64,000 nt of DNA from Octopus vulgaris (taxonomy: Eukaryota): NCBI GenBank assembly GCA_951406725.2, contig OX597816.1, forward strand, positions 179,242,001 through 179,306,000. The letters are read 5' to 3'. Both the position numbers and the translations under genes were made by a program. This document shows positions 1 through 64,000 of this stretch, one piece after another. Each line of letters opens with the position of its first letter. The first letter of the stretch is position 1. The notes beneath the pieces were generated by a model, which was not told where the DNA came from, made no database searches, and saw nothing but the letters and a program-made list of their open reading frames with translations.

Positions 1-149
1 CCCCAAATTGCATGCATAAGAAGTATGCGAACTACAAGAACTATAGACCTACCCGGCAACCGGATTGATGACACCCCACCCACAAAACCCCCCCAATCCC
101 ACCGTTCCCCTAGCACCCCCGATTACCTTTTCTCCTAAGACCTTTCACA

Positions 150-971
150 TATTGTATGTGCACGCTTGTATATGTGTATCGTATATATGTATAGAAATGT
201 ATGGGTATAGTAGGAATATACGCATGTATTATGTGTGTGTGTGTGTGTATGTATGTAAAAAAATATATATATATGTATATGTGTATGTGCGTGTGTGTGT
301 GTGTGTGTGTATATATGTATATATGTATATATGTGTGTATGCATATGTATGTGTATATGTATGTGTGTATGTATGTGTATGTATGTATAAAATATTATAT
401 AATTAGGGCTTAGTAAAATAAATTACTTTGCCACATACTGAACTTTCTAGAAATAGCAGCCAAAAAAGTTTTTTAGCCTCTTCCACTACTTAGAGAATAT
501 TTTCCCTCAGACATTGTTTACTCAAAAAATAATGGTCCTTTTACATACTGAATACTTGGTGAAATTGATTAATAACTAATTAACTTTACCCTCAATTGTT
601 GATATACGTATGTGTGTGTATATATATGTGTGTGTATATATATATGTATGTGTATATATACATGTATATAGGTATATGTATGTGTGTGTATATGTATATA
701 TATATATATATATGTATATGCGAGTATGTAGAGATATAAGTATGTGCATGTGTATATATATGTGTGTATATATATGTATAGGTATGTGTATGTGTATGTA
801 TGTATATATATATGTGTGTGTGTATGTATGCATATATGTATGTATGTATGTATGTATATGTGTATGTATATATGTGTGTAAGTGTGTGTATATATGTATA
901 TGTAAGTGTGTGTGCGTGTATGAGTATGTATATGTATGTTTGCACACATGTATATGTGTGTGTATATATAT

Positions 972-1003
<32 letters not shown>

Positions 1004-1673
1004 GTATATGTGTGTGTGTGTATATATGTGTGTATGTGTATGTATGTATGTATATATATGCGTGTGTATGTGTATGTGTATATGTACATATACGCGTACG
1101 CTCGTGTGTTTATGTATATGTAGGTATGTAGAGTTATCTATGTGTGTATATATTTGTACATGTGTGTAAGTATGTATATATATATACGTGTATGTGTGTG
1201 TGTGTATATATATATATATATGTGTGTGTATGTACATGTATATATATGTGTATATATGTATGTATATATATATATATGTATATATATACATATATATGTG
1301 TGTGTAAGTTTATATGTATGTATCCGTCTATATAATAGGTAACTGCACGTACATATACTTAATATTTATTATTTATTTTTTGAGTATGCATGTATGAATA
1401 ACTGCGCATATATATATTTTACTATTTACTTATTTTTTGAGTATGCATGTAAGTATGAATATAAGGAGGCGCGTGTGTGTGTGTGTATGTGTAAGCATAG
1501 ATATATGTATACTTTTACGCATGGGTGTACTTATGTGTATATATGGATGCGCGCGTGTGTGTGTGTGTGTATGGGTACGCATGTACATGTGTATGTGCGT
1601 GTATGTGTATATGAGTATGTATGTATGTGTGTGCGTATATTTGTATATGTATGTATGTATATGTATGTGTGTG

Positions 1674-1754
<81 letters not shown>

Positions 1755-1979
1755 ATATGTATGTATGTATATGTATATGCGTATGTGTATGTATTTGTAT
1801 GTGTATGCATGCGCGTATATATATGTATGTATATGTATACGTGTGGGTGTGTGTATGTGTATAAATGTATGTATTTATGGATGTATGGATGTATGTATGT
1901 ATACGTATGTATGTGTATGTGTGTATATGTATGTATGTGTATGTGTGTATATATGTGTATATGTGTGTATATGTGTATA

Positions 1980-2018
<39 letters not shown>

Positions 2019-2039
2019 ATATATATATATATGTGAATG

Positions 2040-2070
<31 letters not shown>

Positions 2071-2532
2071 ATTTGTATGTAGGTGTATATGTATGTGTGT
2101 GTATTTATATTTATTGGTGTATATGTATAGACTAGCCTTCTAAGAGTGTAGACATGAATCTGTAGGTACGCGTACGTATGTGTATATACGTGAATGTATG
2201 TAGATGTATGTATGTATGAATATAACGCGTGCGTGCGTGTGTATGTGTATGAGTGTACGAATGAGTGAGTGTACGAATGAGTGAGTGTACGAATGAGTGA
2301 GTGTACGTGCTAAAGAGTGTGCGTGAGTGAATGAGTGCTTGTTTTCCAGTAGACAGATAAATGGACTGGCTGTCATAGCCAAGATGTTTGTGACCAAGCG
2401 GCCAAAGATAACAAAAGTAATAAACGAAGATAATAAAATTAAAATTAGGGAATGGGTCTGTATTTGTATGTGTATATATATGTGTGTATGTGTAGGTATG
2501 CATAGGTACACATATGTATATGTATATATGTA

Positions 2533-2577
<45 letters not shown>

Positions 2578-3288
2578 GTATGTGTATATATGTATGTGTG
2601 TGTATATATGTGTGTATGTGTATATATGTGTATATAGGGACTAGTGTGCTGTGTGTGCATGTGTGTGTGTCGATATGTGTGTGTATGCGTGTATGTGAGT
2701 ATGTGTGTGTATGTGTATATATATTTTTCTATGTGTATATGTATGTGTGGTCGTGTGTGTATATATACATGTGTGTATACGTGTATGCGTGTGTATGTAT
2801 ACATATGTGTATGTGTAGATATGTATGTGTATATATATGTATATATATATGTGTGTGTATGTATGTGTGTATGTATATGTATATATGTTTGTATGCGTGT
2901 GTATATATGTATACATATGTGCATAGGTATAAGTGAGAATCTCCTTATTTACCTAAAACTCTATTCCCCTTTTTTTTATATATATTTTTTTATTTTTTTA
3001 TTTATTCTTCTTTCTAATTTAACACTGACTCCTTGACCACTCCCCCAAGTATGATATTTTGCGCTATGCCTACCCCCAAAAGTCCCCCACCAACACCCCT
3101 TTAAACCTGCCTAAATGTATAAATGCCAATACAATTCTTGTTAACTAGCTTCCTGAAGATTTCTCTTGAATGAAACAGTTCTAGTCCTGTAGAAGCTCCT
3201 TCTATATAATAAATTAATTTTACTCTGCTATGTATTGAGTACCTTATTTACTGTGGTTAACCCCGAATCAACCCGGGACCTACATATG

Positions 3289-3321
<33 letters not shown>

Positions 3322-3324
3322 GTG

Positions 3325-3397
<73 letters not shown>

Positions 3398-3418
3398 ATA
3401 TATATATGTATATATATG

Positions 3419-3451
<33 letters not shown>

Positions 3452-3507
3452 GTATATGATATATATATATGTATATTGTTATATATATATATATATTATA
3501 TATGATA

Positions 3508-3541
<34 letters not shown>

Positions 3542-3575
3542 CATACATATATATATACACATATATTCACACATA
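150..3575. repeat. Compound (TA)n/(TG)n/(TATG)n microsatellite field with short unique spacers
   Basis: Directly visible low-complexity purine-pyrimidine repeats; gives rise to the YIYI/VCVC/HTHT ORFs. Confidence 0.95.
3147..3197 (+). ncRNA. Type I hammerhead ribozyme motif, probably in a Penelope-like element 3' end
   Basis: agcttc-CTGAAGA-t(ttc-tctt-gaa)t-GAAACAG-ttctagtc-CTGTA-gaagct: stem I agcttc/gaagct, stem III ACAG/CTGT, GUA cleavage triplet ending 3191; AATAAA just downstream, then (TA)n. Confidence 0.65.
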
Positions 3576-3877
3576 CATACGATTGGCTTCTTTCAGTTTC
3601 CATGTATTAAATCCATTCACAAGGCTTAGTGTTTTCTATAGTAGAAAACAGTTGCCCAGGGTGCTGGGCTGAACCTGGAAAAATGCAGTTGAGAAGCAAG
3701 CTTCTTACCACACATTTATGCCTGTGTATATAAATATATATGTGTATATATATACAGATAAAGGGTGAAATATAATTAATTTAATAAAATCAATAAATTT
3801 CACCTAGTAGTATTTCAGTATGGAAAGGACCATATTCGGTAAAAATTTTATGTATATATATATATATATATATATAT

Positions 3878-4080
3878 CATCATCATCATCATCATCATCG
3901 TTTAATGTCCGTTTTCCGTGCTAGCATGGGTTGGACGGTTCGACCGGGGTCTGGGAAGCCAGGAGGCTGCAGCAGGCTCCAGTCTGATCTGGCAGTGTTT
4001 CTACAGCTGGATGCTCTTCCTAACGCCAACCACTTCATGAGGGTAGTGGGTGCTCTTTACGTGCCACCGGCACAGGTATC
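3878..4080 (-). mobile_element. Short interspersed repeat family B (GAT-repeat tail). Other copies ~7077-7305, 12210-12460, 14540-14805, 23490-23720, 44565-44770, 48710-48890, 50955-51440, 51840-52060, 53590-53805
   Basis: Shared motifs gtggttggcgttaggaagggcatccagctgtagaaac and ccaacccatgctagcatggaaagcggac, ending in (gat)n, recur at least 10 times on both strands. Confidence 0.85.
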
Positions 4081-4169
4081 ACAACTACTATTTCCATTTG
4101 ATATTTATTTCAATGTTCATGTACTTGACTCAATAGGTCTCTTCAAGCACAGCATGTTGTTCTGAAATC

Positions 4170-4515
4170 CAAGGTACTTTGAATGGGCTGGGGCTATGCG
4201 GAACTGGTGCAGAAAGCAGCCCGGGTCTTTGCAGTCACAGCATATCTCCAGAGATCTCAGTCCTTCGTCATTGCCTCTGTGAGGCCCAATGCTCTGAGGT
4301 CATGCTTGACCACCTCATCCCATGTCTTCCTGGGTCTACCTCTCTCCCTGATACCTTCAACTGTTTGGGAGCGGCACTTCTTCACACATCTCTCCTCATC
4401 CATCCGTAGTACATGACCATACCATTGCAAGCGTCGCTCTTGCACACCACATCTGATGCTTCTTATGTCCAGCATTTCTCTCAGGGTGCTTACACTCTGT
4501 CGTGAGTGTCACTGA
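4170..4515 (-). mobile_element. RTE-clade LINE 3' fragment (C-terminus of RT ORF)
   Basis: Minus-strand ORF 4257-4475: RRLQWYGHVLRM...EGIRERGRPRKTW, the characteristic RTE C-terminal motif. Confidence 0.85.
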
Positions 4516-4546
4516 CATTACAATATATATATACATATATATATAT

Positions 4547-4639
<93 letters not shown>

Positions 4640-4659
4640 TACTTGAATATATATATGTA

Positions 4660-4690
<31 letters not shown>

Positions 4691-5544
4691 AACAAAATGG
4701 GACAAGAACAATCAGCTGAAATTGCGAGGATGACCGGGTTCTTGACTGAAAATTAAAGGATTCTTGTTGCTTATTTTGATTATATATATATATTACTGCC
4801 AATACCAATACAACTAACACTACAACTACAGAGACATCTCCAATACAACTACCACAACTACCACCACCAATACTAACAATATTCCTTTTTCAGAAAATGG
4901 GGAGGGTGGGGCCCTTCAAGTACATTTAAACTGTTTTAATTTATAGAAAAGCACTCACTGGGTGCCATAAAGAAATTCTTCTTCTCATACAATTCTTCCT
5001 GTCTTTTCATGCATTGAAGTCTTTGGACAGCTGATAGCAGTGTATTTTATGATTATGAACTTATCTGCTGATAGCCTCTAATAAAATATCCGGCCAGATA
5101 TATTGGCGACAATAGTCCCAAACTCAGAAAACAAATGTCTGTGAGGCCAAAAGGTCTCCACAGCACAACCACAATTTCTAATGTTATGTCAAATGCTCCA
5201 ATCACAGTTTATGCCAAGACACATTTTTCCAGTTACTACAAATTCATCTTATCTGCAAAACACTTTCACATTGATCTACTATTGGAACATCCCTTATCTT
5301 ACATGTATTACGTTTACAAGTAATTGTATTTTTGATTTGTGAAGTGAAATTTGGTGATATATTGTATGTATATGTTAAAGATTATGCTATACATTATTGA
5401 AATACCTTTTTACAACTTTTATTGTAAGGAAAATGGACATTATGATACATGCCAATACATGCCTTATGAATACATTTGAGCACCATACAGACCAGGCCAA
5501 AGGCTGGGAGGCCCGCTGGTATATATATATATATATATATATAT

Positions 5545-5840
5545 ATTGTATTGTATTGTATTGGCATCCTTTCTGTCTCGGGAGACAATGGAGTTGTGCA
5601 TTTTTTTTTTTTTTTTTTTTTTTCTAGGTCTAGTCCGGCTGTTATATTTTATTCCCTGATACATTTCCTGCTGTGGCTGTGTAGTCCTATCCTGGACAAA
5701 CACTCCCTCTGGCAGGTAGTGCAAATGTAGCGAAGACTGTTCCTGGCTGGTTGTAGTGCCATGGTCTCTTGTTTATGTCTCTTCCTTTCTTTCCAATTCT
5801 CCTCTCTCTCTCTGTCACTCCTTTGTACTCCCTCTTTTAC
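5545..5840 (-). mobile_element. RTE/BovB-like LINE 3' end with C-terminal zinc finger and (ATACA)n tail
   Basis: CTTCQRECLSRIGLHSHSRKC motif, short 3' UTR and tandem aatac tail on the minus strand. Confidence 0.75.
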
Positions 5841-5842
5841 TG

Positions 5843-5901
<59 letters not shown>

Positions 5902-5904
<3 letters not shown>

Positions 5905-7038
5905 CATTATTGGTGAATTGAAGAAATGGAGCTGAACGCAGATTGAACAGAAATCGTTTTATTTCATTCTACACGTGTTTCGAAAGGCACAAATTACCAA
6001 AATCCGATGGAATAATGGGACCATATTGTGTCTTTCTCTTCAGGAAGAAAATAGGAAATCCGTTGGAAAAACAAAAACAGAACAGAGGCGGAGCAAAAAC
6101 AAATCGAACTATGCTCCTAAGAGCCCATGGCGAAACTGTTTATCAGTGTATGTTGAGAACCGGTGGCTGAAGAATTCAACGAAGAATTCAAGAATTCAAA
6201 TTTAGCCTTTAAGATATCTACGATTAACCACTGCAAGGGGAATTACTCCTGTAAGACAAACGGGGCTTGGTTTTTTCACAGCGTGGGGTTTCCTTGACAA
6301 GGCAGGCTTAGATGAGAACACACACACACATAAAACATGATGTATATTTTTTTTCTGCCACCCAACGGTCATCACGGCAGTAGCCACTGACAGCCGAACG
6401 ATCAAACGCACACACGTACACAAAAAATGTTTTCTACCCCTACGCCAACACACACGTATATAGAACAGTATACACACACACACGTCTCTAAGTAGATTTT
6501 TTCTCGCCCCTTATAAAACATCCAATATTCCTTAAATAGTCAGAACTTTATTCTCGGTCACAAAGAACATCTACGCCCCCTCACCCACATGATTGACCGA
6601 TGCCTGACCCGTTGAATTCTTCAGCCACCGGTTCTCAACATACACTGATAAACAGTTTCGCCATGGGCTCTTAGGAGCATAGTTCGATTTGTTTTTGCTC
6701 CGCCTCTGTTCTGTTTTTGTTTTTCCAACGGATTTCCTATTTTCTTCCTGAAGAGAAAGACACAATATGGTCCCATTATTCCATCGGATTTTGGTAATTT
6801 GTGCCTTTCGAAACACGTGTAGAATGAAATAAAACGATTTCTGTTCAATCTGCGTTCAGCTCCATTTCTTCAATTCACCAATAATGTTCTAATTTCAATT
6901 ATCCGCACCAACGCACGGTTGCAACACCATATGGTTGTACCTCCAACCGTGCTGTTTTACTGCTGTGATTTTTGCTACTAAGGTATCGGTTAAACTTTTG
7001 ATTAATCTACTACAAGATTATTCATCTTTCTATTTCAC

Positions 7039-7040
<2 letters not shown>
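5902..7040. mobile_element. Penelope-like fold-back element: 280-bp perfect inverted repeat (5902-6181 / 6610-6889), flanked by (TA)n
   Basis: Arms read as exact reverse complements (ORF track shows identical ORFs at 5943+ and 6848-); each arm carries a hammerhead motif; (TA)n tracts on both sides. Confidence 0.7.
6738..6831 (+). ncRNA. Minimal type I hammerhead ribozyme (mirror copy on - strand at 5960-6053)
   Basis: tattttcttc-CTGAAGA(6748-6754)-gaaagacacaa...ttgtgcctttc-GAAAC(6810-6814)-acgt-GTA(6819-6821)-gaatgaaata; stems I and II pair with one mismatch each; palindromic acacgtgt stem III. Confidence 0.75.
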
Positions 7041-7078
<38 letters not shown>

Positions 7079-8049
7079 ATCCGATCATGGCTGTTAGCCA
7101 GCCTCGTCTGGCACCTGTGCCGGTGGCACGTAAAAAGCACCCACTACACTGATGGAGTGGTTGGCGTTAGGAAGGGCATCCAGCTGTAGAAACACTGCCA
7201 GATCAGACTAGGCCTGGTGCAGCTCCTGGCTTCCCAGACCCCGGTTGAACCGTCCAACCCATGCTAGCATGGAAAGCGGACATTAAATGATGATGATGAT
7301 GATGATATATATATATATCCACCCCCAGCTGTTGGATGGCTTTTAACTCAATTGGATTCATCTTTTTGACAGTTTTGTTTTGTCCTGCTGGGTGTCTGAT
7401 GAAAACCACTCCCGCTTCCAAATAGGATTGGTAGAGCCGATGGTTTAGGCACTGACCACGCAAAACAGATTCATATAATGGCTGTCCACTTGTGACCAAG
7501 GAAGACCATCACTGACCATTGCCAACATAAAGCAACAGCAATACCTGTGCATAATGTTATTTCACCTTTGGTTGGCTTCACCTGGTTGTGCACCTGCAGC
7601 CTTCAGGCTTGCCATGCCCCCCACTCCCCACTTCACCAGGTATCAGAAAGTTACTTTGCTAGTGATTCCACAACCTAAATTTTAGATCTAATAAGGCTTG
7701 CACAAAACCTCACAGACCCTCTCCACCTGACTGATGTGATCCAGAGACAGGCCAGGGGAAGATATCCAGTGTCAATATGGGTCGCAGGCTCAGGAATGAG
7801 GGAGTGCCATGATTTCAAGGGCAAGCAAAAGATACCCTAAATGTTCGATGCCATTCCCTGCATATCTGGTTTTATATCTGAGTGACTTTCTCATAGACAC
7901 ATGGTTTAAAAAAAGTTGAGGGGAGCCTCACTCCCACTGGTCTTCCAGCAAGCTGGATACCAACCCCGGAATTTCTGAAGACTCCTGCTACAGTTACATA
8001 TTCGCTGAACCTAGACTTGGTACATTCGTCTTTTTTGACATCTCCGTCC

Positions 8050-8490
8050 GTACGTACGCACATACATCTATACGTACGTACATACATACATACACACACA
8101 CACACATACATACCTTGATACATACATACCTTCATACATACACACATACATTCATACATACATACCTTCATACATACATACCTTCATACATACACACATA
8201 CATTCATACCTTCATACATACATACATACACACATACATTCATAATACATACCTTCATACATACATTCATACATACATACATAGACATACATACATACAT
8301 ACACACATACATTCATAATACATACATTCATAATACATACATACATACATACATACATACAGACATACATACATACATACATACATACATACATACATAG
8401 ACATACATACAACATACATACATACATACAGACATATATACATACATACATAGACATACATACAGACATACATACATACATACATACATA
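8050..8490. repeat. (CATA)n-based microsatellite
   Basis: Directly visible. Confidence 0.95.
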
Positions 8491-8564
8491 AACAGGCTTT
8501 CTCTATCGGTAAGAAATCTTGAAATAAACATGAATAATCACACACACACACACATCCATCCATA

Positions 8565-8720
8565 CAACCGCGCGCGCGCGCGCACGCAGCCACACTCAAA
8601 CGAGGGGTAGGGTCTATATACAAACTAACCGTGATAGCGAAACCGCGCTGTGCACAGGAAACACAACCACGTGTGACGTAACAAACATTTTCTTTCCCGC
8701 TGAAGTGAAACACAAAAGGG
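8565..8720. promoter_or_regulatory. Candidate GDE1 upstream regulatory region (CpG-rich patch)
   Basis: (CG)n run, CACGTG 8668-8673, TGACGTAA 8674-8681 and TTTCCCGC 8693-8700 clustered ~550-680 bp upstream of the ATG. Confidence 0.35.
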
Positions 8721-9248
8721 AAACAATTTTAGCCGAACAGCCTCACATTTAACACAAATACTGTATCAAGTAAAGAGGATAAATACATACGTTATATATA
8801 TATATGTATGTATGTGTATGTGTGTGTCTGTGTGTGTATGTATGTATATAAATATGTGTGTTTAGTTGCTCTTAAACATCATCAACTGCCACTGCCACTA
8901 CAATGCAAGAAGTCCAAAGGTTTCCTTCTTATTGAACTTTCATGATTTTATTGCGTTCATGCCATATCTGCTTGTAGAAGCTATTATTTAATTTTGTTCC
9001 TCTAACAACTCCGGTATTTCCGTACTCTTGTAGACACACACACACAATCTCTTTATACATACCCATAGATTTATATATTCTCACACACACACACACACAT
9101 ATAACACAGACTGATATCAATATCTGCACGAACACATAGACACTGTTACAAACTGACACCAATACAGGCTGACATTTCGTTGTGGCTGGGGCGGTGAGAG
9201 TGTTTCTGTCACAGAATTCATTCTGACGCCGAGGAGAGAGAGAGTAGC

Positions 9249-9587
9249 ATGTATCTCTGGAGTCCGTTCACCTTCTACACATTTTGGATCGGGCTCTTTG
9301 TCTGTGTGGCCTTTGCGGGCGTTTATGTATTCGTGTTGCTGTTGATGGTGGGATGGGCCATTCTCTGGTGGTACCATGTTCCCCAATTGCCCGAAGAACG
9401 GGTGACATGTGTCCTCGGGTCAATAAACCCTACCAGCGATTTAGAAGAAGAACAATGCAGTCCAGAAAACACCAACTGCAATTCCGACGAACACTGCGAC
9501 GGGCGTAGCTTAACCAAACCGATTCTAGTCGCACATCGAGGTGGGGCCATCGATGCGCCGGAGAACACCATCGAAGCTTTCAAACTC
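9249..9587 (+). CDS. GDE1: Glycerophosphodiester phosphodiesterase 1, coding exon 1
   Basis: ATG at 9249; hydrophobic N-terminus then VAHRGGAIDAPENTIEAFKL (GDPD HRG/PENT motif); donor gtaagt at 9588; 339 nt, phase 0. Confidence 0.92.
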
Positions 9588-11394
9588 GTAAGTTTCTTTT
9601 TTACCGCATATATATATATATGTAGACTTATATGAAAACTGGAAAATGTATGCATACGAACATAAACAAGTAAACGCACCATTTATTATAGGAAATCGGT
9701 TCTGCTCGTAGAGATCAGAGATTCTCCCCATCTAGAACATCGCGGGGCAGCGCGAAGGATGCTGCATTTGCCAAGTTTCATCATCCAAATGACTTTCTCT
9801 TTTAGTTACGCAATCGTCTTTGGTGATCTCTTGAAATCATTTACAACATTAGTTTGTCATCTTTTGCAAAACATAATGTCCTGTCTAGCACATAGCCTCA
9901 TCTGGTCCGTATTAAAATAACTCACTACTTCGAAACCTCTCAATTCCTGTGTCCATGCGTGCGTGTGCACGTGTGTGTGTGTGTGTGTGTGTGTGTAAGT
10001 GTGTGTGTATGTATGTATATGTGTGTATGTATGTATGTGCATTAGTGCGTCTATAGAATTTTGTGTGTTTATATATATATATCCTTCAGAGGGATGTCAA
10101 ACATCCAAGTCCGCCGGAAGAGTCCAAATAAAGAATATATATAAAAGTATGTATTCAGCATTTGCAAAAATAGTAAATGATGTACAAGGAAAGGAAAAAT
10201 TGTAGTTGAAGACGAACTTTAATTCATAATCCAAGTTGGTACAGAACCGGTATACATTCTACTAATTGTTTCAGAGTCTGATTCCAAGACAAAAACGAAA
10301 AACTCTTCTCGAAATAAAAATTAGAGTTCATCTACACTAACAATTTCCTTTCTTTATACTTCATTATAGTTATATATATATATATATGTATATATATGTG
10401 TGTGTGATCCTTTCGGTTTGAACGGCAGTTTTTTCCTAACGGTGTCATATGAAATTGTCACCCATAATTATGACCCTAGTATCGATCTATTGCACTTCAA
10501 TCTATTTTAGATTTAGGGTTAGGGGTGGGGGGAAGGGTATCTTTTTCATCACAAATAAACCCGATCTGTTTCTTAAACGAGGGACAAGTTCATACGGCAC
10601 AGAATGGATTTTACCTCAATAGACATCAGTGATTGGTTGAAATTGCAGAAATTGAAAAAAAAAACAAAAACAACAAATATCTTACAAACCATAGAATTTT
10701 CTCAATAAAGCCAATAGAAAAAGATCCCTAATCAGTTGGAGTTAGCTTGGATAGATTGTGTAGAGCTGTTATTATATGGTCTTGCGATCCGGTTGCCGAG
10801 TTGGAATAGCAGCACATCGCCGATCTGATTACACCCCGACACGATTGTCGGAATTCAGTCTTCATATTACACAAACACATGACTGATAAATAAATGACAC
10901 GATGCTCTGACGGTCCTACTCAAATGCACAGGTCCCGATGCAGCTACGTAACCCTAAAACTAACCCTAGCGCTAACCCTAACGCTAACCAGTGTGCACTG
11001 TAAAAACATATCGTTACGTACATGTGTCGGGACTTTTGTATTTGTTTCTTACACATTTTTTGCACTATTTTCTTCTTCTTCTGATTTTCGTATCCGAGTC
11101 GAGTTGTAAACATTAACCCTGACTTCTTTCTGATCGGGGCAGAAAGCCCAAAATGTCGGGTTGGAACACGTGGATAGTGGAACTTTGGAAATTGGGAAGA
11201 AATATTTTAAAATTAAAAGGCAGAGGTAAAGAATACGGTCTTTCCAGAACACGTACACCACTCGTTTTCAGCGTAACAAAAGCCCTAACCCCAAGCACTG
11301 GGTGTACGTATTCTTTACTTTCGCCTGATTAAGAAAGGGACCATAATACTGCCATTATTACATCCAATACTTTCCTTAACATTCATAGAATAGA

Positions 11395-11795
11395 GTTTTG
11401 GAATAGCTGCCCCACGAAATCCCATACATCGTGGGGAAGGAAAAGAATATGGAAATGGGGCAAAAATGTATAAAAAAAAAAAGGATCTTTGGGGAGCAAA
11501 TTTTTTTCAGTATAGTATTGTGTTATATAAAACACAAGAATACAAAGAAAAAAACTAATGAAAAATACCCGAGTGTCAGTATGTGTGTCTGTGTGCACCC
11601 ACTAGTTCGGTTTTTTCGCATTAAATTCCAATATAATCTTAACTTACACCATCTGAAAGGTATTTACTGAAAATTTTATTAGAATATATCCATTGTTTTG
11701 AAAGTTATGAAGAAAACAGGTCGGGAGGGGTAGACTTGTGTTAGTATTCCTTTCCTTTGAGGTATGGGGACTTCAAAGGACAGCTATTCCAAAAC
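11395..11795. mobile_element. MITE-like element with ~55-bp imperfect terminal inverted repeats
   Basis: gttttggaatagctgcccc...cccatacatc..ggaaggaa at left versus ttcctttc..gaggtatggg...ggacagctattccaaaac at right. Confidence 0.55.
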
Positions 11796-14700
11796 CCCCG
11801 CTTATTTTCCGAATATGTCCCACACATACAGTTTAGGAAGAGAAAAAGTAATGGTGATACTTTGAAAAATTAAACCCATGCTTATCTTGGAATTTATACC
11901 GATACCTCCACTACATTATCAAAACACTGTTCTGGAACTGTTATTCCGCTCTCGTAGGAAAGTCAAGGGATAGTGACTTGAGTCCATCCCCCGACTTTGT
12001 TTCTCCTTGACTATCTTAAAAATGCATATTTTTCAATGAGATTTTCCACAGATATTTTTTATACCGTATTGATTACAGTTGCATGCCTAGGTGGGGGGGG
12101 GGTCGGAGAGGAAAAGGGTATTCTCCTCACTACAGCCTTTGTTAGTGATGCATATATTTTCAATGAAGATTTTCAGAGATAACGTTTCCAGTGGTGAAAA
12201 TTACGATTTCATCATCATCATCATCATCATCATCATCGTTTAACGTCCGTTTTCCGCGCTAGCACGGGTTGGACGGTTTCGACCGGGGTCTGGGGAGCTC
12301 GGGACTGCCCCAGGCTCCAGTCTAGTCTGGCAGTGTTTCTACAGCTGGATGCCCTTCCTAACGCCAACCACTCCGCGAGTGTAGTGGGTGTTTTTTACGT
12401 GCCACCTGCACAGGTGCCAGAGGGGTCTGGCATCGGCCACGTTCGGATGGTGCTTTTTATGGGGGGGGGGTGCAGAAATATAGGGGAGCACCAGTGGGAG
12501 GGGTGGTTCAGAGGACAGGTACTAGTCAAGTAGAACGTAGGATATCGAGAGAGGGGTAATGCATGGTGAAATAGCGTATTGAAGAGGGGGGTTCAAAGAG
12601 TAGACACCTATAATGGTGGTGGGGGGTGCAGAAATGTTTTCTTTAAATTCTATCAAGATAATGGTAGCCTGCATCTTTGAAAATGGATAATGTATCTCGG
12701 GGACATTTCATCTAAAAATGTGCATTTTAAACAAAGTTGTGAGGAAACAGAGTTGAGAAGACTCACTTCTGTAGAGGAGCATGCCTCACCTGCTGTGCAC
12801 TAGCGTAGCAAGAGGGGAAGGTCCTCCTCGGGTGGCACCACTTTTGGGTCTAGGGTCAGTGTGGTTACCAAGAAAATATTTTTTCAAATTTTATCAAGGC
12901 ACATGCATGGCTGAGTGGTTAAGAAGTTTGCTGCTTGATGATGTAATGGTGTTGTCTTGGAGTTGTTGGTCTTGGGTTCAGTCCTACTGTGCAACATCTT
13001 GGGCAAGTATCTTCTACTATAGCACCGGGATGACCAAAGTCTTGTAAATGGATTTTATAGACTGAAATTGAATGAAGCCTGTCGAATATACATGCGTACA
13101 TGTGTTCGTACGTACGTAGGTACACTCATAAATATATAGGTATGTTTGTGTGTCTTTGTGTTGTGTTCATTCCCCACCATTGTTGGTTTGTTTACGTCCC
13201 CATAACTTACCAGTTTGGCAAAAAAAGTTTGTTAAAATAAGTACTGGGGTCAGTTTGTTTGACCGAACACTTCAAGTTGGTGCTCCAGTATGGCCGTAAT
13301 CCATCTGAAATAAAATATAAGAATCCTACCCCACCAAAAAAGCCCCTCTCTTTCTGGAACCGTCTTAATAAGTTACAGTATTTCACCTTCCTACTTTACC
13401 TTCATAACCTCTCCTACTAATGGTCTTACCCTGTTCTACTATACTATGCATATTTTTAAGTTGTTCTTCTTTGACATGTGACTTGTTGGTCTTTATTTCT
13501 TGGTAGCTTTATTCAGCAATGGAGTAACTAGACACTAACTGAAGGCAGCATTTCACAATATATAATATAGTCCAAGTAAGACAAAGAAATACTTTAACAC
13601 ATCTTTAAATCATTAGTTACAATTGTTTCTGTACCAGCTCTGCTTACAATGACAGTTTCTGCAAAAATTCCAAGCATCTAGGAACTTAAAGCAAGAAGTG
13701 TAGTACTGGTGTGCCCTTTAAGTTTGAAATTATGATAGATCTGAGATGTTTTGGTAGAAATATGATAGTAATTCAAAGCAACACATATATTGTTATATTC
13801 CCTTTTGCTTAATTGTAGTGGTATTGTTTATTTATAATGGTAACTGTTTCATTGCTCTCTGCTTGCCCCAAACCTGTGTGTTCCCCCCACATGTAACAAG
13901 AAAACTTTTCCCTCACCCTATCCCAACAAACTGATCTACATCTCCACATCCCTTCCTCACATTTCCTCCTTCATACACTTTGCATTTGCTCTCACTTTCC
14001 CATCCTGTCCTCATGGCTCTGTTCCTCTTAATATTGTTATCCGGTAGCCCCCTAACTATATATACCCAGGTTTTCACCACTCACTGCCTGCTCTGCACCC
14101 TTTAATCACACTTCCTTCACAATATTCTGCCATTTATAAAATGGTGTTCGGACCTCAAGGCTATGCCCTGGCACTTTCCACCATCTACATCTCTCCCTTC
14201 CTTTACTCAACCATCCCATTTATATTCTGATCCCCACCCTCGTGAGTATGACTGGCATTTTGCCACCATCTCTATCCTACTGACTCCCACTCTCTCTCTT
14301 CTCTTGGGTAACCATGTATTTCCTTTGCGGTAGTGCACCTGTTTCTCTCTTCATTCCTGATCTCTCTCTCTCTCCCCCGACTGGGTATCCTTGTACTTCC
14401 TCTACAGTAAGACACCTGTTTCTGTCTCTGTCGCACTATAAACTTTCACCATCTGACACAAGATCTCCTCCTCCAATGCATCCTCCTCTCTTGAAAGTTT
14501 TGTTTCTTTGTCTTGCAAGTACTTGGTTACCCTGTCAGTGCAAGGGCCACTTAAAAGCACCCAGTCCTCACTGTAAAGTGGTTGGTGTTCAGAAGGGCAT
14601 TCAGCTGTAAAAACCTTACTAAAACTGATCTTGCCTTTGTTTGTGCCATGTAAAAAGCACTAAGTCCACTCTACTAAGTGGTTGGTGTTAGGAAGGGCAT

Positions 14701-17614
14701 CCAGCTGTAAAAATCCTGCCAAAACAGTCACAGAAGCCTGGTGCAGGCTCTGGCCTGGCTGACTCTTGTGAAACCATTCCACCCATGGAAGGCGGATGTT
14801 AAACATGGTGTTGTTGTTTTTTAACATTAGCATCAAGCCACAAATTTGACAGTTAGGTGTAATCAATTAAATTCATTCCAGTACTTGCTTGGTACTTTAG
14901 TTCATTGACCCTTCACCACCTGAAGTTTGTAAAGCAAATTGTCCTTTGTGGGTTTGCGCTTAGAACTAAATATTACAAGGTGTTTTCATCTGATGCTCTA
15001 ACAAGCCTATAAATCATTGAATATCAACATATTTCATCATACGTTTTATGACACAGTCCCTGAGAAGAGCATGTAAGGGAGAACAACTTAGTGGAGATTT
15101 TATATCCCAGTCCACTGTTTTAAAACATATTTTGTTGATCATAATAGAACGGCCCTTTTATTTAATTACTTGATTAATTTTATTTTAATGATATAAACAA
15201 TGAATATTATTAGTAATCAAAAATATTTGCATTTTGTCCATATTGTATGCTCCCAAATAGCAATGAAATAATACAAAGTGTCCACACATATTTTTATATT
15301 TTCGACTTATTTATGTTTGCATGGATCACAAAACTAAGTTTATGTATAAAACTATTGACTTGTAAATTCTACATTTCATGACAATAGACACCAAATGAAA
15401 ATATTCTCCAATTATTATTATGCAAAATCCCACTGCCCCCTGATGTTTGCACTTTGCAAATAGAGATTCATCAGTCTTATCAGCATTTTCACTGCCTAAT
15501 TTAATTGGACGGACAAATAAATATAGCCATTCAATCTCAATCTACTTTGATGACTGATCCACTTTTGCTCATTAATTTCCTGTGGCCATAAATGAATTAG
15601 GAAAATAATTTTATTAAAAGAGAGCTTGCAATTTAAAAAAAAAGTTGTTAGCCTTTATGTGTGTGTGTGTGTGTGTGTGTGTCAATGGTGGTGGGGGATA
15701 AGAGCCTTTGTTTCTAACAAAGTTGTTATTTAAGTAATCTTGGATCAGACCTGACTCAAGGTGCACCAGTGAAGGATCTTTGCTCATTTATTCAGACATA
15801 GCATATTTATGACTACATTCACTAATGTATCCTTCCCTTTTTAAGATTTGAGGGATCTTTGGCTTTATCTTTTATAACAAGACAATTGACTCATGTCAGC
15901 TGATGTATGTAATTGTTCAATTATGTAATTAGTAAAGATGGCAGTCCATATGGGGAAAACATAACGAATACAATATCCTGTCTTTCTTCGTGTATATCCA
16001 TCCAGGTCCAGTGGCTTTCCTGGACCAGTGTAACTACTCCATGCCAAATGTCTTGGTCGAGTGATGAAGCATGTCCAACCTGGGTTTTAGTCACAAATGT
16101 CTTTCACCAGCTGAAATATCTCATCTGGACATAACACAAATATATATGAAAGCAGTAGGTTGCTAGCTGAACTGGCTGATACTGGCTGCGGTCAGTTTGT
16201 TGTCCATTTGTTTGCTCAGCATCCAGTGACATTTGCCTGCTGCATCCCATGATTTCAACGGTACCTGGCTCAAGTGGTTACATACTATTTAATCCATAGC
16301 TAGGACCCTGACTGGTGATTCTACTCCTGGTCAGTGTAGACCTGGGAACAATAGTGGCTCAGATGTGGTTCCATACCCTTCAAATCCCTGGAACGCCCAA
16401 ACCAAAGCTCCACTACTCGATGCTGTTTTAAGTCATGCATGAGTAAGAACTAATTATTGCATTCTTAGTATCGGTATGAGGCCAGACAGTTTCTACTTCT
16501 CATCCTGTACCAGTAATATTTTATTGTCAGATCAGTTGACAGCTTCTGTCTCCTCAAGAAAGTCTCTTAAGATATTGTATTTAACTTAACCTTTTGTCTC
16601 ATTTGAATAAGTCAAACTTATGTTACTACAAATTTAAAATAGTCACATGATCTTTAGTCAGCATTAAAAAAATAAAGAAATCATTATATCTCCCGTTCAT
16701 CAACCTTGATGTAATAAATGAGATGATGATTATTATTGGCAGAGGTCAGACATTTACCTCTTTAACTGAGTCCTCATCAACTTGAGTATTGGGGTCAATC
16801 AACTGTTCCCCACCCCCGAAATTGTTGGCCTTGTTCCAAAATTTGAAATCATTATTACTATTTATTATTATTACAAAATTATCACCTTGATAAATAAAGA
16901 AAAGGCTTTTTTTTTCACTTCTGATAAGCTCATTTCATCTATCCACTATCTGCCTTCCTTTCTGTAACAAATTCTGTTTTATCTGTTTAATTTGAAGAAC
17001 ATTAACACCTAATCACTTAATCTGCTTTTTGACTACAATACATATTTGAATAGACCTTATTACTCACTATCTCTCCCCCCCCTCTCTCACTTAGCAACAG
17101 TCTTCTACATTTAAAACTAAAAGTCCACTAATATATCCTTTTTTTTTTGTATATATAATTAAGCTTCTGTCTTTTGATTTCATAACTGATTAGAATTTAA
17201 TACTAACACTCACCCACCACCAAGTAATAAAGCAAGGGTTGATAACTGGAGGAAACAATTTTAGGTAGAAGCCTCTGAAAAGATCCATTTGAAAAGGTAC
17301 ATCAATTTATGTAAAAACCTTCCAAAATAGCATCAATAAGCCATTAACATAGCATGAATACAATGAATCAATATGATATTAACACACAGTTAACATGCCA
17401 TCAACACCATTGATATTACCATCAACTCACCATCAATATACCACTGTGCTGGTCGTGAGTAGAGGAACAGGGGCTATTATAACATGTTATAAGAGAGAAG
17501 CATTCAGAGGCCACAGTGGTTGTTGGCCTCTTTGTCGGGGCCAGTTGTTTGCCTGTTTCTATGGTTATATTTTCAAGCAATGAATCCTAGATTGCTTTCT
17601 TGCTTCACAGAGGT

Positions 17615-17855
17615 ATATTTATTTCTTCATTGCCCACAGGGGGCTAAACATAGAGGGGACAAACAAGGACAGACAAAAGGTTTAAGTCGATTACATCGAC
17701 CCCAGCATGTAACTGGTACTCATTTAATTGACCCTGAAAGGATAAAACGCAAAGTTGACCTTGGCGGAGTTTGAACTCAGAACATAACGCTAGACGAAAT
17801 GCCACTAAGCATTTCGCCCAGCATGCTAACGATTCTGCCAGCTCGGAGCTCACCA
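17615..17855 (-). mobile_element. tRNA-derived SINE family C (Deu/Nin-like core). Other copies ~19640-19790, 29310-29495, 31245-31460, 49960-50345, 60410-60600, 62355-62590
   Basis: Sense strand ggcgagctggcagaa (A box)...gagttcaaattcc (B box)...gcctttcatcctttcggggtcgat..taagtaccag recurs many times. Confidence 0.8.
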
Positions 17856-18040
17856 CTTCCTAATTATATTATAAATATAAAGAGACAATGTGAACCAGCT
17901 GAATATTTCATCGGGTTAATTAAATTTTTATATTTATGGATGGAAGTTGTCATAAATTTAAGTAGCCTGGATTTCATATAAACCCTTTTACTGTGGAAAT
18001 CAGATATATCCACTCAAAATTTCATTACCCTAACGATGAA

Positions 18041-18180
18041 GCGAGGGTATGGACGAGATTGAGTTCACAGAAGCCGAATCTAACATGAACGACTTGATCT
18101 CAGAGTACCAACAATATCAGGATGCCACTGCTGATGAGGGCGACCTGGAGGAGGAAGAAGAAGAGGAGGAGCCCTGTTAA
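18041..18180 (+). pseudogene. TUBB: Beta-tubulin C-terminal fragment (5'-truncated copy) in GDE1 intron 1
   Basis: [48 protein letters not shown]; unmistakable beta-tubulin tail; no upstream tubulin sequence or splice acceptor. Confidence 0.9.
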
Positions 18181-21100
18181 TAACTTTAATCTCGAAGGAA
18201 ATTTTGAGTGGATATATCTGATTTCCACAGTAAGTCAAGTACAGCCAGTCTATTTTTTGAGGAATGTCATGTTCAAAACTACTTTTGTTCAAATATGTCA
18301 AGTTTATTGAAGTAATGTGACTCGTAGAACGATGCTAGTTCTGTTTTACTGGAATAAGCACAAAATTTAATTTCCCGTTTACAGGGTGAAACTCCTTTAA
18401 AAACTGTTATTGGTGTGTAGTTTGCACTTTGCCATTCTTTTGATTTATCTTCTTGGATATTATCTAAATCATTCTTGTTGAGTATAATAATTTCCTGGCT
18501 TGATTATTTGACATCTTGGGACCTTGAAAGTTCAGTTAACTTCTTCATGTGCTTTATGAAACATTCAGTTTTGCTGCTGCAACTCAAGTTACCGTTTAGC
18601 ATTCAGTTTTCTCTGTCAACTTTAATGCTTATTTATTCATAATGTTTTGAATTAATCATAAATCTTGTAGCTTTGAAATTTCAATGATGTGATTGATTAT
18701 TCTTAGAATGACATTGTCGGATAGGTGTGAGAAGCTTGATCTGATCAGTTCAAACACAAAACAGGTAGAATCTTTGGGCCTCATGTGGCCAGTTTGAAGG
18801 CTAAAGCTAGACAGCTGTATCAAGAAACACAAATTGTTTATTGAAACTAATTATCTTAATTGTCTTTTTCAGCTCCTCCTATTTTCTTTTTTTGAGATTT
18901 CAATGATGTGATTATTTTTAGAATGACATTGTAGGGTAGGTGTGAGAAACCTGATCTGGTCAGTTCAAACACATATCTTGCTCTTTTCAGCCTATTTAAC
19001 ACTGGAAACATGAGCAATTTTCATCACGTAGCAGTGATAGGCTTTAGCACGTGCAATTAGCTAATTTCAGTTCTCTGAAGACATAAAATATAAGGAACAG
19101 TTTTTCACAAAATATTTGAAATGTTTCAAACCTGTGGTCTCTTTTACAGCATCACCTAGACTTATGTTCAAACCTGTCCCTGACTCAGTGCCAGTTTTGT
19201 AATGTTTGAATTCTTTTCTAGTATTACTGAGGCTCCAACAATTACAAGTGATATCACGTTTTCTTTTAGGTTCTTCACTGAACAATCACTGCTTCCTATT
19301 TATAGACTTTGAATTTGCACCAAGTTCTAAATGTTCTAAGTCAAAGTAGAAGGATATAGAGTGGGAAGACTCACTAAATGTTCTTGTTCACAAGTAGGCC
19401 ACTTTGAGAATTTTGCCTTCAAATAATCAGTCGTAATAGACATTTTATATTGTTTGGTAATTATATCTTTTACTGGTGTTTTCACATTTGATTCCCTTTG
19501 ACATGTGCAACATATGTATATGTCTTACAAGGGTGTAGAACATGTCCTAAATTATGACCATCCCTGTCTTTCATTTCAATATCATAAGACATATTTGTGT
19601 ATGGCCTATCTTTGTGTACAATATTATATGCAGTTCTAAAGGCAGTGAGCTGGTAGACTGGTTAGCACATTGAATAAAATAATGGCATTTCTTCTAGTTC
19701 TTTATGTTCTAAGTTCAAATCATGAAGTCAGCTTTGCCTTTCATAAAATAAAGGATGAGTCAATAAAGTATTGGATTCGATATTATTGACTTGCTCACTC
19801 TGCCAAAATGTTAAACAATTATAATACAATTCTAAAAACTTGACCTGATTTTGCTTTGTCATTTATCAATGACACTCACACTGTTTTTCAAAGCAACATT
19901 ATAAAAAAAGAACCCAGTGCAAAGTCATGATGTCCAGAAAAAATATTCTTTGGTAGCCTCCTAGTAAAATAATACTAGCTACATTTTGACATGTTGAAAA
20001 GGGATTGTTATATTGAAGGAGTGTCAGACAATCAAAAAAATATTGCTCACAGTTTTAGCAGTAAGAATGTTTTCAAGTACTCACATGTGCCATTGAAAGA
20101 TTTTCTCTCAAATTCTTTCAAGGCCATATCAAATAACTCTTCTGGTGTGTGCATGGGTCTTTTATCTTTTATCTTTTACTTGTTTCAGCCACTAAACTGC
20201 AGCCATGCTGGAGCACTGCCTTGAGGAATTTTTAGCTAAATGAATCAACTTCAGTACTTCTTTTTCTTTTTAAACCTGGTACTTAATCTATCAGTCTCTT
20301 TTGCTGAACTGCTAAGTTATGGAGATACAGATACACCAACACTGGGTGTCAAGCAGTGGTGGGAGACAAATACAGACAAATTCAGTTTCTGCCTACCAAA
20401 TCCACTCACAAGGTTTTGGTTGTCCCAAGGCTAGAGTAGAAGACACTTGCCCAAGGTGCCATGCACTGGGACTAAACCCTGGGACCACATGGTTAGGAAT
20501 CAAGCTTCTTACCGCACAGCCACACTTGTGCATGTGTGTCCTTGTGTTCGTTCCTCCTCCTACATCCTGACAATCAGTGTTGGTTTGTTTATGTTGCTGT
20601 AATCCAGCAATTTCACCAAAAGTAACTGATTTGAATAAAACTTATAAATATAAGTACTGGAGTCAATTTGTTTGACTAAATCCTTCAAAGCAGTGCTCCA
20701 GCATGGCCTCAGTCCAATGATTGAAACAAGTAAAAGAAAAAAATCAACCATTTATCTAATTCACCTGTTTATTGGCAGGAAAGAAAATGAGCAACAAGAG
20801 AGTCAAGGAGGAAGAGTGTGAGAGAGAGAGGGACTCTCCCCTTCACCATTCCCTCTCTCTCTCTCTCACTCTTCCTCCTTGACTCTCTTGTTGCTCATAT
20901 GTGACCAACGGCCATCCATCTTTCTTTCTTCTACTTCCTTCCTAAAGACAAAACATACTTTTGTCTGTCTCTTCTCAAAGCTCGTTTTTCCATCGTTCAC
21001 CACTTCACATCGTCTTGGCTTAACAACCCTCACCGTTCGTTTTTTACTGTTTTGTTCTCACTGTCCTGTTTTTGTTACTACTTTCACCCTCCGCAAAAAA

Positions 21101-23105
21101 TCCCAAATTTGATTTAATTTGCTTTGCGGGAAGGACTGTTTTAATGATGTTGCATCTTGTCCTTACCTTCAAAATGCGGAGTAGATAAAACAGGGGACAA
21201 CTGATGAAGGGAATGTTCTGTATGTCTCGTTTCTCTGTTTGTTTTGTTATTCGAAAAAAGTTCATTTCCCATGTTTTTGTGGTTTTTGTTCTCGTTTCTC
21301 ATTTTGTCTACATTTTTTTGAAGTCCTGTACCCATATATGCATATATATGAGCAACGAGAGAGTCAAGGAGGAAGAATGAGAGAGATAGAGAGAGAGGGA
21401 ACAGTGAAGGAGGGAGTCCTTCTCTCTCTCTCTCTCTCTCTCTCGTTGCTCATGTTCTTTCATGTAACCATATATACATATATATATGTAGATATGTACA
21501 TATATGTATGTATATATGCATATATTTATACATTATTATATATATATTTATATATTATTATTACATATATAATGTATGTAGGCAAACACAAACACAATTA
21601 CACAACGTATACATGCAACTGTGTACATAAATGTTGCATATAAATATTCATGCACATTTCAAAACACTTCTGCTTCAAATCCAATCAGAATGCTGAAGCC
21701 ATGCTTACTGTTAAACTATAAATGAGGATCTGTTATGTTTTATTATCAGAAGGACAAAATAAAATATGCATACGTTATTATTATAGTTAAACAAATATTC
21801 TGTTGTGTCTGGGGAGAGTCATTTTCTTTTTGTGCCTTATAATATAACACACTCACCGGTAAAATTTCCACTTATTTCTTATTTTTATTTTCCTAAAATT
21901 TTCGTTGTATTTTGCAACCTTTTCAATAGTTTTGACTCTGTCCGTTATTTACACTGCGTTCCCTTTTGTTTGAAAACAAAATTATTACAGCCTATAAACA
22001 GACAGGATGTAATAGCTTGATCAGAAATCTGCATAGACAAACCTGGGCAAAAGCCTCAGCTGTTACTTCTCAGAACCCTTTTTTTAAACTAGACACTTAG
22101 GAAATCTACATTACCGTCTCAAACATCATTACAGGTATTTATAAGTATTTAAGTTCATGATTATTTACTTAATAGATGAAGTAGTTGTATATTTCCAAGT
22201 CAGTTTTAATCGAGCAGATTTATGATTAATGGTGTTCCAGTGACGGTCATCCTGTCTTTTTCTTTATCTGGGACTGTTATCTAAAATATCCTTCCTTTCT
22301 GAAATATGTAAATCTCAAGCTACATACCTTCATGTCATGTAACTTGGTTGCTATTTGGAGTGAGGCAAATGACCTGTTATTGTTAACACAATGATAAGCA
22401 CTATTGAATACAGTTAATTAGTAAAAACTGACGAGATTAGTGTTGGGTTTTGTCAGCAAAAATCCAGTCAATGATATTAATCAAATAAGTCAAATTTGCG
22501 AACAGTGAACTGGAGAGGTTTACTAACTAAAATTTGTGTATTATTTCAACTATCAGTAATAAAGGCAATGAGCGAGTTAGGAAAGCTTCATGTGGTCCCT
22601 TAATCTGCTAGAATAAGCAACTAAATCACTCTCAAATGACACCTAACCATTTTAAGAACTTTCCCCTCAATTTCAATGTATGAGTATCTAATGGTTTGAT
22701 TTACTACACTACCTGTTGATTGAACAAAGGTGTAATGTCGTAACATATTCCACAGACAGGTGTATACCTTAGTATGATTCTCAGGTAGAAAACAGTTTAA
22801 CATTTTGGTTTCAAAATGTTTCTACTGTAGTAAATGTGTTTTGGGTCCTAAACAACCATAGGACTTTTGTTGTATGATTGAAACTTGTATGATTATACTG
22901 TGTGTGTGTGTGTGTGTGTGTGGGGGGGCAGGGTTGGTGGTGGTGGGGGGTTGTATCTAACAAGTAGCCATAAAGAGTATCAGAGTGTAAAATTCTTGAT
23001 GATGTGGGCAGTCTGAGATTTGATATTAAAATATCCAGTAGAGTACGAAAGAAGAATTATGTTTGTACCAAAATATTTCGTCTCTAATTGAATTTTCTTT
23101 TCTAG

Positions 23106-23281
23106 GCTAAGAAAAATGGTGCAGTTGCTGTCGAATTTGACCTTGAATTTACTGGAGACTGTTATCCTATTGTTATGCACGATGAAACCCTTGATCGCAC
23201 CACAAATGGAACAGGTTTTGTACGCGACCACACCCTCGAAGAAATTCTTGACTTGAATGCTGCAGCTAAACATAAACACAG
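23106..23281 (+). CDS. GDE1: GDE1 coding exon 2
   Basis: tttctag acceptor; AKKNGAVAVEFDLEFTGDCYPIVMHDETLDRTTNGTG... (E-x-D and HD catalytic motifs); GT donor at 23282; 176 nt. Confidence 0.95.
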
Positions 23282-25738
23282 GTATATTTGCTGATAGTTT
23301 TCTTTGTGCTAATAAATATGTTTGGAGATTTTCTAACTCGATGTTCTCAATAAACCTAGTTTAACATAGTTTAAGTGTCTACATGAGGTCAGTTTCATTA
23401 TCTTTTGTTTGTTTCTCTCATTTTATCTAATTTATTGCCACATGCAGAGGATTGGCTTGCAGCAGTTCTGTGCTGGTGCCGCATAAAAAACACTTGTGCT
23501 GGTGCCATGTAGAAGTGCTTGTGCTGGTGCCACGTTAAAGGCACCCAGCACACACATTGTAAAGTGGTTGGCATTAGGAAGGGCATCCAGCTGTAGAAAC
23601 CATGCCAGAACAGCCTGGAGCCAGGTGCAACTCCTCTAGCTTGTCAGTTCTGGTCAAACCGTCCAACCCATGCCAGTATGGAAAATGTACGCTAAAGAAT
23701 GATAATAATGATGATGATGCTCATTTTAAGTCATTCTAATTTCTTAATATGGATAATTACCAGGGTTGGTAGGCTAATGAGGGTCTGATTTGCTATAAAA
23801 TTGAATAGTTCCTCTCAGAATACTAATCTCTCTTTTGTTCCGTGGCACATATCTTCTGTTTAAAAACATCAATTGTATCCTCAGCTGAGAGGAACTGATA
23901 ATAAGTCTGTAAATATAGAGATTGCTATCAGCGTGAAGAAACCTATGTCCAAAGTCTATCCACTGTTACAAAAGTTCAGTAGAACTGGCTGATAAGTTCA
24001 GTTGTGTCTGTGTTGTAATCAGTGCTTGAGATAGAAGAGCAGCAATAGCATCTTTTCTGATAACAAGATTGACTCTATAATGTGTATTTCAGATGTCCTG
24101 GGGCATATGTCGGTGAGCCCAGCTGGAGCAAGCATAGCGTTGTGACTGTACAGTCTATTGTAGCTCTCTGACTACTTTATTGATTTTAATTAGAGATATT
24201 TTGTTTACAGATACTGTACATAGTCTGAAGTTCAACATATATGCTAGTGTCATTGTCATCAACTAATGACAGCCATTATAAAACATACAACTCATCATTG
24301 ACAAACTTCCATTCATTATACTTATTGGCAAACATAAAACACAGATGAGGTTGATACCCTGGCTTGTAAATAAACCAGTGTATGTATTGAGTACTTTGTA
24401 TCTCTGAAATTTCCTCCTTAACGTATTATGCAGTAATCTAATGGATGCACTGCTTGGGTCCATTATATAACTCCAAATATATAATTGGAAAACTTTGCTG
24501 TTCATTTTCCTAAATGTCTCATGGTGTAGCACCACCACCTGGTTCTTGGGTACTTTTAATGGCATTTGCTCTAGGTTTTCAGTTTGGGGATGCATTTCCC
24601 CTTCCTCCCATCAATCTTGGCTGCCTTGTAAAAGGTCAGAAGCACTGCCCTTCCCTCCTACTTAAACAAAACAAAACACAAAGCAAAACAAACTTTAGAG
24701 GCTGTTCAAACATGTGTCTTACATTGAAGACATTTTTTCTCAAGAAGAGGATGTTATACATTATAGAACAACAGTGAGATTAAAAATAATCCTCATTAGC
24801 ATGAATGTTAGTTAATGCTGTTTCATGGCCACTGGTGTATATGTCATGTAACCTTTACATTATCAGCAACAGAGAAGGTTATCCGTTGATCATTTCCTTG
24901 TAATGTTGCTTCTAGAGACCAAGTTGGTGACATTGCTGGTTCCGAATAACTGGCATTATTTTCCACGTTTTATCTGGGAAAATACTTTCCAAATTAATGA
25001 GATTTTATCAACAAAGAAGTAACGAGGCATACAAATATTCTATTTTATGTTTAAATTCGATTGGTCTCACAGTCTGACCATTATATAATGTTTCCCTCAG
25101 TTTTCATCTGTTATATTCTTCCTGATATTTCATATGCGTGTGTGGGGAGGGTCTGTGAACAATCAGTCATCTATCATTAGTCAGCAACAAGCATGTGACG
25201 TTTGGCGGTTGTTTTCCTTTTACTTTGCACGACTGAATAGAGACGACAATAATATCCTAAAGTGGATGTTTTCTTGGTACAAGAAAGAAGCAGGATTGAC
25301 ACAAGAATTGCATTCTGTCACTAACAAAGTAGATTCCTAAATGTCTATTTTAAACTAAGGTTCTGAGAAGCAACAGCTGTAGTTTTTGCCTGTGTTTATC
25401 TATCTAGATTTCACCTGGAGCTATAAAGAATCATTGTCTGTTCACAGGATGTAATAAGTGTTTCTGCCTTTCACAAGCTGTACAGTGTTGCCACAGAGCA
25501 AACGCATAATGGACTCTGTTGTTGTGGATTGTGGACAGTGATGTCTGCAAACCATATTTCGGTCACCGTAGAAACAAAAAAAGTTTTGGGTTGTTTTACT
25601 TGCTCAAAGCTAACCTGCCACACTAACAAAACCAACCTCATACCTTACTTCTTGCATGTATGCTTATGTGTATTTGTATATATGTGTGTGTGTTTGTGTG
25701 TATTTTCATGTTCTCTCTGGTTCTGTTTTCTATTCTAG

Positions 25739-25844
25739 GGCCAGTTATGGAAAAGTGAGGGTCCCACAACTGGAGGAAGCTGTTATGGTTTGCTTACAAT
25801 TGAAGCTAAAAATGTTTATTGACTGCAAGAGGAGTGCAGCTGAG
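25739..25844 (+). CDS. GDE1: GDE1 coding exon 3
   Basis: ttctag acceptor; ASYGKVRVPQLEEAVMVCLQLKLKMFIDCKRSAAE; gtaatt donor; 106 nt, phases compatible. Confidence 0.92.
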
Positions 25845-25871
25845 GTAATTGCCTTCCTATTGTGTGGTGTG

Positions 25872-25905
<34 letters not shown>

Positions 25906-25930
25906 TAGAGTTTGTATGTGTTTCTGGTGT

Positions 25931-26350
25931 TCAGGGTGTCCCTAAAGTCTGGACACAGGCAAAATGTATATTTTCTAGAAATACCTGAAAAATTTCAACA
26001 ACAATTTATTCAATTGGAATATTAACAAATAACATCTTCAACATGATTTCCACCATTTGTGATGCAAAAGTCTATGTGCTTTGCAAGATTTATATGAGTC
26101 CCATGCAATAACTCCACACAGGCCCAGCTCAAGGTACCAGCAACTCGGGTCATCACCCAGGGTGCCGTGTGCTTTTTAATCTACATTTTCAGTTTTTCTC
26201 CTTGTGAAAGTTTTAAAAAATCATACTTGTAAGGGTGCTCAAGTTCAGCCACCCTGGGACTGGCCCTGATTCCACACTACTCTTAATTTTAGCACAAAGC
26301 CAATCTGTGCAGGTAAAAAAATGTTGTAGGTAATAATATATAGGTAAAAT
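25931..26350. mobile_element. Non-autonomous DNA transposon-like repeat (Tc1-type cagggtgtcc end); second copy ~31718-31990
   Basis: Two similar copies sharing caggRtgtccc..aagtctggacaca..ggcaaaatgtatatttt and tttagcacaaagcca..tctgtg.aggtaaaaaaatgttgtagg. Confidence 0.55.
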
Positions 26351-26360
26351 ATAATATATA

Positions 26361-26517
26361 GGCGCAGGAGTGGCTGTGTGGTAAGTAGCTTGTTTACCAA
26401 CCACATGGTTCCGGGTTCAGTCCCACTGCGTGGCATCTTAGGAAAGTGTCTTCTACTATAGCCTCGGGCCAACCAAAGCCTTGTGAGTGGATTTGGTAGA
26501 CGGAAACTGAAAGAAGC

Positions 26518-26578
<61 letters not shown>

Positions 26579-26784
26579 ATGTTTGTGTGTCTGTGTTTGT
26601 CCCCCTAGCATTGCTTGACAACCGATGCTAGTGTGTTTATGTCCCCGTCACTTAGTGGTTCGGCAAAAGAGACCGATAGAATAAGTACTGGGCTTACAAA
26701 GAATAAGTGCCAGGGTCGAGTTGCTTGATTAAAGGCGGTGCTCCAGCATGGCCACAGTCAAATGACTGAAACAAGTAAAAGAGT
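26361..26784 (+). mobile_element. tRNA-derived SINE family A, near full-length. Other copies ~3585-3725, 12900-13315, 20161-20525, 20530-20740, 28105-28210, 32246-32618, 33545-33980, 34270-34660, 39720-39860, 41670-44512 (interrupted), 45155-45520, 52671-52790
   Basis: Head ggcgcaggagtggctgtgtggtaag (A box)...ggttcagtccc (B box), CORE-like ttRggNaagtgtctt segment, internal (TA)n, tail gactgaaacaagtaaaaga. Confidence 0.9.
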
Positions 26785-26812
26785 ATATAGAATATATATA
26801 ATATATATATTC

Positions 26813-27011
26813 AGGACGCCATGATAGATCGTTAGCTCCTACACACATTTTTTTCTCTCCTTGTTTTTTTTCTGTGTATCTTTCTGTCGAAGAGCGTAGG
26901 CTCGAAACGTAAAAGACTTGTTCTATTTTTATTTCTGAGCGCCATACTAATACATTTGTTTGTTTGTACTCCACCTGCCTTCGTCTTTTGTTTATTTTCG
27001 TAAACCTTCCC

Positions 27012-27013
<2 letters not shown>
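26813..27013 (+). mobile_element. Short (TA)n-associated repeat with hammerhead-like motif; related copy on - strand ~61121-61312
   Basis: Two diverged copies share tttctgtNgaagagc-N4-gctcgaaacNtaaaagac and ctaatacatYtgtttgtt; both abut (TA)n. Confidence 0.55.
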
Positions 27014-27065
<52 letters not shown>

Positions 27066-29004
27066 TAAAAAATTATACTTAATGAGATTTCCTATGTGGC
27101 CAGATCTTAGGGAAACCCTGTGTATGAGTAGTGAACCACAAGTAACAAAATGTATTCTAATCAAAATAGGTGAAACAGAGATTAAAAAATAAGGTACCTT
27201 TTGACAAGTCACCTGATCAGACACATCTGCACGTATGATACACCCCAAGTGTTTGTACAGTATCTCACCTGCTAGGCACCTGTGCATGATGGGTTGAAGC
27301 ACTCATGGTGAATAAGGATGACTTTCATCAATTCCATTTGCTTTCTCTCATATTTTATAAACTCTTATGGATACAAAGGAATTCCTGGAGTAAATCCAGT
27401 GGCATATACTTCCATACTGTTGAAGACATCAGGTAGCCAAATACAGAGAATGGGCTTTAGATGGCATACTACAAGGTTCGTACTCATATTGAATATTATT
27501 ACTTGAAAGTATTTCTGTATATGTGATTATGTTTGACTTGTGTCTTTGTCTATACATGGAAGGATCTTTTAGTAATATATTTTAGTTGATATTAAGTAAA
27601 CTATATTGATCTTACACCATGTGTAAAATTATCGAGGCAGTTGAGACGATGCGGGGAGTTCATAGTTTATATCATTATGATAGCTGGGGACAGGTACCGC
27701 AGTTAGGTGAAGATCAGCCATACAGGCAGTGGATGTACATTGTTGTTGTCATTTTTACATCCATTTTTTATTTGCTGCAATTGGTTACATAAGACTGATT
27801 GAGGCAGCATTCTGTAACTGGACGCCCTTCTTCTTTTCAACCCTTACTTGAATTCCAGATAAGGTATTCTTACTCTGACAGTCTTTCCACATCAAATCTA
27901 CAGGATATATTGTTTGGAAAAGATGTAAATGCACTATTGCTTAAATGGTATCATGGGAAGACACACAGAAGTAAACTTTTGCATGTACACACACACATGT
28001 GCACACACACGCACGTGCACACACACATACACGCATGTGCACACACACATACTCGCATGCACGCACACACACACATACACGTATGCACGCACACATGACA
28101 GTAACCAGCCCAAGGCTGTAGTAGAAGACACATGCCCAAGATGCCATGCAGTGGAATGGAGCCTAAAGCCAAATGGTTATGAAATGAACTTTTTACCATA
28201 CAACCATGCAAGTGCCTTGCAGCAGAATTGGTGAATTCTGTTATCAGTACAGCTGAGGCAAACTGCTGGTTACTAAGGGAAGCTATTGGCAGTTTGAGGT
28301 TAGCTGTTATGAAACTGAGTAAGCAGCAATCTCTAAACCAGTATAAGATATAGGAGAGATGTACTGGGCTAAATATGTGCCAAGTTCTATGAAATAGGTC
28401 TTCATCAATAGAATTTACCATTTGGTTTCCATTCCCATTACTTTTTATAGACATCATTAATCTTTTTTGCAAAAAGCATGAACATAGCATAATCTCAATT
28501 TTACTGATATTTCTTAAAGTCTCTAACCTTATGCTAACCTGAATAATCAAAACATCAGAAACAACCTCGATTTTCCCATGAAACCAGTGGTTCTCAACAG
28601 GGGTTCATAAAATATTTTTTTATTGCATCTATACTTTATATCTATATAGTATAGATAGTAAAAGAGGGTGAGGAATGGGGAGAAAGTGAGAGAGAGTGTG
28701 TGTGTGTGTGTCTGTGTATCTGAAAGGAGTGTCAATGGAAAAGAGGAGGAAGAGAGAAAGAAGAAAAAATTTGTTTACATCTTTACAGCTGGTCAGTTCT
28801 TTCAATAGAAAGTGATGAGTTGATTCTTGGCCTTTAAAAATGGTAAAACCATTGTATGTATATATATATATATATGCGTATGTATACAGGTGCCTGTGAT
28901 TGTGCAGTACATATATATATATATATATATTGTTATTGAATAACCTTTTACCTATAATTCATTCATGATTACTTCCTACTAATGATATATTTCTCATGTT
29001 ACAG

Positions 29005-29097
29005 ACTGTTGTTGTTCTCAGCCAGTTGTTTACCAAATACCCAAATCTTTACAAAGAAGCTATTGTATGTTCTTTCTACCCTAATATTATCTACAGG
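29005..29097 (+). CDS. GDE1: GDE1 coding exon 4
   Basis: ttacag acceptor; TVVVLSQLFTKYPNLYKEAIVCSFYPNIIYR; gtaagt donor; 93 nt. Confidence 0.92.
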
Positions 29098-30344
29098 GTA
29101 AGTGCAATACCTTTTTACTCTATGGCTTCCTTTTCCTTCTGTTTCATCTTCCCATAGTTGTTCTTTTCCCTCCTTCCATTGTCTCAGCTGGGAACCTAAG
29201 CATTAAAATCTCATCCCTTCTAATTATTCATCATAACATATGGAATATGTGATAGTTATGTTTGTGTTATACTATTGATTGCAAATAATTTTGGCACAAA
29301 GCCAACAATTTTGGGGGAGTGGGTAAGTCAGTTACATTGACCCCCAGTACTCATCTGCTACTTATTTTATTGACCCTGAAAGGATGACAGGCAAATTCAG
29401 ACTTGGTGGAATTTGAACTAAGAACGTGAAGGTAGGCGAAATGCTGCTAAACATTTTGCCCATCATGCTAGCAATTCTGCCAGCTCACTGCCTTTCTGCT
29501 ACAATATTACATGTTGATTAATCTCAGATCAACCTTATTCTAGTAAACCTATGAACAAAGGATTTCCAGCTCTTATCGTCTCATCCTTGTTTTACCTGAC
29601 TTATCCAAGGCTATATTTTTCAATGTGCACTATCTTTTGCAAGACAACTGGATGTGATATAAAATGAGGGAAATTTGGCTACTATTTATAGCAGATTGAG
29701 CTACTACTTAGAGGTTTCCCTGTTGTTTCAGATCGTGCATGTATTGTCTCTACTGTTTTTCTCAACATCTTTTACTCATAACTGCAACTATTGGCAGATG
29801 TAGAAATATGTTTTGTCTGTCCTCATTTCCCATTCAGTATCTGGCAAGTTGGGCCAATAAGAGAACCTTTAAATGGTTGCTTGGCCTAGTGGTGAAATGT
29901 CTCTCAAAATCAAACCTTACCATATTAAAGCAGGAAGGAGATGTTGATCAGTGCAGTTCTGTATATGCAAAATATGGGATAGTCAAGGCTGGAATGTTTC
30001 TGATCATCAGTCTTCTCAATCAGATCTGACCTGGGGTTAATAACTAACTCTGCTTGCTTCAGTCTTCCTAGATAGAACTAGTTTCATGGCTGCATATTTA
30101 ATCCTATGGAAGGCATTGAAATGTCAAACATAGTTGTTTCAGCAATGTTTACCCTTTTAGCATTTAAACTGGCCCCAGATGTGGCCCAAACATTCCATCT
30201 GTTTTATGTTCAAACTGGCCAGCCCTGGCATTGCACATATATTCTGTAATGTTATTCTAAAATATATATAATCTCATCATCAAAATCTCAAAGTCATGAG
30301 ATAATGCAGGATTAATTCAAAACAATGTGAATATGCCAACTTAA

Positions 30345-31128
30345 AGACTGCCACGGTGCTGAAATATGCAGATGACATCAAGCTGTACCTTTAGATAAAA
30401 AGGACAGATCCTGAACACTATAAATCTTTCCTGCAATCAGACCTACCTGGACACAATGTAATAATGGATCATGGACTGGCAACTCAAACTGGCTGTGGAC
30501 AAGTGTACCACCATGCATTTGGGAGGAAAAACTCAGCATCCACATACTCTCTCCACAACACTAATATCAGAAAGTCTTGTGAATGTGACTTGGGTATTAC
30601 TGTCAGCTGCAATTTGCGCTGAACTAAGCACATCTTTAAAATCATCAAGAAGGCTGAGGGTGTCGTGGATTCACTCAGCAAGACCTTTGTTAGCCGCTCT
30701 CCAGCTGTCTATTTAAGGCTGTATATGGCTATGGTTTGGCCACACTTGAAATTTGTATCACCAGTCTGGAACCTCTATCTTACTCAGGACATTGACCTCC
30801 TAGAAACTGATCAGAGACATGCAGCCAAGTGAATACCCTCCATCAGGCATCTATCATACTCTGAATGCCTTCCATGGGCATAGATACAGTGAAGCTCCCA
30901 GCGTCTGGCAACTGGCTTCGTAAACACCCACAAAATTATTAACCATCATGCCAATGACCACCTTGCGCACCTTTTGCAACTCCATGTGTCTAACGTACAT
31001 GAGGGGCATGCCCTACAAAGTCAGAAAACAGCACAGCTCCCATGACTTATGGAAACATTTTTTCATGCTCACAGTTGCTGAAGCATGGAACAAACTACCT
31101 GCATCAGTTGTTAGCTGCCAAGATGCTG
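30345..31128 (+). mobile_element. Degenerate CR1/L2-group LINE reverse transcriptase fragment
   Basis: LKYADDIKLY (YADD), WQLKLAVDKCTTMHLG, PHLKFVSPVWNLYLTQDIDLLE, AWNKLPASVV; frameshifts and stops. Confidence 0.85.
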
Positions 31129-33235
31129 CATTGTAGGATAGGTGTGAGAGGCTGAATCTGGCCAGTTTGAACATAAAACAAGTAGAATATTTTAGCTGGA
31201 CAGGGTCAGTTTAAATACTCAAGGGTTAATATGTACTTACATAAGGGCGATGAGCAGGCAGAATCATTAGCAAGCCGGGCAAAGTGCTTAGCAGCATTTC
31301 ATCCATCTTTCTGTTCTGAGTTCAAATTCTGCTGAGGTTGACTTTACCGTTTGTCCTTTCTGGGTTGATAAAATAAGTACCAGTTGAGCACTGGGATTGA
31401 TGTAATCGACTTATCATTTCCCCTGGAATTGCTGGCCTTGTGCCAGAATTTGAAACCAATACCTACTTACATAAACATTGTGTTAATAATGGAAATGGGA
31501 CAGGGGTATCTGGGAATATTTTTGTACATGTGATATGATATTATTTGCATGTGATCTAAGGGCAGATGTAAGAAAAAAAAATCAGAAGTGGGCCATTGCC
31601 AAAAGAAGTTTCCAATCCCTGAGCTAAGTGGACTGCTTGGTGGACTGTGGCGTGTAACTGAACCAGATTGGCATGGTGCCTGTGTCTCGTGACTTGGTGA
31701 ACTGATTGGTGGAACTACAGGATGTCCCAAAAGTCTGGACACATAGGCAAAATGTATATTTTCAAGAAGTACATGTAAAATTTTCAACACCGTTTTATTT
31801 GATTGGAATATTCACAAATAACATCTTCAATATGATTTCCACCATTTGTGATGCAAAGGTTGATGCACTTTGCAAGAGTCATGTGAACTCGGTGCAATAA
31901 TTCCACATTGCCATCAGTTTTAGCACAAAGCCATATTTAGTCTGTGGAGGTAAAAAAAATGTTGTAGGTAAAAAAATATATCGGTAAAACATGTTGTATA
32001 AGATCTGTTTATATGTGAAAGCTTGTGGACCAGTGGTTCGGCTGTTGCACTCACGATTGCAGGATTTTGAGTTTGACTGCCGGTTTGGGTGGTGCATTTT
32101 GTTCTTGAGCAAAACACTTCATTTCATGTTGCTTCAGTCTCCCCTTCTGATCAGGGGCCATTGTTGGCCTGCTCAACAAAACCAGCAGGAGGCTGTCATT
32201 TGAAGGTAACAACAGGGCTTACTTGACTAATTTCTATGTTATCTTTTATCTTTTACTTGTTTCAGCTATTAGACTGTGGCCATGCTGGGGCACCACCTTG
32301 AAGAATTTTGGTTGAGTGAATTGACCCCAGTACTTAACTTTTTTAAAGCCTGGTGCATATTCTATCGGTCTCTTTTGCTGAGCTGTTTGTTTTGGGGATG
32401 TAAACACACCAACACCAGCTGTCAAGCAGTGGTGGTGGACAAACACAGATATAAAGACACACACACACACACACACGACAAGCTTCTTTTGGTTATCATC
32501 TATCAAATCCACTAACAAGGGCTTGGTTGATCTGAGGCTATAGAAGACACTTGCCCAAGGTGCCACCCAGTGGGACTGAATCATGTCATTGTGAAGAAAA
32601 CTTCTTACTGCACAGCCAGTTTATAAAGCAGAAAACCAATGTCTTGAGCAGCTCTTTTATACCAACTACTTTACATAAATAAAAATGCAGTCTTCACTTA
32701 AAAAAGGTGAAAAGGATACGGAGCGATTAGAAAAAAATAGCTGTAAAATAAAACGAAAATCATGGGCATCCTATAATTTTCTGACATCCTATTTTACATT
32801 TCCGAGTAGACACTGCAGGAAAGCCAGTAGTTTTATTGATATTTTATTGAACAACTGGAGGCAGCATTTGTTTCAACAACAGGGAAGATAAAACTCTCTC
32901 CCTCTCTTTTGCTCACAGAAAACAAGAGGCAGACTGATTGAACAACAAGCAAAAGCCTATCAGTTCCTGTCCAGGGAAGAGAAGCAATCGAGCAAATTAA
33001 TTGCTTTCAGTAAATTATCACCGTTATCGATACACATACAAATACTTGCATATAGACATACATACACATCTCACACATACATATACATACATCTCATCAC
33101 TATGAGTGTAATTTTAACTGAATTAGAACGTTTTTGGTTTGCTGCAATTCGTATATTATCACTGATAGCTTTTCATGCAAAACGTTCCCCGGGTATTTCT
33201 CCCCCCCTCCCTGTTCAGTGTTCATTCACCGAAGC

Positions 33236-33462
33236 TTAACCCTTTAACATTTAAACCAACCATATCCTACAAAAGTATTCTACCTGTTTCCTGTTCAAAC
33301 TGACCAGATCCAGCCTCTCACACCTACCCTACAATGTCATTCTAAAAATAAACATTCACATCATTGAAGTCTTGATGCTATGAGATAATGCATGGCTAAT
33401 TCAAAGCAATGTGAATAAATAAGCATCACATTTGACCGAGAAATCTGAATGCTGAAGGGTGA
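33236..33462. mobile_element. piggyBac-like MITE (TTAA-CCC...GGG-TTAA type ends). Other copies ~18590-18805, 49273-49480, 30150-30332, 31129-31228
   Basis: ttaaccctttaacattt...aatgctgaagggt here and ttaatcctttagcatt...aaatgctaaagggttaa at 49273-49480, with shared internal sequence. Confidence 0.6.
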
Positions 33463-33749
33463 AGACATAAGGATTGAAAAGGGAAGGACAAGTTTAATAA
33501 AATGAAGAATCTTCTTTTAAAAACATTTTCAACTTCTTTGTTTTTACTTGTTTCACTCATTAGACTGCGGCATCACCTTGAGGAATTTTAGTTGCACTAA
33601 TTGACTACAGCACTTATTTTCTTTTTAACCCTGGTACTTATTCTGTTGGTTTCTTTTGTTGAACTGCTAAGTTGTGAAGATTTAAACATACCAGCACTGG
33701 TTATAAAATGATGGTGGTGAACAAATACTGACCGAAAGACGTGAGCACA

Positions 33750-33817
<68 letters not shown>

Positions 33818-35616
33818 TTCACACACATGGTGAGCTTCTTTCAGTTTCCATCTACCAAATCCACTCAAGGCTTTAGTCAGCCTGAGACTATAGTAGAAGA
33901 CACTTGCCCAAGATGCCATGCAGTGGGACTGAACCCAGAACCATGTGGTTGGGAAGCAAGCTTCTTACCACACAGTCCCACCTGCGTCTTGTTCAATCCC
34001 ATGACAGAAAAGAAGAAATTACATGGAAACAAACTCTACTTTTATAAATATGAATGACATGGAAATTTCACAAATATTTAATGGGTAGGGATCTGGTATT
34101 TTTCAGTTTGGGAACCACTGATCCATGCTCTGATAATTACTGGGAAGACTGTACTTTACTGAGGAGGTTTCATAAGCTTGAAACATGTCTGGAGTTGTCA
34201 CTGTACATACCACAGATCGGACACACCTCTCACTCTGCTGGCATTCAATGTGTGAATAAGAAATATAAAACTAAATAAAGTGGATTCAATTCCACTGCAT
34301 GACACCTTGGGCTAGCAAAAGCATTGTAAGTGGATTTGGTTGACAGAAACTGAAAGAAGCCTGATGTAGTGTGTGTGTCTATGTATATGTGTGTGTGTGT
34401 GTGTGTGCGCACACGCATGCATGTGCATGTGTGTACGTGCGCATGTGTGTGTGTGAGTGAATATGTTTGTGTTTGACCCCCCAAACCACTTGACAACAGG
34501 TGCTGGTGTGTTTGCATCCCTGTAACTTAGTGGCTCAACAATAATGACCCATAAAATAAGCACCAGGCTTAAAGAAAAGTCCTGGGGTTGATTCATTCAA
34601 CTAAAAATTCTTTAAGGTGGAGCCTGGCTGCAGTCTAATGACTGAAACAAGTAAAGGATATATACCACCTTTGCATATAAATTATAAGCAATAAATTAAT
34701 ACTCTCATTTGTTTAGGTATGTATAAATGTGGAGCATTTAATTTTACTGAATTGTAGCAAAAGGTAGGATTGAAAAGTGGCAAAAGAAAGGAGTTGATAA
34801 TGAAAAAGAAACTGAGACGTGTTGAGTTTGGTTGTAAGGTAGAAATAAGATTGCTCTTACCTGCAGATGCAATTAGCAATAGTATATCCAAACTTTGAGC
34901 CACAGGAACTCAGCAATCATACCCTCACATGCACTCTGCCTGAGCTTCTGGCCAGAAGTGACTATTCCCCTAAAATGATTCTCCAAAACATGTCTGTTGC
35001 ACTCAATGCCCTTTTGGAGAGAAAAGCTGTTCAAAGACCCTGCTTTTTTTGTGTGACATCCCTTCCCCTCACTTCCAGTCCTTGTTGCTCCCTTCATTCT
35101 TCCACTTGCCCTCCCCTGATCTAAAGATCATTGCTCTTCTATTTCATTTCAAAATCGTCTACCTGGGTGGGTGACATTCCCTTTAGGGCTGGTTTCTCTC
35201 TCCTCTTCGTCATCAGAGGAGCTGACCACCCTGCAAACATCCAAGATGTGACATGACAAACTTAGATTCTCTCTTAATTAGTTTGTGACGGTGAAATGGC
35301 TGAGTTAATAAGATGTTAGACTACTTCCTCATACGTCCTGAGTTCAAATCCGTTACGTGTGCTTTTTTGTGTTTCTGGTGAAAATAACTTTATTCTGGAG
35401 TTAATCTAGTTGAAGAAAACCAGGCAAATGTTTCTTTTATTTAATCTACATCCTATCATGTGTAATGTTATAAAATTGGGAATAAAAAGGCCTATCCTTA
35501 ATCTTCTCCAGTAGATTAAGAGTCATTTACAAAATATGTGTTTTTAGGATTGTCATTAATAGCTTTAAATCCAGTTTTAGAAAGAAAGTTTCTAAGTTCA
35601 AACTCAATTATAAGAT

Positions 35617-36569
35617 ATGCATGCATGCGTGTATGCATGCATGTGCGTATGCATGCATGTGCGTATGCATGCATGTGCGTATGCATGCATGTGCGTATGC
35701 ATGCATGTGCGTATGCATGCATGCGTGTATGCATGCATGTGTGTATGCATGCATGCGTGTATGCATGCATGCGTGTATGCATGCATGTGTGTATGCATGC
35801 ATGTGTGTATGCATGCATGTGCGTATGCATGCATGTGTGTATGCATGCATGTGTGTATGCATGCATGCGTGTATGCATGCATGTGTGTATGCATGCATGC
35901 GTGTATGCATGCATGTGCGTATGCATGCATGTGTGTATGCATGCATGTGTGTATGCATGCATGTGTGTATGCATGCATGCGTGTATGCATGCATGTGTGT
36001 ATGCATGCATGCGTGTATGCATGCATGCGTGTATGCATGCATGCGTGTATGCATGCATGTGTGTATGCATGCATGCGTGTATGCATGCATGCGTGTATGC
36101 ATGCATGCGTGTATGCATGCATGCGTGTATGCATGTATGTGTGTATGCATGCATGTGTGTATGCATGCATGTGTGTATGCATGCATGTGTGTATGCATGC
36201 ATGTGCGTATGCATGCATGTGTGTATGCATGCATGTGTGTATGCATGCATGTGTGTATGCATGCATGTGTGTATGCATGCATGTGTGTATGCATGCATGT
36301 GTGTATGCATGCATGCGTGTATGCATGCATGTGTGTATGCATGCATGCGTGTATGCATGCATGCGTGTATGCATGCATGCGTGTATGCATGCATGTGTGT
36401 ATGCATGCATGTGTGTATGCATGCATGCGTGTATGCATGCATGCGTGTATGCATGCATGTGTGTATGCATGCATGTGCGTATGCATGCATGTGTGTATGC
36501 ATGCATGTGTGTATGCATGCATGTGCGTATGCATGCATGTGTGTATGCATGCATGTGTGTATGCATGCA
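35617..36569. repeat. 16-bp minisatellite (ATGCATGCATGYGYGT) x59
   Basis: First unit starts 35617, last full unit 36545-36560 (58 x 16 later), so the phase is unbroken. Confidence 0.97.
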
Positions 36570-36837
36570 CATGTGCACACACATGTGTGAATGGCATGCA
36601 TGAATATGACTGGAGGTCAGATTAAGAAGACAAATTAACCAAAGGTTTAGAATTTTAAATTTAATTTCTGAGTGTTAATCCTGTTAAAAATTATTTATCA
36701 TAAAATGTAGTTTTCATTTATTTTGATTTTTATCATTTCTTTAATATTTTCAGTTTCAGCAATTATTTATACATTTAATTTGAACTTTTAGTTATTTTTT
36801 AATAAATGTCTGCTTTTTGTATTTCTGTTCCTTTTAG

Positions 36838-37052
36838 GTGAGAAAAGCGGATCCAAATATTTTGACTGCTTTAACTCATAGACACCAAATTTATTCTAAA
36901 TGTGACATGGATGGTGAGGAGCGACAGAAAACATTCTGGCGGCAGATAATAGCACGACCCATAGACATTATTTTAGAGATTGGCCAGTATACATTTCTAT
37001 GGTATCTCTGCGGTAACTCAGCATTTCTCATGAATAGGGACACATATTCTGG
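36838..37052 (+). CDS. GDE1: GDE1 coding exon 5
   Basis: ttttag acceptor; VRKADPNILTALTHR...FLWYLCGNSAFLMNRDTYS; gtaggt donor at 37053; 215 nt, ends phase 2. Confidence 0.92.
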
Positions 37053-39018
37053 GTAGGTTATATTTTTCTTTTGTTTTTAATTGATTTCCTTTGAATGTAT
37101 TACTGTTATGAACTTTTAATTGAATGAAATTGTGATAACTGTAATTGGACTGTTTTTATTTATTATCAACAGCAGTTTGTCTCTCACTTTGAGAGTCCTA
37201 ACTCTGTCTACACTATATTCATAGAGAGTTATTCAAAACTGGCCATCCATCCATGGGAATTCGTAAGTGCTGATGACCTGGTTTACAAATCTAAGTCAGT
37301 TAAAGAACTGGAAAAAATTTCCAGACATGCCAATAAATTATATAATCAAGAAATCTAAAATTAAATCTAGCAAAGAGAAAAGCAACAAGGAATACAAACT
37401 GTACAATTGTCTGTACAACTGTACAAGTGGCCATGTTTGATATGCCAAAAAACTGTCGGTAGGATTTCCATATGGTCTTTGTGATGAACTGGGATTACAG
37501 GTAGAATGACAGTGAAAAAGGATTTTGTAAGTAACAGACACATGGGAGTAGTAAGTAGTGTGAATTTGAAAGTTTCTCTATCTCTAACTGGAAGCTCCAT
37601 AGACATAGCAAGGTTAGTGAAAACTTTGCAGTAGCCAGAGTAAGAAAGGGTTGTGGTAAAATTCTGCTGGTAACTCAAGGATTCTCAATCTGGTTATATA
37701 AGGAAATGCAATACTATATGTTAGCAAAATATGAACATAGATAGAATGGAGAGAATTTGTAAAGAATGGAAAGAAAAGAAGTCAATATGCTTTACTGGAT
37801 GAGCATGAATGATGGAACACGTAAATAAATGGGAAAAAAAAGTGGGACACAGTGTCAAAGATATGTTCTTCAAGACTTGAAGCTTTTGAGACTTTTGAAG
37901 GAAATCTTTTAAATAGGAAGTAGAGAAGTCAGTAATAACTGTTGTCATTAATATGTGTTTTGCCTACGATATTGACAAAATGAAAGAACTTTGAAAAGTC
38001 TAACTTTACATTTTGATACATCTGTTAGAAGGTAAGGAATGGAAATAAAGAGCGAAGAAAAGCAAAAATAATGGTAACTAGTAGACAGAAATAGTAAATC
38101 CAACTGAAATACAAGGGAAAGAATTCAAACAAGTTGATGGAAGGACCGTAATAGTGAGATGAAGGAAAGAAGTCAATCGCTAGATTGCAGCAATTTAGCA
38201 ATTATAATGAATTACCAAAATTTTATTGAGTGAAGATCACTGTGTTTAAAGTGCAAAAACGTGATGAATTATACTTTTTTCTTTTAATTAAGTACAAAGC
38301 TTTAGAGTTTTATAGGAAAGAAAATGCAAAGTTAGGAAATTCGAATATTTACGGAGATTATTTGCCAGGCAAAGCAGTTGTTATCATTAATTGACACTAT
38401 AGTGAAAAGGAGTTATCTCCCTTCAATCATTTTCATTTGCATACTTACCTTTACTTACCTTTACTTGCAATATGCGCACACAGCAGGCAAATTGTCATAT
38501 GGAAATGCATGAATATTACACAATCACTTTTCCCATTTGTGATATAATATTGTGGCATTTAGTCTTGGTAAGAAACCAGTCTTTTATTGATAGAATTGAG
38601 ACGACCTGATTTCTAAAACATAGCTGGGCTATCTTTCAATACACGGAAAATGAATCTCTTATGTATATTTGTGTATGTAAGTACTGTTTATACATGTGTA
38701 TACACACACAAATATGCATAATAATTGCATATATACATATGGGATAATATAGTTCTAGAAAGAATGATTAAATGGATGACATCTGCTGGTCATAAGCAGT
38801 GCAACTTTTATTCAGTGGCAGGTTTTATACAGACGAAGTTGGAGGACATTTTAAATGTTTATAATTTTTGTCAATTCTTGATGGTAGCAGAAAAGTGATG
38901 ACATTTACACTGTTAATTATTCACCATCGTTATTGTTGTCATTATCACTGTTGTCATTGTTGTCCTTCTCATGCTAAGCAGCAAAATAATTCTAATTTAT
39001 ATTGTTCATATATTCCAG

Positions 39019-39145
39019 GTTATACCATAATTTTTGGAAGAAGCGTGGTGTACGAGTGTTTGTCTGGACAATTAACGACCCTCATGAAAAGCAATATTTT
39101 CTGAAGACAAGACAGTGTAGTGTCATTACTGACAGTCTGCTATAA
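39019..39145 (+). CDS. GDE1: GDE1 coding exon 6 (terminal)
   Basis: ttccag acceptor; LYHNFWKKRGVRVFVWTINDPHEKQYFLKTRQCSVITDSLL-TAA (WTxN and ITD motifs); six exons total 1056 nt in one open frame. Confidence 0.92.
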
Positions 39146-39325
39146 CACAGTCTGCTCTTAGGCAATCATTCATTGATGACATGTTGATACTGTATTTGTT
39201 TTCTCTATACATTCACTGCTCATTCGAACATACCACTGAATGTAGTTTCAATTGTGTGCACATGGCCACAAGGACTTGTCATTCTATGCCAGTTTGACAT
39301 CATGACATTATTTTTAGGACATACA

Positions 39326-39404
39326 AATAAATCTAGAATGAATTCATTCTAGATTTTCTTTATTTTGATATACCATATTTTTGTGAGCAAAAGATAAAAA
39401 TAAA
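39326..39404 (+). terminator. Candidate GDE1 polyadenylation signals
   Basis: AATAAA at 39326-39331 and 39399-39404 downstream of the stop; common by chance in AT-rich DNA. Confidence 0.35.
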
Positions 39405-41329
39405 AGCTATTGTCTATTAAGTAATCATTTGGTTATGTTGGATGCCTGCCCACAATACAGAGAGAGAGAAAAAGTCTGTAATTAAGGTACTGAGCCACTG
39501 ACCAGTTAGTCCGCATTACAGTAGTTTCCTTCCTCATATTCTTATCCAGTACACTATTTAAATACTTTTGACAAGTTTCTCACCTCTAAATTAAGCTCTT
39601 ACCCGACCATCACTGTATAGAACAGTATAGAACTGTTGGAAGATATTAAAGATTCTGAAGGATATTCCCTCTCTCTCTTTCGGAGAGGCACTGAACAGCT
39701 ATACGCACACATACACACACGGCAGTAACTTCCACCTACCGAATTCAATCACAAAGCTCCGGTTGGCTTGGGGCTATAGTGGAAGACACCTACCCAAAGT
39801 GCCACGCAGTGGGACTGAACCCGAAACCATGTAGTTAGGAAGCAAGCTCCCTAACCACATATAGTATAAAAAGTACTCAAAAAGATATCAAGAAAAAGAA
39901 AAAACTACTTTGTGAGAAAAATGACGAAAAAAAAAAAGGGGGAAAACCATCCACATTATTCTGCTGCACAAGAAACCCTCCATTCTGTATTTTTTGTTAC
40001 TTGAAGTCAATTTACTGATTAGTGCTCTGCCAATTCTATCCTGAATACTTGTGGTATTTTCCCCTTTGATCCAAGACATGGTAGACATGTCCCTTTACAT
40101 TTCATACACATGAAAGCCAACATTTCTCAACCCTTCTACAATATGTACAGGACATCACCATTGGTTATTATAATACCAACAAAATCATTGTTAGATGTGC
40201 AAAAGTTATTTCATGCAATGCAGAGGCTAAAAGCTACTTCACCTCTCAAAAACTAATCAGTCTGGTTACCAGTCTGCCAGATGACCATTTTGATTTCATC
40301 TAGGAGAGAAACATGAATGTAGAATTTTAAAGAAAAAAAAAAGAAATCTTCTCGATGAAAATTTCTATATTTGCTTAAACCAACCCCAGAGGTGGAGTTA
40401 GTGATGATTGTATTAGCTGTAATTAGGTGGGAATAAACAATGTTTAATGAACTGTGAACTCAGTATAAGGCAATGTTTCCTACGTGTCTGGCATGGTGAT
40501 CTCTATAACAATTAGTGTTGATTTTTCATTAACCCATTAGCATTGAAACTGACTGTATCTGGCCCAAAATATTGTACCTGTTTTATGTATATATCTCTTT
40601 TAGGGAAGAGGGTATCTAGAGGGTGCAAAGGAAATATTAGCTTAACAAATGCAATGAATATATGCAATTTACATCTCACAAAAAGCAGAATCTGAATATC
40701 TTGTAAGCAATAAGAGAAATTATTAAATAACTATGAGGTGTATATAGAAGTTGAAAAATAGTATAGAACTGTTGGAAGATATTAAGCATTCTGAAGGATC
40801 TATAGTATAAAAAGAACTCAAAAAGATATCAAGAAAAAGAAAAAAAAACTACTTTGTGAGAAAGGAAAATATATGTTTGAAACTTTTAGGAAAGTTGATG
40901 AATTCATAGATGTGGATTAAAAAATCAGACCTTAAAGCTTTTGATAATAACCTGGCTGAAACTAGTCCTAATTCTATTATACAAAGCTTTTCATTTTAAA
41001 TTCTTTATAATTGAATTAAAACATTTCATCATAATTTTATGTAAGAAATTTTTATTAAGATATGTATCAAATGTGATTAGTTTAATATTGAAAAAATTTG
41101 CTTATTTTACTAAATCCTTTTACACTGAGTATTTTTATAATTGATTGAAAAACTGACTTCATGAAAAATTTAGTCATGACCCTGAAACTGAAGTACTGAA
41201 CTTTGTAAACAAGAACAGTTCTTTGGAAACAAACTTCTATATTAGTGAAACAACTGAATGTGAAATGATTATCAAGAAAGTGTACAAGTAATAAGTGAAT
41301 GTAGTAAATGAATTCAGAAGGGATATATA

Positions 41330-41660
41330 AGACATGATAACGTGGCCTGGACTACCTATAAAAAATTATATGCAAAGTATAAATGAAAAAGAACAGAGAA
41401 AAAGTCATGACTAAGGACATCAAAATCCTTTGGGATTTCATCAGCTAATGTGGTCATAGGATAAGAAGAGCAGAAGACCTGATATGGTTGCAGTGAATAA
41501 AACTGCTGACAAGATATAAACTAATTATCCAGGGTGTACAAGAATTGAGATCAAGGGACAAGAATCAGGAGAGAAGTACAAGAAACTCAAGTGAAAGATT
41601 ACAAATATATAGTCACAAAGTAACAATAAGTAACAATAGTGATAGGGTCTTGAGATATGG
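41330..41660 (+). mobile_element. Highly decayed non-LTR retrotransposon restriction-like endonuclease region (R4/NeSL-type)
   Basis: Fragments KILWDF, RRPDMVAVNK, EKYKKL and IVIG in the expected order across frameshifts. Confidence 0.5.
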
Positions 41661-42313
41661 TATCTAATATACTCTTTTACTTGTTTCAGTCATTTGACTG
41701 TGGCCATGCTGGAGCACCGCCTTTAGTCAAGCAAATCGACCCCAGGACTTATTCTTTTGTAAGCCCAGTACTTATTCTATCGGTCTCTTTTGCTGAACCG
41801 CTAAGTGACGGGGACGTAAACACACCAGCATCGGTTGTCAAGCAATGCTAGGAGGACAAACACAGACACACAAACATATACACACATACATATATATATA
41901 CATATATACGACAGGCTTCTTTCACAAGGCTTTGGTCGGCCCGGGGCTATAGCAGAAGACACTTGCCCAAGGTTCCACGCAGTGAGACTGAACCCGGAAC
42001 CATGTGGTTGGTTAGCAAGCTACTTTATTTCATTTAATTTGCCACAAGGGCAGTACACAGATAGTAGCTACGGGCTGGACATAGACATTAATGAATGATG
42101 GTGATGGAATGAAGATGGTGATGGGAGAAGACGAAAGCGCCCGCCGACCCCCGCTTCTCTAAAACAATGTTCTTTTTTCAATAATTTTACAAAATTTTCA
42201 AAATTTCACAAAAATACAAAAATTTCACAAAAATTCCAAATTTTACAAATCACAATTTCAAAAGTTTTTCCAGAGGCAAAAAACCTCCATCACAATATAA
42301 CACAAATACAGGT

Positions 42314-43513
42314 TCACGTTACCCGACCGATGAACGCTCTTGCTTTATTGACGCAATCGTTCGCCGTCAGGCCCCTGCATACAGGTAAAATTTGATAGGA
42401 GTCCTCCGGGAAAGATTTCACGAACCTGCACCGATCGTCATGGAGTAGGACCTCCGCAGCCAGCTGCGAAGGCCACTCGGGATACTCCATGCAGGACCGG
42501 AGTCCCTCCCATTGGTTTCTCTTCCTCATTTTACCTATTTCATCTTCTATTGTTCCTCCTTTGTAGAAGAGGACTACATAATATTTCTCCGGCCACACAA
42601 TCACAAACGGCAGAGGAGACATTGGAGACGCCGTCTGCGTGTTACAATCCGCTGGCGGTGTTCCATTTCTCTTCTTTCTTTTTTTCTTTTTACCGTGGGC
42701 CACGGGAGGTTGAGGTTCCGGTGTTGCACACGCCGGATCCACTCTGTCTCCCGTAGCTTCCTGGTCTTTTAGTGGGTCACCATTGTTCCCCACTTTTCGT
42801 TTTCTCGTTGAGGAAGTCTCCGCTTCCTCGTTCTGTTTCTCTCCCTCTATTGGTGGGGCAGGGAGAGGCTCCGATATCAACTTCTCCAGGATCCTACTTT
42901 GGTCCCTGGGGCATTTCTTCTTAATGTGGCCGGTCTCCGAACACAGGTGACACTTGGGGGCGCGTCCCTCTAGCATCACCGGATACTTGGACCCGGCCAT
43001 CTTCAGGAAGTCCGGCAAAACCAGACTCTTGGCCAACTGGGTCCACAGAGTCAAAGTAGCCTTTCCTCCTTCCCAGTTAGCCACAGGCTGCATTTTCACA
43101 TTCAGGATCTTGGCGCTACCACCGCTTAGACCCCGGCGGATGGAATCTTCCACCCACTCGGGCTCAAAGCCGGGCGGCAGGCCACAGACCCATAAACGTA
43201 ACAATTTTTCCCCCTTGTAACTGGGGAGAAACAGAATCTCATCGCCCTCAATGGGCTGGCTTGCAAATTTGCAAGCTGCTTCAGCGGAGTCAAATAGCAA
43301 CCATACCGTTGCGTATTTGACTCCCCGTTGAATATGTTTAACGGCTGGCATATAGTCTGCCAGCTCGTTCACAATGGTGTCTCTCGGAAAAACCATTATG
43401 GTGTCGAGTGACTTTGAATATGTCCTCAACACCACGGTCTTTTCCTCGAGTTCGTGCAAATATTTTTTGGGAGGTGTTAATTCCCACACAGTGAAATTCT
43501 TTGCCTTTGCCAT
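42314..43513 (-). CDS. Gag-like ORF1 protein with CCHC zinc knuckle (L1/Tx1-type), 399 aa
   Basis: Uninterrupted ORF; CHLCSETGHIKKKC = CX2CX4HX4C, preceded by an RRM-like segment (LWVCGLPP) and followed by a basic, NLS-like disordered region (KKKKRKKR). Confidence 0.8.
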   Translation of the reverse strand: MAKAKNFTVWELTPPKKYLHELEEKTVVLRTYSKSLDTIMVFPRDTIVNELADYMPAVKHIQRGVKYATVWLLFDSAEAACKFASQPIEGDEILFLPSYKGEKLLRLWVCGLPPGFEPEWVEDSIRRGLSGGSAKILNVKMQPVANWEGGKATLTLWTQLAKSLVLPDFLKMAGSKYPVMLEGRAPKCHLCSETGHIKKKCPRDQSRILEKLISEPLPAPPIEGEKQNEEAETSSTRKRKVGNNGDPLKDQEATGDRVDPACATPEPQPPVAHGKKKKRKKRNGTPPADCNTQTASPMSPLPFVIVWPEKYYVVLFYKGGTIEDEIGKMRKRNQWEGLRSCMEYPEWPSQLAAEVLLHDDRCRFVKSFPEDSYQILPVCRGLTANDCVNKARAFIGRVT

Positions 43514-43841
43514 AACGTAAAATACAACAGTTCAAAATGATAAACTAAAATTAGCCACAGAAAGGAGAATGAAAAAATGCAACAGAAGGGAAGAAATAAA
43601 ATTAAAAATGGCAGTTCAAAAAAGTTTTTACAAATAAATAATAGACAGAGAAAGAGAGTTCAATTCAGACAAAGGAATTCAGTTCTTTTTTTTTTTTTTT
43701 TTCCACTTCTTCGGCCAAAAATTGTAATCCAGGCCAAATGCACTGTTGGTAAAACCCTTGGTAAATAATCCTTGGTAATCCGTGGACAACACAACGACAA
43801 TTTCAACAATAATTTTTTCAGACGGACTATGCCGCTTCAAA

Positions 43842-44433
43842 AATACAATTTCTTTTCACTCGACACAGGCAGAAAAATTATATCTGGAGCAAAGTGGAGC
43901 CTTATTATTTGCTAAAAAATATTAAATGCTAAAAAACATTCATGCAAGTAATAAAACTTCACTAAACTCGCAAAAACATAAAACGCCTACCCGTAGTCGA
44001 TTCGAACGTTCAACAATTCACGTTGAAATAACGCGACATCAATACAATTTTCTTTCCACTCGACACAGGCAGAAAAATTATATCCGGAGCAAAGTGGAGC
44101 CTTATTATCTGCTAAAAATATTAAATGCTAAAAAAACATTCATGCAAGTAATAAAACTTCACTAAACTCGCAAAAACACAAAACGCCTACCCGTAGTCGA
44201 TTCGAACGTTCAACAATTCACGTTGAAACAACGCGACATCAATACAATTTTCTTTCCACTCGACACAGGCAGAAAAATTATATCCGGAGCAAAGTGGAGC
44301 CTTATTACTTGCTAAAAAATATTTAATGCTAAAAAACATTCATGCAAGTAATAAAACTTCACTTCGCTCACAAAAATACAAAATTCCTACCTTTAGTCGA
44401 GTCGAAAGTTCAACAATTCACGTTGAAACAACG
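43842..44433 (-). repeat. Three tandem ~200-bp monomers in the 5' UTR of the ORF1-only element
   Basis: cgacacaggcagaaaaatta starts at 43861, 44061 and 44261 (period exactly 200). Confidence 0.95.
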
Positions 44434-47400
44434 TTCATCTGGAGCAGCAAAAAAACACGTCCGAACAGTTCAGAGGTTAGCGAGCTACTTACCACACAGC
44501 CACTCCTGCGCCTATATATATAGTTGATCAAAGTTAGTCTGAAAGAGGTGAGGACAAATGACTGGTTGTGTCAGTGCTGGTGACATGTAAAGGGCACCTG
44601 GTATACTCTGTGGAGTGGTTGGCATTAGGAAGGGCATCCAACCATAGAAACCAAGCTACAACAGATGGGAGCCTGCTGCAACTCTCTGGCTTACCAGTCC
44701 CTGTCAAACCATCCAACCCATGCCAGCATGGAAAACGGATGCTGAATAATGATGATGATGATGATGATGAAAGTAAGGAGATCAATTTTTGATATCTAGT
44801 TAGACAAAACAGATAATCTTTAACAGACCAGACAAATGGTTAACTGAAATAGAAAGATATGCAAGTATTGATTAAATAAATGTTTAAAATATGGAGACAT
44901 GCAATACCAGAAGTAATACAATCTGTAGATATGGCTACTAATAGAATGAAGTAAGAAGTTAACTGAAATGGGAATCAAAATTTGAACAAACTGCTTCTAA
45001 ATATTACTTTACCAGGAATATCTGGAGAATTAAGTACAGTGTTAGAAATCTGCATTAAATACCAAATAAAGTAAGTATAAAAGGATTTTGTTACCAGAAA
45101 TTATGAGGCATGAATTTTAGAATAAGATTATTGAAATTGGAAAAGAGAAATAAATATGTGACTGTGTGGTAAGAAGCTTGCTTCCCAACCACATGGTTCC
45201 AGGGTCAGTCCCTCTACATGGCACCTTGGGCAGCTGTTTTCTACTATAGCCTTGGGCTGACCAAAGCCTTGTGAGATTTGGTAGATGGAAACTAAAAGAA
45301 GCCCATCATATAGTTGTGTGTTTGTGTCTGAGTCTGTCCTCCCCCATCACTGCTTGACAACCAGTGTTGGTGTGTTAACATTCCCTGTAACCTAGTGGTT
45401 CGGCAAAAGAGACTGATAGTATAAGTACAAGGCTTAAAAAAAAAAAAAAGTCCTGTGGTCGATTTGTTCAAGGCAGTGTTCCAGCATGGCTGCAGTCAAA
45501 TGACTGAAATAAGTAAAAGAATAATGGTTTTCTTATTTTGGTAAAGGGAAAGATGTAGGCATCTGAAATAATTCTGGTAGTTAACTGTTGTATATTTTGC
45601 TGCATGCAGGCAATGGATTTGAAGAAAGCATCACATACATGCCACTTAGACACTTCATTCCAGATATGTCCCAGTTTGGGGAATAGAAATTAAGAAAATG
45701 CCATCCAATAGGATATGAAAACCTGTTTTCCTTCAACTGCATTCTAACAAAATCCCTGCACACAAAAGAAACACAGTTAAACCTTGTTAGAGTTGCTACA
45801 AATGCTAGATCTCACAATGGTGACCATGTCTCTAACATAGCTAGGATTGCATTCCAAAAACCACACTTCTTTTATCAGAGCCAAACTTGAGCTTCTATGA
45901 GACCACTTGACATGCTAGAAATAGCAGCCAAATCTTAAATCACAGCCTATCATCTTAAAAAAATATACAAAAAGATGTGATGGTAATCGCTACAATGCCT
46001 TTGGTCATAGTTGTGCTTTGTTTAGACTAACATCAAAGTCACAACTTCAGCTCTGAATAGTTGCTGAGTCTCTACAATGTCATAAGCAAAACCCATATTA
46101 GAATACTGCTTAGATGTCTGGGATGGTGCTGTTGATACACAAATATTACAGATCATCACCACTAAAAAGTCATTTGGTTGATTGGTAAGCATTACACTAC
46201 CACCACAGACATGCTGTCTCTTCCATATCTGCTACATTGACTGCTGCTTTCATGAACTCGTTAACAGTGCACTATATCAAAGTTCACCTAACGTACTTGG
46301 CTCTCTTCAACGTGTTCTTTCTACAACATCTGTTTTACCTCATAAATCCAGTGCTTCAGTCTTATCTTTCTTAATTCCTGTCTGAAGTGCAGTACATAGC
46401 AATTATCTTTGTCTTGTATCATTGTTATTCTGAAACTCCTGTATAGGGCCTTCTTCCCACTGCAGGTATCTGGAATACTGTCCAAGTCTACGTTTACCTG
46501 ACAGAAATCAACCCAGAAACAAGTAGGTGAACACCACTTCAATCTGCAAGGACTTCCAAATGTCTTGGACACATCTCCCTTTCATGGTTCTTGATAGCAT
46601 CTCTGAATGAAAACAAGGTGTAAACCATCCATTCATACCAGCTTGGGAAATTTGACTTTTGTGAAATTTGGCATAACATATTTTTATATATTTGATTTGC
46701 GAGATTCTTGATATGAAATCATGTGTTGAAACATTGTTATACTTGGGGATGGTCATCTTTTGCCAACTAAACACACTCTATGTTTGATCTTTACTTTATT
46801 ATTATTATTATTGTTTCTTTGTCAAAGCTCTTTTGTTGCACACCGTGTGACCTCTTCAGTGATTGTTTGTTGTATGTGTCCACAATTGACAAAGCAAAAC
46901 AAGAGGAGACATGTGGGACAAAGAGTCACTGAAAAGCTTTGACAAAGAAACTAAAATGATAATAATAGAGCTGAGGTAAAGACCAAACATGGAAGGTATG
47001 TTTAACTGGCAAAATATGACCACCCCCAAGTATAACAATTTTTGCATATACATGAGAAGCAAGGATCTTTCAGCCTGATCTGCTGTGCCATCCACTTTAC
47101 CTGAGTCACCCTCTTTCACTTTAACGATGACTAGATGAAGACCTAAAATGCATTTCTGTCTTTTCTACAGTTATTTACCCACCCAGAACTTCAACTCTCT
47201 AGAATTCCTTCTTGGTTTATTCTTCTAATAAATATATTTTAACATCCAGTTTAATGTTCAACTTATTGAAATACTTCTTCATAAAAACTGCATAAAAACA
47301 TAATTGAAAAACAACAAAACATGATTATTATTTCCATATATTTATTATGTTTGTAATAAAAGAAAGCAAAACAAGGAAAACTACAAAATAGATAATTTAA

Positions 47401-47673
47401 TGTTCAGGGAAAAACATGAAAATTGGTAACTCTATTATTAAGTTTAACAAAAACAATGATACAATACAGTGATATAATGTTTCAATGGATCCACAACAAG
47501 ATAAGCAAATGTTTGAATATGGGCAGCATCAGATGGATATATCATGGTGTCATCTTCATCCTGCAACATAGAAGAGAGATTTGACTGTAAAGTTAGCACA
47601 AAAGAAACAAAAATCTTAAAAGTATATATTTTTAAATGTGACTAATTTTCCCCAAAATTATACCTGATATTTG

Positions 47674-47890
47674 GTGGGGTGCTGAAAAGTTCCTGGCTAT
47701 AAGGGTATCGTGAAAGGCCTGGTTGGAAGCCCAACCTTTTGAATTCTTTTACAGGGCTTAGAAAAACTGAAAGACTGGTGCAATAAGTGTGTGAATCTGA
47801 GAGGAGACTGTGTTGAATAAGATCATAAGTAACTGATCTTCCTGTTTTTTCTTTTACCTGAAGCCAAGAACTTTACAATACCCCCTCATA
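47674..47890. mobile_element. Mariner-type MITE
   Basis: Imperfect TIRs ggggtgctgaaaagttcctggct / agccaagaactttacaatacccc. Confidence 0.55.
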
Positions 47891-47959
47891 GCTAAGTTAC
47901 ATTCTAAAATTCTAAAATTTTATCAACCACAGAAATATTGCAGCCATCTATTTCTCCAT

Positions 47960-48330
47960 CCGTCTTTTCTGCCTACCATTTCTAGGGTGGTTGTGGGAAC
48001 AGAGTCCTCAGGCACTTCTCCATAGGGTCTCGTCAGAAGCAACCATCACCAAGTTTTCCAACAGGATTCCCAAGCATGACCAACCATCTCATTCTTGGTT
48101 CGTCTTCAAGTCTCTTGCTGCAAGGCTTCGCTTGAAGAATTCATCTTGCAATTCTTTCCTGTGACAGTCTAATCCCATGTCTGTTGTACCAGAGCTGGGT
48201 CCTCTCGATGAGAAGTAGTGGCTCAATCTGGAGAGTCTTGCTGATCACTGAGCTATGCACCCTGTTGAGTAAATTCTCTAGGGAACCCTTCTTTGACTGC
48301 ATTCAAGGTTGTACCCTTTCAGTCTTTATT
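47960..48330 (-). mobile_element. Degenerate RTE-type LINE 3' fragment
   Basis: Minus strand reads approximately SSVISKTLQIEPLLL..IERTQLWY..IRLSQERIAR, resembling RTE C-termini. Confidence 0.45.
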
Positions 48331-50752
48331 CAACAGGAAAATTGAAATAAAATATATGAACATCTTGGTCTCTTGTCAGCTTGAAGAATAAGGGTTCCTC
48401 TTGCTTGGGTTCCAATTGTTTCCTCAATGAAACTAACTGCTCATTGTAAATAGCTGAGTGTTTGACCAACACTTGCAATCATTACATGATCTTAATACAG
48501 AATCACTGGTCAGCCAATCAAAGGGACTTTGATAGAGTTTATACTTACCCAGCTATCCTCACGAATGGGAATGTAAAACATTGCACAAGTAGTGAGATGA
48601 GAAAATGACTGGGTATTAAAAATATTTAATGCGGTCTGCAGGTGATGTGAATGAATTACATCTCATTAAGTGAAAAAAATGCTGTTTTATGACATCCCCC
48701 TTCTCTACCTCCTCCTCCTTTAATGTCCCTTTCCCATGCTGGCATGGGTTGGAAAGCCTGACCAAACCTGGCAAGCCAGAGAGCTGTGCCAGCTTCCAAT
48801 ATGATTTGGTTTGGTTTCTATGGCTGGATGCCCTTCCTAGTGCCAACCACTCCACAGTGTGTGCTGGGTGCTTTTTATGTGGTGCCAGCACAGACAGTAT
48901 CCATAGGGGAAGAAGTAGTGAGATGTGATCATATCTTAAGGTGTAAGGTTTACAGGTGAGACGATGTATTATTGAGGAGCTTGATGATGTTTAATCAATG
49001 CCAGTCAGGAAAAGCAAATATTAAAACAATGCCAAGCTGTAAAATGGTGAGAAGGTCATTTGACATCATATGAGTTGCTTTTTTTTTTAAGAAGAAAACC
49101 TCTGACCTTGGATGTTTTGAATATAGAAAGATATAATGAAATAAGCTACAAAAGTTGCTATTAATTTAGTGATGTGTGGGGAATGAGATTGTAGGATTGG
49201 GGGCATTTCTAGGTACATTTTTTTTCTTTTAAAATTGAGTCACTGAAACCCTATTAAGGCTTTTGATACACCTTAATCCTTTAGCATTCATATTTCTCTG
49301 TCAAATATGATGCTTATTTATTCATATTGATTTAAATTAATCATGCATTATCTTGTAGCTTTGAGATTTCAATGACATGCTTTTTAGAATATTGTATGGT
49401 AAGTCTGAGAGGTTGGATCTGGCCAGATTAAAGATAATACAGGTAGATTACTTTGGCTGGTTTAAATGCTAAAGGGTTAAAAATGTGTTTGTGTTTGATA
49501 TAGTTTCAGAGACATTAATCTCTTGGGTTCAAATTTTGTTGAGATAAATTTCTGTAATTATAATTATTATTTTCAAAATAATGATTTCTAACAGTCACAA
49601 TATGCAAAGCAAAGAAATAATAAAATTAATTGAATTGAGTCTGATACAAACTTGGTATGTAGTCTATGGAACACAGAAGAGCAAAAAGACAAACAAAACA
49701 AAGTCAATCTCAGCAATATTTGAAGCTTTAGTATAGCAGAAAATAATGAAAATACTGCAGTGATTGCCAACATGGGGCATATGCCCCACTGGTGGGGCCT
49801 GGGAAAATCGTGGTGGGGTGTGGTGCCATAGTCACCAGGCCCAAAGTCCTCATTAAAGTGACTCACTTTTTTTTCTCTTGTACTTTCTTTGTACTCAGTA
49901 TTCAATAAAAGAGTTACCAGTAGATTCCTTTGTTTTGAATAACAGTGATAAAATATTCTTTTCTACTCTAGGCACAAGGCTCAGATTTTTGGGGAGGAGG
50001 CCAGTCGATTAGATTGGCCCCAGTATACAACTGGTAATTTAATTTATCAACCCTGAAAGGATGAAAGTCAAAGTGGCGGAATTTGGACTCAGAATGTAAA
50101 GACAGATGAAATACCTATTTCTTTACTACCCACAAGGGGCTAAACATAGAGGGGACAAACAAGGACAAACGGATTAAGTCGGTTACATTGGCCCCAGTGC
50201 GTAACTGGTACTTATTTAATTGACCCCGAAAGGATGAAAGGCAAAGTCGACCTCGGTAGAATTTGAACTCAGAATGTAACAGCAGATGAAATACCGCTAA
50301 GCATTTCATCCGGCGTGCTAACGTTTCTGCCAGCTTGCTGCCTTAACAGCAATAAAATATTAAAAATAAAGTTGCCTTTTCCAAACCACTTGTGGGGTAT
50401 ATGAGCATAGATTTTTCTAGAAAGTTATAGTGGTGCCTAGGGGAAAATAGGTTGGGAAATACTGCTCTATTATTTCTACCATCCCATCAAACTAGCCAAT
50501 GACAGACCCCCTATTTGAATGTTTGCCTTGCTAAAAATAGCAGATAAATCTCCCTCATATTATTGCTTACTGTCTTAAAGAGACAAAAAAAAGAAAGACA
50601 CATTGGACAATGCAAACTACAGATAAGCATAAAGATAGGATGGCCAACCAGGACTGACCCGACATTAATAACAACAACAATAATAATTTCTGTCATCAGT
50701 TTCCTTTTTAAAATTATTTTTTAACAATACAAGTGAACCATTTGGATATGTG

Positions 50753-50811
<59 letters not shown>

Positions 50812-50916
50812 ATGTATATGTATGTGTGTGTATACACACACACATATATATAAATATATATATATATATAAATATGTATATATGTATATATATGTGTGTA
50901 TATATATATGTATGTA

Positions 50917-50957
<41 letters not shown>

Positions 50958-52808
50958 TCATCATCATCATTGTTTAACATCCGCTTTCCATGCTAGCATG
51001 GGTTGGACGATTTTGACTGAGGGCTGGTGAACCAGATGGCTGCACCAGACTCCGAATCTGATCTGGCAGAGCTTCTACAGCTGGATGCCCTTCCTAATGC
51101 CAACCACTCCAAGAGTGTAGTGGGTGCTTTTTATGTACCAGCAGCATGGGGGCCAGTCAGGCGGTACTGGCAACGACCTTGCTCGAATCCCTTTACACAT
51201 GCCACCGGCACAGGTGCCAGTGAAGCGACGTTGATAACTATCACGCTCGAATGGTGCCCTTTTACATGGCAACGATCTCGCTCGGATGGTGTTCTTGGCA
51301 CCCTACTAGCACAGGCATAAGTGCCAGTAAGGTGACGCTGGTAATGATCATACTCGAATAGCCGCTCTGTCAATGATCACATTCTTGTTATGCTCTTTGC
51401 ACCCCGTTAGCACGGATGCCAGTCATCGAATTGATTTTGATTTTGATTTTGAATAGCTACCAAAGTATAAGAATACTAAACTTGAAGTAAGTAAAAGTAA
51501 AAGTAAAAACAGAACCAATAATAATTGTTGTTTTCTTTGAAGAAGCATAAAGAAATACATATACAGAAGCTCACAGATTTTATATAGTCCAAAAGATATC
51601 ACTAGCAGGCCCAGCATAGATTCTTTCCAAGCAGTGGCCTTGTACAGGGTTTGGCACCCTGTGTGGTAGCCAAATTGGCCACCCATTTCCTTAAATGTAA
51701 CATACCTTCAACTCAGTAGCAAATGCACAATTACACAGCATGTTTTCAAAAGAATCACCTCTAAATGCCATAAAATTCCTCAGACAGCTCATATTCTAGC
51801 AATTACTCCCAACTAATGTAACAAAAGGTATACAATGAATCATCATCATCATCCTCATTATCATTTAGCATCCATTTTCCATGCTGGCATGGGTTAGATG
51901 GTTTGACTGGAACTGGTGAGCCAGAGAGCTGCACCAGGTTCCAGCCTGTTCTGGTTTGGTTTCTAAGGTTGGATGCCAACCATTCCATAGAGTGCACTGG
52001 TTGTCTTCTATGTGTCACTGGCACGGGTGCCTTTTGTGTGTCACCAGCACAGGTGCCCAATGAAACAAACAGGCATAATACATGAATTTAGGTGTACCAC
52101 ATAATCCCTCTTAATCTCCCTTCCAAAGAAAAGCACAACATTGGTGGAGTGATGCAAAAGATTACATGCTTATGCTGTGGGTAGATGTGAGGAAACATAA
52201 TAATAATTTCTGATTTAGACACCTCTCAGTACTTGACAAGTACTTTATTTTACTACTGCTGCTGCTGCTGCTACTGCTACCACTACCACTACTACTACTA
52301 CCACCACCACCACGATGATGATGATGACGATGATGATAATGATGATGAAAACTGATGACAACAACAAGATGAACTTTGGTACGAGGCCAGCAATTATAAG
52401 AGAAGGGTTTAGTTGATTAAATTGACCCTGGAAAAGATTATGAAGATGATAAAGAAGGAAAAGAATGAGAAATATTTCTCAATCTCAAAAACCTGTTAAT
52501 ATCAACATAATAGTGCACTGATCATGCTATTTTTCATATTTGTTTTAGATCTTTAAACATTTTTTTCTAATGGCATAAAACTGTGAGTAATTGAAGAGGG
52601 AATAAGATACTGCGATGTTTTGGCCTCTCTACAGTATTTTATTAGCAGTACAACCACATGCGTGGTTTATAGGCGGATATAGCTGTGTGGTTAAGAAATT
52701 TTCTTCTCAACCATGAGGTCTTGGGATTGGTCCCACAGTGTGGCACCATGGGCAAATACTTTCTACTATACACTCAGGCTAACCAAAGCTCTCTCTCTCA
52801 CGCATATA

Positions 52809-52865
<57 letters not shown>

Positions 52866-54769
52866 TGTGATGGTTGTAAACCAAGCATCACTGTTATGTT
52901 AAATAATGCTCTTCATTTCCAGTTTTCCATAAAAAACGTCTGAAAACATATGAGGGTTGGTAACAGAAAGAGCATCCAGTTGTAGAAAAAAAATCTGTAT
53001 CAACAAATTCCATCTGATCCATTCATGCAAAGATGTTAAATGATGGCGATAATGATGAATTAATTGAAGACTTCTACAAGAGAGATTTGGCTTTAATTTC
53101 TAATGAGCTGAGCATCCATGTAGAGTGGTGGTTCTCAACTAGGGTCCGCACAACCTTTAGGGGTCCATATAAGAATTTGATGTTAAAATTTACATGCAAT
53201 AAACTGGTTATACTTCAACAATGCATAAAATATTTTAACAATTTTTCTATACAATTTCTAATAATATTTAATTATAACAAGATAATAGGATTTTTAAACA
53301 TTGAATGGCAAGGGGTCGATAGGCAAAAAATGGTTGAGATTCACTGGTGTAGATGCTCTCTCATTATCTCATGGACATTTGTTGTTTGATACTGTATCAG
53401 CAATCAGCAAGGTAGCAAGGTAAGCATTGTCAGAACCTGGAAGCTTGAAGATCTGCTTCCTTCAGCTGTATTGTCCTCATAAGATAATGCTTTATAACTA
53501 CATGCAATATGAACCTGAAAAGTTTTGTGTTCATTGCTAACAGCACAAGAAAATCACTTGAGCCAGTGACACATAAAAGTGACAATGTAAAAAGCACCTG
53601 TGCTGATGACACATATAAGGCACTTGTGCCACTGACATGTATCCAGTACACCCTGTGGATTGGTTGGTATTAGGAAAGGCATCCAGCTGTAGAAACCAGG
53701 CCAAAACAGACTGGCCCCTGGTGCAGCCCTCCATCCTACCAGCCCCAGTCACACCACCTTACTCATGCCAACATGGAAAACAGACGCTAAATGATGATGA
53801 TGATAATCCATATGGAATCAGAAATATTCTTCCCAATGTTTTTATTATACTATGGTCAATGTAACTAGTATCTTGCTTCTATGCACTTACATATTTTAAA
53901 CATACAATTTCAGAATGATTCAACTGAACTTTTGCAGTCTATAGTAATATTTATGTCCTGATACAACATCAGATCTGCAAATAAATGCTGTATCCCTTCT
54001 ATTTCTTGCTGAAGTAATCAAAAGTACTTCATTTCATTTTCATCCCATTTTACAACTCTCAATAAAAAATAAGAATTACTTATAAATATTTATAAGTTGT
54101 TCCAAAGCAAATGCAAATTGAAATTGAATGTTACATGTTTTTACATTAATTACTTACTATAATTGCCAATTAATAGAATGATTAATTGAATGTAATTTGT
54201 TAAGAAAAATTTCACTCCCAAACCCAGATCTTGATTGCAATATGAAATATTTTAAATCCTTTATATGTTTCCTCTGAGACATTTATATAAATGAATCAAA
54301 ATTAATCTGTTCTCTTCCTGATATAATTAATATAACAGCTTATAATTTATTGCTCAATGAAAAAAACCAATAAGATAGAGCGATTTTTTAATAAGAAGTA
54401 CGTCTAGGTTCGTAAGACTCATGCATTACTTGATTAGTGTAAGATTAAGCAAATTTAGGTTCAAACTGAAAGAAAAGGAAATAAAAAAAAAATTGCATTA
54501 TATAAATTTATATAAACCAAAGGAAGTCAAGGATTAAAAGGAACTCAGATCCTTAGTATATTTTTTATGCTGTTCATCTAACAAAAGATACATTTAGATT
54601 TAGCATGTAGTATCTACTGTTATTTTCAGCATTTACTGTAATATGAAATGAAGTGTTTATTTGCCTTCATTTATCTATTTACTAAAGACAAACTTGTTAA
54701 AAACCAGACAAAACAGATTTTTCAAAAGCTTCTCTATTTCAAGGCATAAATATATATAATAAATTTATT

Positions 54770-55230
54770 GTATACAGTGATCAGGTGCTGCACTACAACT
54801 CATCAGAAAAAGGAACCAAAACTGCGTGAATATGCACAGGAAGTGAACAGTGAATAAGTCTACAAAATAATAAAAAAAAAACCCCAAAACCGGGGGTGGG
54901 GCATCAGGTGCACTGTTGGTAAATTTCGGGAAGCATGGAAGTTTTGAAGAATGTAGTGTGCTGACAGCTACTAACAGCTGATGCAGATAGTTTATTCGGA
55001 CAATCTTATGGGTAGCTGCCTAGTTAGTTGCGAGACATTGGAGCTTTAATGTAAAAAAAAAAGAAGTTTTCAATAAAAGAGTAAATGTACTTTAGGAAGA
55101 GTGAAAATGTTTTTTTAACAAGAGAAATTATGTGATACATGATTGGCGAAATATTAATCTGCAAGGGAGTCATGATCATTTGTTGGTATTTAAGTTTAAT
55201 TAAGATGTCTGGAACCAGCTCCATATAATG
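54770..55230 (-). mobile_element. CR1-group LINE 3' end remnant
   Basis: Reverse complement aataaactatctgcatcagctgttagtagctgtc resembles the 3' part of the CR1 fragment at ~31090. Confidence 0.45.
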
Positions 55231-56074
55231 TAATATTTATTAGATATACATATTTTCTTTCTAGAGATAGTGACTGCAAATTCTTTAATAAACATACTTC
55301 AAATGGAATGAGATATAAAACATAGTTTTTCTTCCTTTATGAAGACATTACATAAGTTTAAAGTAATCTGCACCTTTGATAAGTCACAAATGCAGTCAGA
55401 AGCTCTTCTATTAAATAAGATAAATGCTGTCATTTCTTTTCGTATCAAAATTTCATTACTTTTCAATTATCCTTTTCATAATAAAACTTTTATAAATAAA
55501 TTAATGAATGCTACTTTTTTAACAACTTATAAAAAGTAAGTTAACTGAAGATTTCTAGCAGAAACATTGCCAATAATATAGGACACTACCCCTAAAACAA
55601 AGCCACAGAATCTTGATACTCACCACTTCAAACATGTACTACATAAATTACGTTAATAACATGTCGAAATGTTTACTAACGTACTGGGTTTCACTTCCAG
55701 TTTTATAACACATCAATAAAAAGAGATCTTTTACGATAACATGTGAAGGTTGAATAGTCAATGAACATGTCTGCAAAATGTGGACGTTTGTTACACATCT
55801 GAAATTTACCAGTTTCCTAGTGGTATCAGTTCTCACCCAGTACTATTTCATTTCACTAATGCTGCTTTTAGTAAAGGCATAAAATAGACGAGTTCCCTTG
55901 ACAGAGATATGAATACTGCAATGTATCATTGACTCAACTCTCTAAATGCATGGGAGGAGCATTGCTGTTGTTCTTAAGATTATAATTTTCTAGAAAAATA
56001 ACTTCCTTAGATTGCATCATGAACATGATCATAATTATGTCTCTCTCGCTCTTATTCTCCCCCCCTCCTCCTCC

Positions 56075-57175
56075 TCCTTTTTGAGTCAAATGATCATTAT
56101 TAACACCTCGTGCTTTTTTATTTTAAAAAAGGCAAGAAAGTGGCAGAAACTTGCAGAAAGATATGTGCTGAGTATGGAGAAGAGACTGTTGAGGAATGTG
56201 TGTACTGGAAGTGGTTTTCGAGGTTTTGACCAGGAAATTTTTTGGTTCTAGGTGCACCACACTCTGACCAGCCAACTGAGATTAACAGTGACATAATATA
56301 GGAGTTATTCAACCCAAATTCCTGTTATACAACAAAGATAATTGCAGATGTTCTCCAAATGTCCAAACTGAGTGCTGAAAACCAACTGCATCAAAATGGT
56401 TATGTCAGCAGGTTTGATGTTTTGGGTCCAACATCAGTTGAGTGAGGCTAACCTTACCCAACAGATTTCCATCTGTGATTCATTGCAGAAACATGAAGGA
56501 AACGATTCTTTTTGGAAGAGAATAGTGATAGGGGTAAAAAATAGAATGTCTATAACAATGTGAAGTGCAAATGATGATGGGAGAAGCATGGTGAACCACC
56601 ACAAACTCACTCCAAGTAGGAGTTCACCTGAAGAAGGTTATGTTTTCAATTTGGTGGGGCTGGAAGGGTGTTATCTTTTACAAGCATTTTCCCATGAACA
56701 AGATCATCACTTCAGATGTGTACTGTAATCAGCTCCACAAATTAAACACAGCACTCCACCAAAAGCATCCAGCACTTGCTAATTGTAAGGGCATTGGTTT
56801 TCACCATGAGAATGCCAGACCCTTCTTTGCAGACAGAGCAGAAGTTACTGGGGTTTGGCTGGAAAGTTTTGCTGCACTCTCCATATTCACTCAACCTTGC
56901 ATCTGCAGATTTACACCTGTTTCAGCCTTTCAAAAATTCATTGAATGGATAGACCTTCATCTCTAAAGAGGATGTAAAAATCCACTTGGAAGAATTTTCA
57001 CCTTTTAAGACAAGAAATTTTTTGAGTAGGGAATATCAGATCTGCTCACAAGATCACAGAAGATACCAGAACAAAATGGTAATTATATGATTGATTAAAT
57101 AAATTTCTTTATGTTTAAAATTTGTGCTTTATTTTTGCTTAAAAAGACCAAACAACCTGTTTTGTGAACTCAATA
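56075..57175 (+). mobile_element. Decayed mariner transposon (transposase pseudogene)
   Basis: WVQHQL (WVPHEL-like), RIVIG, KVMFSIWWGWKGV, YCNQL, FHHENARP, HSPYSLNLASADLHLF (YSPDLAP-like) in order, with stops and frameshifts. Confidence 0.88.
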
Positions 57176-60100
57176 CATCACGAGTGCAGTGATCTCTGCT
57201 GCACACTTCATCTAATTCCTCTCAGTTCCTTTGTACATTCATGCATACTAACATTACATGTTTACTCCAATACTTTCCAGCTTTCACACAGTCCCTGCAA
57301 TCCAATGCTGTGTATACAAACATGATGCGTGAACAAAGGGGACAGGCATGGAAAAAAATAAATGAAAAAAGAAATGGAAGTAACATCAGGTGATGGGGAA
57401 GAGGGCAGACATGAGCATTCAAAGAGATGAGCTTTAGGTCTTGAGAACTTGTAAAGGGTCTAAGTCTGAATTGGTAGATCACATAATGAAATTCTGCAAC
57501 GGGAGAATTGGTTGAAAGTGGGATGTGATGAGGTTAGAGCAATGGTAGCCACCCTATAAACCAAATAAACATATTTCTTGTTATGGCAGTTCTGGTACTG
57601 GGAGGGAGGGAAGGAGAGAGAGAGAGAGCTGAGCTAGCTCAGTTCAAGAGGGAGGTGAAGAGGTAAACTGAAGGGCGTATTCAAATACTTTGGGAAAGAA
57701 GTAGGAAGTGGAGTACTGTCATTGCTGACAGTCGTTTAATCAAAAGAAAAGAAAACAGAGGTTTGACCAATGCTAGATTTTGGGGTATGAAATAGCCACA
57801 TGGCCAATGGGGTCATAAATGCTTCAGGAGAGACCTTGTGAAAGTTGAGTTAAATGACTGAGCTTCTACGAGCCAGTTTTGTGTGATTGAGAAATTGTGA
57901 AAATACCAGTTGGCAAAACATAAGGACAAGACATGCTGTTTGATCAGGATGGGGTTTGGAATGAAATCCATGCTTAAGATCATAGCACCAATTCACAAGA
58001 TAATATTTGGAAAAGTGGACAGAATAAAAGAGACCACTAACTTCTACAGAGTGATATTAGACAAAAGTACTGACAGCAACAGGGGTTAGAGGTCATCTGA
58101 AAAGTTTGGGGTTGATTGACCAACCAACAAAACTGATGGCTGATGAACAGTGTTGGGGTTTCAGGTGAAGAAAGATCAGATGGATAAGCTGGTATTTCAG
58201 AGAGAAAATTCCCAAACTGAAAAACAATCTGAGTCAATGGGCAGATGTTCTTGCCGTAGGGAAGGCAAGTAGACCACCCTGTCATTACATAGCTCCATAC
58301 TGCATACATTTATGTCAACAAGAAAGTTAAATGAGAGAGCTGAGGAGATCTGGTGAGAGATAGGACAGTTGCTATGATGAAAGACAATGTGGAAAGAGTC
58401 AGAAAGGAGGGCCAGTGAAAGGGAGCTGGTAGATGCTTAAATCAGGAGAGAATCATGTGGTGTGATGAAGTAAGATAGTAATAGGGGTTGCTTTAGAAAT
58501 AAATGACATTGAAGTTGAGAAATGTGGCCTGACTTAGGAAAAGAGGCAATTGGAACCATATGAATGTCTCTGAATTATGTTGAAGAGCATAAATTTGGCT
58601 TTGAAGCGGCAGGGGCTGTGCATTGTGAAAATCTGAACTAATTTGTCTAATTTGACCAACTGGATGAGTGAAATTAGTTATTACAAATGCAAAAAGAATT
58701 CAAACAAAAGAAGATAGGGAAATGATTATTAAGCAATGTCCACCTTGGTGAATGAATAATTATGAACTGGTAGGAGGTGGGAGTCAGGTTGGGTTTTTCA
58801 ACTGCAGAAATGGTAACTATGTTATTTTTTATTTGGTTGTTTATTTAGATTTCCATTAGCTTGATGTTGTGTGAAATGATCTGCTTATGAACCTAAGGCA
58901 CTTTCTCTGCCCACAAATATATTGTACAAAAAGGCAAGGTATTTATGTCTTTATATGCAGAGTTGGTTAAAATCTGTAGAAACTGCAGTAAAATATGAAA
59001 GTCTCTAAAAATACAACAGGATTTGACAATTTATTTCTGTACAAGTTGTATATATTATGTGTTGTGCCAAGATATTGTTCAGTGTATTTGTGATGAAATA
59101 CAATCTAAATAATTCATGTAGGGAATAATTAATGTCCCCCACTTCACTTATTATTGAAGGATTACTTGTCTATCAACTTTGCCTCTACTTTATGTTATGC
59201 ATTTGGTTTAGAATACTATATAAACAAGAGTGTTAAATACTAGTAAAATGAAATATTTCATTCTATTCACGTACTCATTGCAGTTACCTTTTCTTTCAAT
59301 AATAGTTTAAGCTTTTCATGAAACCTTGTTTGTCTAACATCAGCCTTTTGAGTAGAGGAGTGCCAAAAAATTTCTTCTGAATTGCATAATACAATGTCAG
59401 TATCACACCTCAGTCTTGACACCTTTGACTTCTTTGTGCACAACCTGTATAGTAATCATTTAATAGTAAAAGTTCCTAGAAATAAAACTAGTATTCAATT
59501 TATTTTTTTACAAAGCTTTGTCAGAAGAGATAGGACAATATCCATGATGTTTTTTTCAGGGAACTGACCAGAAGAGTTTCCCAAAGAATGGTAACCTGAC
59601 TCTTATGCTTGCAAAACAATGCATTTAAAGGCCATATGGTGGAGTTAAATCAAATAACAGAATAAGTTAACAACACAACAACAAGAATGGTCCCTCTCAT
59701 AATTTTCCTACAGTTTCCTGTTTAGCAAATTCCATTGACAAAACTTTGGGTGCTCTGAATTAGAGTAAGAAGATCTGAGAAACTGGTAGAAGATGCTCAA
59801 GGTGCTACATGATGGGATTGAATGCAAAAAGAAATAGTTTTTGGCAACTTATCCATTTGAATAGTTGCCATATTGTATTGTGAATCTTTGTAACCCACTT
59901 TTGTTTTAATTGCTTTTGGGTACATATGGCATGGAATGGTACAGTATATCAAGTCCACAGCTCCAGGTAATATCAGTGCACAGCTCATACTTGCAAGCCA
60001 AAACTGTTTGAAAGACTCAGTTTATAAAGTGATTCTACAAAATGCTAAATGAGTTGAGGATCCTGCCTGCATCTACTTAGCAGGAAAGTTTGAAGGTCCA

Positions 60101-61085
60101 TATTCCACTCTTGGAGAATTACTGTCATCTTGATAAAGGTTTGAAGTGCAAAAAACCCAGGCCACCTAGCTGTAACTAGGTACTGTGAAAGAAGCATGAT
60201 TTCTGTTGTAGACAGCAGAATGTAACCCTGATTTAATAATTTTTGTTAAAGAGGACATATGTGCCACTTCAGTTGTGACTAAATGGTTTTCAAAGACAAT
60301 CCTATGGCTCATTGGATCAAACTCAACATGATGTGGTTGTCAGTTGATCAATAAAATGACTGAATGGATTTATTAAGAGGAAAAGAATATTACTTTCAAG
60401 TTTTGTTGCAAGGCCAACAATTTTGGGGTAAGGAGCAGTTGATTACATTGACCCCAGTTCACAACTACTTCTTATTTTATTGACCTGAAAAGAGGAAAGG
60501 CAAAATTAACCTTGGTGGAATTTGAACTTAGAACGTAAAAACAGACAAAGTGCCACTAAGCATTTTGTCTGGTGTGCTAACAATTCTGCCAGCTCATCAC
60601 CATAAGGAGGAAAAGAATATTGAGTATTGCACATCAAATTAACCTGATGCAAGGCATATCAGTTTGATGATACCTAATCTTCCATTCAAATACTGCAAAA
60701 CCAATTCTTAGAAAATGAATTTAAATAAGGTTCACATCAGTGGTGAAATATGGTAAAAAAAAAAAAAAAAATAAAGATGTCTCTGACTTATTCCAACTCT
60801 AATGGAAAGCGAACACCTGTCTCAATAAAAAAAAATATATACATGATGCTTCCCGAACAAATGAAAACACGATCAAAGCCATTTCTGTATTCATTTTCTA
60901 TTTAGAGCTTAACAGATAAATAAATCTCTGATTTTGATTAAGATTAATAATATTGGTTTCCACACTTCAATATCTATAACTGATATAACCAGAACTGGTT
61001 ACTTGGAGAACATATCTATGCGTAAACTTAAATGGGAAGATAAATCCCTTAATATATAATAATGAGTGTAGTGTTTTTATATATT

Positions 61086-61121
<36 letters not shown>

Positions 61122-62871
61122 GTGAGAATTTACAAAAAAAACAAAAGACAAAGACGGATGTGTAAACAACAAACAGATGTATTAGTTTAATGCTCGGGAA
61201 GTGAGAAAGTCTTTTAAGTTTCGAGCGTATGCTCTTCCACAGAAAGGAACACAGAAATAAACAGAGAGATAAAAAATAGAAAAAGGTTTAGTGGCTAGTG
61301 ATCTATCACGGTGAATCATATATATTTTGTCCAAAATTACACAGTAGGAGTGAATGGTGAAGGGAGAGGAGAATATAAAGTAATTCAGTAGTGAGAGTAA
61401 TAGCCATCTGAGAGGGAATGAATAGCAAAGAGAGAGAGGAAGTAACAAAAAGAGCATCATGAAGCTTCTATTATAATAATCTGCTATGATAATACTCTTG
61501 TGTATTTCTCCATCACATATATGAATGAGAAAGGAAGGGGTGATCCACGGAAGAAAGTAAGATGGTGAAAAGTCAATGGTGAAGCAAAAATCAAACAGCA
61601 CTTCAACTCTGTGTGAGTATATGTGTGTGCGTGTGAAAGAGAGGAATGTGAATATTTGTGTGTGTTTGTGTAAAGTATATTCATATATTTGAGTGAGTGT
61701 ATATGTATTTGTGTATGTTTATTTAAAAAGACACATAGAAAATAGAATTACAGATATACGCGCATTCACACACATATATATATATATATAAACAGACACA
61801 CTTAAAAGGGTAGGGGGTGGGCTGTGACAAAGTATAGAAAACTGTGTTCGCTACATTCTGTGCCACTCATACATATGAATGTATACATATGCACGCACAC
61901 ACACACACCCTTTTTATATATAAAATACTACAATTAGCTGTAATTTTTGACAGTACGAGGCCAGCTAGTAACTTGATAAAAATTTAATCAAAGTTACTTT
62001 AGTAGTGAAAAGGAAAACCATTAAAATCGACAAGGCTTGTCAAATAGAGACAACTCTAGAATTCAAATGTTAAATGAGGAGCATACAGTGAGGGTATAAT
62101 CATGGTTTAGTATGGTAACAGCTCAGGACATATATATTAGACCTTACAAGACTATAGAAAGGCTGAAAATTTAAACATTTTGAGCAAAAATAATATTTGC
62201 TGATCAGACAAGTGAAAATAATGACATAGGAACATTTCTCGGATATGTTTTCTGCATGAATACATATACATGCATCTATGTGTGTGTGTGTGTGTGTGTA
62301 TGTGTAGATTGATACAGAGAACAATTCTAACAGTAATTTGACATTGATAACATACCTATTTCTTTATTACCCACAAGGGGCTAAATACTGAGGGGACAAA
62401 AAAGGACAGACATAGGTATTAAGTCGATTACATCGACCCCAGTGCATAACTGGTACTTAATTTATCGACCCCGAAAGGATGAAAGGCAAAGTCGACCTCG
62501 GCGGAATTTGAACTCACAACGTAATGCAGACGAAATACCGCTAAGCATTTCGCCCGGCGTGCTAACGTTTCTGCCAGCTCGCCGCCTTTGATAACATAGC
62601 TATTTGTAAATTAGTATTGATTGATTGATTCTAGTTTCAGCTCATGAGCTGTGGCCATGCTGGGGCACCGCCAGTATAGAGAGCATGTTTCAGCATAAGT
62701 TGGCACAGAGAATATATCTTCATGTAAATTGTTATGGAAAATATATATTTAAAACAGTTTGATTCAGTTCCATGCTACTTCAAGTTTCACAGGCTCCCTT
62801 CAGGGGCCTGACTCCTTCAGGATTCTGGAGGTTTCAAGATGCAAATAAGAAAAACATAACTCAAAACATGA

Positions 62872-62930
<59 letters not shown>

Positions 62931-62937
<7 letters not shown>

Positions 62938-63373
62938 ATTCAAAAGAAAGTAAGAAAATGGAGATATAGCATTTGATAAAAAATTTATTATCTACAAAAA
63001 TCAAACATAGTTCCTTACAGCTGTTTCAATTAACCCTAAAAGATTAAATAACAATTATTAAAATCATCATATTAGGCAAAATCTCTGCAAAGGGATAGAA
63101 AAAAGATATACCATTAGGTTTTTATATGTTGTATTTTAGAATCATCACAGCAGTCTGCTGTGATGATTCTAAAATACAACACACAAAAAACCTAATGGTA
63201 TATCTTTTTTCTACCCTTCTGAAGAGATTTTGCTTAATATCATGATTTTAATAATTGTTATTTAATCTTTTAAGCTTAACTGAAACAATTGTATGGGACT
63301 ATGTTTTGCAGATAATAATTTTTAAAATTAAATGTTATCTCTCCATGTTCTTAGTTTCTTTTGAATGATTATA
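62931..63373. repeat. ~220-bp-arm palindrome centred on 63154, Penelope-like, with degenerate hammerhead cores
   Basis: ...atcatcacagcag-t-ctgctgtgatgat...; arms diverge outward; CTGAAGA 63219-63225 and GAAACAATTGTA 63282-63293; abuts (TA)n. Confidence 0.8.
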
Positions 63374-63945
63374 AACCATTTTTTAAAACTGTTTTATGAA
63401 TATTATTATTCACAACAAATATTAGGTACTGAGCCAGTAATTAATTAAATGATACCATCCCTTAATGAGGCTAATTTAACCTCTAATTGAATATATATAT
63501 ATATATATATAATTAATATTTAGCGGAAACAACAGAGTGACTCAAAGGCCAAGATTTTTATGCATTAGCACTTATCAGACAATTAACAAATCAAGGAGTT
63601 ATAAATTCATATAATGGTATTTCCCTGGATATTTCTGGAACAAATTATAAAAACAATTACAACGTGGATAATTGACATTTATGTGTGTATAAGTATGCAC
63701 AAATTTTCCTTGTTTGTTTATGTATTTATTGAATGGCAAAATGGGGGTAAACTATTGGAAAAACATGGATTATCCACATGACATTGTAACTGTTTTTATA
63801 TATCCTTCCAGAACTATCCAGTAAAATACCATTATAATCAGGATATAAATTTATAACCCCTTGGTTTGTAAATAGTTTGGTAAGCATCAACATATGAAAC
63901 TTTGGTCCTTGAACCATTCTGTTGCTTCTGCTAAACATTAATGAA

Positions 63946-63980
<35 letters not shown>

Positions 63981-64000
63981 TGCATGTGTGTAAAATATTT

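Follow-up and report, generated by a model that had tools for sequence, protein, structure and literature searches.

The window analysed here, 64,000 nt of Octopus vulgaris DNA, harbors an ORF1-only non-LTR element that splits the head of a SINE (Table 1). Most of the anatomy proposed from a sequence-only reading was borne out. The 2.45-kb unit is indeed bounded by a TSD, which is 16 bp long with one mismatch. It is the sole word of at least 10 nt (at most one mismatch) common to both junction regions, and none of 300 random window pairs reached 16 nt, the longest being 12. The 5' tandem monomers are present in three copies, with 178-193 identities of 198 in pairwise comparison, and are likely an internal promoter. 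The 3' UTR, predicted at ~290 bp, measures 288 nt. The proposed lack of an endonuclease and reverse transcriptase (EN and RT) agrees with stops in all six frames of both UTRs, where no EN/RT-like stretch or ORF2 remnant was found by eye. Also as proposed, there is no poly(A) tail: at most three A's follow AAT at the junction, two of them common to the TSD, and AATAAA exists only across the 3' junction, where the first two TSD bases complete it. These two A's can equally be taken for microhomology with the start of an A tail. A hairpin predicted in the tail was no better than those of shuffled sequences (z -0.46 and +1.04).

Table 1. Features of the element and of its host SINE, in window coordinates.
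Feature	Position	Strand	Basis or remark
Host SINE head, 5' piece; A-box-like motif at 44492-44502	44491..44513	-	matches intact copy at 26360
TSD, 5' copy, 16 bp	44475..44490	-	one mismatch vs 3' copy
ORF1-only non-LTR element	42026..44474	-	TSD-bounded, 2,449 bp
Unique 5' leader, 41 nt	44434..44474	-	sequence; outside the stretch compared with run contigs
Three tandem 200-bp 5' monomers	43842..44433	-	period 200, 3.0 copies, 93% matches
Proximal 5' UTR, U-rich, internal A17 run at 43686-43702	43514..43841	-	sequence
ORF1, 399 aa, open	42314..43513	-	program ORF list
ORF1 domains: predicted RRM aa ~13-102, predicted RRM aa ~103-183, CCHC knuckle aa 187-202, basic disordered linker, C-terminal ~100 aa			
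3' UTR, 288 nt: U-rich spacer, then terminal block ~42026-42217; end ...GAAATA	42026..42313	-	
TSD, 3' copy; start = inferred first nick, 5'-CTT/A-3' on opposite strand	42010..42025	-	
Host SINE remainder; B-box-like motif at 41984-41994	41667..42009	-	matches intact copy

When the flanks are rejoined, they match an intact SINE copy at 26354-26790, with 93% identity over 45 nt of the head and 94/104 and 209/220 aligned bases in the rest. The head contains what we take to be A- and B-box-like motifs, assigned by the box consensus. In SINE numbering, nt 12-22 form the A-box-like motif, nt 24 is the first base of the TSD and the B-box-like motif lies at nt 55. The head is split 1 nt behind the A box, in agreement with the proposed placement just after it, and the unit and the SINE share the same orientation, as had been stated. 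The insertion puts the B-box-like motif 2.46 kb further from its A box. The description of the SINE head as tRNA-derived is supported by the two motifs, but neither ARAGORN nor Rfam called a tRNA within the window.

The protein encoded by the element is predicted to be a type I ORF1 protein with the arrangement RRM-RRM-CCHC. The structural model has a pLDDT of 82-96 over aa 11-220, with tandem-RRM structural matches, and the zf-CCHC match at aa 187-202 is weak (E 0.0045, falling short of the Pfam cut-off). ORF1 motifs are conserved among distant homologues. Transposase_22 was not matched, at E up to 1, in ORF1 or in the 23 families listed for 28 aligned members. The closest relative is an Octopus sinensis protein (60%), and the match between the two stops near aa 272-278. 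The C-terminal ~100 aa carry no domain assignment; aa 295-399 have a pLDDT of 40-58 and no Atlas match. By eye this region suggested the 'FP.D' domain at the C terminus of other cephalopod ORF1s, a candidate that failed two tests: an HMM did not report aa 295-399 while reporting 391 of 500 shuffles, and in hhalign 22 of 100 shuffles scored as well. No ORF1 relatives were present among 92, 3 and 56 pattern matches in metagenome, viral and prokaryote contigs, respectively. The claim of an intact 399-aa zinc-knuckle ORF1 stands as regards the open frame, but at seven ORF sites, four of which change a residue, nearly all run-contig depth differs from the window copy.

Other copies were sought in contigs of four public runs (X2, X3, X4 and X11; the read type of X2 is uncertain, perhaps RNA), compared with 42026-44060, from the 3' end to the first monomer. 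This stretch is covered by near-identical contigs in all four runs. Contigs cross the stop codon into the UTR in X3 (42221-42472, depth 59.5, six differences) and X4 (42281-42450, depth 88.6, three differences), and in X2 (42133-42513, depth 25.8, six differences) the contig continues into the terminal block. X2 is the only run of the four with a single contig from the ORF to that block, and X11 has no stop-codon crossing, in both cases among the contigs listed. The mean of two rare joints, ~7 in X3 and ~15 in X4, served as a proxy for a single locus; the stop-to-UTR contigs stand at ~8 and ~6 times this proxy, respectively. One further joint in X4 connects 42178 to 42219 with five letters between (depth 32). 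The terminal block of the 3' UTR is common to a wider family, the depth at 42074-42217 being 10-20 times higher than in the spacer at 42218-42289 (X3, X4 and X11 contigs). Among the contigs listed are 12 indels, two in the ORF (6-nt, in frame) and 10 outside it (single-base).

The coverage and the bridging of the stop-to-UTR junction, in two runs above single-locus depth, favor an ORF1-only family over a lone deletion. The unit is probably a young copy of a non-autonomous ORF1-only LINE family that would borrow EN and RT from a full-length LINE, likely of the L1/Tx1 group. The young multi-copy family of the sequence-only reading is consistent with contig depth and bridging, but no assembled second copy was seen, as no contig spanning the whole unit is among those listed for the four runs. 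An ORF1 dN/dS below 1, which the sequence-only reading named as support, did not emerge from a small test (40 of 374 rows listed): eight of 31 ORF substitutions were synonymous and 23 non-synonymous, without a synonymous excess (P 0.40 and 0.68 vs neutral). RRM/CCHC ORF1s fit the Tx1 clade (PMC5203782). The ORF1 of the unit conforms to this type, but RRM plus CCHC is not diagnostic of Tx1, since several clades possess type I ORF1s (PMC4120745).

A plausible mechanism for such a family can be outlined. The monomers would drive transcription of the element, and the predicted RNA-binding ORF1 protein would coat its own RNA. The ORF2 protein of a partner might bind the conserved 3' block or an A tail, nick at 5'-CTT/A-3' and prime on the first A's after AATA. 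Priming on these A's would leave a TSD and no visible tail.

It is a tentative possibility that the same ORF1-only family is served by a sequence-specific Tx1-type partner endonuclease that cuts the SINE head just behind the A box. This proposal differs from the preferred one in the choice of site only and is otherwise compatible with it. Landing sites would then be both safe and plentiful for the family, and insertion would pull the SINE's A box apart from its B box. A random hit in a SINE head is a ~1 in 100 event, because heads of the host family cover ~0.9% of the window (the three queried family parts cover 4.5%), and the shared orientation of unit and SINE also points to targeting. A rare joint that links 42052 to 42154, with a shorter side of 31 nt in both X4 and X11, implies a variant whose match may extend by 4 nt into these same bases of the target, a weak indication that may reflect an allele of this locus. 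However, the coincidence is a single case noticed post hoc. The sequence 5'-CTT/A-3' is a relaxed L1-type nick site, and the window holds 424 instances of CTTA. Uninterrupted SINE contigs diverge from the reference at 42025 in all four runs; the loose-end rows listed are filled by them, with 1,080 further rows beyond those listed. Tx1-clade families aim at other transposons and small-RNA genes (PMC4494074), but the literature searched turned up no Tx1 family with a target inside a tRNA or SINE head, Dewa targeting a spacer. The landing in the SINE head, at one site, is more likely due to chance than to aim. The full proposal, an ORF1-only LINE and a Tx1-type partner that aim at the head of the very abundant SINE, cut it 1 nt past the A box and so split its Pol III promoter, is rather doubtful.

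It is unlikely that the unit arose by internal deletion, at one or a few loci, from an autonomous LINE whose other copies carry ORF2, with extra ORF1-only copies arising by DNA duplication or as alleles. Contig depth is greater over the 5' half than over the 3' half (74-84 vs 26-30 in X2; 388-443 vs 89 in X4). A contig of X2 departs from the ORF near aa 272 and has ~500 nt beyond this point for which no alignment is shown, and the O. sinensis protein stops matching in the same region. Because of the deeper 5' half and this contig, some relatives have a different 3' half, which could include ORF2. The lack of a synonymous excess is also consistent with a deletion. Yet contigs of X3 and X4 run across the stop codon into the UTR at several times the depth of a single locus, a contig of X2 also does so, and the UTR frames hold no ORF2 remnant by eye. 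A 6-kb LINE with 5' truncation is expected to pile up at its tail, but the tail is not enriched over ORF1; summed depth, which is no copy number, is similar for the terminal block (~280-600 times the proxy) and the conserved ORF1 blocks (~370-600; X3, X4 and X11). The clean TSD fits insertion at the present length of 2.45 kb, but it would equally survive a deletion that came later. In favor of a deletion, 13 recently active L1-Tx1 families are annotated in O. vulgaris, with 421 insertions over 2.29 Mb (PMC13282606), an average of ~5.4 kb each by arithmetic from these figures.

It is very unlikely that the unit is the retrocopy of a host gene domesticated from an ORF1-like sequence (ZCCHC3-like), or that it derives, as an ORF1-only element, from a clade other than L1 (I, L2, CR1 or Jockey). 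In favor of such origins, the Atlas neighbours of ORF1 are CCHC and ZCCHC3-like proteins (0.90-0.93; ZCCHC3-like clusters, 0.89-0.91), three accessions give the O. sinensis relative as a gene, and many different clades contain type I ORF1s. Against them, the unit shows L1-group traits, namely 5' monomers in tandem, a TSD of 16 bp and a nick at TT/A. The high contig depth along the whole compared stretch indicates a repeat family, and the O. sinensis protein appears decayed, having lost the first knuckle cysteine and ending at aa 281.

The search for the partner ORF2 of the preferred ORF1-only family gave negative results. No ORF1-ORF2 fusion was found in longer proteins among 6,400 and 6,273 candidates, which is weak evidence, and no L1-type EN or RT in the 34 of 45 representative ORF1 matches scanned with Pfam. 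An integrase in one scanned match (P0037) and a TatD nuclease in another (P0015) belong to proteins that each aligned to the query over ~40 aa only. A 20-nt tail pattern hit two loci in metagenome contigs, both by chance; one (L001) lies inside a bacterial ABC-F-like gene and the other (L002) has no further match to the window. Four of the eight supplementary text files of PMC9115989 contained no match to the element sequence.

The unit probably works like HAL1, HeT-A and TRE5-A.2, a known kind of element. Trans-mobilised ORF1-only LINEs have precedent (PMC5786205, PMC3159450). Like other ORF1-present non-autonomous LINEs, the unit encodes an ORF1 protein and no ORF2 (one ORF, closed UTR frames) and was inserted as a whole, with a TSD. 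HAL1 of mammals is likewise non-autonomous, encodes only the ORF1 protein and keeps both LINE ends (PMC5753468, PMC5786205). Mammalian L1 ORF1 proteins are type II (coiled coil, RRM and CTD; Transposase_22), however, and HAL1 has a 3' poly(A) tail; with its predicted type I ORF1 and missing tail, the unit does not qualify as HAL1 proper. TRE5-A.2 of Dictyostelium discoideum is an analogy: it is ORF1-only, its 5' promoter module is 200 bp long and its 3' module short, and it is mobilised in trans and associated with tRNA genes (PMC3159450). TRE5-A inserts ~50 bp upstream of tRNA genes via contact of its ORF1 protein with TFIIIB, and a C-module hairpin is required there (PMC3159450), whereas the unit lies inside the head between the boxes and its predicted hairpin is not significant. 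HeT-A (Jockey clade) and Ag-Sponge (CR1 clade) are also ORF1-present non-autonomous LINEs, but of other clades; HeT-A lacks pol, and its Gag directs targeting, to chromosome ends (PMC5786205, PMC5537684).

Among target-specific systems, Tx1L, Keno, Dewa, Mutsu and Tx1-Mar insert into multicopy RNA genes or abundant transposons, the Tx1-clade targets comprising U2 and U5 snRNA, 5S rRNA, microsatellites, a tRNA-Leu array spacer and other transposons; these LINEs are autonomous, unlike the unit (PMC4494074, PMC3706591). As a criterion of target specificity, PMC4494074 uses a share of more than 20% of copies in a single kind of flank. Dada DNA transposons also go into tRNA genes, in many cases at the A box, but are DDE-type with 6-7 bp TSDs (PMC3706591, PMC8869645). 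The unit does not qualify as a Dada element, given its 16-bp TSD and the absence of a transposase match to ORF1 in the Pfam scan.

If copies share the SINE site, the known targets of Tx1-type endonucleases would grow by a new class, and a sequence-specific nuclease not yet described would be indicated. Were SINE targeting true, the SINE would be a vast, harmless landing pad in a mollusc, and the element a parasite of a parasite that silences its host repeat by splitting the Pol III promoter. LINE derivatives that keep only ORF1 have been described in mammals, Drosophila, mosquito and Dictyostelium. The open-access literature searched listed none from a cephalopod, though the O. vulgaris repeat library (Zenodo) or Repbase may contain this one. 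Given a young family whose ORF1 is of type I, the ORF1-only strategy would reach as far as molluscs, and an ORF1-only family is easily missed by RT-based annotation.

The insertion at 42026-44474 proved to be a real ORF1-only unit, as the sequence-only reading had claimed: it covers 2,449 bp, reads on the minus strand, is bounded by a target-site duplication (TSD), carries 5' monomers and an intact ORF, and has no poly(A) at its 3' end. A shared word of 16 nt was found in none of 300 random window pairs, in which the maximum was 12. No ORF2-like stretch was found by eye in the UTRs of the unit, where stops break all six frames. The AATAAA across the 3' junction was also verified, its final two bases coming from the start of the TSD; alternatively, these two bases may be the A's with which a tail began and on which priming took place. 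A predicted hairpin in the tail folded no better than shuffles. A near-palindrome occurs in each monomer (44404-44428), and across 44252-44408 the monomers show weak similarity to their own reverse complement (67% over 161 nt).

Components of the ORF1-only unit and its flanking duplication
Feature	Position or size	Strand	Detail
TSD	42010-42025 and 44475-44490		16 bp, one mismatch
5' leader	41 nt	minus	
5' monomers	three x 200 bp	minus	93% matches
Proximal 5' UTR	328 nt	minus	
ORF1	399 aa	minus	
3' UTR	288 nt	minus	

Public sequencing runs indicate that the unit has relatives. The run search returned 20 holders from 11 studies and 5 organism codes, with up to 0.71 of words shared. Contigs of four of the 24 listed runs (X2, whose type is uncertain, X3, X4 and X11) were placed on 41930-44060, with two monomers and the 5' junction outside, and covered 30 of 30 bins in all four. 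Contigs bridge the stop codon to the same UTR in X3 (depth 59.5), X4 (88.6) and X2 (25.8), the X2 contig extending to the terminal block, the end of the 3' UTR common to the wider family; among the X11 contigs listed, none crosses the stop codon. A joint in X4 connects the terminal block with the proximal UTR across just 5 letters. Contig depth is no copy number, by the tool's own warning, and was scaled to a single-locus proxy, the mean depth of two rare joints present in three runs (about 15 in X4, 7 in X3 and 56 in X11). On this scale the stop codon has a summed depth of 13-52, compared with 280-600 for the terminal block and 370-600 for the conserved blocks of ORF1. The SINE reaches about 600,000-700,000, roughly twice the expectation from 8 heads per 64 kb in a 2.8-Gb genome (PMC13282606, in part), indicating that the scale overcounts. 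The depths fit a few hundred copies for the wider family, including at most some tens in a close subfamily, and the near-equal abundance of tail and ORF1 is better fitted by short ORF1-only units than by a full-length LINE undergoing 5' truncation.

The stop-to-UTR contigs and the similar depths of tail and ORF1 thus favor the ORF1-only family proposed from sequence, but depth is higher over the 5' half than over the 3' half (74-84 vs 26-30 in X2; 388-443 vs 89 in X4), which speaks against it. This excess, together with a 721-nt X2 contig that departs from the ORF near aa 272, indicates that some relatives have a different 3' half, which might include ORF2. The anticipated ORF1 dN/dS below 1 found no support in a small set of substitutions. 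Among the substitutions listed (40 of 374), 31 lie within the ORF, and the 8 synonymous and 23 non-synonymous changes match the no-selection expectation (P 0.40 and 0.68), a weak test because differences between subfamilies are pooled here with changes found in the window copy alone. Both indels inside the ORF, among the 12 of 55 listed, preserve the frame.

Pfam returned a single weak match for ORF1, a zinc knuckle at aa 187-202. The AlphaFold2 model, for which 28 sequences were aligned, has high confidence at aa 11-220 (block pLDDT 82-96) and resembles tandem-RRM proteins in Foldseek (E 2e-5); the first RRM gave Z 9.8 and rmsd 2.6 over 83 residues by VIA-align. On this predicted structure, ORF1 is a type I ORF1. 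Since type I ORF1 is spread over several LINE clades (PMC4120745 and PMC5203782, each in part), the clade is not fixed by the protein alone. The sole match in a near-length search, Octopus sinensis LOC115225585 (60% over 280 aa), is missing the first cysteine of the knuckle and stops at aa 281. The full HMMER search gave 45 matches at E up to 0.001; six of the ten matches checked bear octopod names (O. bimaculoides, two O. vulgaris, two O. sinensis and Argonauta), and one is a plant knuckle-repeat protein, which points to an octopus as the likely host. A likeness by eye of the last 100 residues to the relatives' C-termini failed two shuffle tests. A gene model of O. sinensis that carries an integrase (P0037) includes 40 aa with 55% identity to the ORF1 N-terminus, which suggests an ORF1-family fragment adjoining an LTR element. 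Four distant relatives (P0004, P0046-P0048) come from Logan contigs that measure 1.85-1.93 kb each and leave no room for ORF2; they possibly represent another ORF1-only unit, or merely broken contigs.

The unit works like HAL1, HeT-A and Ag-Sponge, grouped as ORF1-present non-autonomous LINEs (PMC5786205, in part), and like TRE5-A.2, whose promoter module is likewise 200 bp long and which is mobilized in trans (PMC3159450, in part). It is not HAL1 proper, which has a type II ORF1 and poly(A). The ORF1-only strategy is already known, and the unit adds another case. For O. vulgaris, 13 L1-Tx1 families with recent activity are reported in the available portion of PMC13282606, where no family of the ORF1-only type is mentioned. 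The monomers would act as promoter and ORF1p would package its own RNA; an L1/Tx1-type ORF2p would then nick the target in trans and prime at the 3' end, leaving the TSD. The partner ORF2 invoked earlier was not found in a Pfam scan of 34 of the 45 ORF1 matches or in longer-protein searches.

The rejoined flanks form a copy of the common SINE of the window, 90-95% alike to the intact copy at 26354-26790 with the microsatellite left out. The TSD begins at SINE nt 24, 1 nt past the A-box-like motif and before the B-box-like motif, which we place at nt 12-22 and nt 55 on an assumed box consensus. The insertion has moved the two boxes 2.46 kb apart, and Pol III transcription of that SINE copy has therefore likely ended. 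Neither ARAGORN nor Rfam called a tRNA. Targeting of SINE heads by the family, proposed from this one site, seems rather doubtful. SINE heads make up only about 0.9% of the window, which favors targeting; the TT/A nick, presumably a relaxed L1-type site, counts against it. Genes for small RNAs and other transposons do serve as targets of Tx1-clade families (PMC4494074, in part), but literature searches found no Tx1-clade insertion inside a tRNA or SINE head. Uninterrupted SINEs leave the reference at 42025 in all four runs (806, 100, 715 and 1,462 contigs), and among the loose ends listed, a listing that left out 1,080 rows, none shows the flank of another copy of the unit. A joint from 41971 in the SINE to 43518, in the 5' UTR just before the start codon, occurs at low depth in three of four runs with a shorter side of 22 nt, and may reflect chance or a locus rearranged long ago.

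Other features accompany the unit in the window. A pair of 280-nt arms at 5902-6889, 100% complementary and separated by 428 nt, begins directly behind a (TA)n run and resembles a MITE-type or foldback insertion of very recent origin. The plus-strand ORF at 9249-9635 is probably a host-gene exon; its terminal 'VAHRGG...PENT' motif is one we take to be typical of glycerophosphodiester phosphodiesterases, and Pfam gave no match to the ORF at E 0.01. A mariner-type transposase fragment lies at 56640-56966 on the plus strand (Transposase_1, E 4.7e-14), and 35616-36602 is occupied by a homogeneous 16-bp tandem array of 61.8 copies with 94% matches.
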